From positions 496,001-560,000 of the forward strand of contig AP026129.1 of assembly GCA_030295235.1 (NCBI GenBank): 64,000 bases of DNA. Direction: 5' to 3'. Source of the DNA: Fistulifera solaris (taxonomy: Eukaryota). Position 1 is the first letter of the stretch, and each line of letters opens with the position of its first letter. The translations under genes were made by a program, and so were the position numbers. Shown piece by piece: positions 1-64,000 of the stretch. Below the pieces are notes generated by a model. That model was not told the origin of the DNA, made no database searches, and saw nothing but the letters and a program-made list of their open reading frames with translations.

Positions 1-3000
1 CGTACATCTCCGCGTAAAGTATAGCAGCTGTGACTCTCCCCGCTTTCAAGAATGCTCGCATTACCAAGTACCCATCTAGATGCAAGATGACTCCGAAACG
101 CAACCCACTCCAAGGTATAGCCCGTACACAAGAACAAACACTTGCACGGGAAGAGTTTTCGTTCTTCTCGTTCTTGGAAATCTCGTCTGTTAGTCGGCTC
201 TTTCTCTGGCTGCGCGATGACATAAATTTTGCTTGAGTTGCGTGCCGTAGAACTTCAAGGGTATTCAGAATAAGATCCAGATACTGTCGCTCTTGGCTGT
301 CACAAGTATGACGATCTCCCGTGCACTGTTTCAATAATGTCTCAAAACATCCTCCGATTTTGTCAATAAGATCCTCTTCCGCGGGTGCTTGATGTGTGGC
401 TCCATCCGGTGCACGATGCAGCAGATCAACTATCAGCGCTGGAAAAAGTGCTGCAGCAACACTCGATTCAAGGAATGTTATCTTCTGCAACAACCAAAAG
501 AATTCCATCTCATTCTTATTGACTTCTCCGGATACACTATAGAGGCAAAGTATAATTGACGGGACAATCGCACAGAGCCATTCCTCAAAAGAAGAGCTCC
601 GCGCGCTACTCCACGCCTCCGGTGCCCAACACCAAGAGGTAACACTATCTTCATCAACGCCACACTTGGTACGGATCAAGGCAATTTCGTGCCCCTCGAG
701 GAACAGTTGTTTGTCAATAATAATTGTGCTTCTCTTTGTGTGTGAATAAAATATCTCAAGTAAGGCGCTCACCTCGTTCACGATGAGACCGCGGCACTCC
801 GCCCCGACACGAGTTGACAAAACGGAAGTAAGCGTGTGGGCTGAAATTGACGAGTTCAAAGGATTCGGAGATTCAAGCACGACTAACAGAGTTTCAATAC
901 ATCTTGCCTGCAGAGTCCGAAGGAGACGATTGTCTGTCACAGCCGAATACAACCAATATTCGCCGACCAGTGGGTATTCTTTGTCCCACAAAATGGTCGA
1001 CATATTCAGTTCACCGAAGCACCGACTCGCAGCTAAGCGAATCTTTCGCGGAAAGCCAGATGAACATAGCAGGCCGAGAGTTTGAACATGGGATGATTTT
1101 AATGGCTGAAGCATTACCTTTCCACTTCTTGAATCGTGTAAAACTTTTTCAAGCCTTACAAGCTTGTTGATGAGTCTGTTCTTGTAAATAGCTGGATAAT
1201 TAGACAGTCTTGTCTTCCCTCGATTTATATTTTCTCCCTGTCCCGGCACATCGCTGATGAAGGTGGCAACGTCGATTTCGGTTCCACTCACAAAATCAGT
1301 ATTTGTGCGGCCTACAAGCTTTTCAATCGCGCCCCGAACGTCAAGTAGGCTTTTGAAATCTCGTAGGCTATCTCTTGAAATAGAACTAAGCCTACTTGCT
1401 TGATATGCTTCAACAAGCTTCGTTTCGAGACTTTGTGAATTGGAGCACTTTGTCACAAAACTAGAGACAAACGACAGACACGCTTCAACAATAGCTGATC
1501 GTTTCGGACAACGTTTGAAAGGCGTACTCATATCGAATGTGACGCTTTCGCACCACCTCCATGTATCTCCAAGCAAATGCCTACTGATGTTATGTCCACC
1601 AATTAAACCAAGACTTCGGGTCAACTTGGCGTGACGTGCTGATCTAGACAGCTCAGTCTGATCGATGAGGAAGCTAATGCTTTCGTCAAGGACCTGGAAT
1701 ACCACAAGTAGTAAATCTCCAAAAATATCAGAAAAGAGTGATTCGCCGCCGACGTTCAACAGCTTATTCGAGAGGAGCGTCAGTAAAGGTAAACAGAAAA
1801 TATGTATCTTCTGAAAGGTCCCATCACCAAGCACACATGACACTAGCTTGATAGCAATTTGGCAAAAGAAATACACCGGGGATCATTTTCGGCTAATGTC
1901 TCCCCTAGTGCAATCACGTTCTCGAAAGGAATCCAAATGACTCTTGGTGATGAGAATTTCAGTCTGACACACATCAAATACCTTGCATAAAAGAAGAGTA
2001 AGATGTACGATGCCGAGGAAAACTGTGTTGACATCATCATTGACAACGTGTTGTGTGCTTTCAAAAGATGTCGTTTTTGTCGCTGAGGCTCGCTGACAGA
2101 CTTAGATATAGCAGATACTTTTGTGCGTTGAAGCTATGACTTTTCAGCCGGCGCACGAACACTTCCTCCGAGAGAAGAGAAAGAAGCAGCTGCTCCATTT
2201 TTTGCACAGCGTTGCAGTTATCGTCACTTTCATTTGAAAGCCAGGACAAATAGGCGACAGTTTCCGGTAAACTTGAACCAAGAAATTTACGAACTTGTTC
2301 TTCATCAAAATGGTCTGTGAAAACCAAACAAAGCTCTTTTATATAACCATCATCTGCGATTTCAAGTCGCAAATCAGTCGATGTCCCTTTGTTGAGACGC
2401 TTCTTGACGAAAGAGAGCAAAACACGCGGAATGATGATCTTGGAAAATCGAGCAACAAAGTCCGCTGACGCGACTCGTCGCATCTCTTCAAAATCGGAGG
2501 TATCACCGTTGCTGACAAGTAAAAGTCGAGAACAATGCCCATGTTTCAAAAGCTCCCGAACAAGTACTGGAGAGGTAATGAAGAGCGGAAAGTCGAGTAA
2601 CGAGAGTTCTCGTTCCTGCCATCGATCGACAAGATATGTGACGCAGTGATCGATAAAGAGTTCACAATTCTGCTCTCCCTTCAGTCGAGCCATGTGGCTT
2701 AAGGATTGGAAACAAAGCCCTTCGCAAGCAGGCGTAGTTTTAGCGACAAGTACCAGATCGAAGAAGAGTTGCTTGAGCACGCCGTCGTTTGTCGATTCGC
2801 TTGCGAGGGCACACCAATGGTTAAGGCAAGTGCCTCGCATCGACAAAAATAAGTCTTCCCAAACCTGCCTCTCAAGAGTGCCTAAGTCGGCACTGTCCAC
2901 GATCTTGGCCGTGTACCACTCTCTATATTGCTTTCTGTCACTGCCGTCGGCATCGAAAAGAAAGAGACGCTTTCTTATTGATTCGGTCACCTTTCCTTCT

Positions 3001-6000
3001 GGCAGTAACCGAATAGCACATGCTACAGCTCGTGAAGCGATACTTCTAACATGATTGTTAGTATCAAAGAGCGAAGGTAAGACTAGAGTCCTTGCGAAAT
3101 CTTTGTCGAAAGCTTCATGAAATGTATCGCCTGCCGCACTGAAAGAATTTATTGCCGACTGAAACTGTATTGCGCGGACTGGCGGTCTTGTTTGAAATGT
3201 CTTGCGCTCAATATTACTGATCGCATCGACAATAAGCTCCTTTAGACAATTAGACTCTTCGCTATTTAACGGAAACGCGAGAAATGGATCATCACGAATA
3301 GTGACTATCTTCTCCGACAACTGGAATCCGAAAACATGAAAATCATCTTCAGGGGGAGATGCACCCCTAATCATAGAGAGTAGACGATGAATGAGAAAGA
3401 GTTTTTTTTGCTCTGAGCTCTTTCCGCCCCCGTTCAAAGTGTGGGCGGCGAACCCACTTAAGAGAGGCTCTTCCATACACAAGAGATGCGCAGCTATGGC
3501 TGCTCCGAACACGTCAAAGTCACCCGGACTTGCAGACTCAACATTTTCTACACCCGCCAACATACAAGCGAATTTCGCACTAGGATCGAGTGCCAATAGA
3601 AGAGCACCCACAACTATTGTACATTTGGGACTGGGAAGAACGCATTCAAGAGCTGCTTTCTTCGCCGAACTTAAACTCGACAACGCTCCTCGTTTCCTCT
3701 TCCTCTCAAAGCCCTGAACCTTATTTGATAGCGTTTTAGATTCCTCGTCGTCCGTTTCTTCTAGAAATAAAACATCTGAGTGCTCTGCTGGTGAATGAGA
3801 CCTTCTCAAATGTGGTACCGTCTTTGAGTCCAGCAACCTTTGCAGATATCACCTAGGCGCAGCGCTTCATCTAAGAGCTCGCTCGACAACTCAATACTGC
3901 TCCCTGAAGTTATGGTAGACAAAGTCCGAATGACGATAATCATCTGAGAGAATGCAGACCAGAAGGAGCCGATGCTGATTGAAAAAAGTTTAATGTCCCT
4001 TAAAAATGATCTGATCAACTGAGTTGAGGTGGCCAATATGATTTGTTGCTCCCTGGCGCATATTCCTCGTGAACAGATCAAGACTGTGATTACATATCGC
4101 CAACACCCAAACATGCGGTCCTTATCGTCGGCATTTTTGCTATCTTCGTTTACTTCATCGGTATCAAGGGGCGCGTCAAATGGCTTTAATAACACCGCAG
4201 TGACAAGTCCGAGAAGACTACTTGCCTCAGAATCAGGAACATATTCAGAGAACACAATTGATCGCTCGTGTTCGCATAAAACAATGTCAACAGCATTTCT
4301 TTCATCACAAGACTCTGCCATTGGTGGGCATAGTTGAATCCTCGGATCAAGCAAGGGTTCCATCCACAGCCGACATAGTACATCCGAAGTTGGAATGTGA
4401 GACGAGAATACCTCATCTCTCAGCGCACATAATCGGAAAATTTCAGTCAAAAATGATGCGCTTCCATACACCAGCGCACCCAGGCACGAGGCTACCACAG
4501 CGCCTCTGGGCTCATTCATACCAGATTCAACCGCTCTTAGGCAATAAATCAGCAACCTACTGCGCCGACTAAATGTAATTTTCTCTTTCCCGGTTAAATG
4601 TTGAGCATAGTGAAGCTCGATAGAATCTGTGCCACTTTCCGATATACCGACACGGGATAGAAGAGAATAGAGAAGTAAAAACATTCAGATGATGCAAAGA
4701 TGTGCTCAGAGTAACATGGTAGAGTCCAAATGTCATTTTGATGTTGGTACACGTATGAGGACTGTCGACTTAAAAGAGTATCAGTGGAGCTGATGCTTGA
4801 ATCAAGACAGGATCGCACAATCATCTCACGGAACAATACTAAAACCTCGCGTGCAACACAATCAGACTTCCCGTTTTTCGTACTTGAATGATAAGCCAGG
4901 TCTGGTCTTATCAGTATATCCCATATTCTTCTCCAAGCTAAACGAAGGTTATTGATCTCGGTGGCGTTAGGGTCGCAAATGTACACCAGAACAGCCATGG
5001 TTTTCGTTAATGAATTCGTACAACGAAGTAAAATCACTCGAAGAGAGGTGCTTCCATTGTTGGATCCACTCCACTCCAACACATCTGCTAGTACTCTGAT
5101 GAGAAGACAAAGATCGTCACCATTGCAAAGGTTGATAAAAGCACGCTTACAGCCACCATCGATGGTGCCAGCAATCGAACCTAAATCATACCATTTGTGT
5201 AAGGAAGACGTCCAGCATTGCCCTGATGGAAAATGATATGCACATGTTGTCACAATACGAAGCACCGGGATGATGGACTTGATATCAACAGTTGACGTTG
5301 ACAATCGCATCATTTCTTGTATCATAGAGTCAGACTGCGTCTGCGAATCCCTCTTCCCACTCGAAATGATGGGAAAAGCGAAACGAAGAATATTCCAAAA
5401 AGGAGAGCCAAGTAGCTGCTTTGGTGTCATGGCTTGACTCTTAGCGGAAGCTGAAGACGCCCATTCTAGATATGATACACCGGTTTCCAATTCAGAGTGC
5501 AGCGAAGTCCACGAAATGTCTTCAAGGTAGGATCTTTGGGCGCATTTGAAAAAACGAGCAACCAATTCTAAGTGAAATTGTTGATGAGAGTTCAGCTCGA
5601 CAAGACCAGCATCAAGTTTAAAAATGTCCTCGAGCAATGTTTCAAGGAGTGCATTCACATGCTTCACCGTCAACGTTGCGTCCCCCAAGTCACCAAGATC
5701 TCCCGTCAGCAGACCCTGAAGTTCACCAACTGTTTCTGCCACCAGTCTATGTACAAGAAAAAAGTGAGAGCTGAAAGGCATGAAACCTCAGCATGCTGGG
5801 CAATAAATATACCTACAGATGCGCATAAATGTATTCGTTGAGAGCATGGCGAGAATCGCTCGTTTGAGCGGACGAATAGGCTTTCCTCACAAACGTAATT
5901 ATTCGCCTCCCGTGACGACTCAACGGTTCCACAGCTTGATGGAGATCTGATCGAAGAAGAGTTGCGAGGCCGTTCATCAAGTGTTGCATTTCGTGTGGGT

Positions 6001-6730
6001 TTGTTTTATCTTTTGAGTGTAGCGAGCACCAATCTGCAACCATTTTGACAGAGCTGGAGAACAGTAGTTGCAAATCCATACCCAACGAGCACGCTGTGCC
6101 AATCAAGCTTTCGAAAATCATTCCAGTTTTGACAAGGATAGGTACGGGCGGTAAGTCGTCGGCTAGGATGCGCGATTCGACCATTTCGCGCATAATTGCA
6201 TGGATTTCTCTTTTCGCTCGCATATTGGCGACGTATTCCTTACGCGAGCACAAATAGACAAGATTTTCAAGAAGTTCCAGTTCCGCCAGTTCCAATGCTG
6301 TGTCATCTAAAAGCATATCGAAGCAATAATTGAAGATCAGTTTTGTTTCCGACCGTGATAGAAAAGAAGGTTTGTAAGGAAGAATTCCGGGTACTTCTTC
6401 TTCTGTTTCATAGGGCATATCGCAGCAACGCAGCAATTTGAACGGCATGAGAATGTCGATGTCCCTTAATTTGACCTTGCTGGCGACCGTTTTCTGCATG
6501 GAGACAACTGCCGCCCTGATGATATACCGCCAGAGTTCCGATAGCGCTTTCCGTCGCTTTACGCGACTAGCAACGTCGTCTCCTGAACTTGCTTCCTTTG
6601 CTATCTTTGCTCGTACCTCGGACAAGGCAAGTTTCTGCTGCAATTTTTCTGCCACATTTCGACGTTCTTGCACTTTAGAGCTCTGCTCTAGAGCCATAAC
6701 CATGGACCTTATTTCACGATATGTGCTCAT
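1..6730 (-). CDS. ATM: ATM/Tel1-like PIKK kinase, N-terminal and HEAT region; 3' part runs off the window start
   Basis: Chain of minus-strand ORFs (6730-5813, 5781-4594, 4684-3806, 3836-2061 and smaller pieces). N-terminus MSTYREIRSMVMALEQSSKVQERR resembles the TAN motif. Near 420-475 the minus strand reads LESSVAAALFPALIVDLL, like the pre-FAT segment of ATM. An in-frame GT-AG intron lies at 5747-5816. The kinase domain is not in the window. Confidence 0.7.
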
Positions 6731-7426
6731 CGTTCATGGTCGTAACGTATGGTTAACTCAAAAGCTGATAATGCTTACACAGGAGAAGAAAGAGCTGAAT
6801 CCGCAATGTAAATGACCGATTTGAAAAGAAGTGCTATGTAAATATCTGTAAGCGCTTTTTCATCAATTGGTTATCATGAGTACTATTGTATCGTTGATGA
6901 TGCATGATGCCACCAGGTATCTTGCATTTTGCTGCATCTCGTCCTTTTCGACTTGTCGAGATGATTTTTTTGGTGACAAGGGTCGTGACAGAAAAATAAG
7001 TGAGATCACCGAGTCGTGGGTCGTGTGTGATGAGTCATGGTTAATGCGTCAGTCAGTACCTAACCGACGAAACCGACGAAACGTGTCAACGGACGTCCCG
7101 GTAATATAAAGGATAATGTACGACACGAAATGAGCGATCTCCACCATAGCACGGAACAATACGACGTTTCATATTACAGATCATTCTGATCCGTTGAACC
7201 GCAAGGCAGCGTAAGTATGCCTACGACTCGGTTGACGGGCGTGGGAGACACGAGTTAGAGTACCACGAAGAATAATGAACGGATGTGTTGCCTCCGAACG
7301 GTTACTTCATTAGCGAGAAACAATTTTCGCCAAGAAAATCTCACCCCCCATTTTTTCCCGGCTTCGACCACATCGGGCATCTACATTTCCTTTTGGATTA
7401 CAAGAAGTAATAAAACCAAGTTAACA

Positions 7427-7912
7427 ATGGCTTTTCTTAAGAAGTTGCGATTCCCAAAGTTCAGCAGAAACAAGAAAGAGGTGCGTTGCTTACGAGATTG
7501 GAAGTTCATCTGGATTTTCGTCGTCGACTCGACGTATCTGCATTGAAATATTCAATCAACGGCATTTGGATTTGACATCCATCAATCCATTACTAATGTT
7601 CTTTTCTTTCAACCGTTTATATCAACAGACTGCGGAGACAAAGGTCACTGATGAAAAATTCCCCTCTGATGTTGTCGATGCTGAAAGAAGGCTGTCGACG
7701 CCCAGCTTTCTCCGGTAGCGGAAGACCGCGACGGCGCTGATGCCGAGAGCGCTAATATGGACGCATCTAGCAACGCCGAAAAAACAAAGGGAAGTGTCAA
7801 CGGAAGCGAAGTTTCAGTGGGAGATGCTAGCGAAAGCCGTGAAGTGCCTGAATCATCCCAAACAACAAAGTCAGACTGGGACTGCTGCGGTGTTTCCTTG
7901 ACTATGCCCTAA
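7427..7912 (+). CDS. small hypothetical protein with one intron, divergent from ATM
   Basis: MAFLKKLRFPKFSRNKKE, GT at 7481, AG at 7628, then an acidic/Ser-rich exon ending DWDCCGVSLTMP*. One probable frameshift. Confidence 0.5.
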
Positions 7913-8132
7913 GTCACACGAGTTGGCGGATATTTGATGTTTGGCATGACCTGCACATCGATATCTGGATCCGCCGCTTATAATTGTGTTTGTGCGAACA
8001 CAGCTGATTCGACCTGGATTTCTTACTGTGGTCTATAGGAAATTACAGCTGTAACATAATTTTATAAAAAAATCTGTTCTAAGTAATGTTCCTTATTTAG
8101 CTGTATATCGATAGCGCGATTTCATTATTATA

Positions 8133-9125
8133 TTATATCGATGTTTCAACATCCTTCCATCCCTCGTGAATGGCAACGATACCTCCTGTTAAGTTGGTGT
8201 ACTTCACATGTTGAAAGCCCGCTTGCTGCATCCGGAGAACTAGTTCATCTTGGTTAGAAAACATTCGAATGCTCTCCACAAGATACTGATAAGAATGACG
8301 ATCGTTTGCGATGAATTCGCCCATCGCAGGAATGACGTTGAATGAATAGGCGTCATAAATCGGACGGAGAATTGGGTTCGGAACGTGAGAGAACTCCAGA
8401 CACATAAAGCGTCCACCAGGCTTTAAGACTCGGTGAGCTTCTGACAAGGCTTTGTCGACGTCTGTGACATTCCGTAAACCGAACGCAATGGTGTAAAGAT
8501 CAAAACTGCAATCCGCAAAGTCGCACAAATCCTGTGCGTTACCTTGCTGGAAATGAAGAGCCTCCGAATCATCCAGAATAGAATTCCCAAACTTTGCACG
8601 TGCTCTGTGCTCCCCCACTTGGAGCATTTCTGCATTGATGTCGCAAACGGTAATGCGAATTGGGTCCTTTCCGGAACTCTTGCTACGCTCAACACAATTG
8701 GCAGCTTCAACGAATCGAAAAGCAACGTCCCCAGTTCCTCCAGCAACATCCAGAATATGTAATAGCGGATAGTTGTCAGTTTGATCGATCGGAACGCTTC
8801 GTCGGACGGCCTTTGCCATGCTTTCTACGGCCGAGATTTGGAGCAAATAATCCTTCCAATAGCGATGAAGACCGCTAGACATGAGGTCATTCATTACATC
8901 GTACGAGTCAGCGACGCTATCAAATACCTCTCGCACTCTGCTTTCTTTCTCATTTACGGAAACTTCCTCGTATCCAAAGTGAGTGGATGAACCCGAAACG
9001 TATGGTTGCGCTTTGCTGTCGAACGACGTCGACAAATTCCTTCTGCGCGAAAGTCTGCTCTCAGAGGCGCACCACTTTTGCGCACTTTGGGAGACTTGAA
9101 TTCGTCGAATTGTCCGAGCCCACAT
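8133..9125 (-). CDS. COQ5: ubiquinone biosynthesis C-methyltransferase COQ5/UbiE, mitochondrial
   Basis: THFGY, VFDSVADSYDVMNDLMSSGLHRYWK, SAM motif LDVAGGTGDVAF, YTIAFGLRNVT, RVLKPGGRFMCLEFS, SYQYLVESIR. Arg/Ser-rich presequence. Confidence 0.97.
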   Translation of the reverse strand: MWARTIRRIQVSQSAQKWCASESRLSRRRNLSTSFDSKAQPYVSGSSTHFGYEEVSVNEKESRVREVFDSVADSYDVMNDLMSSGLHRYWKDYLLQISAVESMAKAVRRSVPIDQTDNYPLLHILDVAGGTGDVAFRFVEAANCVERSKSSGKDPIRITVCDINAEMLQVGEHRARAKFGNSILDDSEALHFQQGNAQDLCDFADCSFDLYTIAFGLRNVTDVDKALSEAHRVLKPGGRFMCLEFSHVPNPILRPIYDAYSFNVIPAMGEFIANDRHSYQYLVESIRMFSNQDELVLRMQQAGFQHVKYTNLTGGIVAIHEGWKDVETSI

Positions 9126-10337
9126 TTGATAGAGAGTTTAACATTGACGGTTGCTACTTGTTGCAATTTGATTGACTTCGCTCCGCCTTGCTATGCGGCA
9201 ATTGTCGCAGTCAGATCGCAATACCAGATAACGCGGGGAACGGGTGTGACTAAGGCTATTCAACACGAACAAAGGAATCAAGTCACAGTGGTTGAGTACA
9301 ATTACAGCTACAGTTCACTCCAATAAACTGCCAATCCCCAATCCCTAGGACCTGAAGGCTATCCGCTAAGGAATCATCAGTGTGTTATCGACATCTAGGA
9401 GCAAATAGCACCTCTTATATCATGATTTGACAGAAAAAAGTCTTCTTGTCTTTATGGAAATCTTTGTATCAATAGTTACGAATGATCATCGTCCTTTCAT
9501 CGTGACGAGAGGTGTGCTAAAATTAGGCGATTACTTCTAATCAGCGTGGGTCGCGCCGAATGTGAAATTTGACCATTATTTAGACAAAAAAACTCGGCGT
9601 AACGAGTTCCGTGTTTTCATTCAATTATGCCGAAGGAAGTCCTGGTTCGTGCTTCGTAGTCACAATGTCTAGCAGACATCATAGACCTTCTTAAATTTGC
9701 CCACTCCTACATTTGATACCAGGGATTAAATCGTAGTCGAGAAGGCAGCACGATCGTTCTTATCTTTCGTGTCTGACGTGACCTATTTTGCAGAAGATGT
9801 GCACATTAAGCAATTATGTTCACCTTTGCCCCAGCGTTGAAGAACTAGGAATCAACGTCTTCGGAAGAGGTAAATTCGTAAATTCCCTGACGGAGTGGCA
9901 GCGGCCCAAGATTCCTTTCCTCCTAACCAACAATTCTTGTCTTCTAACAAGCAAGATTGGCAACATATGAAGTCAAAAAAAACATAGGAACGCCTCGTCG
10001 AACACGGAAATAGTGTGTCACACGTTTCTTCGTTAGCACGGTACACTTTCTACGTAGTGAGTTTCCCCAGGTGCCGGAATGCCGATGTTAAAATACTAAC
10101 GTACTGTGGAATCGAACCACAGAGCCATCCCAATCACGTCGTATTTCTACCCTGATCCATGATATATAAGCCACTCTGATTGACGTCCAGACCCTCAATC
10201 TGACATGCCGAACCCACGAAAGCAAAAACTCCAACTCGGGCTTCTGACACTTTTTTCTTCAACAAAAAATACGAAGTCTGCTGCCTGAGCTAAAAAGGCG
10301 TTTGATTCCATAATCATATAACCCAAAACAATAACCC

Positions 10338-11183
10338 ATGAGCTCCGTTCTTGTCCAAAGTGAACCCCAGGAGCTTGATTTCGATGAGCGCGTGGAGGCT
10401 GTTTTGAATTTGACGCTCAGCTGGGAGCGATCGGCCGAGACGCACATTCGTCAGTTGCTGGGAAGTCACACGGATACGAAGCCTTCGAGACCACTTATGA
10501 TCGCAATTGTTGGTATTCCTGGATCGGGCAAGAGCACATGCTCGAATGCTCTGCGCTGTTTCTTCGAAGACAGTGGATGTCTAGTACTTCCTCATGTAGG
10601 TTCTTTGCGGCAACTTTCTTCAGCCTGATCTATTCATTTGGTGATAGTATCTCACGGCAATCGCTTTTCAACTGCTGCAGGATGGATATCATTACACAAT
10701 CGATCAACTGAAAACGTTTGAAAATGCCGATGATGCAATTTACCGACGAGGTGCACCTGACACGTTTGACACTACGGCTTTGCTACGAGACCTATGTCGC
10801 ATTCGCGAAGGAGCTGAAGAAACGATTCGGTTACCTGGATTCGAACATTCGGTTGGCGATCCCATTGCAGATATGCACGAATTCCACCGGAACGAGCACC
10901 GTATCGTAATCTGCGAAGGACTGTATTTACTGCACGACGAAGATGGCTGGGAAGAGATGGCCAACTTTTTGACTATACCGTTTTTGTTGATGCAGATGTC
11001 GATAAATGCATGGAACGTCTAAAGATCCGCAATTGTTGCATTCCGGGGTACACTCCAGATGAAATCTTTCGCCGTGTTGACGCTGTCGACCGTCTGAACG
11101 CATTGACCGTCGACAAGAGTCGCCGACGCGCGCACGAAATTTTCCGTGCAGCTGCTTTTTTAAAGCGTTTCTATCTATGTTAA
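10338..11183 (+). CDS. P-loop kinase of the uridine/pantothenate kinase-like (YFH7/YggC) family
   Basis: Walker A GIPGSGKST. An intron at 10596-10680 joins PH|DGYHY. Then RRGAPDTFD, PGFEHSVGDP, IVICEGLYLL. One frameshift near 10970. Confidence 0.85.
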
Positions 11184-12019
11184 TCAATAAAATAAAAAGT
11201 ACCTTACAAGATCATGATTTACAAGCGCTCAGAGCCCTTGCTGGGTATACTTTGTCAGCTTCATCGATCTTCTAAAGGAATGATGACCTTTGTGAATAAT
11301 AAAACCTATGGGCTGTGACAGTCAGTGACCACTAGCCATCTTACCAGGTAGTCAAGTTCTTGATTGCCTTGGTAACAACTCTATAGAGTCTACGTTGATT
11401 CCATTGGTGATTGACGACGGGCGCAAAGCTAAGTGTGCATCCGGGTCCCGTTCGTTGACACGTTACACACGTCACAAAACAAAGTTTTGGCGTTACTTGT
11501 CCCAAAGGAGTATATGTTACACAAATACTTGGTTTTGATCTTGGAGTGGTCGCCATGGTTGAGGTTGGTTGTTGTGTCATTGTTTTTGCAGTCTCCCACC
11601 ACTTACGCCGTAGACGAAGGAGCGCTGGCAGTAACATTCGACTGAGTCGCCGGTCAGACTTTGAACGACGATATCATTGTTGTGCAATGGGGACTTGCGT
11701 ATGTTGCGATGTGAGAGATAATCTTTATTATATCAAAGAGCGATTTACATTCTTGACGTACGCAAGTCTCAGTTTGATCATCATGGTATCAATGCCCGAA
11801 GATGGGCCATGACACCGCGATGTTTCGAGATGAATGAAATTAAAAAATAAAATCAGAGCTCGCCGAAAACACAAAGCAGCTCGCGGTGTACACAAAGCGA
11901 TCACAGTCCTTCATCCGGCATTCGGGATAGCGTGTACAATAAGCCACCCTGGCCGGAAAGCACGGCGTATCGCGTGAATTGACGTACGGTGTACGGTGGC
12001 GACGAACGAACATCCCTGT

Positions 12020-13269
12020 GGCCCGTTCCTAACCAAAATATCGTACTGTACCCAATATCGTACACTTCATCGCACTCATTTCCGGGTTATCCCTTTTTTT
12101 TGTGCGATGGATTTCCATCGTACCCTCGCGTGCGATGGGGTACGATGCGATCCATCGTATCCAAACTCGAACCATAAACTGGGAACCTTTTGAATAACAA
12201 CGAATTGACATTCCAATAAAATTTCTTTGACGCACACACTTTTCAATAATTTGGAAGAAATCATCCATCATTATTGTTAGGACACAGCTATCCCTTTTTG
12301 GTACGGAACATGAATAAAAACAATGTTATTGTCGTGAGCCAAGGAAACGCTTCCATTGCAGCAACAACCTATTTTCGAAGCGTTTCAACGAAGCTGTTCA
12401 AAATGTTGCTTTCTGCCACTGGCGATGATGGCATGGCTGTTATGTTGGATTCACACGATTTTGTGATTTGGCCAGCGACTTCGTCGAAGAGAAAGGTAAG
12501 TCATCAACGAAGATTATCAACAAGAACTTTAGATTGTTAATAACATAACTGTACTATAATCATTGTTTTATTTACTTATCACTATTGTTGTTGTTCAATT
12601 CCGATAGCGACCCATCCGACAAACGCCCGGCTCAAAGGAAAGCAAACGGCAAAACAATTGACCTTTAAGGGCATCCATCGACAGCCTCTGACAAAGCAGT
12701 CAAACCATCAGTCCGAAAGCCTATAAAATGGCGAGCAAATGCATCAAGGAACTGAATCACAGTTGCACGACCGGTCAAACCAATCGCACAACGACGCCAT
12801 GAAGCGATGGTAACTCTTACCGCGTCGGATGTCGCGATCAAATAGCCAAAGAACAAAGCAAAATGCAAGGGAAGGAAATACAATCAAACGATAGCATTGA
12901 AAGATTTATAAAAACAATTGCAAAACAAACATTATCCACAACGACCCCTGGGTGACAATTATGAGACGACCAAATGATGGAGCCGACGGAGAATCATGAC
13001 GAAGATTGTTTTTGAATTTTATGTTGTATACGTTCCGTTGTCCGCAATTGCGTAGGATAAGTAAGACGAAATAATAAATAATGAAGTTATGGAGGAATGA
13101 TTGTTTTGCGGATCGGAATGTCAAATTGGCGCCAATTAATCAGTGGGGTTTGAATGCCGGATGGTACGATGGAAGCGATTCGGTTAGGACTGGAACATCG
13201 TCACCCAGCTTCCTTCGTACGTTGACGTACGATGGATTGGGGGTACGATATTTTGGTTAGGAACGGGCC
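12020..13269. mobile_element. non-autonomous TIR DNA transposon (PIF/Harbinger-Tourist-like), 1250 bp
   Basis: Perfect 27-bp TIR GGCCCGTTCCTAACCAAAATATCGTAC at 12020-12046 and its reverse complement at 13243-13269. TGT flanks both ends (3-bp TSD). CCATCGTAC/GTACGATGG subterminal motifs. No transposase ORF. Confidence 0.85.
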
Positions 13270-13465
13270 TGTGTAACTGTGTAACATATACTCCTTTGCT
13301 TGTCCTGGGACGTCCGCGCACCTTTTTCATTGGAAGGGAGCATCTAAACAAGTCCTCAATAGCCAAGAAAAAAAATTCATGGTGTGAGATATTCTTTTAA
13401 ATTTGGATAACGCGAGAGCTTTCAGACGTATACTTTCCCGCAGCCATAAAATTCTAGCGAACGAC

Positions 13466-14047
13466 ATGAAAGCCGAGTTAGTTTCTTTGCTCGTTCTCAG
13501 CGCGAGCTCATTTGCCCCAATAACGGAATGTTTTAATCTGGTCTTTATGGGAACACGTCGAGGAAAAGGCAATTTGAATCGACAACTATCAGAGGAAAAT
13601 GAAAATGTGAACCGAGTTGCCTCAATAAACAAAGGAAAAGGTCAAGAAATCACCGGTGTCACTCTGCCAGCGAGTGGGAATATCAAAGGATGGGAATTTG
13701 GCGAAGCAACGAAAATGGCCTGTGCCAATGTGAATGGTCAATTCTATGCCATTCAGGGCGATTGTCCGCGCTGCGGCTTCGATCTCTGGAAAGGTGACCT
13801 TATCAACGATGAGGCGTTTGAAGACATCCCTCTGATTGCTTGCCCAACTTGCTCTACGACATATGGGCTAAGGACTGGTAAGCCTGGACCTCCCTTGAAG
13901 CGCACTGGCTTGCAAAGCTTTGTATCTGGACTTGCCAAGTCAGCTACATCCGAGAAATCCGCAAATGACGCACAAACATATCAAATCACTCGCGACGAAG
14001 ATGGGAGAGTCTATTGTCGAGAGAGAAAGAAACGACAGTTAAACTAA
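13466..14047 (+). CDS. plastid-targeted Rieske-like protein with CxxC...CxxC ligands
   Basis: Signal peptide plus ASSFAP motif. FYAIQGDCPRCGFDL...IACPTCSTTYGLRTG follows the Rieske ferredoxin pattern. Confidence 0.75.
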   Translation: MKAELVSLLVLSASSFAPITECFNLVFMGTRRGKGNLNRQLSEENENVNRVASINKGKGQEITGVTLPASGNIKGWEFGEATKMACANVNGQFYAIQGDCPRCGFDLWKGDLINDEAFEDIPLIACPTCSTTYGLRTGKPGPPLKRTGLQSFVSGLAKSATSEKSANDAQTYQITRDEDGRVYCRERKKRQLN

Positions 14048-14055
14048 GCTTACAA

Positions 14056-15360
14056 CTAAGTCTTCTTGGGTTTGCGTTTCTTCTCTTCGTTTCGTTTTTG
14101 AATCTTTTTTGCTTTCGAAACTAGCTTTCTGGCTTTTTCAAGATCACCAACTCCAATTATCTCGGAGCGCTTCAAGTGTTTGTCGGTTTTGGGTTGGTTT
14201 AATCCATCTTCGTGTTTTCGCTTCTTGGTTTCTTTGACGTCTCCGGCGACGCCATCATCGCCATTTTCGGAGTACGAGTATGCAACTAGACAGGTGATCC
14301 GAGCTCCAGTTCCAAGTTGTGTGCTGTCAACTATTTCTACGGCCAACTCTTCGTCGTCCGAGTCGCTACTAACACGACCATCGTCACTCTCTTCTTCACT
14401 GTCTTCTTCGCGATGATTCACCGAGGCATTTTTATTAGCAAGCTTATCTTGCTTGATCATATTCACCGAACCTTGCAGGTTCATGAGACTTATTACCCCG
14501 GCACTGGTTGCTGTCACCACATGGTAGTCTTGAACCGCTTGTATGCATTTAAATCGTTCTTCTCCAGCAACTGGTCCTTCCACGGCCTCAATTGCCATCA
14601 CAGCGAAGCGCTCTTGTTCATTTGGATCGACACTTTTAGGAACATCTAAAACCGGCAATGAACCGTCGTTGCACGCGGCTACAAGGAACATACCGTCATC
14701 TCCTTCGATGAAACACACCTGATTGACTCTTGATGGCAATTCAATATCTAGCAAATCCGAACCGCTTGCTACATCTCTGACCGTAACATGAGATCCGTAA
14801 CCAAATCCGTACGACGAACCGTCACTCGCCCATACAACTGTGTCGATCGACTCCTTTGAGGCAATTTTTGTCGAGAACGCCAATCGACCTCTGGTCAAAT
14901 CCCAAAGCTTGAGCTTTCCATCTCGAGACCCTCCAGTCAAAGCCATTTTTCCAGTGGGATGCACTGCTATGCTAGAGACTCCGCCTTCGTGCCCTTTCAA
15001 TACATGCTGTACGCTCCAATCGCGTTTTTTATAAATCACGATGTGGCCTTCCGAAAAACCGACCAGACAGTGATTTTGAGCAAAGCTCGAACAACAGGGC
15101 GTTCCATATGCCGACGGAGTCCGAACTTCTCCAGTGTCAGTTTGTCGCTTCGCAAAATTGTGAGTCTTTATAACTTCATCGTATCCACAAGAAACTACCG
15201 TGTGCTGAGTGTCTTGATGAGCGACGCTTCGAATGCTTCCGATGTGACTGGGGGACGCGAACACAATCTCGAATTTGTTCTTTCTCGTGGTTAACTCCCA
15301 TCCAGCGAGAACTCCATCATAGGTACCTGCGGCAACGATTACACGAAACGAGTCTGTCAT
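14056..15360 (-). CDS. PAK1IP1: PAK1IP1/Mak11-like WD40 protein for 60S biogenesis
   Basis: VIVAAGTYDGVLAGW N-terminus, WD repeats (GHEGGVSSIAVHPTGKMALTGG...LKLWDLTRGR), GARITCL, basic C-terminal tail. Confidence 0.88.
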   Translation of the reverse strand: MTDSFRVIVAAGTYDGVLAGWELTTRKNKFEIVFASPSHIGSIRSVAHQDTQHTVVSCGYDEVIKTHNFAKRQTDTGEVRTPSAYGTPCCSSFAQNHCLVGFSEGHIVIYKKRDWSVQHVLKGHEGGVSSIAVHPTGKMALTGGSRDGKLKLWDLTRGRLAFSTKIASKESIDTVVWASDGSSYGFGYGSHVTVRDVASGSDLLDIELPSRVNQVCFIEGDDGMFLVAACNDGSLPVLDVPKSVDPNEQERFAVMAIEAVEGPVAGEERFKCIQAVQDYHVVTATSAGVISLMNLQGSVNMIKQDKLANKNASVNHREEDSEEESDDGRVSSDSDDEELAVEIVDSTQLGTGARITCLVAYSYSENGDDGVAGDVKETKKRKHEDGLNQPKTDKHLKRSEIIGVGDLEKARKLVSKAKKIQKRNEEKKRKPKKT

Positions 15361-16242
15361 GGTAATGATAATGCTAACAACAAGTATCGAGGTTTCGGGT
15401 ATGTCGAAAAGAACAAGAAAAAAGGAATGGAATGCGAGCAAGACGAGATTGGATTTTTTGGATGGCAGGGAAACACGATGACGTACAGACGAGCAATCTT
15501 TAACCTTATGCTTATGAGGTTTGCTTTCTCCGAGTTTTTATGAGTGTTGTTGAACTCACACTTTGGACAACTCTTTTCAACGCTATTCGACGTTGCATAT
15601 TAATTATAATGCTGAAAATAGTATTCCGCGAACATTGCAAACGTAACTCATTTACTTATAGCAGATCGAAGGGAAATGAGGCAGTACAAGTACCGGTACG
15701 GTACCTGGTATTCTGTGTCGAAAAATCTTGACTCATGACTGGATCGCAGTCGTGGCTTCCGAGAATTCACACTTCGGGCTATAGTAACATTGCAATTTAA
15801 CAATTTTCAACGCTTTTCGGCGCGAAAAAATTGATATTTGCATTAGTAACGGAAACGATGTCCAAGGTCATAGCACAAGTATTCTTAATGAAACGTATTA
15901 ATTGAGCAAAATAGTCGAAATTGTGGCAGCCTGTCTCGGATAAACCTTGGTTCGTGACTGGATTGCTGTCTTGGCAACAAGTGGAGGACGCTTTCAAATC
16001 AATTCAACCGATGTCATCTAGTTGCTACAACCATTATTCTATTTTCAAAAACCTCTAGCTCATCAGTATCCACGGGTCTTAAAGCTTGCCTTAGAGAACC
16101 GGAGTAGTTCACTGTGCGGAAGCGACAAAGAAACACCTACCACAAGAGGACACTGGTGCCCCGAATGGTTCCATGACCGAGCGCAACAGTCTATGGCTAG
16201 AACACTGGTCAAAGGCTCTATTTCGCTTAGAGATGAATTAAG

Positions 16243-16733
16243 TTAGGCACGGGGGCTGCACGCTGTATTGTTCTCTGTCTTCTGCTCAATATGCTCTAAA
16301 AATTTTCCGTTGAAAGTAATAACAACTCTTTTTCGCCATTCGTCCCAATAACTGTCCCTACGTCCACGTAGAAGTCTATAGCGGACATGATTCCATCACC
16401 ACACTGTTCGTTGATAATCGTTTTGATGGCCTCGCCATAATGTGTGACAGCTTCATAAGTTCGGTAAACGTTCGGCTCCTTTAAAATTTCATCGTTGAAG
16501 GTTCTCATCGGAAAGTCATTTTGCATTGATTCCAAGTCTGCAGCCGTAATAGCAGGTAAGGCCGCGCTCAATTTTGCTGCGGTATCTTTTCTTAGCTTGG
16601 CCTGCCCCAAGAGTAGCTGAGCACAATAAGCGTTCGTCACTCCAAGCTTGGAGGCAAGATCATCGTAGCTCAATCCAGACGCAGCCTTGGCGGCTAAAAC
16701 GCGCTCTACTCTTTCGGCAGTCGATGTAGGCAT
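16243..16733 (-). CDS. cynS: cyanate hydratase (cyanase)
   Basis: EPNVYRTYEAVTHYGEAIKTIINEQCGDGIMSAIDF. Restoring one A in the run at ~16330 gives the conserved RVVITFNGKFL. Confidence 0.96.
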
Positions 16734-17049
16734 GGTTTTCGTTTCACTAGAATCGAGATATGAATCGTGTGAAAAAGTTGTGAGAGCAGCGTGTGTCTGA
16801 CAAGATTGGAAAATAATTGGGATGTTATCGAAACTCTTCGTCTCCGTGATCTGTGACGTTGGCGCAGCGTCTGCCGGCACTTGCACTCAAGACATTTTCG
16901 CCGGCAGCACGACAGAAGAACCGGTATATAATCCACCGTTTTCCATAGCCTTAGGTATAAAAAGAAAATTTCTCTTTGCTAACCTTACTGGTACCAGTTT
17001 CGCTCTTTTGAATTTGATGGCTCTAGGAAATAAATAACCTTACAAAGTT

Positions 17050-19925
17050 TCAAATATTAGCTGCTGACATTTTTTGGCGGAAAAAGGTGAACAACTTTTG
17101 CCCAGTGACTGGTCCGGCGACTCGTCGCAATTCATCTCGAGACATGTCACACAATTCCGCTAGACAGTCGCAGTTCTGCATGATTTTCCGCGCAGAGTGA
17201 ATGTTTACACCAGGCAAACGCAGCAGCATATCTCGGGCAACTTCATTGATCTCATCGCTCTCGCTGCTGGATTCGAAGAATGAATCTTCTAGTTCGTTGC
17301 GACCGATTTCCATCGCTCGTTCGACGTCTACTTCATCGTGGTTCTTCTTAAGATCTTTGAATATTTTCAGCGTATCATGGGGACTTTTGGACCACAAGAT
17401 GCGGAGCTGAGGAAAGTGCATGGTCAACAAGCAAATCTTTGAGCAAATAGAGTCGCTTCTGATCTCCACCCCAATTTCACTAGCATTCTGAAGACAGAAA
17501 GATTTTGCAGGATCAAACTCGATCAGTAAACATGGCACCTTGTAGTACTTGACCATGGATTCCACCTGGGTGTACAACCGTCCACTGGCGAAGCTTCCAA
17601 AAGATCGCTGATACTCTTCCGTTCAACGCAGTGGACACTGCTTAATACAAAATCACCAACAATTAGTGTAACTGGAGCTAATCGCATCCCGCCTTGGTGC
17701 AAAATCGACGGTAGCACAGACCGAAATTCTCTCACATCGACGGCAATATCTCTCTTTTCTTCGTTTGCCTTACGGCCCTTACGACTGTCGAAAGCGAGCG
17801 GTAAACTCCCTCCCATGTAAGTCCCACCAAGAGACCCCTGAGCTAATGCGTGCTGCATTTCCTGAGTAGTCGTTGCGCAGTGCAATGCAGGTGGTGACAT
17901 CATTTTCTTGTGATTGATAAGACGCTCGAACGTGTTCTGTTCTCTTTCGAGCGATTTCATAAATATCTTGTCTTCTGCACTCGCTTGGAACATCAAGAAG
18001 TATACCTCGATTTGCACATCTGAAAGTGCCGCGTGGATCTCGACCGCACGCACAAACGTAATGTCCGTGTCATAAAATAGTACGTATCGCGGCGACAAAT
18101 CTTGTAGCAACAATGACGGTTGATCCAAGCTGGCATAACTTTTCAGAACAATTCGAAGTTCGTCTGGAAACGAAAGCGTGAAATGATCATCTTGTGTATT
18201 CAAAGGTGATGCTTCGTACTCTAGGTCATTTGAATCGTCATGTTCTGCCAAATCAACTGCCTCGTCCAAGACAGCGTTCCGCTCAAGATCTTCCGTCTGC
18301 ATAGTAGCCTCACCGCGGGCCTTTTCTCGCGTGATACGACGCCTCTTCCGTACAAAATTGGGAATATGATTGATGGGAGCATTTTGGCGACGCTTTCGCT
18401 TCGACTGGTCTCCAAATAAAATGCGGCGACAACGACTTTCTTCTTCCAATAAAACACGACTTTCTTCCGACAATGTCTCTACTCCGCCGTTCACCGTTAT
18501 GGAGCGACTTCGATCATTTTGCTGCTCTAGAAACCTCAGCCAGCGAAACAAAAGGGCTCGATTTCCCTGAACGAGATAATCCTTTACCGCGGCCATAGTT
18601 CTATCATCTTTGACGAGGACCAAGATATTCGTTGGACCAGCCGCTCTGTCAGCAACCTCTTTCTCAAACTTCTCTCGAATCTCCGATAAGACTGTGCGAA
18701 GTAAGCGCCATTTGGGGCTCTCTTCCAACACTGGCTGACACTTCAAAACAGGATTCGGTACTTGCTTCGTCGGAAGAGGTCGGTGGAGCGTAAACAATCG
18801 CTCTTTCGCTTTTCGAAACAAGACGTCCGCAGCTGGCGTCAGTAGCCACATAGAGGGGTGTCTCGATGCGGCACTCATGCTTTGAATGCTCAGTAAGAGT
18901 TTGTAGAAGCTGACGCAATCGTAGGTGAGTAGATTTTGGAATAGAGTTCTCAATGTTCGAAGATCTTGAATGAGTTGCTTCGTCTCTGGTGATAAACGAT
19001 GCCAATCATGCTCCAGATTTCTCGATAGCGCCTGATCCAAAGGGTTTGTAACGAGGTTTTCTACAGTAAATTGCTCTCCGTCCAACAACAAGGTGAGATT
19101 GGCTAGTGCTTTGGATTCTTTGAGTTTTCGAATGACCGTCTGCAACGCCACAGCAATGGCTTGTTGCATCTCTTTTGCAGGGGAGACAATTCCTGATGCA
19201 GCTCAATGACCTTTGGTGGATTTCGACCCTCCAACTCTTCTCGTATAGAATCATGGAAGCGTGGATACAAGTAGAGTCGTTGTACATGAAGAGCCTTGAG
19301 AATTTTGTCGACCTTACTGAAGCCCGACATGACTTGCTCGGGCGATTCTGATATTGCTTTGACAAATGCTGCCTCATTACTGTTGCTAGAAGATGATTGA
19401 AATTGACGTTGTGATTGAATAATCCGAATAATGAAAGCTTCCGTGGATGTTTCGGTCACTTGCTCCGCGTGCGCCACCAATAAGCCATCGATTTGAATGG
19501 AATCAATCGTTGCCGTCAATAGATCCACAATTAAAATCCGACTAGTAATCACGAAAACACCCCCTTGCTGATACAAAGCCGCCCGTTCTTTGCTCTGCCC
19601 TGCTTCATTTGTTAAAATGGTGGGCAAAATTTCGGGAGGCGTCCCCCAGCTGGTTAAAATATTCAAGAGAGCCGTGCGCTCCCGCTTCGCGATGCAGTCC
19701 CAGTACAAGCACGAGAGGCGGTTTCCCATCTTTCTTCTTTGTTTCCTCTTCTGCATAATGCCCCTCTTCTGGATCCGCATAAAACCGCACCAACGAAGCC
19801 AGCAGCATATCCGACTGCAAACCCTTTCCCAGCACCGCTAGTCCGTCTTCATCGTACAATTGACCGAAGATTTCGGCAAGATACGAAGGAAGAAGACCTT
19901 GCGGCACAAAGGCTTTATCTTCCAT
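17050..19925 (-). CDS. ERCC4: DNA repair endonuclease XPF (ERCC4/RAD1)
   Basis: DGLAVLGKGL, ITSRILIVDLLT, LYLYPRFH, LEESPKW, nuclease motif VDVREFRSVLP...GDFVLS...VERKSISDL, C-terminal HhH (LPGVN). Three 1-nt frameshifts. Confidence 0.96.
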
Positions 19926-20425
19926 ATCTATTGTTTGCAAGAACACATGAATATGATTGAATATAAAGTTTGTTCTTGACCCAAGTGCTCCGCCTATTTG
20001 AAAGTAGTGTTGCAAATGGAGAAAATGGTGCAGCGGGCTGGAGGAGAAATGCAAATGTCACAATGTTGCAGATGACGTTTTATGGTATACCGGGTACAGT
20101 TATATTATGAAGTAACGTGTCACGGACGAAGGAAGGACGAAGAGACCCTACCCCTGCCTGCCCTACTGTAAAGTTTAGAATGCGTTTCAATTCTCAACGG
20201 TTTGGGTTTCTTTCAAAAATTCCCACCGTCGTCCCCGCGTGTCAATCCAAAACGATGAAAATCACAAAAAAATCAAGAACGAGGGCAAAAAATACGGCGT
20301 GTAATATCAATAGCTTTAGAGTGAAAGAGCTTCATTCAGCTCTAAAGATTCAACGCGCATTTGAATTATCTGCGTAGTCGCGTAGTCGGAAGAAGTAGAC
20401 AAGCGATTGAGTAATATTGTTTAGA

Positions 20426-22831
20426 ATGACGAATCTCGAGAGATCGGTGGCGGATCCAATAGAGCGAAGTAATGATGCACTCGCTATGAACACAGATGCA
20501 TTGCCTGATGTCGCTGCACAGCAACAGCAGCAAATAGACGCATTAGAGAAACAACTCGCAGTACAATCACTTCAAGAAGGGACATCTCCGATAATGACGA
20601 AAGATATGGGCGACTGCAACGACAGCTTCAATCAAATAGAGATGGGAAGTAATCACTCAGGTTCCTCTTTCTCCGTAGCCGGAGACCAGTTGGTGTTTAG
20701 TGACACGGAAACATCCAACCAGACGAGCTTGTACACGCCTTACAAACTCCAGTCGATCACTACTTCGTGTTTTACGGCAGGGATAGAGGAAGATGATATT
20801 ATGGAAAATGAAGATGCCCGATTTGCAGCTCTCAGTTTTGTTGCGGAGCATCGGATATTTATGAAAGCTGCTTTGATGTTGTTGAATGAAAGAGACAAGA
20901 AAGCACCGCAATTGGGAATGTTAGATCCTATTATCATTAAAGCCGGTCCACTCAAGAAAGCCGCGCACTTGGTAAATGGCGTTTGGAAAGTCAAATACGT
21001 GGAAATCCGTCGAGGTATGTTCTCGTACTATGAAAATGCCGTCTCGCGAGATTCGACGGGAGAAGAAGAATTGATGCGCAAAGACATTCCCCTTGAAGCA
21101 TCTTCGTGTACTTGCCGACCAGTCAAGCTGCATCAAAAGGCGTTTAATTTTACGCCGCTGGGGGCTTTGTTCGAGTTAAGTGTCAACGGGTCGAAACGCC
21201 TTTGGATGGCGAATTCGCGTGACGAGAGACATACATGGATGCACGCTATCCAGCATGCGATAGTAGGTGGGTCCGTGACGCGCGGTGATTCTTTTCTAGA
21301 CGGTTCGGGGGACAACAAGAAAGGTATTGACCCTCGGTCTCCGTTCCGAGACAACTTGAGACTGTTTGCGAAGTCGCAAAGCAAAATGAGAAATGCTAGA
21401 TCTATGCAAGATTATATTGCTGAATTACGAGGTATTTTAAATCATTCTTTGGAAGTGCCGATCAAATGGGTTGCCCGACAAGCGATCATATCCGGAGGTG
21501 ATGAAATGGAGGGTGCTTTTCGCGAAGAAACGATCGATTTATCCGTCGACCAGTTGTGGCGTGATCTGCAGAGAGACTCTATCAAGATCGACGGAGTTGT
21601 TTATCAAGGAGATGTAGGCCATGGACCAGAGCGTATTACTGCCGCTTTGCTTCGACGAATCCTCGATGTAAGCCAAACGGGAGACGCGGCTCGGTCGCTG
21701 AGCGAATCACAAGCACTCGCTCTTGCTCGCGATGCTCTTTTAGCCGGTAACAGGACTCGTACTGGGGGCGATTCTTACTTCTGTATAAAGTCGCTTTGCA
21801 AGAATGATAACTTGGTAGTGATCGTTCCGAAAGCGGGTAAAGTCGAACCAACATCGCTAGAAGTTTGCGAGGATAATTCTGACAATTCGCTACACAGTCG
21901 ACTAGACAGCAAGAAAGGATGGATCAAAACAAGAAACTTGTTAAGCCGTACTTGGAAGCGGCGATTTTTCGTTTTATCAGAGGGAACCCTGAGCTATTAC
22001 GAAGGGGCTTTACCGCGACCACATGGATTGAAAGGGCAGATGTTCATGAAAGACGCTACAATTGCTCTTAAGCATAGAGATCACAAAAACGAATTGGTGC
22101 TATCGATTACTGTAAACGAAGGGACTCCTACACTTCGCGAATCTCTGCTGTTATTTGAATCGAAGAACGCGCTGATCGATTGGATTTACGCTTTAGAATG
22201 TACAGCCCGCTCAAAGTATGTCACTCAGCAACGAAGAAAGTCTCGGCGGAGAACCAGTCTCAAGATTCCTCACGAGGAGCTCGAAGCCTCTTGTTCGGAC
22301 ATAGCTACGTCAGCAAAGGATGCTACGTTCAACCATCTTGAAGTTCTTGGGATTGGCGAAGAGCAGATCATCAGTCGCGTGGATCGAATATCGCGCCGAA
22401 CTAGCGCAGCGCTGAAGATAACAGTCAAAGCATGGACAGAGTACAAAATTTGTACGGTTGATCCCGAAGGAGACGAGTCTTTAGACACTTGGGCCACTGT
22501 GCGGACTGACTTCCTACAGGAGCTTAAAATGACAGGTGGTCCTAACGGTCGCATCACCCGCGGGGAAGAGACAGTAAGGGTCTCCGTACTTGATTGCATT
22601 GGCGGATCATCAGAGCCGGCGACTGCATCTCCTAAACGTTCCAAAAGCCTCAGGCTATTTTTAAGAACCAACGGAAGCAACGAGGAATCAAATAGCTTGG
22701 AGCTTGTGCGCGCCAAGGACGCCCTTGCTCTTCCATCTCCAGCATCGGAGGAACTTTCGGATGCTCAAACATCACCAACAGGTCGGAATTCTCACCCATT
22801 CTCATCAAAAAGATCGGAGCCGGTGAAATAG
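20426..22831 (+). CDS. protein with two PH domains
   Basis: Uninterrupted ORF. PH1: KAGPLKK...WKVKYVEIRRGMFSYY...WMHAI. PH2: KKGWIK...WKRRFFVLSEGTLSYY...WIYAL. Confidence 0.85.
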   Translation: MTNLERSVADPIERSNDALAMNTDALPDVAAQQQQQIDALEKQLAVQSLQEGTSPIMTKDMGDCNDSFNQIEMGSNHSGSSFSVAGDQLVFSDTETSNQTSLYTPYKLQSITTSCFTAGIEEDDIMENEDARFAALSFVAEHRIFMKAALMLLNERDKKAPQLGMLDPIIIKAGPLKKAAHLVNGVWKVKYVEIRRGMFSYYENAVSRDSTGEEELMRKDIPLEASSCTCRPVKLHQKAFNFTPLGALFELSVNGSKRLWMANSRDERHTWMHAIQHAIVGGSVTRGDSFLDGSGDNKKGIDPRSPFRDNLRLFAKSQSKMRNARSMQDYIAELRGILNHSLEVPIKWVARQAIISGGDEMEGAFREETIDLSVDQLWRDLQRDSIKIDGVVYQGDVGHGPERITAALLRRILDVSQTGDAARSLSESQALALARDALLAGNRTRTGGDSYFCIKSLCKNDNLVVIVPKAGKVEPTSLEVCEDNSDNSLHSRLDSKKGWIKTRNLLSRTWKRRFFVLSEGTLSYYEGALPRPHGLKGQMFMKDATIALKHRDHKNELVLSITVNEGTPTLRESLLLFESKNALIDWIYALECTARSKYVTQQRRKSRRRTSLKIPHEELEASCSDIATSAKDATFNHLEVLGIGEEQIISRVDRISRRTSAALKITVKAWTEYKICTVDPEGDESLDTWATVRTDFLQELKMTGGPNGRITRGEETVRVSVLDCIGGSSEPATASPKRSKSLRLFLRTNGSNEESNSLELVRAKDALALPSPASEELSDAQTSPTGRNSHPFSSKRSEPVK

Positions 22832-23018
22832 ACCAACTTCTTCCGTCGGCACCGAGTATTGAGGAAGAAGAGGAGTAAGTCAGATTTTTGGCATTATTCA
22901 GTACCTCCATCATCTGTTTCGTAAAGAAAAGACTTAATACCCCTTGTACAAATGCATTTAAAAGCTGCGTGAGTGTGACAGCTCGACAAGCCATATCACA
23001 TCAATAGTAAACTCGACC

Positions 23019-24652
23019 TTATTCAAACTCTTTCCGTGACTCGTAGAGAGATACAAATGCGACGGCTCCCAGTACATTGACGAGCGCATTAATGGCGAAG
23101 ATTATGCCCCAATCTTGATTTGTTGCATCCAGCAGCACTCCAGTTACCCACACTCCAAACGTCCCCACCAAGACGCCGGGCAACGTAGTCATACTATACA
23201 GAAAACCCGCCCATCGTGACCCGGCTTTTTCCTGTGAAGCGGCTTCGAATCCACCTGCGTTGAAAGCTTGTAAACCAAACACACCGGCCAAACCAGCTTG
23301 AGCCAGCCATGCTTCTTCCGGAATGTGCCAAGCCATCGACGCCATGACAGCAGCCGGACCCAATAATCCCAATGATTGAAAAATGTTGCGAATTTTCGTT
23401 TTCTCGTCATCATTGGATGGATCTTGCATGTTTTGCACCGTCCAATCTGCCGCGATACCCGCCAAAATCCCGCCGACGATCCCCGCCAGTCCAGGGAGGA
23501 CCGACAACCATGCCGAATCTTTCACACCGATGCTGTATTGTTGCGAGTAAAATGTGGGCATCCAACTCAACCAGTTATAAAGCCCCCAATTTCTAGAGCA
23601 ATGGGCCAGTGTCATTGCCCACACACCTTTCGATTGAAGCATCTCTTTCCACGGTGCATCTCGACAGATTGTCATGGCTTGTTCGAAAGGCGACGCTAAT
23701 ACTTCTTTCTTTTTCGTACTAGACAGAACAATAGACTGCGACGGAGGTTCATCCTGACCAAGTATCCACCATGGTATCAACAAAGCCGTCCCAACCAAAC
23801 CGTACACATAAAACAGCGATCGCCAACCAAAAGCCTCTAGAATGAACGGAGAAACAATATACGCCATGATTTTCCCACAAGCAAAGCCACTAAATACAAA
23901 AGATAGTGCTAAGAGAGAGCGTGTCAGAATAAGGATACATGGAGATGCACTTTGGAGCCGCCAGACTCTCACCTCGACTCTTTTCTTCTTGGAACGTCCA
24001 GACTGTCAAAAATCGTTGCGTTGAAGGCAACACGAAGCTCTCACCAGCACCCACGAATGCTCTAGCTATCATGAGTGTCGATAGCGCTGTACCGGCTACG
24101 AGAGGTGTGGCGAGTGTGGCTAAACTCAAACGGCAATACCCGACATCATGGCCCATTTGGGTGATACATTTCCTACGAAAAGTCCTGCGGGAAGGATGAG
24201 TAAACCGTATCCGACACTGAAAAAGGAAGCTATGGTCCCTTTGATACTACTTGAATAAAGAAACTCGGCTGACATGGGAAGGAAGGCTACCGACATGGCG
24301 ACGCGGTCAAGTGAAGCTAGGAAGGCTGTGATCCACAGGAGCGCGAGCATAATGTATTTTTGTTTTCATCTTCTTTCGTGAACGCTATGGTTGCATGTGA
24401 TTCTTCTGCTGACTCTCTATTGAGAATATCATCAACATGATCTGTATACACATCGGTGGTGTAGGTGATATTGTTGTTGGGTTGGAATTGTACGACGACT
24501 TCAGCGTCGACTACTTTAATCGACCGACTCCTCGCACCTGAAAAAGTCGGTCGCCAGGGAGTGCGAATCGATTGGAAAGCGTGAGTTCCTAAGAAACAGC
24601 TGACGTGTATCAGTGTTATCAGTAATGCTACAAAGCAATTGATTACTTTCAT
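23019..24652 (-). CDS. MFS anion/phosphate transporter (SLC17/PHT4-ANTR family), probably plastid-targeted
   Basis: LDRVAMSVA, FFSVGY, ARAFVGAGE, FGWRSLFYVYG, WLSWMPTFY. Signal peptide followed by HAF. One intron near 23930-23970 and frameshifts. Confidence 0.85.
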
Positions 24653-25020
24653 CGTTCTGTATTCTTCATCAATAGGAAGATTCATTTGCCACAATGGAGG
24701 AACGACGACGGCATGAAAAAACGAGAAAGACAACTCTCGGTCCCCAGCAATTTCAGCAAATGCGATGGTGACGTCATCCAGTTGAATCTCATGGTACGGT
24801 AGCCTTAAACCTTACAGTACTTTGCTATTTCTACAATGAATGAAAAAAAACTCGCCGCTCGTCGCCGCACGCCGCAGCTCATCATATTCTACCAAGTGTT
24901 GCTCGTTTGTTGTTCTCCTTTCGCTCACACTGCTTCAAGGAAAAAGACAACAGATTGTATTTTTTCATTCTCATGTATTTTTTCATTCTCAAACCAATTT
25001 TCAACAAGGAAGCCCTTTGA

Positions 25021-25771
25021 ATGCACGGACACAAAGGGCCCGCAACCCGGAGCACGATCCGGAACTCTCTTTGGTCCTCCTTGTCGGCGCGACGACTGGC
25101 ATATTTCCAGTACAATCCCTCAATAATTTGTTTATACAACGATCGCAAATCAGCAGTAGAAACAAGAGCAACTTTTGAATGGACTCGATAGAGTAAACGG
25201 CATCAATACCGCGACGCCCGAACGCACAGCATTACTGCGAGAGATGATCACGGAGCCTCCAGGGACAGGAACGTCGTCTTCAGCTGTCGCGGCGGGAACG
25301 TGGGTTGTGCTCTATGCACCCCACATTACCACCATGGCTCGTGTTCTGGGAAACAGTGCATTTGATCCTATTCTCTATCAGATGCGAGCCAATGGGACCA
25401 TGACGTCCCACGTGCGCTGGACATTTTTGAAACACTATTCGTGTTGGCTGTCGGTGAGTGGTACGTATGCATCACGAGACGACGACCGCGTCTCGCGAGT
25501 TAACTTTGATCAAGTCTGGATAAAATGGAATGATCGACTGGAAGATGAGCCTTACTCAACACTGCAAGATGTTCCGGCGAGCTGGTGGAAGACTGTCATA
25601 CAAACTGTGGGCAAATTGGGGTTTGTGGAAAGCTTTTCGGTCTTTCCCGTGGCGTATTTAGACAACGATTTGATTGTGTTTGAGTTTGAACTGTTAGGAA
25701 CGAGAATATGTGCGAGGAAAATACAACGGAACGATCTCTATCGAAAGGTTGTGTCGAAAGATTCGATATAG
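25021..25771 (+). CDS. hypothetical protein with a PAP-fibrillin/lipocalin-like domain; start uncertain
   Basis: GTWVVLY...SVSGTY...VAYLDNDLIV pattern. Frameshift in the 5' part. Confidence 0.5.
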
Positions 25772-26488
25772 ACAGTCCCGCGAACACATGAAAGGCAAAC
25801 TTCTTACCGAAAAGAGACTTCGCAACATCGGATGCACTTTGTTGGACGGGATCATTCAATCTGAAGTGGAATCAGACTGCTAAATATGTTTGTCCTGAAA
25901 TGGGCTGTGTGCTCGAGAATGCGCAGTAGACTATGCAATAAATCGAACATGAAAAATTCTGTTCAGGGATGAATACTGCAATAAAGCGTGTTAGTAAACA
26001 AGATTCATATCTTAACTGATGGAGCGAATTCAGCATTCAGCTGCAGTTGTCAACAACAGGTCATAGACCGCTATTTAAGGGGACGAGTGACTTCTGCTAA
26101 TTCCTTGAAAATGATCGTTACATCAAATAATTTGAGCCGTTGTATTACTTTCGTGCTTGAGTCATCATTGGCCTTTGTGTTGGCGCACTTAAAATGTTCG
26201 AGACTTTTAGTAGTCTAAATATGGCGTAGTTTATTCCTTCGGGATTAGGAATTCGCGACTCAAGTCCTAGCGTACATTTTCAACAAGCTCTTCATAGTTT
26301 CTTCTGTTCATCGGTACTAATATCGCTCTACATGAAACGTGGAATTCGCTGACAAACTTTGAACGTGTTCACGATGGCCTATAATTGCGCGACGGAGGAC
26401 CAAGTTTGATCCATTTTACCAGCACTTTTACATCCTTGTACTTGACGAACTTGGCCGTTGCATCTCAACAAAACGCTTCTTTATCAAC

Positions 26489-27571
26489 ATGAGTAAATCG
26501 CCGTCGCTGAGAAGAATCCAGGCCGACATACGCGAACTCGCCTTTGATCCGTCCGATCGATACCATGCTGCGCCGATGGAGAACGACATGTTCGAATGGC
26601 ATTTCACGATCCGTGGAGCCGATGGCACCGATTTTGAAGGAGGCATATATCACGGACGTATTCTACTGCCTCCGGAATATCCCATGAGACCACCGAATAT
26701 TATTTTCTTGACTCCGTCGGGTCGCTTTGAAACAAACACCAAAATTTGTCTGTCCTTTTCGGCGTTTCATCCAGAATTGTGGCAGCCAGCTTGGGGCATT
26801 CGTCTCATCCTGGAAGCGCTTATTAGTTTCCTTCCCACACCCGCCGACGGAGCGATTGGGGCTCTTGATTGGAGTTCGGCGGAGCGTAAGAAACTAGCGG
26901 CGCAGTCGGTGCATCACGAATGCCCCATCTGTGGAAAAGATTGCTAGATTGTTGCCCGAGGTGAAGAAAGACACGGACGAGGGCAGTTGTCAAAAGCCCA
27001 GTCGATTTCAAAAGGAGATTGAAGAGTTGCAAAAGCGCAGCAAATGCAGCATGCTTTATCTGTCGATGGAAGCCTAACAAAGCTCGATGTATGTCGAGAG
27101 ATTTTTCACGATGATGCTGTTTCAGAGGAACAGCAGCCTAAGTCAGTTAACAGCGTCGGCAACAACTCCAAAAAGGATGATGACATATTGAAAAGTAATA
27201 ACGAAAAAGACAGCAAAGACGATATGAAAGAGGAGAAAGAGGACGAAGTTGAAATCATAGTTAGTCAGCATTCAGGTGCTGGAGGCAGTGACACACACGA
27301 ACAAACTACCGAAGTAAATTCAACTAACACAAAGGTCGACGAAGAGCAAGCTACGGAACGATATGAGACGGATGTGTCAGCCGTTGATCCTCCAATCATA
27401 GTACCGGATCAACAGCAGCAACAAAACTGGCAGTCTGATATATCCAGCAGTTGGTTCCTATCGGACCCAGTCCTTAACGCAATAATAATGGTACTGTCGA
27501 TGACTTGTTACTTGCTGCTCAAAAAGATTGACGCGGTGATGGAGGAGATTTATGCTTTGGAAAGCGAATAG
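26489..27571 (+). CDS. UBE2J1: ER-anchored ubiquitin-conjugating enzyme E2 J1 (Ubc6-like)
   Basis: FEWHFTIRG, YHGRILLPPEYPMRPP, TPSGRFE, KICLSFSAFHPELWQPAW. Acidic linker and C-terminal TM helix. Frameshifts near 26940 and 27040. Confidence 0.93.
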
Positions 27572-27634
27572 TCAGCAATCCTAAACATAATAGTTATTTA
27601 GTGACCACATAAATGAACCGTATCTATGATCGCT

Positions 27635-29899
27635 TTACATCTTATCGAACCCTTCTTCCTCAACTAGCTGAATTACTCCATCTCTTACAGACGCGATTCT
27701 ACACAAACTATGGACCGGCAGATCAAAGCCAGATAGCGATTGTCTGCCCGATTCATAGACCTTCTCCAAAAGAACGCCTACTCCAACAGCAGTTGCACCG
27801 GACTCATAAACAATACGTAGCAAAGCTTCCTGCACTGCACCACTGGATAAGAAGTCGTCAATGATCAAGACACGATCGTCTTCATCGAGGTGAGACTTTG
27901 CAACCAAGAGCTCGCGATTCTTCCCAACTGTCTTACTGCTATACCCAGCTTGATATGTATCTGCCATGACAACATTTCTCTCCTTGCGCGCGTACACCAC
28001 CGGAACTTGTAGATATTTAGCCAATGGGATGGCTACAACAAGACCAGTCGTTGCTACCGTCAGAATTTTGTTCGGCTTTTGAGAAACAAACCGTTGGGAA
28101 AGCTCTTTAGCACAGTCGTCCATGAGATTGACATCTACCATGGAATCCATGAATGAGGACACGTCCACAATATCGTTCGGCAAAACCCGTCCCTCCTTCA
28201 GCACGCGATCTCGAAGCTTCACACGAGCAGTCCCATAGCCTTTTAGACTTTCTTCCATTCGTCCTTGAATCCACTTTTCATACTCCAAACCAAACGCTAG
28301 CTCTAGCGTTTTGACCATTCTCATTCACGGCAATAGACACCGGGATAAAAGCACGCGTAGAATCGGCAAACACAAGGTCAACGTCACAAACACCGTACGT
28401 GAAAACTTCCATCTCGCCATCGTAGTAGCACATGCAGGTCCTGAACCGCGTCACCCGAGACGGCTCGGACACGGATCGAAGTGCTTCGCACATGTACTCG
28501 ACGTGCATGCCGACGTCATTAAAACGATACCCAGACATGACGCGCGTATTACGAATAGCCGAGTTCCGGCTTATCAAGGGAGATGCAGCGTTACCATTCT
28601 GAAAATCGGGGACTGGCTCAATTTCAAAAGATGTTCGACTTGCAATACAAGGTAGCCCCGTTACTTCGAACACCTTTCGCGCTTTAAATGAAGCAACATC
28701 TTCAATAGAGAAAAATCCATCCTCTGTACAGCCATCTTGAAAATCGCCGAAGTTATCTGCGAACTGTACGCCGTAATTCCGAAAAGTACCGACGAGGTTT
28801 TTGAAACACACGTTATCAATAGCGGAGACCCACATGCGATCAAATCCTTCCGTGGCATCCGGAGGTCGCTCAAAAAAGGCTTTTGCCTTCGGGTTGTTCG
28901 CAGCAGTCAATAATCTTCTGCTCGATAGTCTCAACTGAGATATTCGCTTCAAATATTCCGTTTCATCTTCCTCGTTGTGTTCTTTAGCATTCTCCATCGA
29001 CATATTATCCGCTTCGAATAAAAACTCGCGAGCCAGTTTCTTTCTATCCAACAATATAGATTTCTTCCTCTGGTCTTCCAACTTTTCGTTTTGATCTTTG
29101 GTTTGTGCCCAATGATCCCAGGGTTCATCCGAGACCATCCAGGTGTTGTCGTCGTCGAAATCGTCATGATCTTCGCTCGCCTCCCACTCTTCCAGCTGCT
29201 CATCCAATGGCTTTGCACCGTTTTCAAATTCAAAAAAGTCATCGTTTTGTGTCATGGCAGCGAGCAATTCATCACTCAGCCAGTTGTCTTCGACGGCATA
29301 CGCCGCGTACTCGGCCAGTGTCGCCTCAACGGTTTTGATATTCATCGGAGCCGCGTCGGCACCGTTGGTAGGCGCTTCCATGCCCATACCAAACGCTGCA
29401 TTGGCCTGCGCCAAGGACCGTGTATTGCTCCGACTCACCGTGGGTGGACTCAAAGTCCTACTTCGCTGTTGGTTCGCCAGCGTTTGCAAGTCCTCCATCA
29501 CATTACTGGTCGTCATCCCGGGCGTTTCGGCCTCCGCAAGTAGTCTGTTTCGTTCCATTTCTTGCCAAAACACTTGAAACGCATCACAAGGACCCAAGTC
29601 AATTTTATTAGTTCATATGATCCAGGGCTTCGAATATTAAATTATAAAGAACTGAGAAACTTACCATCGTCGGGAGATGCATCCGCCTCGACTGCCTCAT
29701 ACCACTGATCCGGATCTTCACCATCATTTCGTATCCTTCGCTTCTTGTATAATTCGGTTTTCGATGAATAATATCGTTGATTTTGTTTGCAAAATCTGGA
29801 AGAAGACTGCCATGCTTGCACGTCACAAGAAAGGTACAGGACAGCAAGTAGAAGAATCCGATTGCGCCGACAAAAGGCTACGTCGATTTGATTACTCAT
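27635..29899 (-). CDS. xpt: plastid-targeted xanthine phosphoribosyltransferase with a long N-terminal extension containing a Ham1/ITPase-like domain
   Basis: C-terminal domain: VDVSSFMDSMVD, KILTVATTG, VYARK, PRPP motif VLIIDDFLSSG, LLEKVYESGR. Intron 29573-29664 is in frame. One extra base at ~28322. Signal peptide plus QAW. Confidence 0.85.
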
Positions 29900-30157
29900 T
29901 CCTCTTTATAAAATTGCGTTTCCTTTGTGATGCACGTGCTAAACACGATGAGCTTCAATGCTACCTGGTACTGGTATTATTGTTGTTCTCGTCGAGATGA
30001 TTCGTCGGTTGTCATGCGTACAAGTACATGGTACCTGGTACTCTAGAGAGTAGGTGTGTGCTGGTTGCGTCACTTGTTCAATCGCGACTTGACAGTTGCA
30101 GTCACGTGCTACCTGGTACCAGTCAAGGTAGAATAGAAAAACAGTTATGTAACTCTT

Positions 30158-30546
30158 TACCTTTTTTGCCATTTGATGCACTGAAGAATTGTCAAATCTC
30201 TGCAATACGAATGGCCAACTTGGTCGAAACTGTCGGTGGTCAAATAGAGAGCGATTTTTCACCAATTTGCAAACTATAAAAGGCTTGGGAGCAAGATCAA
30301 CGGTCATGCACGACTAATGTCAATCATCTTGACACCAGCTGTCTTGACACGATGCTTCCCCCCATTAAAGTCTACTTATTACTCCTGTGTTTGGTGCAAA
30401 GGATGTTTGTTCTCTCGTCATTACCTTAGTTTTACCGTACACTGGTTTTCCACATAAATACTCCATGTCATAGCGCTCGACAGGAAGTTTTCGCTATAGA
30501 TTGGACACCTCTTCAGTCTTCAGTGCATCAAATGGCAAACAAGGTA
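30158..30546. mobile_element. nested ~390-bp MITE (TA-flanked, Tc1/mariner-like)
   Basis: TACCTTTTTTGCCATTTGATGCACTGAAGA (30158-30187) matches the reverse complement of 30517-30546 at 29/30 positions. TA lies at both outer ends. Confidence 0.65.
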
Positions 30547-30841
30547 CTTGTACCGCCAGAAATGGCAAAAACTCATTTTTGCCACTTTTTGAGCTCATAA
30601 CCGATATTTTTGCACCCACTAGTGAAGGGTTCAACGACACTGCATGATTAATGTCACGTGTGATCGCTGTGTGGTTTTAGTCACGTCAAAAACTTCATTT
30701 TTTCTCATGCATCATGACACACTGTGGTTGTCATTCATGCACTTGATGTGCTTCTACCACTTCAACTCCATCTCCTTTTCCTTTCTTCAATTGAAGCTAC
30801 AGCAGTCCATTTCTCCTATGATCATAAGGAAATCGGATGTG

Positions 30842-31370
30842 TGCAATAGTCGGAAGTCTTGCAATAGTCGGAAGTCTTGCAATAGTCGGAAGTCTTGCAA
30901 TAGTCGGAAGTCTTGCAATAGTCGGAAGTCTTGCAATAGTCGGAAGTCTTGCAATAGTCAGAAGTCTTGCAATAGTCGGAAGTCTTGCAATAGTCGGAAG
31001 TCTTGCAATAGTCGGAAGTCTTGCAATAGTCAGAAGTCTTGCAATAGTCGGAAGTCTTGCAATAGTCGGAAGTCATGCAATAGTCGGAAGTCATGCAATA
31101 GTCGGAAGTCTTGCAATAGTCGGAAGTCATGCAATAGTCGGAAGTCATGCAATAGTTAGAAGTCTTGCAATAGTCGGAAGTCTTGCAATAGTCGGAAGTC
31201 ATGCAATAGTCGGAAGTCTTGCAATAGTCGGAAGTCTTGCAATAGTCGGAAGTCTTGCAATAGTCGGAAGTCATGCAATAGTTGGAAGTCTTGCAATAGT
31301 CGGAAGTCATGCAATAGTTGGAAGTCTTGCAATAGTCGGAAGTCTTGCAATAGTCGGAAGTCTTGCAATA
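30842..31370. repeat. 18-bp minisatellite (GCAATAGTCGGAAGTCTT), about 29 copies
   Basis: Directly visible head-to-tail array with no spacers. Variants occur only at the CpG and at TCTT>TCAT. Confidence 0.98.
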
Positions 31371-33402
31371 CCGTAACACTTGCAGGAACGTTGGAAGCTG
31401 TGTTTCTTTTGGCCTTCAAAGCTTTCACTTTGTACTTTAGTGCGTCCACGAAGCTTAGATGCTTCAACATCAATGCCAGTAGCCTGAAGACTCGTCAAAG
31501 ACATGGCAATGAGCCCACAGCTGGCTTTCTCACTTTGCTGCTTCTCGACGATATCCTTAGCTGCAAGCTCTACCACCCATTTCATGCGCGGGTGTCAAGT
31601 GAGGCGCCATTATAAACAATACAATGAAATGTAACACAGACGAGGCAGAGCAACAAACAACAAACATTGTTGGAAAGGGAAAAACGCAAATGTCGCGTCG
31701 TTGGCATTTCAGTTTTGGCGCGGAAAAATTTTACTGTAGAGATTTTCGTGTCATTCAGACAGGAAAGACGGTTTGTCTACAATTCCGCGCCTGTACGACT
31801 GACAGACACAGGGTAATTTTTTCTCGACGAAAAAACGCGCCTCTTCTAGTTTCATTAAATCATAACTCAACGATGAGATGAGCAACTAGAAAAAACCGTG
31901 GTGATTTAAAAACCTTATTTTGTCAACAATTCAAATAGTCCGTTGCTTTCGACAAGTGATCCAATATGTAGCAAAAATAGGGCCTTTCGAAAAATTTAGA
32001 CCTGTGAAGGTGTAAAAGTCATGCCAAGGTGCAAAAAACATTTTTAACTTGTAAAGAGCTACTACGTATATTACTGTTTTTCTATTCTACCTTGACTGGT
32101 CTAAAGAGCATATTGACAAGACCTGGTGTGGCAACATTATCGCCGAAATCCATTTGACTCAGTCAGCTGTAATGATGCTACCCTGGTAATAAGCTACTTT
32201 TAAATGGCAATTCTAGGAAACCGACGGAGTGTAACGATTGCAGATTCGTATTTGGCTAGCGACTTGCGGTAGAAAAAATGCAATCCGCACAATGCATCCG
32301 AAAAATCGAGACGCAAAATCGAGAGGGTCGTTGTTATGTCATCCGTCATCGCAATCGAATCATCACCATTGACAGCTTGTGGCAAGGATCATTAGAAAAA
32401 GGACTTCACCAGCTAGCCAAAGAAATCAATAAATAAGGTTTTGACTGCTGCAAACTCCAGTTGACAGTTTCAGCTACTGTGCCAATATTCAATTATTCGC
32501 ACGTGGATCCAGTGACAGCGGCGGCCGTCGTAGCGCATCTCAATCGCGCTTCGACTTAGTGAATTAATATTGTTCTGAAGGGGAACCAAGAAACAGATTA
32601 ACAAAGCAAATTTTCGGCCGAACAAGGGTTTATATTAGCGGAAGCATTGATCACTATGATTTGAAGGAGGGTAAAGGTCAAAGAGCCTCTTCCATCATAG
32701 CCCCATGCAACAGAACAAAATTACTTTCTCAGATGTGAACGGGATACAGAAACAGATGCACGCCTTCTTTATTGGAACCAAAGACGAAATAGCAGAAGAA
32801 GACAAGAGCGTTGAAGAGCAATAGATTCAACTGAACAATGGGGGTCTGCTACAAAACAGAGAAAGCGACACTCTCTGAGCTTGTCCTCTTCAAATATTCT
32901 TTGTATTGTTCACGTTTAGATACAACATTTTCTGTATTTGCTATCTTCTTTTTAATTCGTTCTTTTCTTTCCGTTAAAATAGTGTGTGCGACATGCTTTA
33001 ACAAGATTTACAACTAAGATCATGTGTTAATCCTGTCCCACATTTCCATCTAACAGCAACTCCGTATGATATGGTAAGAAAATCCCATCTGAACACTTAC
33101 ACCTTTTTGAACTTTTTACGTTTCGAACAAACTTTGAGCTAATAGCGTAGAGATTACGGTACAGTACCGTACCTAGCTACCATGAGGTTCATGTGCACCT
33201 CAAAAGGAAAATTTGAAAGTATTGTCTTTTGTGTACGAGCGCGCATTTCAAAAAAGTCCGCGAAAAAGGCGGGAGAACCGGATGCAAGGACCCCGTCTAA
33301 AAAAACACGCGATGGCAAAAAATTCAATGAGCCTATCCCTCAAAGTAGTAGTACCGGTTGACGGGGGGGGGGGGGTGTATGCTTCCATTATTTGGGCCCT
33401 AC

Positions 33403-33426
33403 GGTACCGGTACCGGTACCGGTACC
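33403..33426. repeat. palindromic (GGTACC)n microsatellite next to a poly-G run
   Basis: GGTACCGGTACCGGTACCGGTACC, with a G run at 33363-33375. Confidence 0.9.
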
Positions 33427-34014
33427 TCAAAACGCCGCGATGTGCACCAATGTGAGACACTATGAGACATTTATCTGTACTTTTCGAATAATACTAACCA
33501 CGAAACAAGACCCACAGCCAACGAACGGTCCAATTTCTATGCGCGAACAATTTATGACCCACGAAAAGATCCGATGACCTTTGTGACTCTTGCATCTTGC
33601 ACGCAAGCAACGGAAGATACGAAGATACCCCCGTACACTTGGAGGATAGACAAGTGTCGTGAAGAAACCGACAAAAGACTTTTGTCTTTGTGCCCTGTTG
33701 CCTGTGATCTGAGCCGGAGCACACGAAGGAGATGAGATAGTAGCAAGAAGCGCGACACAACAGTCTCTTGACCTCTGCAACCAAAAGCGGCCAAGGCTGG
33801 GCATTGAGCAGCACCAAATAATAAAAGAGTGAGTTAAAGGCATTGTTAGCTGGTCGAACATGATAAAGGGCCCACTTTTGGAAGCAAGAAGAGTAAACAT
33901 CTCGTTTACAGAATGGCTCGTTTAATTTTATCGGCAAGAATTGTGATCTGCCAGCTTGCGTTCTAACCTCTATCATTTCCTTTCCCTTTCCTTTCTTCGA
34001 ATCGACAGAATAGC

Positions 34015-34587
34015 ATGGCAGAAATTTCGATTAGCAAAGAACTTTTGAGCGAAGTCGAGCAAGGCGTGAAGGAGCTCAAACACGTGGCATCGAAATCGAC
34101 CCATGACGTATTGCAAGAAGTGCGAGCTGGTCACGGTGGTAAGGACAAACTCCATCACGTGCTGCCCAAATCTGGCCAAGATCTTTTGCAGGAGGTGCGC
34201 GCCGTACATGGTGGCGAGGAAAAGCTCAAGAAATCGGGGCCTCCGGTTGAGGTTCAGTCGTTGCTGCAGGAAGTTCGCGCAGAAGTTCGCCAAAGTCATT
34301 TGACTCCCACCGAAATGATCAATCCTGCAATTATTGGAGAGGTCTTGGCAGCCGCCGGCGAAGACGTCAAAGCCGTACCAGCGATTGCCAAGCAGTCGTT
34401 GTCTCATGGTGTAAAGAACCTTAAGCATGGCAAAACCGTCGAAAAACAGTCCTTGCTGACAGAAGTCCGAAAGGAACATGGTGGGAAGGACCACTTGAAG
34501 CCAACTATCCCCAAAAATACTCAGGCTCTTCTCAGTGAGGTGAGGACTTCGCAGAGAAAGCTAATGGAGGAGGCTGCCGAAGAGTAA
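34015..34587 (+). CDS. tandem WH2/beta-thymosin-like (actobindin-like) repeat protein, putative actin binder
   Basis: Six to seven repeats of LLxEVRxxxxxxxLK/HxV/T, for example LLSEVEQGVKELKHV and LLTEVRKEHGGKDHLKPT. Confidence 0.7.
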   Translation: MAEISISKELLSEVEQGVKELKHVASKSTHDVLQEVRAGHGGKDKLHHVLPKSGQDLLQEVRAVHGGEEKLKKSGPPVEVQSLLQEVRAEVRQSHLTPTEMINPAIIGEVLAAAGEDVKAVPAIAKQSLSHGVKNLKHGKTVEKQSLLTEVRKEHGGKDHLKPTIPKNTQALLSEVRTSQRKLMEEAAEE

Positions 34588-35072
34588 ACTTTTCGTCGAC
34601 TAAAAACTTTAGCCATAGTGTTTCGTTGAGAAACAAGAGCCATAGTTCAACCACTTGAGTTCTACTTTAGCTAAGCGGAAGAAGGACCTTGTGTTAGGTC
34701 TTTAGCTCTCTACAGACTGATGATGGTATGTACTCGTTATCTAGGGGGAGTCATGAGTCGTCTTGAGTCATGAGGTGTGGAAACTGTTCTCTCTCATAAA
34801 GTGTAGTCTTGGAGTTGATTTGACGACGACGACGACGACTCAATTATGATGCAGTCCCGGAAAGCCAACCTAACTTATTACAGAGTAATGCGGATCGCAT
34901 TTTGCAAATTTGTGTTTCGTTGTGATGTTTCGAGTGGACAGTGGTTATCTCCTTGCAAAGTCCCTCTCGAAGTTAATTAAATGTAACTGAATGATCAATT
35001 TTTGGTTCTGTCCGCTGTTGTCAATCCGAAAGTAAAATGTCAATTGTCCGTACGACCTTGCAAGGAAAACGA

Positions 35073-36095
35073 ATGCTTTCCTACAGAGGGAAGAGACGAT
35101 TGCGGAGAAACGCTGATCTGCTTTCAATTGGTTTCCTATCACTCTTTCTCTTACTGGTCTTATGGATGATAGCAAAGATTATTTATACCGTCTCTTTCCA
35201 GCAGATAAGGTCAGAGGTCTTATTCCTACAAAAGAAAAGACCTACCGTTTCCTCAAGTTCCTGTCGATATTTTTCCGTTGGCATTGTCCGATGTAACACT
35301 CCTTCTTTTCGCCAAGACATTTTTCCCACTTTGTTTACCCGACAACAGCATGCAACTGGAAAAGACGCGGCAGGTGACTGTCAGGTACCCAAGGATGAAT
35401 ACAAAAATGTTGTTCGGATACTGACGACACCAACTGTTACTGGTCAAGCGGCTGCGCACCTGCTGGAGGAGTTTCTCCAGTATGATCCGCGTTGGGAGCT
35501 CAATACTCGAGCATTTGCCTCACGCTATCTTCCGGAAGGATGGATTGTGCATGTGGTAGTGCTCCCACCTCTCTTGGAAGCTATGGACCTACTCCTTCAT
35601 GTTCAGACGAAAGACGAAGAGAGGGAACGAGCATGGTTACAAGCCATCGAGTATACTATTCAGCGAGTACTGCAACATCATTGCGAATTCTCTTCGACGG
35701 TATCACAAAGCAAGAGAGCATTCATGTCGGTTAGCCTCAATGAGGTGGTGGGTTTCCCATCGGCTGCTATAAAATCTTTGTACGAGTTTCTGGAAATTCA
35801 GGAGAAGGCGCACAGCGTCTCTTCTTCAGCAGCTGCACTGACTGTTCTTGAACGGATTCAGTATGTTATCACGTGGTTAGAAACGAACGCAAAAATTTTG
35901 GATTATCGAGAATGGAATAGTAGGGTGCAACATGTCATCGAAGCCAGCACTCGTCATGTCTCAGAATCAAGCAACTGCAACTTCGTCTCAATGCCTCCGA
36001 ATGATCTGGCTAAGCGAGTTGATTCTGCCTTGATGGGAACTTTCGATTGCGAACAATACCCTTCCATAGGACTGTGTCATCCCTTGCAAAGCTAA
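35073..36095 (+). CDS. hypothetical type-II membrane protein
   Basis: Basic N-tail, single TM (LLSIGFLSLFLLLVLWMIA), ~290-aa luminal domain with cysteines. Confidence 0.65.
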   Translation: MLSYRGKRRLRRNADLLSIGFLSLFLLLVLWMIAKIIYTVSFQQIRSEVLFLQKKRPTVSSSSCRYFSVGIVRCNTPSFRQDIFPTLFTRQQHATGKDAAGDCQVPKDEYKNVVRILTTPTVTGQAAAHLLEEFLQYDPRWELNTRAFASRYLPEGWIVHVVVLPPLLEAMDLLLHVQTKDEERERAWLQAIEYTIQRVLQHHCEFSSTVSQSKRAFMSVSLNEVVGFPSAAIKSLYEFLEIQEKAHSVSSSAAALTVLERIQYVITWLETNAKILDYREWNSRVQHVIEASTRHVSESSNCNFVSMPPNDLAKRVDSALMGTFDCEQYPSIGLCHPLQS

Positions 36096-36231
36096 GATTA
36101 AGCCACAAGGGAATACAACATGAGGGTGAGCTAACTGCCGTGCCGACGGTGCTGCACCGGTTTTTCCTCAAGTGCGATTTTAAGTGTTCAGGTCAATATA
36201 TAAATCCAGAAAAAATGTACTACATGTTCTA

Positions 36232-37924
36232 TTATTCACTAGCCGTGCGTTGTTCGAGCTCAAATACTTTTTTGGTTTCTCGTAGAAAGGCGACCACTTC
36301 GAATATTTCTGGGCGCAACTCCGGTGTTTGGTGCCACATCCGTTCCATGATCTCCACAAGCCGGCGTTCCCCATAGCTATGCGTTCGGTATCTGGGGTCT
36401 ACATAAGGTCTTTCTCCTGCTTTGACTTTGGTGTTGATGGTGGTGTAGCGACTGTACTCATAAAATGGCCACAGACCCGTGAGTAAGGTATAAATATTGT
36501 TTCCCATCGCGTACACATCAATTTTCTCATCCTGTGGGGTCCCAAAGAATTCTTCTGGTGCTCGATACTGCAGAAAAGGATATCGTGAGTGTCAAGCTTG
36601 CTCCATTTGCAATAATATGACCTATTCTATGAATGTACTCACCATTCCGCCCCACTTTCCGCGCTTGAGTTTGCAGAATTCATTTGTTTCGACATTCCAG
36701 TCCATCAAATCTGCATTGTTGAAATCATTGAGTTTCACTGTTCCCTGCATAGACCATAACCACTGTACCGGGTGGATGTCGCCGTTCACCATGACTCCAC
36801 CTTCGAATCCGTGCATGTCGGCAATCGATTCCGCCATGGCCAACGCAATGTCAATTTTCTCTTGCAAAGTAAAGTTATTGTTACAAGGAACCTCCGGAAG
36901 GGCGTTCAGTGACTTTTCATCGCCATGCCCCGAGTTTGGAATGATTTGATTGGAGATTTCGGCCGCCATTATCTCTGATAAGATACTGGTGCCGCAGTGA
37001 CCGTAAATATCAACAATGCGCGGAGAAGCGGACAATCGTTCCATAATTATAGCTTCTCTCTGAATTTTAAATAAGGATTCTACGTGAACCAAATGCGGCC
37101 AGTCATCGTCGTCGTGCGGTATTTTTAATTGCTTGAAAACAAAGTAAGTCTCGTTGCCTCTGTTTGGGGAATGATCCAGCATTTTCCACGCCGCTCGATA
37201 ATACCCCTTGCTGTGAAAAAGAAATCAATAGAGTACTTTCATTAGCAAATCTCAGCCATACCGAAGCTGTTTCTTAGCCAATCGCTCCAACTTACCCCAA
37301 TAGTTTATCGTTACCCCAGTCTCGTTGCAATTCGTGAAATTTATTGCAAACAGGAAATATCTTGTTTTTCCAGTTCGTGGGCTGACAAGAGTGGTATTCT
37401 TCAATGTGCTCATCAAAGCCAGAAGCCCAGTGTTCATCATCTTCATCAATGTCGTACAAGAATCGCCGTCTCTCCTTGTTGTAATGATCTTCGTCATTTT
37501 GGTGAATCCGTCGACGAAAAGCGACGCGCTGTCCTTCATGATACTGTTTCTCCCAAGAACGATATGGATCAATGTCGCCTCTATCGGGTGTCCTGTACGT
37601 ATAGTGACTTCGTGGTATCACAACGCCTGACGAAGATTTGTCAAGATTCGTGAAAAGCAAATGGACGGAGGGTATAGAACTCGGTCGTCTTCGAAGTGTA
37701 AAGCCAACAGATCCTCCGTTCACCCAAAGTAGCAAAAGCATAACGAATATAAGCACGAGAAGGAATTGAGGCGTGTCGGTATTGAAATGACGAAACGGCG
37801 ATCGTCGCTTTGATTTCCTTTGGTGTTTGCAATTATCGTCATCCTCCACATGCGTTGCGATAGAATTCATCGACAAAGGACTCGGCGCACTTCGTTCTTG
37901 CGAATTGCGCTTACGCTGTATCAT
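36232..37924 (-). CDS. membrane-anchored secretory-pathway protein kinase (PKDCC/VLK-like)
   Basis: N-terminal TM. Intron 37211-37295 gives LGKGYYRAAW. Motifs FVFK, NGDIHPVQW, KLNDFN. Intron 36568-36642 gives YRAPEEF. Then KIDVYAMG. Confidence 0.85.
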
Positions 37925-39382
37925 ATTGATGTGCAGGGGTTAAACGTGGTGTGTATTATTACGATTCTTTTTGCTTGGCTATTTGAAAAACGAATGAAGC
38001 TCTCGATGTTCCATCACAATTAAATCTTCATCCGTTACGTTTTCTGTCCAATGTTTCCTACTACGTATCTACGAAGTACGTAGTTATAATTAGCAATCTA
38101 AAACAACTTTATCACTGTAGTGGTTTGTGTATGGTGGAACCCATAAGAGGGACATGAGGCATTTGATCTCATTAAGGATTTTCAGCTTTCAAGCCAACCT
38201 TAATGAATTGCATGAAAATTACTCTCCTTATGGACTTTCCGCTAGACAAAAGACAAACTGCCATGGTAAAAGTGTGAAGTTTGTACCTGGTATCGCGATA
38301 CCGGATACTGGTACTATTCCTAATTTTTTAATCGTCAGAATCTAATCTTGACATTCGACTGAATTTTCCATTTTTCATTCACATATATTTCAGTCTGACA
38401 CTTCTCTGAGTAAGCTTTGGTTCTAACTCTCTAGCCTTAGTGCGCTAGTAGAGGGCCAGTCCCGAGCCCGTTTCCCAATGAGGGGGATTCCGTTTTGGCA
38501 TTCCTTCTCTTGGATTTCGCAGAAGCATACTAACTGACCTGACCAGGGAAAGACTCATGCGCGCCCGGATGAAGCCACAGATCTCGGAGTATGGCTTGTT
38601 CCACTTCCGCTGAAGTTTTCTTGCAAGCTGTCTCGATGCTGAAATAGCCTGGTGTCGCTAATTTTTGCGATGTCGTTCGATCATGTAAAATCCGTAACAT
38701 TTTCCAAGGCGATAGCAAGGCAAAAAAATGCAAAACTTTTGGAGGCTCTCCTCTTTTCGACGAAACCGACTTCGTCGCCTCATTCGTTTCCCTTAAAACC
38801 GACGGAAGTATTAAGTACATTTTATCTTTACGCTATAACTTCATTATTATCATCCTTGATACCTAATAAGTCATGGGTCATGGCTGAAAACTCTTAGAAG
38901 GTGCACAACGCCTCTCTACAGTGTATTCCGGTCTGGATGGGCGAAGGAGAATCTTCCGCGAAAATTTGCCTCCGTATCTAAGCTCTTGTTTTTCGGGTAG
39001 AGAGTATCATATTTGTTAACATGAGTGAAGTCACCGAGTGGGACTGGTGGGGGTCTAAATCACGCTCGACACCATGCATTTGTAACATCTGTCGATTCTG
39101 TGGATGCTTCCGATCAACACCAGCCTCCGACAATAAACGCTACAATAGCACAGTCCCGAAACCGAAAATGCTCATACATCTGTAGGACGTCACACCTCCA
39201 CACAAGTACCGTACCTGGTACGCGATACGCGAAAGGGTTCGTGTTGTTTGAATTTCTCCGAAGAAGTCGCATGAAGCGGCCGAAGCCAAAACATCATCGC
39301 GCAATACAAAGCAAAAAGCCTTCCATTTCAGAATTTAGATACCTTTCTCATTTTTCCACAGCAAAATCAGCCAAGAAGCAAG

Positions 39383-40167
39383 ATGAAGCTAAACGCCGAC
39401 TTTCAAGCTTTCGCGGCTACACATTTTGATGCCGAGCAATATGTGGCATCGCCAGCGTACGGCGTTAATCGGTTCTTATTGGATCGGATCGGCGACGAGA
39501 AAGCTCGAGCCACTACCATTGTCACATATAAGCCCAACTCTACGTTCCCAGAACATCAGCACATTGGAGGAGAGGAATTCTTAGTCTTACAAGGTACATT
39601 TCACGACCAATTCGGGTCGTTCCCCGCGGGCACCTATGTGCGCAACCCGGTCGACAGCGTCCACGCGCCGTGGGTGGAAGACGATGGCTGTACCATTTTG
39701 TGAAATTGCTGCAAATGGCGGAAGAGACCGAGACGGATGTGAAACCATTATATGTAAACTGGGAAAAAGCCAAAAACAGCTCGGAAGCGCAGATTACGGC
39801 CTACGGAGTACAAGTGCAAATGTATCACAATGCTCACACAGGTGAACGGGTACACATGTGCTGGATTGACGCTGGAAAGGAACTGACAGTCGAGGAAGAA
39901 TGGTGTTGCGGTGGTGAAGAGTTATTTGTCATCTCTGGATCAGTCCTTGCTTCCAAGCAAGGTCAGGCAGAAAATGAACAAGAAGAATACCACGAATGGG
40001 GCTGGTTGCGATATCCACCTAGTGCAAGCCGTTCTGCTGTTACGGCAGGTAGACAAGGGGCGGTACTTTATTGGAAAACAGGACATTTGACGTCCAAGGC
40101 CTTGTCACTTGAGAAAATACAAATCAACCCAGAGAGTGAAAAGGTCGTAGTCCCTAATGACCATTGA
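39383..40167 (+). CDS. ChrR-like double cupin protein (Cupin_7), bacterial-like
   Basis: LLDRIGDEKARATTIVTY...FPEHQHIGGEEFLVLQGTFHD...PAGTYVRNP..SVHAPW...GCTI(F)VKL. Second cupin GGEELFVISGS...WLRYP. One frameshift at ~39700; no introns. Confidence 0.88.
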
Positions 40168-40642
40168 AACTCTTCCAGACAAAATAAAAGGAACGGTTCA
40201 AACTGATCAGATCGGTATCGACTGTAATTTTTGTTCATTTATTGTAGAGTAGATTGCATGTTTGCAACTTAAGTGGTGAAGGGTGAAGCTGGCGTGTCAC
40301 GAAGCGAATTAATGGTTCGGCCCATCTAATTCTATCGTGAATTATCGTGAATCAAAGCGATGCTACAAATAAATAATATAAATAATATGGAATACTATAG
40401 TTGGGAGAACCAAAACATCACAGTAACATATATTGTTGTCTTGGTTCTGACCGTTAGAATGATTTTTCGATGCGGTCCTCAACGCTATCTACACTGCGAC
40501 ATGTCGCCAAATACATTGTTTCGAACGTTGAGCTCACTTTTTTGGTGCTCACAATCAAACGTCGCCTACTGTGTCGATCGCTGCACGATCCTCTTCATTA
40601 CACTCGCTTCACACGTTCAACATCGACAAAAGAAACGTTACC

Positions 40643-43033
40643 ATGCCGAAGTTTAGAAACATACCGTTGCGAAAAGGGAAGAAGCTCTATCCGAATGTCT
40701 TAGACGACGACTCGATCGTTGGACCGGAAAGCTCGACAGGGAGCATTTTTACCGGCTCTGCCATGTCGAGCAAAGTGCAAACCCCAAAATTCTCTAGCAA
40801 GAACCTACTTTTGAGAAGAAACGATGAATACAGTGTTGACGCTTCGGAGGAGGAGTCGGTCGATTCGGTCAAGCCGGTAAAACACAACTCAAAGGTGCAA
40901 ACAGAAACGAAATTTGCTCGAGAAGAAGACTCAATTGGATTTTCAGTAGACTCCTATGGACTCCCCGTTATGAAAATGGGCAGAGTAAGGCAGCGTGGAG
41001 CAATGATCGGCGGTTTGCCAGTGGACGACTCTCACACAGAAAAGCAAACTGCGAAGGAGTCTCAAGAATACGATCTAGAAAAAGGATCCGAGTATCCTCC
41101 TGCGCCTCCAAAATCCTTGTGGCAGCAACGAAGCGATGAAGTAATGCCTGTTCAGTCGCAACACCGAAGGGACTCCGGTACTTCTAAGCCGCCGCGCAAA
41201 GTATCCGCAGTGTGGATCATCATGGGCGTCACCACCATCCTAGTTATTGGAGCAGTGGTTGCTGTGGCGATCGCGGTTTTTGGAGGTGACAACAGCAATG
41301 AAAGCAAGCAAGTCCCTGTTGTCTTGACCCAGCGCCAGGAGCGACTGAAGGAAATCGTGACCACTGTTTCCGGCGCTACGATCATCGAAGATCAATCAAC
41401 TCCTCAAGGAAAAGCAACCAACTGGCTCTTATTTGACGACCAGTTGTGGTTGATACCAGGACAGGGGACGTCAGATGAACGCGTCATTCAAAGATATGCT
41501 CTTGCTGTCTTCTTTTTGCCACTGGTGAGTCGGCAGCTTTAAGAGAAGGAGGATGGCTCAGTGGAGATGAGTGTGCAGCAAAACCCTGGACTGGCTTAAA
41601 TTGTTATCCGAACGAGCACCTTGTCCGTAGCTTAGCAATCGGTAAGTTTCATTTGCCACGTCTGTTTTGCTATTGTTACATGTCCTAGAGCTAGATACTA
41701 ACCGCTTTGATTGTAGATCGCAAGAATCTCAAAGGCACTATTCCAGATGAAATTGGCCATCTAACCAAGATGCAGAATTTTATCATCAAGAACAACGAAG
41801 GTATCACCGGAAGTATTCCTAAAACAATTGGTAACTTGAAGGATCTCAGACAAATCGGAATCTACTTCTGTAACCTTGAAGGATCAATCCCCGAGGAAGT
41901 TTTTGCGGCGACCAAGCTCGAGTACATCAACTTTCAAAACAACAGTCTCGCGGGTAATCTTCCCACGAAGATTGGAGAGCTAAAATCCCTTCATACGCTC
42001 GTGCTTAACACCAATAAAATTGAGGGACAGGTACCACTCGATACGATGGCAGGTTCGTCCCTAAAGTTTTTGGGGCTAAGTGAAAATGCTTTGACGGGAA
42101 GTATAGGCGAAGTAGTTGGCAAGCTCAGCAGCTTGGAATATCTACATCTCGAGCGAAACAAGTTTGAGGGTACACTTCCATCTTCCCTGGGCAGCATCAC
42201 GACGTTGAAATCTCTGAGTCTCGACCACAACAAGTTCTCTGGAGGTCTACCTACCAGCCTCCAAAGTCTTGAGCAACTCGAATACTTTTCTGCTCAATCA
42301 AACTCTTTAGAAGGACCTATTCCTGAAATTGTTGGATCTATGAAGGCATTGAAAACGATCAATCTAGATTCGAATGCTTTTACAGGAAGTGTACCAGACT
42401 TGACAAGCTTGGTCGATCTCCAGCACCTCCTCCTTTCACGGAACAGCCTAAAAGGTCCGATTCCGAGTGCGGTGACCCAACTAAAAACGTTAGGTATGTT
42501 GACAGCAGCGCTGATCACGGTCACCTTTGCCTATCCATCCACAACACTCACGTCTTTTTCCTTTGCGCCATTCAGAGACTGTCTTTTTGAGCTCGAACGA
42601 TTTCACCGGTTCAATACCTGAGTTTAGCGGCACTTATCAGATCCGTGGGCTTTACCTTTCTGATAACAAGTTAAGCGGTACTATCGCTCAAAGCATCTGC
42701 ACTTTGACAAGTTTGGAAGCGATATTCTTAGACGAAAATCAATTGGAAGGAGGCATCCCCGATTGTATCGGAAACCTGAGTAAATTACAGCAGCTCCATT
42801 TGTTCAACAACAAGCTGTCTGGGGATATCCCCGTCGATGCTATGACTGCATTACATGAGTTGGATAGCCTAGGCCTCGAAAGCAACAGTGGTCTGCAAGG
42901 AGATATTCCGGAAGAGTTCTGCGAGAAATCTTCCACACCAATCGAGATTTGGGCCGACTGCGGTGGAGGCGCGTCGGCGGCTGTTTCGTGCCCCTGTTGT
43001 TCCGTGTGCTGCCCTTCTGATGAATGTACCTAA
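40643..43033 (+). CDS. type-II membrane leucine-rich-repeat protein (diatom LRR family)
   Basis: Disordered N-terminus, TM helix, TPQGKATNWL...IQRYALAVF cap, many LxxLxLxxNxLxGxIP repeats, C-terminal ADC...CPCCSVCC. Introns 41642-41718 and 42494-42576. Confidence 0.93.
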
Positions 43034-43291
43034 GATTAGAAGGAGTGTTGTTCCACTAGCGCTACGCGGTTACTTACTACGATCCTGACCTTCTGATGTC
43101 CTCTCTTTCGTGAACGAGACGAACTAATGGCATCAGCTCAAGGATCTTAATCGAGCCAAACAATCATGCGACACAACTTCTCCAGCCTCTACATAATGTG
43201 CGTGGATAATAATTAAATGTGAACAACATTATTGGTGAATATAGCGAATTGAACTAGTGAATATCGTGTACTAACTACCCTTCGTGCGCCG

Positions 43292-43489
43292 TCAAATAGG
43301 GAACAAGCTATTTGCAATCCTTATTTCTTCCCACTCCTCTTCGGACCACACCTGAGGGACTTCTTCCGCTTTCAAACTAGCGACAACTACGGCAGGCTGA
43401 CTCGTCGCTTGCTTTTGCGCCGTGGCCGATTTTAAAGGCGGTCTTCTGAGAAAGAAGCTTTGGATGCGTTTGAAGGTGCTGCGAATCAT
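43292..43489 (-). CDS. putative small protein (65 aa)
   Basis: MIRSTFKRIQSFFLRR...WSEEEWEEIRIANSLFPI. Protein-like composition, but ORF evidence only. Confidence 0.4.
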   Translation of the reverse strand: MIRSTFKRIQSFFLRRPPLKSATAQKQATSQPAVVVASLKAEEVPQVWSEEEWEEIRIANSLFPI

Positions 43490-43902
43490 AGCTACTTCCT
43501 GTGTTAACACGGAGGTCTAATCAATTGAAGGAAAGCGTGGTGTGTGTTTGTATTCTCTCTGATTTTTTTAATGATGGATGATCAACGAGAGTTTGGCTTG
43601 ACACCTTCCGACGAAATGCGAACCCATTAAATTCTTTCACGAATGAGCTGGACACGTTAAGGTCCCCACGATTTCCGACCCCATCAAAGTTCAATGAGAC
43701 GCATTTCAACCATTTCTAGGCCGCTACAGACGATTGCACACTATATCAGTCAATAATGAAAGTATTTTTTGTTGTTGATGTCTATCACATTATTCGTTAT
43801 CATTATTGCGAGTTTGGCAAGTCGAAACATTCGCCGCGTTAATGATCGATGCTTTGTCAAAGTGCAGACTGCTCAAAATCGAGTTTTAAGAGTAGCTTTG
43901 AG

Positions 43903-44076
43903 TCATTTCATTGGGCTTTCCTCGCTTGGTTTCGGCTGATTTTTCGGATGCTGCTTGTCATGAGCATGCTGGTTTGGTCGGTGTGGATGATGCTCTCGCC
44001 ACCAACGACCCAGCTCCTGCATGCCATACGATGTAGGGTAGTGTTGCATAGGAATGACACCAGAAAGGTACACCAT
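43903..44076 (-). CDS. putative small protein (57 aa)
   Basis: A-rich leader and AAAATGG start context. MVYLSGVIPMQHYPTSYGMQELGRWWREHH... Confidence 0.4.
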   Translation of the reverse strand: MVYLSGVIPMQHYPTSYGMQELGRWWREHHPHRPNQHAHDKQHPKNQPKPSEESPMK

Positions 44077-44788
44077 TTTCTTCTTCTTTGTGTGAAATAG
44101 ATTGGTATTTTTGTTTGTTAATTTTATGAGAGAAAGATGATTGTTGTGAAAGGGTTTTCGGTGACACATGGGAGGGGCGGAGAACGAGAACGTGAAGAAG
44201 AGGTTCGAATTTGGTTCGTGTTCGTGGGGTTCGGTTTCTTTGGCTACTATTTAGCTGATACAGGCACGACACATAAGAACGTTCATGTTCTTCAAGTTTT
44301 TCGTCGCAACCCGAACCAAGTTATCCACCAACCTTCATCTATCAAAGCCTCCCCCTCAAACCGAAGTCAACAGGCATCAGTAGGGTCCAATGCAACCGAA
44401 TGCAATGCACCGTATGAATGAGATGCAAAAGGACCGCAATTGCTCTGCATTACTATGATGTCTTTCGCTAAGAAGGGCAAGCAAACGGCGCTCCAAGTTC
44501 AAGCCGTCAGACGGACGTTTCTAGTGCCATTCCACTCTAAATTCGAGGCCGCCCTTCTAAATGTATTCTAGGAATCGGACTCAGATTACTTTCCTATAAA
44601 ACATCTAATCAAACTTATGTAAAATTGTCGAAATTATAGATCCATTAAGATCAGTCCCTTCGCGTCGCTAGAGAGCTCAAGAAGGCTTCAGCGACTGTTC
44701 CCCCATCGCATTAATACTGCAACACAGGAAGGGCACAGGGATCTCCATACTCCTGTTTGAACAAAAAAGACAATTGCAAGGGCAGTGG

Positions 44789-45092
44789 TCAGAGGCTTAG
44801 CTGAAGAGAAAAGTGAGAAGCAACACGGAGAGAACGGACGCAACGATTGACGGACTTCTGAGTTTGGCACTCGCAGTCTCAAAGAAAAAAAGAACTCAAT
44901 CGCACTTACATCGAGCACCAGATAGTCCCAAGTCTCAATAGGTTTAGGAGTAGGATTTGGATTCGTCATCGTGGCTTGGCTAGACACAGTGCGTGCATTC
45001 GCCCCAACACCACGTCGAGTAGCCGTAGAGACTTTGTCGGCAGCTCCGCGACCACCAGCACGAAGCGTCGGGAAGAAGGCGGTGAATACCAT
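44789..45092 (-). CDS. putative spliced microprotein (~64 aa) ending WDYLVLDLSL*
   Basis: Canonical GTAAGT donor at 44909 and pyrimidine-rich TTTTCTCTTCAG acceptor at 44801. The second exon is CTA AGC CTC TGA. Confidence 0.55.
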
Positions 45093-46405
45093 GGTGGACG
45101 TTGAAACGAACTTTGGCAGTTTTTTGTATTTCTATTCGATGTAAACAAATCGTTCGCTTTTTTTTTATGAAGGGGAAAAAGGCGATCTTTCGGGACGATA
45201 AAAATAATGGTTCTTTTGTGACAGGGTTCTCATTTTCTCAAGAAATCATTTTGTGTATCTTCTACAGTACCAGGTACGTTCTGACATCCTTTGAAAAAAA
45301 TCTTCTCATCGCCTCGTCCTCTGAATGCATTCGACAAACTGCTGCCGACGTGGGCAAACGAATCCATGTTCAAGCCACAATCATAGCATGGAATTCAGTA
45401 AACAAATATCCAGTGTCCCCTCATTATGACCCACCATCGGCCGTTCCGAACCAACACATAGAATATACCAGCCGCGTAGCCCGTGGCTGAGTGGGACGAA
45501 ATCATCGCCACGTGCGGATTGGGGAATTTCCTCCCGTTCCCGAATCTGGTGCATATAACAAATCTGAAAGAAAGGTGAGATCTCATACATGCCAACGACT
45601 GACTGCACTACCCCATCACTCAGACGGAAATTCGTAAATTAACGTTGAGTACGTTATGTTCACTTTACACAGAATTCAAGAGAAGGGAAATATGAAACCG
45701 ACCAGCAACATTTCTCACTAGATGCGCCAAATCACTGGCTTTGCTTCCTTGCTCGTCGTAGATGTTCTAGTCAACTAACATGTCACCGGCTCCATCTTCT
45801 CCGACCGCTTCGTCGCGCTAGCTTTACTGCCCCATTATATACTGTTTTTAAAGCCTGTCGCTGCTTTACCGGGATAGTCCTTGACGATGATTCAAAACCT
45901 TTTCTTTTCTCTAGTTCGAGTAGAGACGACGAGGGTCTCTAGCGCTGTATCACCGACAGTGTCGTCCTTTCTGAAGTTCAACATAAAAGAGAGATTTATG
46001 TAGGAAGTTATGAATAATGTTGAATCATTCGTTTGAATAATTAAGCAAAGATCGTGCCTGTCGATCATTCTCGCCTTTATTATTATTCAAGCATTATTTA
46101 TTTCGCGTTGCGTTATTGCGTTTTTGCACAATAAATAATAACAACGGAGCCACAATAACACTTCAACGCACATCGATTAGAGTTGGAGGAAGGGGTGGAG
46201 ATTTTTTCACTATACTTCAGAAAGTGGCCTCGATAGCTTGCTTCCACGTTTCAATGGTTTCGTCATTCCGCCGTGTTCCTGCCAGCAGCTGGATCGTATC
46301 TTGGAGGTGTCATATTCTCAATTGCTACCATCAGTCTTTCATGAAATACAAACAGTCGAATTATTATCTCGAATCATGTTGCGCCTAGCAGCGAAACGAA
46401 AAGGA

Positions 46406-47237
46406 ATGAAAACGTATCGAAGAAAGAAATTGTTGTTTACCGCAGCAGCAGCGGCTCTTTCGACTCACGCGCAGGCGTTCGTGGTGTCACCCCCATTGTC
46501 TCCCCCGCACAGCAATTCGCACGGACGTCGTTTCTTATCATTCGCTTCAATCGCGTCGCTTCTCATCCAAAGATGAAGGGATATTGGGAGGTTTGAAGAA
46601 AATGGCGAAAAAAGTTCTCCCGAGTAGCTGGTTTCAGTCGGAGCAAGAAAAGAAAGCGGCGATAGAGCGGAAACGAGTCAATGATGAGTTTCAAGGAGGA
46701 CTGCAAGAAATGCTAAAAGATGCACCTTTGCCTATACGAATGGTGGGAAGCATGGTGGCTCCCATGATTTCGAGTGCCATGTCCGGTTTGGCGGAAACGA
46801 TGGCCGAACAGCAACAAGCGGTTTCGAATGTGCAAGAGGATGCCAAGGCTTACCTGTTGGCGGATCCGGCGGTGGCGCGGCTTTTGGGAGACGGTCCCAT
46901 TCAATTAGGTGCGCCGTTTTCTCAATCGAGCAGCACTTCGTCGATCAATGGAAAGACTACGTCAAAGGTGGAAATCGCGTTTCCTGTACAAGGATCCATG
47001 GCATCGGGGATCGTCCGAGCGTCTTCGGCCAATGGTACATTGCAGCAACTGATTTTACAAGCATCCGGAACTTCTATTGCTGTTAGCTTGTCAAGTAGAA
47101 CGCCGCGGACGTCGTCGTTCCGATCGGGGAAAACCAACAACAAGGGCAGAGATGATATCATTGAAGCAGAGATTATTGACAAAACACACAGCGCTAGAGA
47201 GGATCCCCTGCTAGCGTTTAATTATAGTGAAAAATAG
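46406..47237 (+). CDS. plastid-targeted hypothetical protein, possible Coa1/Tim21-like C-terminal domain
   Basis: Signal peptide plus AQAF. Frameshift near 46560. LGAPFSQ...INGK...IAFPVQGSMASG. Confidence 0.65.
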
Positions 47238-47526
47238 GTAAAAGTAGAGAATTAAAATCGCTTAATTTAGTTGCTTGATGCTTTTTTAGACAGGGAACCC
47301 CCGACTCGCAATTTGCTATGTTGTGGCCCATATTCTTGCAATGTGGCGCACTGAATGGTTTTCCGACTCAAAGGCGATGAGCTAGGCGTTTAAAGCCGAG
47401 TCCGATAAACATGCGCTGACTAAATGTGACAATGACATTTGAGCTAATATGAAGATATTTAAATATTACATGCAAGTTTAAGTTGGCTACCTGAGGATTT
47501 TGCCGTTCGACTTTACTTCGTCTTGA

Positions 47527-48959
47527 TTACGAAAACTCGCGATCCGGAAATACGCGTGGCGCGATCAAAGTCCAAATGTACAATCCCATCGCGAACCACT
47601 GACTGATACCAATCATTGCCATGTTGACCCGGCCGATCATGGGATTTGCAGCACTGGCTTCACTTTCAAGACTTCCCCATCCTGTGAGCGTCATGGCAAC
47701 CCAGCACGAAATGAGCGCCATGACCACATTAAGTTTCCATGTATCCTTAGGAAATGACTCATTTTCAATGTGTTGCTCAGTGACGAGTCCAGATGTGACC
47801 TGAGAATCTGGCTCGAGAAACGGGACGTCTAAGTTTGTGCCCTGGACCTGGGAAGGATTACTGCTTGCTACAGGCCGCGCCGACTGAACACCATCGACAT
47901 TAAGACGTTCTTCGGCCGTCCATGAAAATCCAGTCCACGCTAAACTTAACGCCGTCAGTGTCAAGCCGATTGCGATACCCCAAGAATCGTTGGTTCCCAA
48001 CGTGGGATTGCATTCCGCGTGTGGATTCTTCGACACCATGCTGTACGCCAAATACGTCGAATACATGCTCATGACACTACTTGTCAATAAACTACCCTCC
48101 GGACCCGACAACTGAATCCCCGTCATGGCTGCAATGCCCACGAGCGTCAAGGAAATGATCCAGTTGTTTCCGGCGCAATCCCCAAAATGCGTGTAGAGCA
48201 AAATAATCCCCGCCAAACTCATTCCGTACAAGCCAATACAAGATGCTACAATCGCATGCAGCCAGACATTACCACTTCCGTATTCGAGACGATCGGCTTT
48301 ATCCGCTCGATCGACCCAATCCTCATTCCAGTTGTACGCCACATCAATAAGAATGATTTGTTGCAATACACAAAAGATCATAGCCCCGAGCCGCGCGAAG
48401 CGCAAAAAGCGACACTGAAGAGCGGTGCACTGGGTACAATCACCGTGGCGAGTAATAAGAGAAAGAAGATACCAAATTTGGACGGCCACACTTCTCGATT
48501 GAGCGTCGGACGACTTTTGGTAGCGACCGCCGCCACACCAAAAAACAAGGTCGACAACGCCATCGGACGATAGACTCCGGCGTGTCCGGCGCATTGCACT
48601 AAATTGTATCCTTGACAAGAATCATACCAAGCGTGATACGTCAATTTTCCCATTCCAGGAAGCCAACGATACATTTTCCAGAGAATGCCACTTTGATTCA
48701 CGATTGCCGGACCGACCGTGTATTGAAACCACAAAGCCATTGCAATGGCTAAACTCAATAAAAGTACGGATCGTTTGCGTCCCGTCGTTCCTTCTCCGGT
48801 TCCGCCCAAACAGGACTGCACGACACTCCCCACCGCGTTGCAGCAGCAATACGTGAGTCCCATTGTCACGGTCGAACTGATCAAGGCACCCTTTTGTAAC
48901 ATAAGTGCGTGTGAGGCAATTAGTTTTGATGCAGACATTGCAGCGCCAAGACTTACCAT
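47527..48959 (-). CDS. SERINC: serine incorporator (SERINC/TMS1)
   Basis: An intron right after the ATG (48891-48956) gives MGALISS...CCC. Also ARLGAMIFCVLQQIILIDVAYNWNEDW, SLLTSS, YLAYS, AMTLTGW, YIWTLIAPRVFPDREFS. Confidence 0.95.
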
Positions 48960-49099
48960 TTGGTTGTGTCAATTAGTTGTGATTTGAACAAAAGAGAATT
49001 ATAGAGAGTTATGATTGACTAATTTTGATGTTTATGTTCTTCTTGTCAACGAGAGATGCCGCAAAAAAGAAGCTGATGACACTCAGACGTAAAAACACC

Positions 49100-49245
49100 C
49101 TCACCCAGATTTTCTGGGAACTTGAAATTCACTCTCCCAGATTTTCTGGGTACGTGAAAACACCACTGAATTTCTATGCAAATGAAGTTATCACATACAC
49201 AGATTTTCTGCCTACTTGAAGAGACCACATAACAGATTTTGAAGA
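49100..49245. repeat. degenerate ~32-bp tandem repeat with core CAGATTTTCTG
   Basis: Core at 49106, 49138 and 49200, partial at 49233, degenerate at 49166. Confidence 0.75.
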
Positions 49246-49397
49246 GCACGCGACAACTGACAACACCATGCTACTGCCCTAGCTTGTTTCTCACTCACAT
49301 GCGCGTCGTTATTCAGTCTTTAAGTCAAATTAATCGTTACAAAGTCATACACGTTTTTACATCCCTCTACTTTTACAAGTAAATTTTCTGTGCACGT

Positions 49398-49848
49398 TCT
49401 TGCTGACGTTTTTTTACGCTAAACAAGCACAGCGTGCCGCATTTTGAGCAGTCGTCAAACGGAATTTCCGACAGACGTTTTTTGCCTAAGCAGAAAATCT
49501 GTGCCGCAATTTTTATTTAGACTAGGCTACCAGCGTAAACGGAAATTCTAGCTGATGTTTTCTGAATGAACAGAAAATCTGTGCCGCCATTTTTGTGTAG
49601 ACCAAGAATCCATAGTCGTAAAACGGAAATTCTGGCTGACGTTTTTTTGCATAAAACAGACACTCTGTGCCGCATTCTGAAATGACGGAAATTCTGGCTG
49701 ACGTTTTTTTGCATCAACAGAAAATCTGTCTCGCATTTTCTGTATTCATTCGTCGAACGGAAATTCTGGCTGACATTTTTTCAATCCGAACAGAAAATCT
49801 GTGACGTACTTCCAGTACAAGAAGTAGTCTTCAGACGGAAATTCTGGC
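49398..49848. repeat. interspaced direct-repeat array: ~52-bp unit ACGGAAATTCTGGCTGACGTTTTTT-N-AACAGAAAATCTGTGCCGCATT with unique spacers
   Basis: Five full units at ~49459, 49539, 49623, 49685 and 49757, plus partial units at ~49398 and 49835. Periods are 80, 84, 62, 72 and 78 bp. Confidence 0.92.
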
Positions 49849-50051
49849 GATTGCCAGCCTCGCCGATTTTGCCGTGGACAACGAGCATGCTTGCGAAGCG
49901 GACGGTCGAGGGTATGGGCTGTAATGTAGAGGTACTTGTTCATGGTAGCTTGTTTCATTCATCGCGCTCCCCGAACGCACCATAATTTTTGATTGCCCTC
50001 GACTCCTCACTATCCATCTTCATCCCTTTGTCTTTCATTTGAATCATTCTC

Positions 50052-51476
50052 ATGGACAACAATAATAAAAAGAAGAAGGATACGGATACCAGTGCGGTGG
50101 AAGCTGGTCGTGCAATCGACCGGAGCTTTTTCGAATCCTTGACGGATGCACAACTGGCCCAGCATGTTTTCCCTTTGTCTCTTGACAACAAGTCAAGGTT
50201 GGCAATTGTGTATCATTTTATCGATGAATTCTATCGCCGCTTTGGTCTCCGCGTGTCACATAACCCGACGGAGAAAAAATGGTACCCCGGCTCTGCCCCT
50301 GGCGATGACACGGCCAAGAAACCGTTTGTCCATATATTCCGCGAAGATAATCATTGGCACTGTGATCTCTATTGCAGTGATTGCCGCGATTGCCGGGATA
50401 CGTGTGCCGGGAAACTAGGAAAGGATTACACCAAGTTCCTTGGGGAGGTCACTGTGGTAGCTACAATTACGTTCAAGACCCTTCCAAGCTCCAAGAAAAA
50501 AGACACCTTGTACAGGGGCTTCGTGTCTCATCTATACTATCATCACGTCCACAATGACGGCGGCGACTTGAAGCAGTTAATGAGTAGTGGGTGGTGCATT
50601 TTGTCGACACCTCATGACTTGGCTGGTGTTTACGATAAGGGAATGGCTCATTGTAAGGAGTACCTCCATCCCGACAAAGGTAACAAGGTTCAGCAACACG
50701 AAAACTTGGTGCCCATCAATTTGGGATCTGGTGAAAAATCCATGGACAACAGGTACCATTTGATGATGTCAAAAAGGGAAAAAGCTGGGATGAAAGGCTT
50801 GTGAATGCGTGTTGCAATGATGAGCCTGACGGTGCTAGCCTTGTGGAGCTCACGAAACACCGACAGGTGATTGTCTCTCTCTTCTATGCTATTTGCTGCA
50901 GGCTTGGATTGGACAATATCGCATCTCCTTTCATATACCCCATGCGTGGCTTTCTTATCCAGAATAGCGAGAAGAACCGCCGCGTGAATCCGCAATGCCG
51001 TCTTTTCTGCAACGAGGAGTCATTGCTAGCCGGCGGTTTTGCTCATTCACCTTCTGTCCCTGCTCAACCCGTCCATTGCGATCACCCTGATTGTGAACAA
51101 TTTCTTGGAACCGTTGTGACGGAATATCCACCAACTGAAACCGATCTTGGGCAACTTCTTGATGCTGGGATGACCTTCATTCATCCCTTGTCGGAACAAG
51201 GAAGACTGGTCCACGTTCTCAAGTCCCCGCTTCATATTCAGCCGCACCAAACACTTGTCTTTTTTGGGAAATGTTGCTCACGCAGGGGCTACTCATCATT
51301 TGAAGAAAGATGACTCACGCAAGCCTACCTGGCCGGCTCTTCATGTCCATATCGATGTCAAGAACAATGAAAGAGGAAGTCCTCTTTTGATCGACAAGGA
51401 CGACACACATCTGATTTTTAAGAAAGTGAATCCTTCTGAACCTAAATACACACCAAGCAAGAGGAAAAAGATTTGA
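50052..51476 (+). CDS. Cys-rich domain fused to a 2OG-Fe(II) dioxygenase (PhyH-like double-stranded beta-helix); probably one ~470-aa gene
   Basis: QPVHCD (HxD at 51074-51082), MTFIHPL, LVF(F/L)GNVAHAGA and ALHVHID after removing one base at ~51265. N-terminal part has HCDLYCSDCRDCRDTC. Adding one T at ~50800 joins the two ORFs (GFVNACC). Confidence 0.65.
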
Positions 51477-52289
51477 GTCACGACCACCAGTGTGCGTTCT
51501 TGTTTTCTTCACCACGAATCATTGCAGTATACAGAACTTCTGCTATTTCAAAAGAGTCTCTCTCAGAAACAACACGCTCTTTAAAGCACTCTTTTATGTT
51601 CACAACTCTATTCTATTTGAAAATTGTATAAAAGATTAGTCTAATCGGATGTTCATATTTTGAAACCTCGTTCCGACGTTGACAGTGTGTTCTGATTAAC
51701 GCTAAATACGTGTCCAGATTTTACACCGGGCGACTCAGTGTGTCCGTCTGCCAAAACAAGCATGCTCAAAAAAGGTGATGACGGACTCAGAATTCCCATG
51801 TGTAGAGACCTACAAACGCACTTTGGAGTATTTACTCATCACTCATCACGTTTCGCGACTCATGAATGAGATCCAGTCGCGGCATCGTAAACCTAAATTT
51901 AGGACTTGGGACTACAGTGCATTGGATGACTTTCTCACTGGTGATCAAGTCACGAAACAGAAATGTAGTATAAGAGAAAGCACTTCGGAGTGAAAACGAA
52001 TAATGATTCTAGTCTACCAGTATGATCGACAAGTTGAAAGCCAACGTCACGAATTGTAGTGATCACGTTCCGTGACTTATTATTGAGAACTAGTCGTTGG
52101 ATCAGGACTATATCTGTATATACTTCGCGGATGGGCATCGTACCAGCAGGCGACACAGTTTCGACATAATTAATCAAGTGCTGCAATGGAAATGCAAAGC
52201 AGCGCTAGAACACGCGAAGAAACGATTTTTATCACTCCTGACCGAAAACCAGCCGCAGTGAATTGCAGGTGTGTTTCGGGTTTACTTTT

Positions 52290-53478
52290 CTATAGTTTTA
52301 TACGAAAGAACGCTTGAACCTTGCGTTCAATGGATGTAATCAATTTGTCCAGCCACGTAGCATCGAGATCATCTTGGACGGAATGTTGTCCTGGTTTTAT
52401 ACTATGTGGATGAACATCCCCTACAGCATTCACATGTTCATTGACTGGTTTGATTTCTTCGTCTGTGGAGCTGTCGCCTTCCATTTTCTCCGTCAGTTCG
52501 AAGAGATCGAACGGATCAGAAATAGACGAAGAGGAGGAAGAAGACACTCCTCTTGGTCTTCCAAATTTCCGACAGATCGAATTCCGGTACATCCAGTTTC
52601 TGAGTCGCCACGACAATAGCGACTGCAGTCAAAGTTAACGCCAGTACTTTTCGAACGATTCCTGACTTTGGTTGTGCTACCAACCAATGAGGCGGTATCC
52701 CTTCCACTGGTCGAGGCAATTGTTTTTCAGCCACCAAGAAAGCAATTTCTGGCTTCATGAATTTCACTTCGTCTCGTTTGTACTTGAGATCTTTGATGAG
52801 TTTTCTTCGCGTGACAGCATCGACCGTGGTTGATTTGGAGGGCGTCGGAGGTGCAACCGGTGGTTCGGCTTCGAAATCTTCATCATACGCGTCGGCGAGA
52901 TCTAGTGGATCTACATTGGCAGAACTGTCATCTTCGACTAAAGTAGGATCGTCTTGCACACTATCCTTACTCGAAACATTGCTATCTTCTGTGACTTTTG
53001 TTTCTGCCGCAGATTGTTCGATTACTTCGTCGTTCGCGATATTTCTATCGTAACGGATAGCCTCTTCGACTTCTGGCTCTGTTACAATCTCCTCTTCGGC
53101 TTCTGAGTTTTCTTCGACTTCTGGTTGTACCGCATTGTCGTCCTCAGCTTCCGATTGTGCCGAATCCTCAGCACCGTCCTGTAGCAACTCCTCGCTTTCA
53201 CTGTCGGCTTTTTCCAATTCCTCCCCATCTTCATTTACTGACGGATCAAATGCTCTAGTTTCCTCCACATCCGATAATGTATCCTCGCTATCCCAGTCTA
53301 ATGACACTTCAGGTTCCGATTCGTCACCACTGTATTCGTCTTCGGAGACTCCATCAACATGATCGCTCCCCCCTCGCATTTTGGCTACCACAACCCATCC
53401 TATCGGGCCCCACTGACGAGCCGCGACAGTAATCTTGGTCAAAGCGGATAAAAACAGCAAATATTGCCTCACGTTCAT
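52290..53478 (-). CDS. secretory-pathway acidic membrane protein of unknown function
   Basis: Signal peptide, MRGG motif, D/E-rich region, small domain (LKYKRDEVKFMKPEIA...GIPPHW), TM helix. Frameshift near 52550. Confidence 0.7.
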
Positions 53479-54146
53479 TTTTTTGCTTAATGCCTTTTGA
53501 AATAAGAAAATAAGAAAGAATGTATGTCTGCAAAAGAGACAATGATGGAAAAATGCCATAGCAATCGCAACACAAATGGCGGTGCGCGGATCTTGAATTT
53601 TGGTCCCCTCGCTTTTCACGTCGGCCGACGCAATCATCTAATAATCAATGACGTTCGTGACGTCAGTGCGGCACCAACGAAGCAATGCTTCTCATGACTG
53701 AAAGTTCAGTCCTGACGGAAAACGCCCCAACACTCGGAGCGATAGTAACTTTTTACGCATAGAAAGAGAGCTTTTTGAAGTCAATGCTGGAGCGGATCAT
53801 AGCAAATGCAGATTAACTATCTTCTGCTTTTAGATAAAAACAACAAATGCTTAGTCAAACAAAGTAATGTTTAGGTACACGAGAATCATTGAAACACTTC
53901 TCTGGCTCATGACTGAAAACGCAATCGTGGATAAAGCCTTTTGAAAACCTTTTAAAACGATCATTGCAATATCGTGGTCGGAAATTTAAAGTAAGATGAG
54001 AAAAATGATTGTTTTGCGATTATTTGTGGATCTCTTCGTATTTTTGTTCGGGGTGCGTGATGCTACATCGTTGAGAAAGTTGGCTAATTTTGTATTAGGC
54101 GTGATGGGCGTCTAGCTTCTTATTCAGTAACATTTTTTCACTCTAT

Positions 54147-55659
54147 TCATTTAACAAGAAGTCGTTCTTGTAATTTTTCTTTCTTTCTACGGTCTTTGCT
54201 ACGTTTCTGATCTTGTAGCTTGGATGCTTCACTCGTTTTAGATAACAACAATCTCTTCTCTAACTGTGAAAAACTGTTGCCTTTGTCATTTACGCTCGAT
54301 CCGTCCAAACCAAACATGAACTGCAAAGTCGGATTCGTCAATAACTGATTCTGAAAGCCACCTTGGAGACAATGGCGCACGAAACTCAGCTGAATAATTT
54401 CTTTCCAACTCGTCAACTCAAGCGTTGTACCGTTGCGAAATTGCACGACTTCTTCGGGTGATTCGTTGTCCACCAATGTGGCCATGAATTCGCGAAAGGT
54501 GGCCCGCTGTGCTTTTTTTGGCCTTCTTGCTCAAGTTGTAACCCGACTCTGTTGACAACTCGGATATGCGTTGTTGCGCTAGATCTATGATGGGTTCCCA
54601 TTCGGAACCTTCCCACGATCCTTTGTGAAATTGACGGGCTGTCACGTTCGCCCCGTCGTCCCCGCCCGTCTGCCACCTCGCTTCATGGATCAGTGCGAGA
54701 CATTCTCCCGCGGCAGCGCGCAAGTCCCCGTGCATTTCATCTAATGATTCCTGTAACAAAGTCAGAATCGCAAGTCCCCGTCCCATTTGCCCTTCATCCT
54801 GACCGGACAAATCGAACTCAGATAATCCCGTCGCCAAGAGTCCCCAGCAATCGAGAGCCGTCGCACGTAGAGCTGGTGGCACTGATTCGTTGCGCCATTC
54901 TGGTTTCGCTATTTCTTCACACAAATCCATCCACGCTTCGGTGGTTGCCGAATCTTGGTGTAAGATTGCTGTATTGACCAGCACGGACATACACATGGCG
55001 CGAAGTGCAGCCATCCGCACGGCGGTGGCGCGTTGAATAGTTTGGATCACACTGCGGAGTTGTCGATCGAGTGACTGACACCACTCTTCCTCGTCGTGTC
55101 CCAAAACGACCGACGTTGCTTCGAGTACGCGACAGGCCGCATACTGCTCGGAGGGCGGTCCCGTTCGAATTGCATGAAACGCCGCCTGTCGAATAAGATC
55201 CGTATCAATGACTTCGTGAAAATTCCGTGTATCGGCGAATTGTGTGAGTGCTTTGAAGGCCCTTCGGAGCTTAGCTTCACGGCGGGTGGCACGTTTCTCG
55301 CTCGCATACTCATTGAGTCCTTCCAGAGCATCTTGTAGCCTGGACTGACGAGCGGCTGCAGTGTTGTTTTGATCGTCATTCTCAGTACCGACTTGCCAAA
55401 AGTCAGAGTCTGTCGACGAAATACAAAGGGTGAGAACCATTCTCTGGCTGTAAAACATTTGACGCTATTGTTCTGTTTATTCGAGCGTACCTTCAATGGT
55501 TCCATCTAGATCGTCTCCTTCAAAAGCAGATTCATAGGTACCGAGTGAATCGGCAATGGTGTGTTCTTCGGAAAGGGCGTCGAAAGCCTCGGCCGGGTCG
55601 TCGGTGTCACCAAACTGCCCTCTTTTGCGCTGTTGTGAATGTGGTTTCTTTTTTGCCAT
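54147..55659 (-). CDS. IFRD: interferon-related developmental regulator (IFRD) family protein
   Basis: EKRATRREA, ALDCWGLL, RAAAGECLALIHE, LSTES...KK, C-terminal LELTSWKEIIQLSFVRHCLQGGF..QL..NPTL..MFGL. Intron ~55410-55490. Confidence 0.85.
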
Positions 55660-56181
55660 TTCTTCCATATGCGTGTGCCTCAACTGAAGGAAGAGCGCTT
55701 TGTGTTCCTTTTTTTCTTTTTTATGTTGGATGACCAGTACAAAGTATTGATTTGTGTTGATGGCTCGTCTCCCAAACGTTCTTCTGTTTCATGACGGACG
55801 CTTCTCATTCATGTCTACAAAGTATATTTCCCTCCATTTCCATTATCTTCAAGAAAGCATTACCTTTGCGACACTACCAATGGGAGGAGTGGCAGCAAAG
55901 GCGGACGATGGATAGACGCGAGTCGTGATCTTCATTCAAACATGTCGATGACGCACACAAGCTGGACGATCGCTTTCGCTTTTTTTACGGCACTGAACTA
56001 CACTTTAGACGAGACTACTGCACCACCACTGCTAGTAACCCGTGGTTTGCGACGATGAACGGGGTCGCCGTTGGCCGTTGTGGTTGAGATGAAGACCAAC
56101 CTGGTATGAAGCCGGTTGCCTTGAAAGGGTTTTATCCTTTGTTCAACGCTCCTGCACCACTATTTGATCAATAATATTAAC

Positions 56182-57808
56182 ATGGCTCTGCGCGCTTCTT
56201 TAGGAAAGGTACGACGAGTATAGACGAAACGGAGCCGACAAGATTATTTAACGCGTACCTTGTCTTCGCTTTCGTACCTTGTTGTCGTTGCTAATCTAAT
56301 TTATTCATCACTTTTCTTTCCCCTTGTTCTGGCAGTTCGCTTCACGTACAATCCAGCGTGCTCGTGTTTCCTCCGCAGCCGTGGCCGCATCCACGCCCCA
56401 GTTCCCCGACTACGTCTTGCGCGCGCCTACCACCGATGTTACCACTCTCGACTCGGGTCTTCGCGTGGCATCGGAAACGGTACAAGGCAGCGAGACGGCT
56501 ACCGTCGGAGTCTGGATTGACGCTGGTTCGCGATACGAAACGGCGGCGAACAATGGCGTGGCCCACTTTTTGGAGCATTTGAGCTTTAAGGGAACTTCGA
56601 AGCGTACACAACAACAATTGGAAGTCGAAATCGAAAACATGGGAGGACATTTGAATGCTTACACCAGCCGTGAACAGACGGTTTACTTTGCAAAAGTATT
56701 CAAGAATGATCTCAAGAAAGCGGTAGAAATCCTTTCGGATATTTTGTTGCACTCAAAATTGGATGAGGGCGCCATCGAGCGCGAACGAGATGTCATCTTG
56801 AGAGAAATGTCGGAGATCAACAAGCAGCAAGAGGAATTGGTGCTTGATCACTTGCACGCAACAGCCTACCAGGGAACTGGATTGGGAAGAACTATCTTGG
56901 GACCTGAGGAAAACATCCGCTCGTTGACTCGTAAGGATTTAGTCGATTACATTCAGCAGCATTACACTGCTCCCCGAATGGTGATTGCCGCTGCCGGTGC
57001 TGTGCAACACGCTGAGCTATGTGATTTGGCTTCGGAATACTTTGAAATGTCCCTACCGTACCCGCGGGCGGCCTCGGTGTTGCTATGGATCCTGCTATTT
57101 TTACCGGAAGTGATTATCTGTAAGTTGTCGCAGTAACGGCCCACTGCCCGACACGGCTCTCACATTTTTTCTTCATCTATTACTCCCTCTAGTGTCAAGT
57201 TCAACTCCGAAGACACCGCTCACATCGCCCTCGCGTACGAAACAGCCTCCTGGACTTCGGAGTATGCCTTCCCGCTGTTATTGATGCAAGGCATGCTGGG
57301 TTCCTATGACCGTACGCAAGGTCTTGGACGCAATCACGCCTCTCGACTAGGACAGGAAGTTGCAGAAAACGAACTCGCTCATTCCTACGCTGCCTTCAAC
57401 TCGTGCTACAAGGACACCGGTCTTTTTGGACTCTACATGGTGTGTCCGGACAACAAGGTTGACGACATGATGTGGACGGTCATGAACAACTTGGTTCGAT
57501 TGGTACATTCTCCTTCTGACGAAGAAGTAGAGCGCGCCAAGTTAAACTTGAAGGCTACCATGTTGGCAGGACTTGATGGACATGCCAATACAGCGGAAGA
57601 CATTGGCCGGCAACTTTTGACTTACGGACGCCGCATGACCCCTGCCGAGATCTTCAGCCGTATTGATGCAGTGACGGTGGATGACATCAAGGCAACTGCA
57701 GCAAAGTTCATCAACGATCAAGATCATGCGCTTGCCGCCGTCGGCGGTATCCACGAATTGCCCGATTACAACTGGATCCGTAGTCACTCGTACTGGTTGC
57801 GTTACTAA
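56182..57808 (+). CDS. PMPCB: mitochondrial processing peptidase beta subunit
   Basis: [24 protein letters not shown] (HxxEH), [32 protein letters not shown]-terminal YWLRY. Introns 56209-56335 and 57121-57192. Confidence 0.97.
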
Positions 57809-57905
57809 AGACGGAAGATGGGAATCTAATTAAAGAACTAGTAAGCAATCTGAATAAAAGTTCCATCATTTACAATAGCATCAAATGAAGGGAAGGCAAC
57901 GATGA

Positions 57906-58771
57906 TTACATTCCGAGGTCAATTGCACGATGCATCATAAGGGTCGTTGCCAGCCACACCGAGTTCTGAATCGTCGCACTGTTGACAATCAACTCATCCA
58001 ACTCGTCCTTGACGGGTGCTCCTCTTCGTAGATCCCACCACCAAGGAGCGTGACATAAAATGCCGCTCCTACAACAACAAATGCAATGGGGAAGGTAATA
58101 CTCGGTCTGAGAAACCACGGAGGTCGTTCACCCGTTTCACCTTCGAATAATCCAAAGAAATAAAAGTTCTTGGCCTTTTCTAAGAATCCTTCGAACCCTT
58201 CTTTCGGAACATCATTCGCTCGTAGTGCTTGTCGTGCCGCAAATGCTGCTTGAATTTCACTAGCCGTCCGGGGTGTATTGTCGGCCATAGCCAAGGAATC
58301 GAAATCAATGTTGGCCGTCGCGGGCTGTGCACTTAATACACACAAATCCAGCTCCAACAGTGCATTTGGAGGAACGACATCCGTGACTCCAGCGGCTCCA
58401 TATCCAAGTGCGGGATCGGTCACTTGAATAACGGCCCGTTCACCGATCGACATGCTCCGCAAGGCTTTGTCCCATGCGGGGATCATGGCCGTATCACCGA
58501 CCACCATTTTTTTGCTTGGGCGATCGTGCAATAACTTTCGAGTTTGCGTAGCATGTATATTGCACGGTAGCAATGTCTCCGAGATTCAGTTTTTCGCCAG
58601 TTCCTGGTGCTATCACTTTTTGAGGAGTTTGCTGTCTTCGGTTAATGGCTGTACTGTCGACGCCATCACCGTCGCTCGGAATTGTAGTTGTCTCAGCGTA
58701 GCAGAAGGCACGAAGGCATCACTTGTCCTTATTGCTGCGCATAGCACAAGAAGCTGTACAAATCTATGCAT
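57906..58771 (-). CDS. plastid-targeted FKBP-type peptidyl-prolyl isomerase with C-terminal TM helix
   Basis: Signal peptide plus DAF. MIPAWDKALRSMSIGERA...LGYGAAGVTDVVPPNALLELDL. Frameshifts at both ends. Confidence 0.85.
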
Positions 58772-59463
58772 CTTTGTTGTGATGATTCTGTTCATGATAT
58801 GCTAGATGACAACGACTGCAGCAACAACTTACGCCGACAAGAAAAGCTACAATAAAACAGTAGAAGTTCAAGTTTGCGGTCTATCCGGCCATCCGGCACC
58901 AGGCTTGAAGAAAGGAGAAAGGATGACAGAGTATACGAAGTGACGTCATCCGTAGGTACTACGTACGGCACTCGGTAGAAAGATTTCGACACCGTTCACC
59001 GTCTACCACCGGTAAGGTTACTGGTACAAGTACCAGGTAATGTCGGTGAAAACAACAATAGAAGCAACGCTTCGAATGTCTACGTCGACTTCACGTAGCT
59101 CTCGTAAGGTGAAATTCATCGAACAAGGGGGTACCCGGAGATACAGATACAGTCGATAAATAATTTCGACCACACCATTTTTAGATCTATTGTGCTCCAA
59201 ATCCATTGTCGCTTCCTTCGTTTAATGTTATGAAACGATGACTAACATTAATTAATCATCCAAACGCGAAAGGAACGAAAGACTCAACGCTCTGAATGTC
59301 TACTTGTATATCACGTAGGTCTCGTGAAAGAATAATTAATCGACAGAACGGTACCCGGATATTCTGGTTATCACCGCACCTCTTTATTTTTTTTTCTCTT
59401 TGGTCGTTTTTCAATCAAATCGATTTCAGGTAGTCGCCAACGAAAACATTTCATTCCAACAGT

Positions 59464-60279
59464 ATGTTTAAAATAATATTCGCACTGGCCGTTTCAGCAC
59501 TCTACTTCTCGCCGGGAAGCGCGTTTACGCCGCGGCGCCCCGGACGACACACCCACATTCGATTGTTTGCGTCGTCGTTGCTCAAACCGGCCGCTGTCCC
59601 TTTGATGGATGCTGGAAAGGCAGTCGCTCGATCGGGAGAACTAATAATTGAACTCACAACAGTCGAGAATATCTACGGGGGCGCCTTGTCGGCTGTCGGA
59701 GCACAAGTACGCAACGCGGGGGATTGTCTAGCGCAAGCGGCAGCGTCTTGTCGATTCAAAACGGGAAGTGAACTGGTGACAGATGAATTACGAGAAGCTG
59801 CGACCTGTTTACAAGAAGCCGTAGCAAAAATGGAATTGGGGGCACATGAAGCGCTGGTCGATAACCGAAACGAAATGGCGTCTTCCATGGGTAAGAGGAT
59901 GCATCGCTGTCGAATGAAATGCCCCTGGTACTTTGTAAACCTGCAATGCTCTACGCTGACATCTAATTGCTGTGATTCTCCAGAAAAATCAATATCTGTC
60001 TTGGCGGACTGTGGCCGGGCATTGGAATCCGCGGGGGCCGGCATCATGACTCACGAGCCCGTGGATAAGATTGGAACCTATCTGGTGGATGCTTCGGAAC
60101 AACTTCTTTTATTTTCTCAACTTACCTTACAATTAGCTCCCAATCGTGAAGAGGCAAAAGTGGCTAGTCAACGCTTGACATTTGCTGCGGAACGAATGAA
60201 AATCGCTGGGAATGAATTGCAAGGAATCCAACTGGCGAAGAAGACCGGGAAAAGTTGGCTGAAAGGTGGAAATTTGTAG
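59464..60279 (+). CDS. plastid-targeted helical hypothetical protein
   Basis: Signal peptide plus SAF. In-frame read-through intron ~59891-59982. Confidence 0.7.
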   Translation: MFKIIFALAVSALYFSPGSAFTPRRPGRHTHIRLFASSLLKPAAVPLMDAGKAVARSGELIIELTTVENIYGGALSAVGAQVRNAGDCLAQAAASCRFKTGSELVTDELREAATCLQEAVAKMELGAHEALVDNRNEMASSMGKRMHRCRMKCPWYFVNLQCSTLTSNCCDSPEKSISVLADCGRALESAGAGIMTHEPVDKIGTYLVDASEQLLLFSQLTLQLAPNREEAKVASQRLTFAAERMKIAGNELQGIQLAKKTGKSWLKGGNL

Positions 60280-61045
60280 ATTGACAAGTTTGCCACCTTA
60301 TTCTTGTTGCCGATGCGTACATAGTGTCGGTAAACACTCACAGCCTAGAGTGCAAGTCCGAGTCATGTTTAGAACATGGACCTGTTTCTATTCTCGCCTT
60401 TCTATTAGTTTCATATGGAATGAATCTATAGAAGTAGGAACGTTCCGTTCTTCTTTGAGAGTCAAAAGAAACAATCGTCACTCCGCATTACCTCTAGCTC
60501 GTGAGTATTTGGCACGCGGAGCAAGGCGAGGTTTCGTGTTTCGTGAATACCTGGTAAAAAGGTTGAAGCTGTTGGAGTTTCAGGGTTACAGTAGACTGCT
60601 TGGGCCAAGAAGCCTTACAAGTACTGATAAAGTCGTGTAGTCAGTAGTAATCACTCATGCCCTCGCTGAGCGTTCGGGTTATTGAATACTGCATAAACGA
60701 AAGAGCGTCGTGCCGCAAATAAATAGCCAAAACAAAAGCCTTTTGATTCTTTCGCCTACTTACTCTACCTTTTAAAGTGCGCGGAACGGCGCGGCGAACT
60801 TCTGAGGTGGAAGTGTTCCCGAATTCGGAGATTCTTTCGTGGCGCTGTGCAGTTTTCAACTTTGAAATTGCCTCTTTGTTGCACTTTCCCCACTTCTTGT
60901 TCCATTCGAAGTGGCATAACTGCACGAATGACTCAATGAACATTCTTCTCCAACATAACATCACAAAATTGCAAGACAGCAAAACGCAACGATTGCATTT
61001 CACGCATTCACACAAAAAAAAGAAAACAACTCACTTGAAGAAATC

Positions 61046-61708
61046 ATGGCCGTCGTTACTCGACAGTCTTCCGCCAAACGATCTCGACCGGCTATGCGCC
61101 GACAATCCGTAGAAAATCTAACTGTTGGTTTACCCCTGACACGGCTTCATCGCTTGCTCGACGAAACGCTTCCGCAGTTCGATCGACCACTCGCTGTGGC
61201 GGCTGCTAACGCGTACAGCGACCTTTTGACGCGACGGGATGATGGTCGCGATGATCTGGTGCGCATTGATGATGTACTGAGTGCATTTCTCAACAACAAC
61301 CGGTATAAGCCGAAAGCAGAAATCATTTTCGAGGTTCACTTTCTGCAGGGAATGATCCGGGACAGTTTGTATCATACGGAAGAGGCCCGAATGTCGTACA
61401 CACGAGCTCTCTGGATTGCTTCTTGCACCCAAAGTATTCCTCAGATGAAACTCGCCTCCACTTTGCATCATCTAGCTAAAACCTATGCGCAGACGGGAAA
61501 CTATGTAGAAGCAACCAAGTTACTCGGCAAAGCTTTGACGGAATATGAAAGTTGTCAAATGTCGGAGAAACACGCTTGCATGGAAGATGCTCGACAGTGT
61601 TATCGTATCTCCTTGGAGAAGCAACTGGGCAATCAACTGACACGTTCTGCCGTCCATCGACTCTCGCGTATATTTGAAGAAAGTGAAAGCGAACAACCAG
61701 CGCTCTAA
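61046..61708 (+). CDS. TPR-containing protein
   Basis: EEARMSYTRALWI...LASTLHHLAKTYAQTGNYVEATKLLGKAL. Confidence 0.75.
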   Translation: MAVVTRQSSAKRSRPAMRRQSVENLTVGLPLTRLHRLLDETLPQFDRPLAVAAANAYSDLLTRRDDGRDDLVRIDDVLSAFLNNNRYKPKAEIIFEVHFLQGMIRDSLYHTEEARMSYTRALWIASCTQSIPQMKLASTLHHLAKTYAQTGNYVEATKLLGKALTEYESCQMSEKHACMEDARQCYRISLEKQLGNQLTRSAVHRLSRIFEESESEQPAL

Positions 61709-61840
61709 CTGGAAAAGCACTCACAATGAGATTATATCATAGAATAGAGATAAGATAAGCTACCATGTATGTATCAACCAACTGAATCGCATTTATGAAT
61801 AGAAACATCGCTATATGATCATCCGAGGCGTCTGCGCAAT

Positions 61841-62840
61841 TCATCGTTCTACTGGCACGTTATTTCGTCCTCCAAATCGACGCTGCCGTTCGGCATACCA
61901 CTCCAAGGCTGCTTCTAATTCTTCTCGATCAAAGTCCGGCCACAAACAATCCGTAAAATAGAGCTCAGCGTACGCCGCATTCCACAATAAAAAGTTACTT
62001 AATCGGGATTCCCCACTTGTTCGAATAATAAGATCGGGATCAGGAAGATGCCGTGTCGATAAGGCAGATGTAAAAGGTCTTCTGTGATGTCATCTGGTTG
62101 CAGCAAGCCAACTTGAACTTGTCGAGCCAACTGTTGTGCAGCCTGTACCAGATCTTTTCGACCACCATAATTGATCGCCAAGTTCAGAGTAAATCGTTTT
62201 GTTGAGTGTGTTGAATCAGCCAAGCTGCTCGTCGCCAATGTTCCCTCTTGTAGACGCTCTAATGCCTTTACCAGACTCGTCGGAATACGCTCGTCGTTTA
62301 AATTTCCCAAAACTGTAATTCGAATTTGCTCCCGACACGCCTTGTCGTAAAAATCATGCGCGGTCTGCTCCATGACACGAAAGACGGAGCTCACTTCTTG
62401 CGGTGATCGGTTCCAATTTTCGGTGGAAAAGGCAAACATTGTACAACATTCGACCCCATGTTCTCGCAATACGGGTAGGGTATTAATTAAACGTTGGGCG
62501 CCTTGTCGGTGACCGGAAATAACACTTTGATTGTTTTGCTGAGCCCATCGCGCGTTTCCGTCACAAATGAAGGCAACGTGTTTGGGACTTTTCGTGGGTT
62601 CAAAATGTTGAGTTTCTTCGATCAATCTCAGATCTTCACCATTAGCAGAGCGAACTGTTTGATGATCGTTCAATGTCGACGACGAGGTGAAGGTTGACTT
62701 TGAAAAAGAACATAGTTGACCGCCAAGTTGACTGCCGATTCGAAATGGACGGATCCACGCCACTCCAAGGGAAATTCCCCAGAGAAAGAAAGAAACGAGC
62801 CTTGTTCTTCGCCCTCATCCGTCTCGATCTTGTTATCCAT
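61841..62840 (-). CDS. cis-prenyltransferase (UPPS/dehydrodolichyl-PP synthase family)
   Basis: [39 protein letters not shown], and after a frameshift [19 protein letters not shown]...AELYF...WPDF...RRFGG. Start uncertain. Confidence 0.93.
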
Positions 62841-63433
62841 TTAGCGCCTTTAGAGTGTAACCGCTTGTTCAGTATAGTGTTTGCTATTCAAAATAAGAAA
62901 CAAACACATTTTTTTAGAATTTTGTTTAATTGAGGCGTCGCGTTTTCGTACGCGACGATTGTTGGGAGAACTCGCATCAGGCTATGAGCTCGCATGACTC
63001 CCGTTTCTTAGCAGTCATGAGTATCGTTTGCGGACGATAAGCGCAGTACCGGTGTGATCGATTATTTTTCATGAATGAGTATGAAAAGTACCGTACCTTA
63101 TTTTTTCACGATCTCCCCTCGTCACTCGTCACTCGTCACTGTCACTGGATAAAAAGACCTTAAAAAGAAAAAAGTACAATCCAGCGGTCATTCTCAAATT
63201 GGTCATTATTTGCCTCCTCTTGTCTTCCTCCACAACACGTAAAGGATAATCAAGCTCTTGCATTCCAGCTTTGTGCCTCGACCTCCAAGCAAAAGTAATT
63301 AGGAAGAAGAGAGCGAGCGACGATCAAGGAAGATAGTGCACAGGATTTGAAAGGATCGATTCTGCTCGAAGGGATAAAGCACTTTGGATAACAATTCATT
63401 TCGGTCGTTTTGTAATCCAATAAAAATCTCAGA

Positions 63434-64000
63434 ATGGCCGAAGAGGACTCAAGAAAGTCGCAGTACCAGCGCAAGCTTGCTCGTCAACGTCAATTGGAGT
63501 TGATGGAAGCAGCAGCGATGGGAACCGTCCCCCTCGATGCAGCTTGATTTGGGATCGGGCGGCATCCGCTCGCGTGGTGGAAAAAATGGAGACGATCTCA
63601 GTTTCGTAGGAGACGAGCATCAACCAGTTGTTTACAGTCCGAGCAACAAGCGCACCAGTTTGCGATTCTCTCCGAATAACTCGCCGACTGGTAGCGGCAA
63701 AGCCACATCCAATCCTTTTAAATCGCGCAGCGCGGAAGATGCTTTCTCGATCAACCTGATGGATCACGATGCCGGAGTCTATCGAGAAGATAAGCCGCGA
63801 GGATCCATTTTCAATACCATAAGGAGCATGTTACAGTTTCCTTCGGCTCAGAAGAAAGAACCCAAAATCTCGGAAACGATCAATCTGCACGATATGGAGG
63901 AGACGGACGCAGAAATTGACTACTTGGGAACGAAGCCGGACTGGTTGAAAGGCCGACGCGACGAAAGCCGTCGTGCTAGTCCCATGGCAGCGCTTTCAGT
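63434..64000 (+). CDS. 5' part of a protein-coding gene with a disordered N-terminus; runs off the window
   Basis: MAEEDSRKSQYQRKL... followed, after one frameshift, by a frame open to position 64000. Confidence 0.6.

Follow-up and report, generated by a model that had tools for sequence, protein, structure and literature searches.

Does a row of regularly spaced repeats between two genes of the diatom Fistulifera solaris represent a CRISPR-like array in a eukaryote, or a tandem repeat that has taken on the appearance of one? The question arose for the window analyzed here, that is the whole 64-kb stretch (64,000 nucleotides) of contig AP026129.1. A sequence-only reading of it had described conserved repeats of ~52 bp separated by mostly non-homologous spacers, and had suggested that the repeat is under selection as a protein-binding site or an RNA-processing signal. 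We found a head-to-tail tandem array at positions 49397-49848 (452 bp). Each unit of the array has three parts, namely half-unit A (ACGGAAATTCTGG-CTGACG-T run), half-unit B (ACAGAAAATCTGTGCCGCATTTT), and a decayed third segment, which corresponds to the spacers of the sequence-only reading. The individual units (U0 to U6) and the element that adjoins them on the left are as follows:

49383..49397, + strand: lone family-like unit (ATTTTCTGTGCACGT) adjoining U0 (repeat search, family D2)
49397..49458, + strand: U0, a partial unit and the most diverged one, with TGACGT and the T-run present, the B half degenerate, and GAGCAGTCGTCA as its spacer (repeat search, family D2; full-unit alignment)
49459..49538, + strand: U1, 80 bp, with the perfect palindrome CGGAATTTCCG in its A half (anchor search, full-unit alignment)
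49539..49622, + strand: U2, 84 bp, the longest unit (TRF, anchor search, full-unit alignment)
49623..49684, + strand: U3, 62 bp, with ~22 bp of the spacer deleted and the B palindrome altered at its centre (ACAGACACTCTGT) (full-unit alignment)
49685..49756, + strand: U4, 72 bp (full-unit alignment)
49757..49834, + strand: U5, 78 bp (full-unit alignment, TGACGT count)
49835..49848, + strand: U6, a partial unit of 14 nt (ACGGAAATTCTGGC) at the right end of the array (repeat search, D3)

The array thus comprises five full and two partial units, as had been claimed, and the repeats are borne out by the unit starts, the alignment, TRF, and the counts of 19-mers. Anchored on ACGGAA, the full units start at 49459, 49539, 49623, 49685, and 49757 and measure 80, 84, 62, 72, and 78 bp, respectively; U2 is the one nearest to the ancestral length. 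TRF reported a period of 80 with 2.7 copies, 75% matches, 6% indels, and a score of 228. When 19-mers were searched with up to 3 mismatches, the A-half 19-mer gave 4 matches (0.01 expected) and the B-half 19-mer gave 5 (0.00 expected), all of them within the array; these numbers are far above expectation and show that the array is not due to chance. The pairwise identity of the five full units is 61-80%, and 31 of the 60 ungapped columns are invariant. With units that are no more similar than this, neutral decay is well advanced. A coding reading of the array was rejected: the ORFs crossing it are just 40-70 aa long, and two of the unit lengths are not multiples of 3.

The array lies within a 1092-bp (1.09-kb) gap between two divergently oriented genes:

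47527..48959, - strand: Serinc (serine incorporator) gene, its start facing the array (Pfam, E 1e-51)
50052..50804, + strand: lineage-specific ORF of 250 aa, its start codon 204 bp right of the array (ORF list, homologue alignment)

It is at least 438 bp away from the Serinc ATG at 48959. Relative to the ATG at 50052 it spans -204 to -655 and is thus non-coding DNA in promoter range. The sole detected homologue of the 250-aa ORF is P0001 (393 aa, 38% identity, E 8e-43), and the alignment with this protein starts at residue 3, which supports the ATG at 50052. A Pfam scan of 48 ORFs found ordinary eukaryotic families; the set comprised 4 ORFs next to the array, 16 from anywhere in the window with 250 aa or more, and 28 from the 38-62 kb interval with 110 aa or more. 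Additionally, of the at least 120 matches to a COQ5-type ORF in the window, those listed with an organism name (62-72% identity) come from Amphora, Cylindrotheca, Nitzschia, Pseudo-nitzschia, and Thalassiosira, which places the organism among the diatoms. The region is of the diatom nuclear type and carries ordinary housekeeping genes. In a sequencing run guessed to be RNA (X2), contigs cover 47555-48819, corresponding to Serinc, and none cover the intergenic region or the + strand gene; this distribution has no bearing on whether the array is expressed. As a probe for an upstream exon, 14 letters from one X2 loose end were searched for in the window and gave 0 matches.

The reading as a repeat-spacer structure depends on the intervals between the repeats. 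With the limits set by the sequence-only reading, the spacers are 12, 24, 26, 8, 17, and 23 nt long, and its observation that their lengths are unequal (8 to 26 nt) holds. The four spacers it had quoted occur once each, at 49446, 49514, 49595, and 49740. We aligned the spacers alone and compared the result with shuffled spacers that were re-aligned in the same way. Globally aligned within these limits, the six spacers gave 94 sum-of-pairs matches compared to 73.2 +/- 8.4 for shuffled ones (reached by 1 of 300 shuffles); with limits that include the T-run, 134 matches were obtained compared to 94.8 +/- 10.4 (0 of 300). A cruder test based on summed local pairwise spacer scores gave 139 compared to 127.6 +/- 7.0 and was not significant, with 28 of 500 shuffles reaching the observed value. 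In the full-unit alignment, the spacers have a common 5' piece (TTTTTATTTAGAC, TTTTTGTGTAGAC, TTTTCTGTAT) and a common 3' piece located right before the next ACGG (CAGTCGTCAA, CAGCGTAA, TAGTCGTAAA, CATTCGTCGA, TAGTCTTCAG). The differences between spacers are mostly internal indels, i.e. the amount of the middle that is missing varies. The homology of the spacers is real but weak, positional, and concentrated at both spacer ends. As the spacers align with each other, it is the whole unit of ~80-84 bp that was duplicated, and its last third has since decayed by substitutions and deletions. The claim of mostly non-homologous spacers is consequently not upheld by the global alignments. The contrast that had been drawn with ordinary minisatellites, in which the whole unit is duplicated, fails as well, since the variable part is also homologous between copies. 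The descent of all spacers, by decay, from a single ancestral unit is in fact the first half of the outcome that the sequence-only reading had itself named as speaking against its proposal. Overall, a segment of ~80-84 bp between divergent diatom genes was duplicated in tandem long ago and has been decaying since; the array is a minisatellite with higher-order structure.

A CRISPR-like or RNA-processing array, in which the repeats are transcribed and cut into small RNAs with informative spacers, is extremely improbable in view of these results. The superficial repeat-spacer layout and the short palindromes within the repeats are in its favour, and the whole array folds better than shuffles on the - strand (z -3.30; -1.86 on the + strand), as any palindrome array would and as is expected when short palindromes recur. 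Single units, however, fold no better than shuffles (z -0.33, -1.31, +1.19, and -1.38), and Rfam gave 0 matches at E <=1 over 48500-50500, so that the suggested RNA-processing signal finds no support. Against this reading, the spacers are homologous to each other and vary from 8 to 26 nt in length, and the four of at least 17 nt have no match elsewhere in the 64-kb window at up to 20% mismatches. The 12-nt spacer has just 2-mismatch matches elsewhere in the window, which is expected for so short a word. A search of the spacers against viruses had also been proposed; in it, the two longest spacers had 0 exact matches in viral contigs, and the unit of the repeat family had 0 matches there. The absence of cas genes, which had already been pointed out, holds for the 48 ORFs scanned with Pfam, none of which has a Cas domain, and the host is eukaryotic.

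Elements termed 'CRISPR-like' have been obtained with repeat finders before, as the classes described in PMC5294841 and as 'hCRISPRs' of the human genome in PMC8993844. The array resembles CRISPR arrays and such elements in its regularly spaced direct repeats, its less similar intervals, and a repeat length in the CRISPR range: CRISPR repeats are near-identical and ~23-55 nt long, and the core of 51-53 nt fits this length, whereas the unit identity of 61-80% does not fit near-identity. In contrast to CRISPR arrays, its spacers are mutually related and unequal, the identity of its repeats is low, cas genes, a leader, and protospacers are lacking, and the organism is eukaryotic. None of the defining features of CRISPR arrays that could be tested holds here, and the CRISPR-like architecture proposed earlier is not borne out, since the spacers are homologous, vary by indels, and, for those searched, match nothing else in the window or in viral contigs. 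The array is one of those false positives in which repeat-spacer structure is mimicked by a degenerate tandem repeat. In a eukaryote, a CRISPR analogue would have been remarkable; the evidence is against it, and the locus instead illustrates how repeat-spacer architecture can be imitated by a tandem repeat that has degenerated.

Closer inspection of the units revealed an internal duplication. A fuzzy anchor search matched ACAGAAAATC besides ACGGAAATTC, showing that the unit consists of two related halves of ~30 bp. The sequences compared, ACGGAAATTCTGGCTGACGTTTT for A and ACAGAAAATCTGTCTCGCATTTT for B (as in U4), are identical at 17 of 23 positions, which 53 of 2000 shuffles reach. Across all A x B pairs, the score was 365 compared to 254 +/- 9.8 (reached by 0 of 300 shuffles), with the reservation that non-independent copies are being compared. 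A short quasi-palindromic repeat with the core GAAAWTCTG underlies both halves. All 11 exact copies of this core in the 64-kb window are located at 49106-49846, within one intergenic region of 1.09 kb, compared to 2.53 copies expected in the window (0 of 100 shuffles reach 11), and the core was not found in any other promoter of the window. Such a restriction to one promoter is less expected of a regulatory word in wide use than of a clumped satellite or mobile repeat. Similarly, all 7 exact copies of CAGAAAATCTG in the window fall at 49106-49846, three of them within a set of repeats at 49097-49228 (see below). The best-kept parts of the unit are the palindromes CGGAAWTTCYG and ACAGAAAATCTGT. 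To our knowledge, no factor has been described for them; presumably, they resemble heat-shock elements.

The same palindromic theme extends to the left of the array, where we identified a further repeat set:

49086..49245, + strand: repeats of short period (32/62 bp) that combine the palindrome CCCAGATTTTCTGGG with TACGTGAAAACAC (repeat search, D4; depth; folding)

In this set, which runs from 49097 to 49228 at ~150 bp left of the array, the unit CCCAGATTTTCTGGG-TACGTGAAAACAC recurs at spacings of 32 and 62 bp. The stretch at 49021-49371 has its core at 49104-49167, and the repeat is absent elsewhere in the 64-kb window. The best local match between the left repeats and the array covers 16 of 17 positions and scores 29 compared to 17.5 +/- 2.3 for shuffled sequence (0 of 500 shuffles reach it). 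A local alignment in the same orientation scored 20, which is within the shuffle range, and we therefore claim no orientation relationship beyond the common palindrome. The two left palindromes form a strong fold with one another (z -5.4 and -4.7).

For the copy number outside the window, contigs of public sequencing runs were aligned to 47500-51000; run X1 accounts for 88% of the sampled words. Over 49021-49371, which falls into three bins, the summed contig depth in X1 reached 260, 972, and 324, with the value of 972 at 49138-49254. The array had a depth of 15.9 (~16 per haplotype), and most bins of the flanks had 31-54. At 49130 and 49166-49167, dozens of loose ends run on into variants of the left unit of ~32-37 bp, and the left repeat is also present in run X5 and, at low depth, in run X6. 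The left repeat is thus a high-copy, tandemly arranged family in this organism. This 32-37-bp palindromic repeat family, high-copy in a diatom, is undescribed, and in the literature on tandem repeats in diatom promoters it was not found among the matches listed. An 11-mer match in a diatom paper was rejected as a match to the family, the position being plasmid vector sequence. The palindrome arms of family copies seemed to co-vary in the loose-end strings, but this was discounted, as these strings are consensuses with an agreement of 0.5-0.75.

The array itself behaves differently from the left repeats in the reads. It is spanned by one X1 contig of 828 nt (49312-50139) with 0 differences and is single-copy at a likeness of at least 85%. 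Its flanks occur in X1 in two sequence versions that are 6-12% apart (15 of 251 and 62 of 512 letters), coding sequence included. Two versions this far apart in one run suggest very divergent haplotypes or homeologous copies, and just one of the two aligns over the array. A metagenome contig of 3363 nt from X5 differs at 121 letters over 995 bases of the + strand gene. According to the contig alignment, this contig matches 49613-49739 at 85% or more, returns to 49613-49648, and then jumps to 50006, while non-repeat intergenic DNA could not be aligned. This pattern suggests a diverged copy of the locus in which the units are still recognisable but arranged differently. A metagenome scan for the periodic A-motif pattern yielded 31 loci, of which 0 are related (blastn, E <=1e-3); all are tandem repeats without relation to the array, in which the 12-mer occurs by coincidence. 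Prokaryotic genome contigs gave 2 single matches, both due to chance and located in bacterial MAGs.

We then asked how the differences between units are distributed. A blind change-point scan of the five full units placed the boundary between conserved and variable sequence after ungapped column 52, which agrees with the ~52-bp repeat proposed earlier and with a core of 51-53 nt. The 52 core columns contain 28 minority bases compared to 15 in the 8 spacer columns, a contrast reached by 3 of 5000 column permutations. The density of substitutions thus differs ~3.5-fold between core and spacer, although the units are old. The earlier statement that the repeat is better conserved than the spacers is therefore supported by the change-point, though the longest invariant run inside the core is 6 and unexceptional (1955 of 5000 permutations reach it). 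Constraint on the core would account for this heterogeneity; so could, in place of selection, an indel hot spot that obscures the alignment.

A known diatom regulatory motif is found among the repeated words of the array. TGACGT occurs 43 times in the window, and 4 of these copies lie in the 452-bp array, at 49404, 49637, 49699, and 49802, all on one strand. The motif is intact in the A half of just 3 of 6 units; U5 has lost it there (TGACAT) and has gained a copy in its B half (49802). According to PMC11142338, TGACGT/C is the target of PtbZIP11 within ~300 bp of diatom start codons, and PMC4937327 describes it as the 'aureo box' of aureochromes, often occurring in several copies per promoter. 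The TGACGT/C clusters of diatom promoters resemble the array, which has several boxes a few hundred bp upstream of an ATG (PMC11142338, PMC4937327). The boxes of the array are also fairly regularly spaced. Unlike in such clusters, other parts of the unit are better conserved than TGACGT, and all boxes are on one strand.

On the basis of the sequence, we favour, with a probability of about 0.55, a promoter minisatellite whose core is kept as a homotypic cluster of candidate sites for dimeric DNA-binding proteins. Slippage or unequal exchange acting on the short palindromic family may have seeded and amplified the local array. Its 52-bp core would have been kept more faithfully because it offers repeated sites for dimeric DNA-binding proteins, with a bZIP factor at TGACGT and another, putative factor at the two palindromes as candidate binders. 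As an upstream element of the promoter that both genes share, the array would most likely act on the + strand gene, at a distance of 204 bp. Neither the acquisition of outside sequence nor a guide RNA would be involved.

Two other explanations have to be weighed against such a promoter element. The array might be a functionless, decaying minisatellite, i.e. the neutral local expansion of a satellite-like palindromic repeat, with a core that reflects the placement of indels only. We consider this possible but less likely. The units are consistent with it, being 61-80% identical without a long invariant block and having their indels clustered in one part; so are the high copy number and tandem arrangement of the family elsewhere and the absence of the motif from any other promoter in the window. 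The X5 contig has another unit arrangement, with joints 49739->49613 and 49648->50006, as is expected of unstable minisatellites. On the other hand, the X5 units are alignable at 85% or more whereas the neighbouring unique intergenic DNA is not, which speaks against purely neutral decay, as does the ~3.5-fold contrast in substitutions between core and spacer (3/5000) despite the age of the units. The array is also at a distance at which promoters are usually found in a compact genome, and it contains a documented diatom bZIP box.

The palindromes could alternatively be what remains of a mobile element (for example a MITE, a foldback element, or a DNA transposon with its subterminal repeats), in which case the motifs would be transposase-binding sites and the two clusters the two ends of the element. 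This origin appears unlikely. It would account for the high copy number of the left part in the reads, for palindromic cores that flank a non-repeat stretch of ~140 bp with the central triplet of the core flipped, and for the strong folding of the two left palindromes with each other. However, there are no terminal inverted repeats beyond the common motif of 11-17 nt: the ends of the block showed no inverted repeats, and those that were found are limited to the common motif (arms of 11-27 nt, 70-94%). Transposase, reverse-transcriptase, and integrase domains were not detected in the 48 ORFs with Pfam. Moreover, the array is single-copy at 85% or more and the high copy number is limited to 49021-49371, and the loose ends of the family copies enter further tandem units instead of a common element body.

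Minisatellites in promoters or upstream regions that act as repeated enhancers are known. The 60/81-bp repeats in the intergenic spacer of Xenopus rDNA are repeated enhancer elements whose length variants differ by an internal indel. Like these upstream enhancer minisatellites, the array consists of head-to-tail units of tens of bp upstream of a gene, combines a conserved core with an indel-variable segment that gives rise to several unit lengths (62-84 bp here), and may differ in copy arrangement between related genomes. Its units are far more diverged (61-80%), it is known from sequence alone, and, unlike the Xenopus-type repeats, it is built from a genome-wide short palindromic repeat. There is also a likeness to the higher-order repeats of satellites, in that a monomer of ~30 bp diverged into A and B, which were then co-amplified. 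In contrast to satellites, the array has ~6 units at a single locus in a gene-dense region and shows no sign of recent homogenisation.

The high-copy palindromic family, which may seed arrays in promoter DNA, is the most useful by-product of this analysis. In case the cores bind factors, the locus would provide a compact natural test bed for copy-number-dependent promoter strength and might be of some use in diatom promoter engineering. A more far-reaching idea, which we regard as improbable, is that the GAAAWTCTG family is a genome-wide, self-spreading carrier of transcription factor sites in the diatom lineage concerned, whose copies insert or expand within promoters and are locally amplified, as in this array, into tunable multi-site enhancers. 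If this were true, the number and spacing of units would differ between the two very divergent haplotypes or homeologues and contribute to allele-specific expression.

Some additional observations concern the genes beside the array and the other repeats of the window. The 250-aa protein is cysteine-rich and contains the motif CSDCRDCRD; it matched no Pfam family and gave no usable ESM Atlas match. The Serinc gene is present as two overlapping ORFs in different frames (48378-48594). Contigs with an extra A after 48403 account for the entire X2 and X5 depth at this site and for half of that in X1; by frame arithmetic, this A would give a single Serinc ORF. The copy in the window may thus be a frameshifted allele or contain a one-base error. 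Only three tandem arrays with a TRF score of at least 60 were detected in the 64-kb window. At 30842-31370, no sign of coding was found for a very regular 18-bp tandem repeat (TGCAATAGTCGGAAGTCT; 29.4 copies, 95% matches), which is open in several frames on both strands, as is expected from its period.
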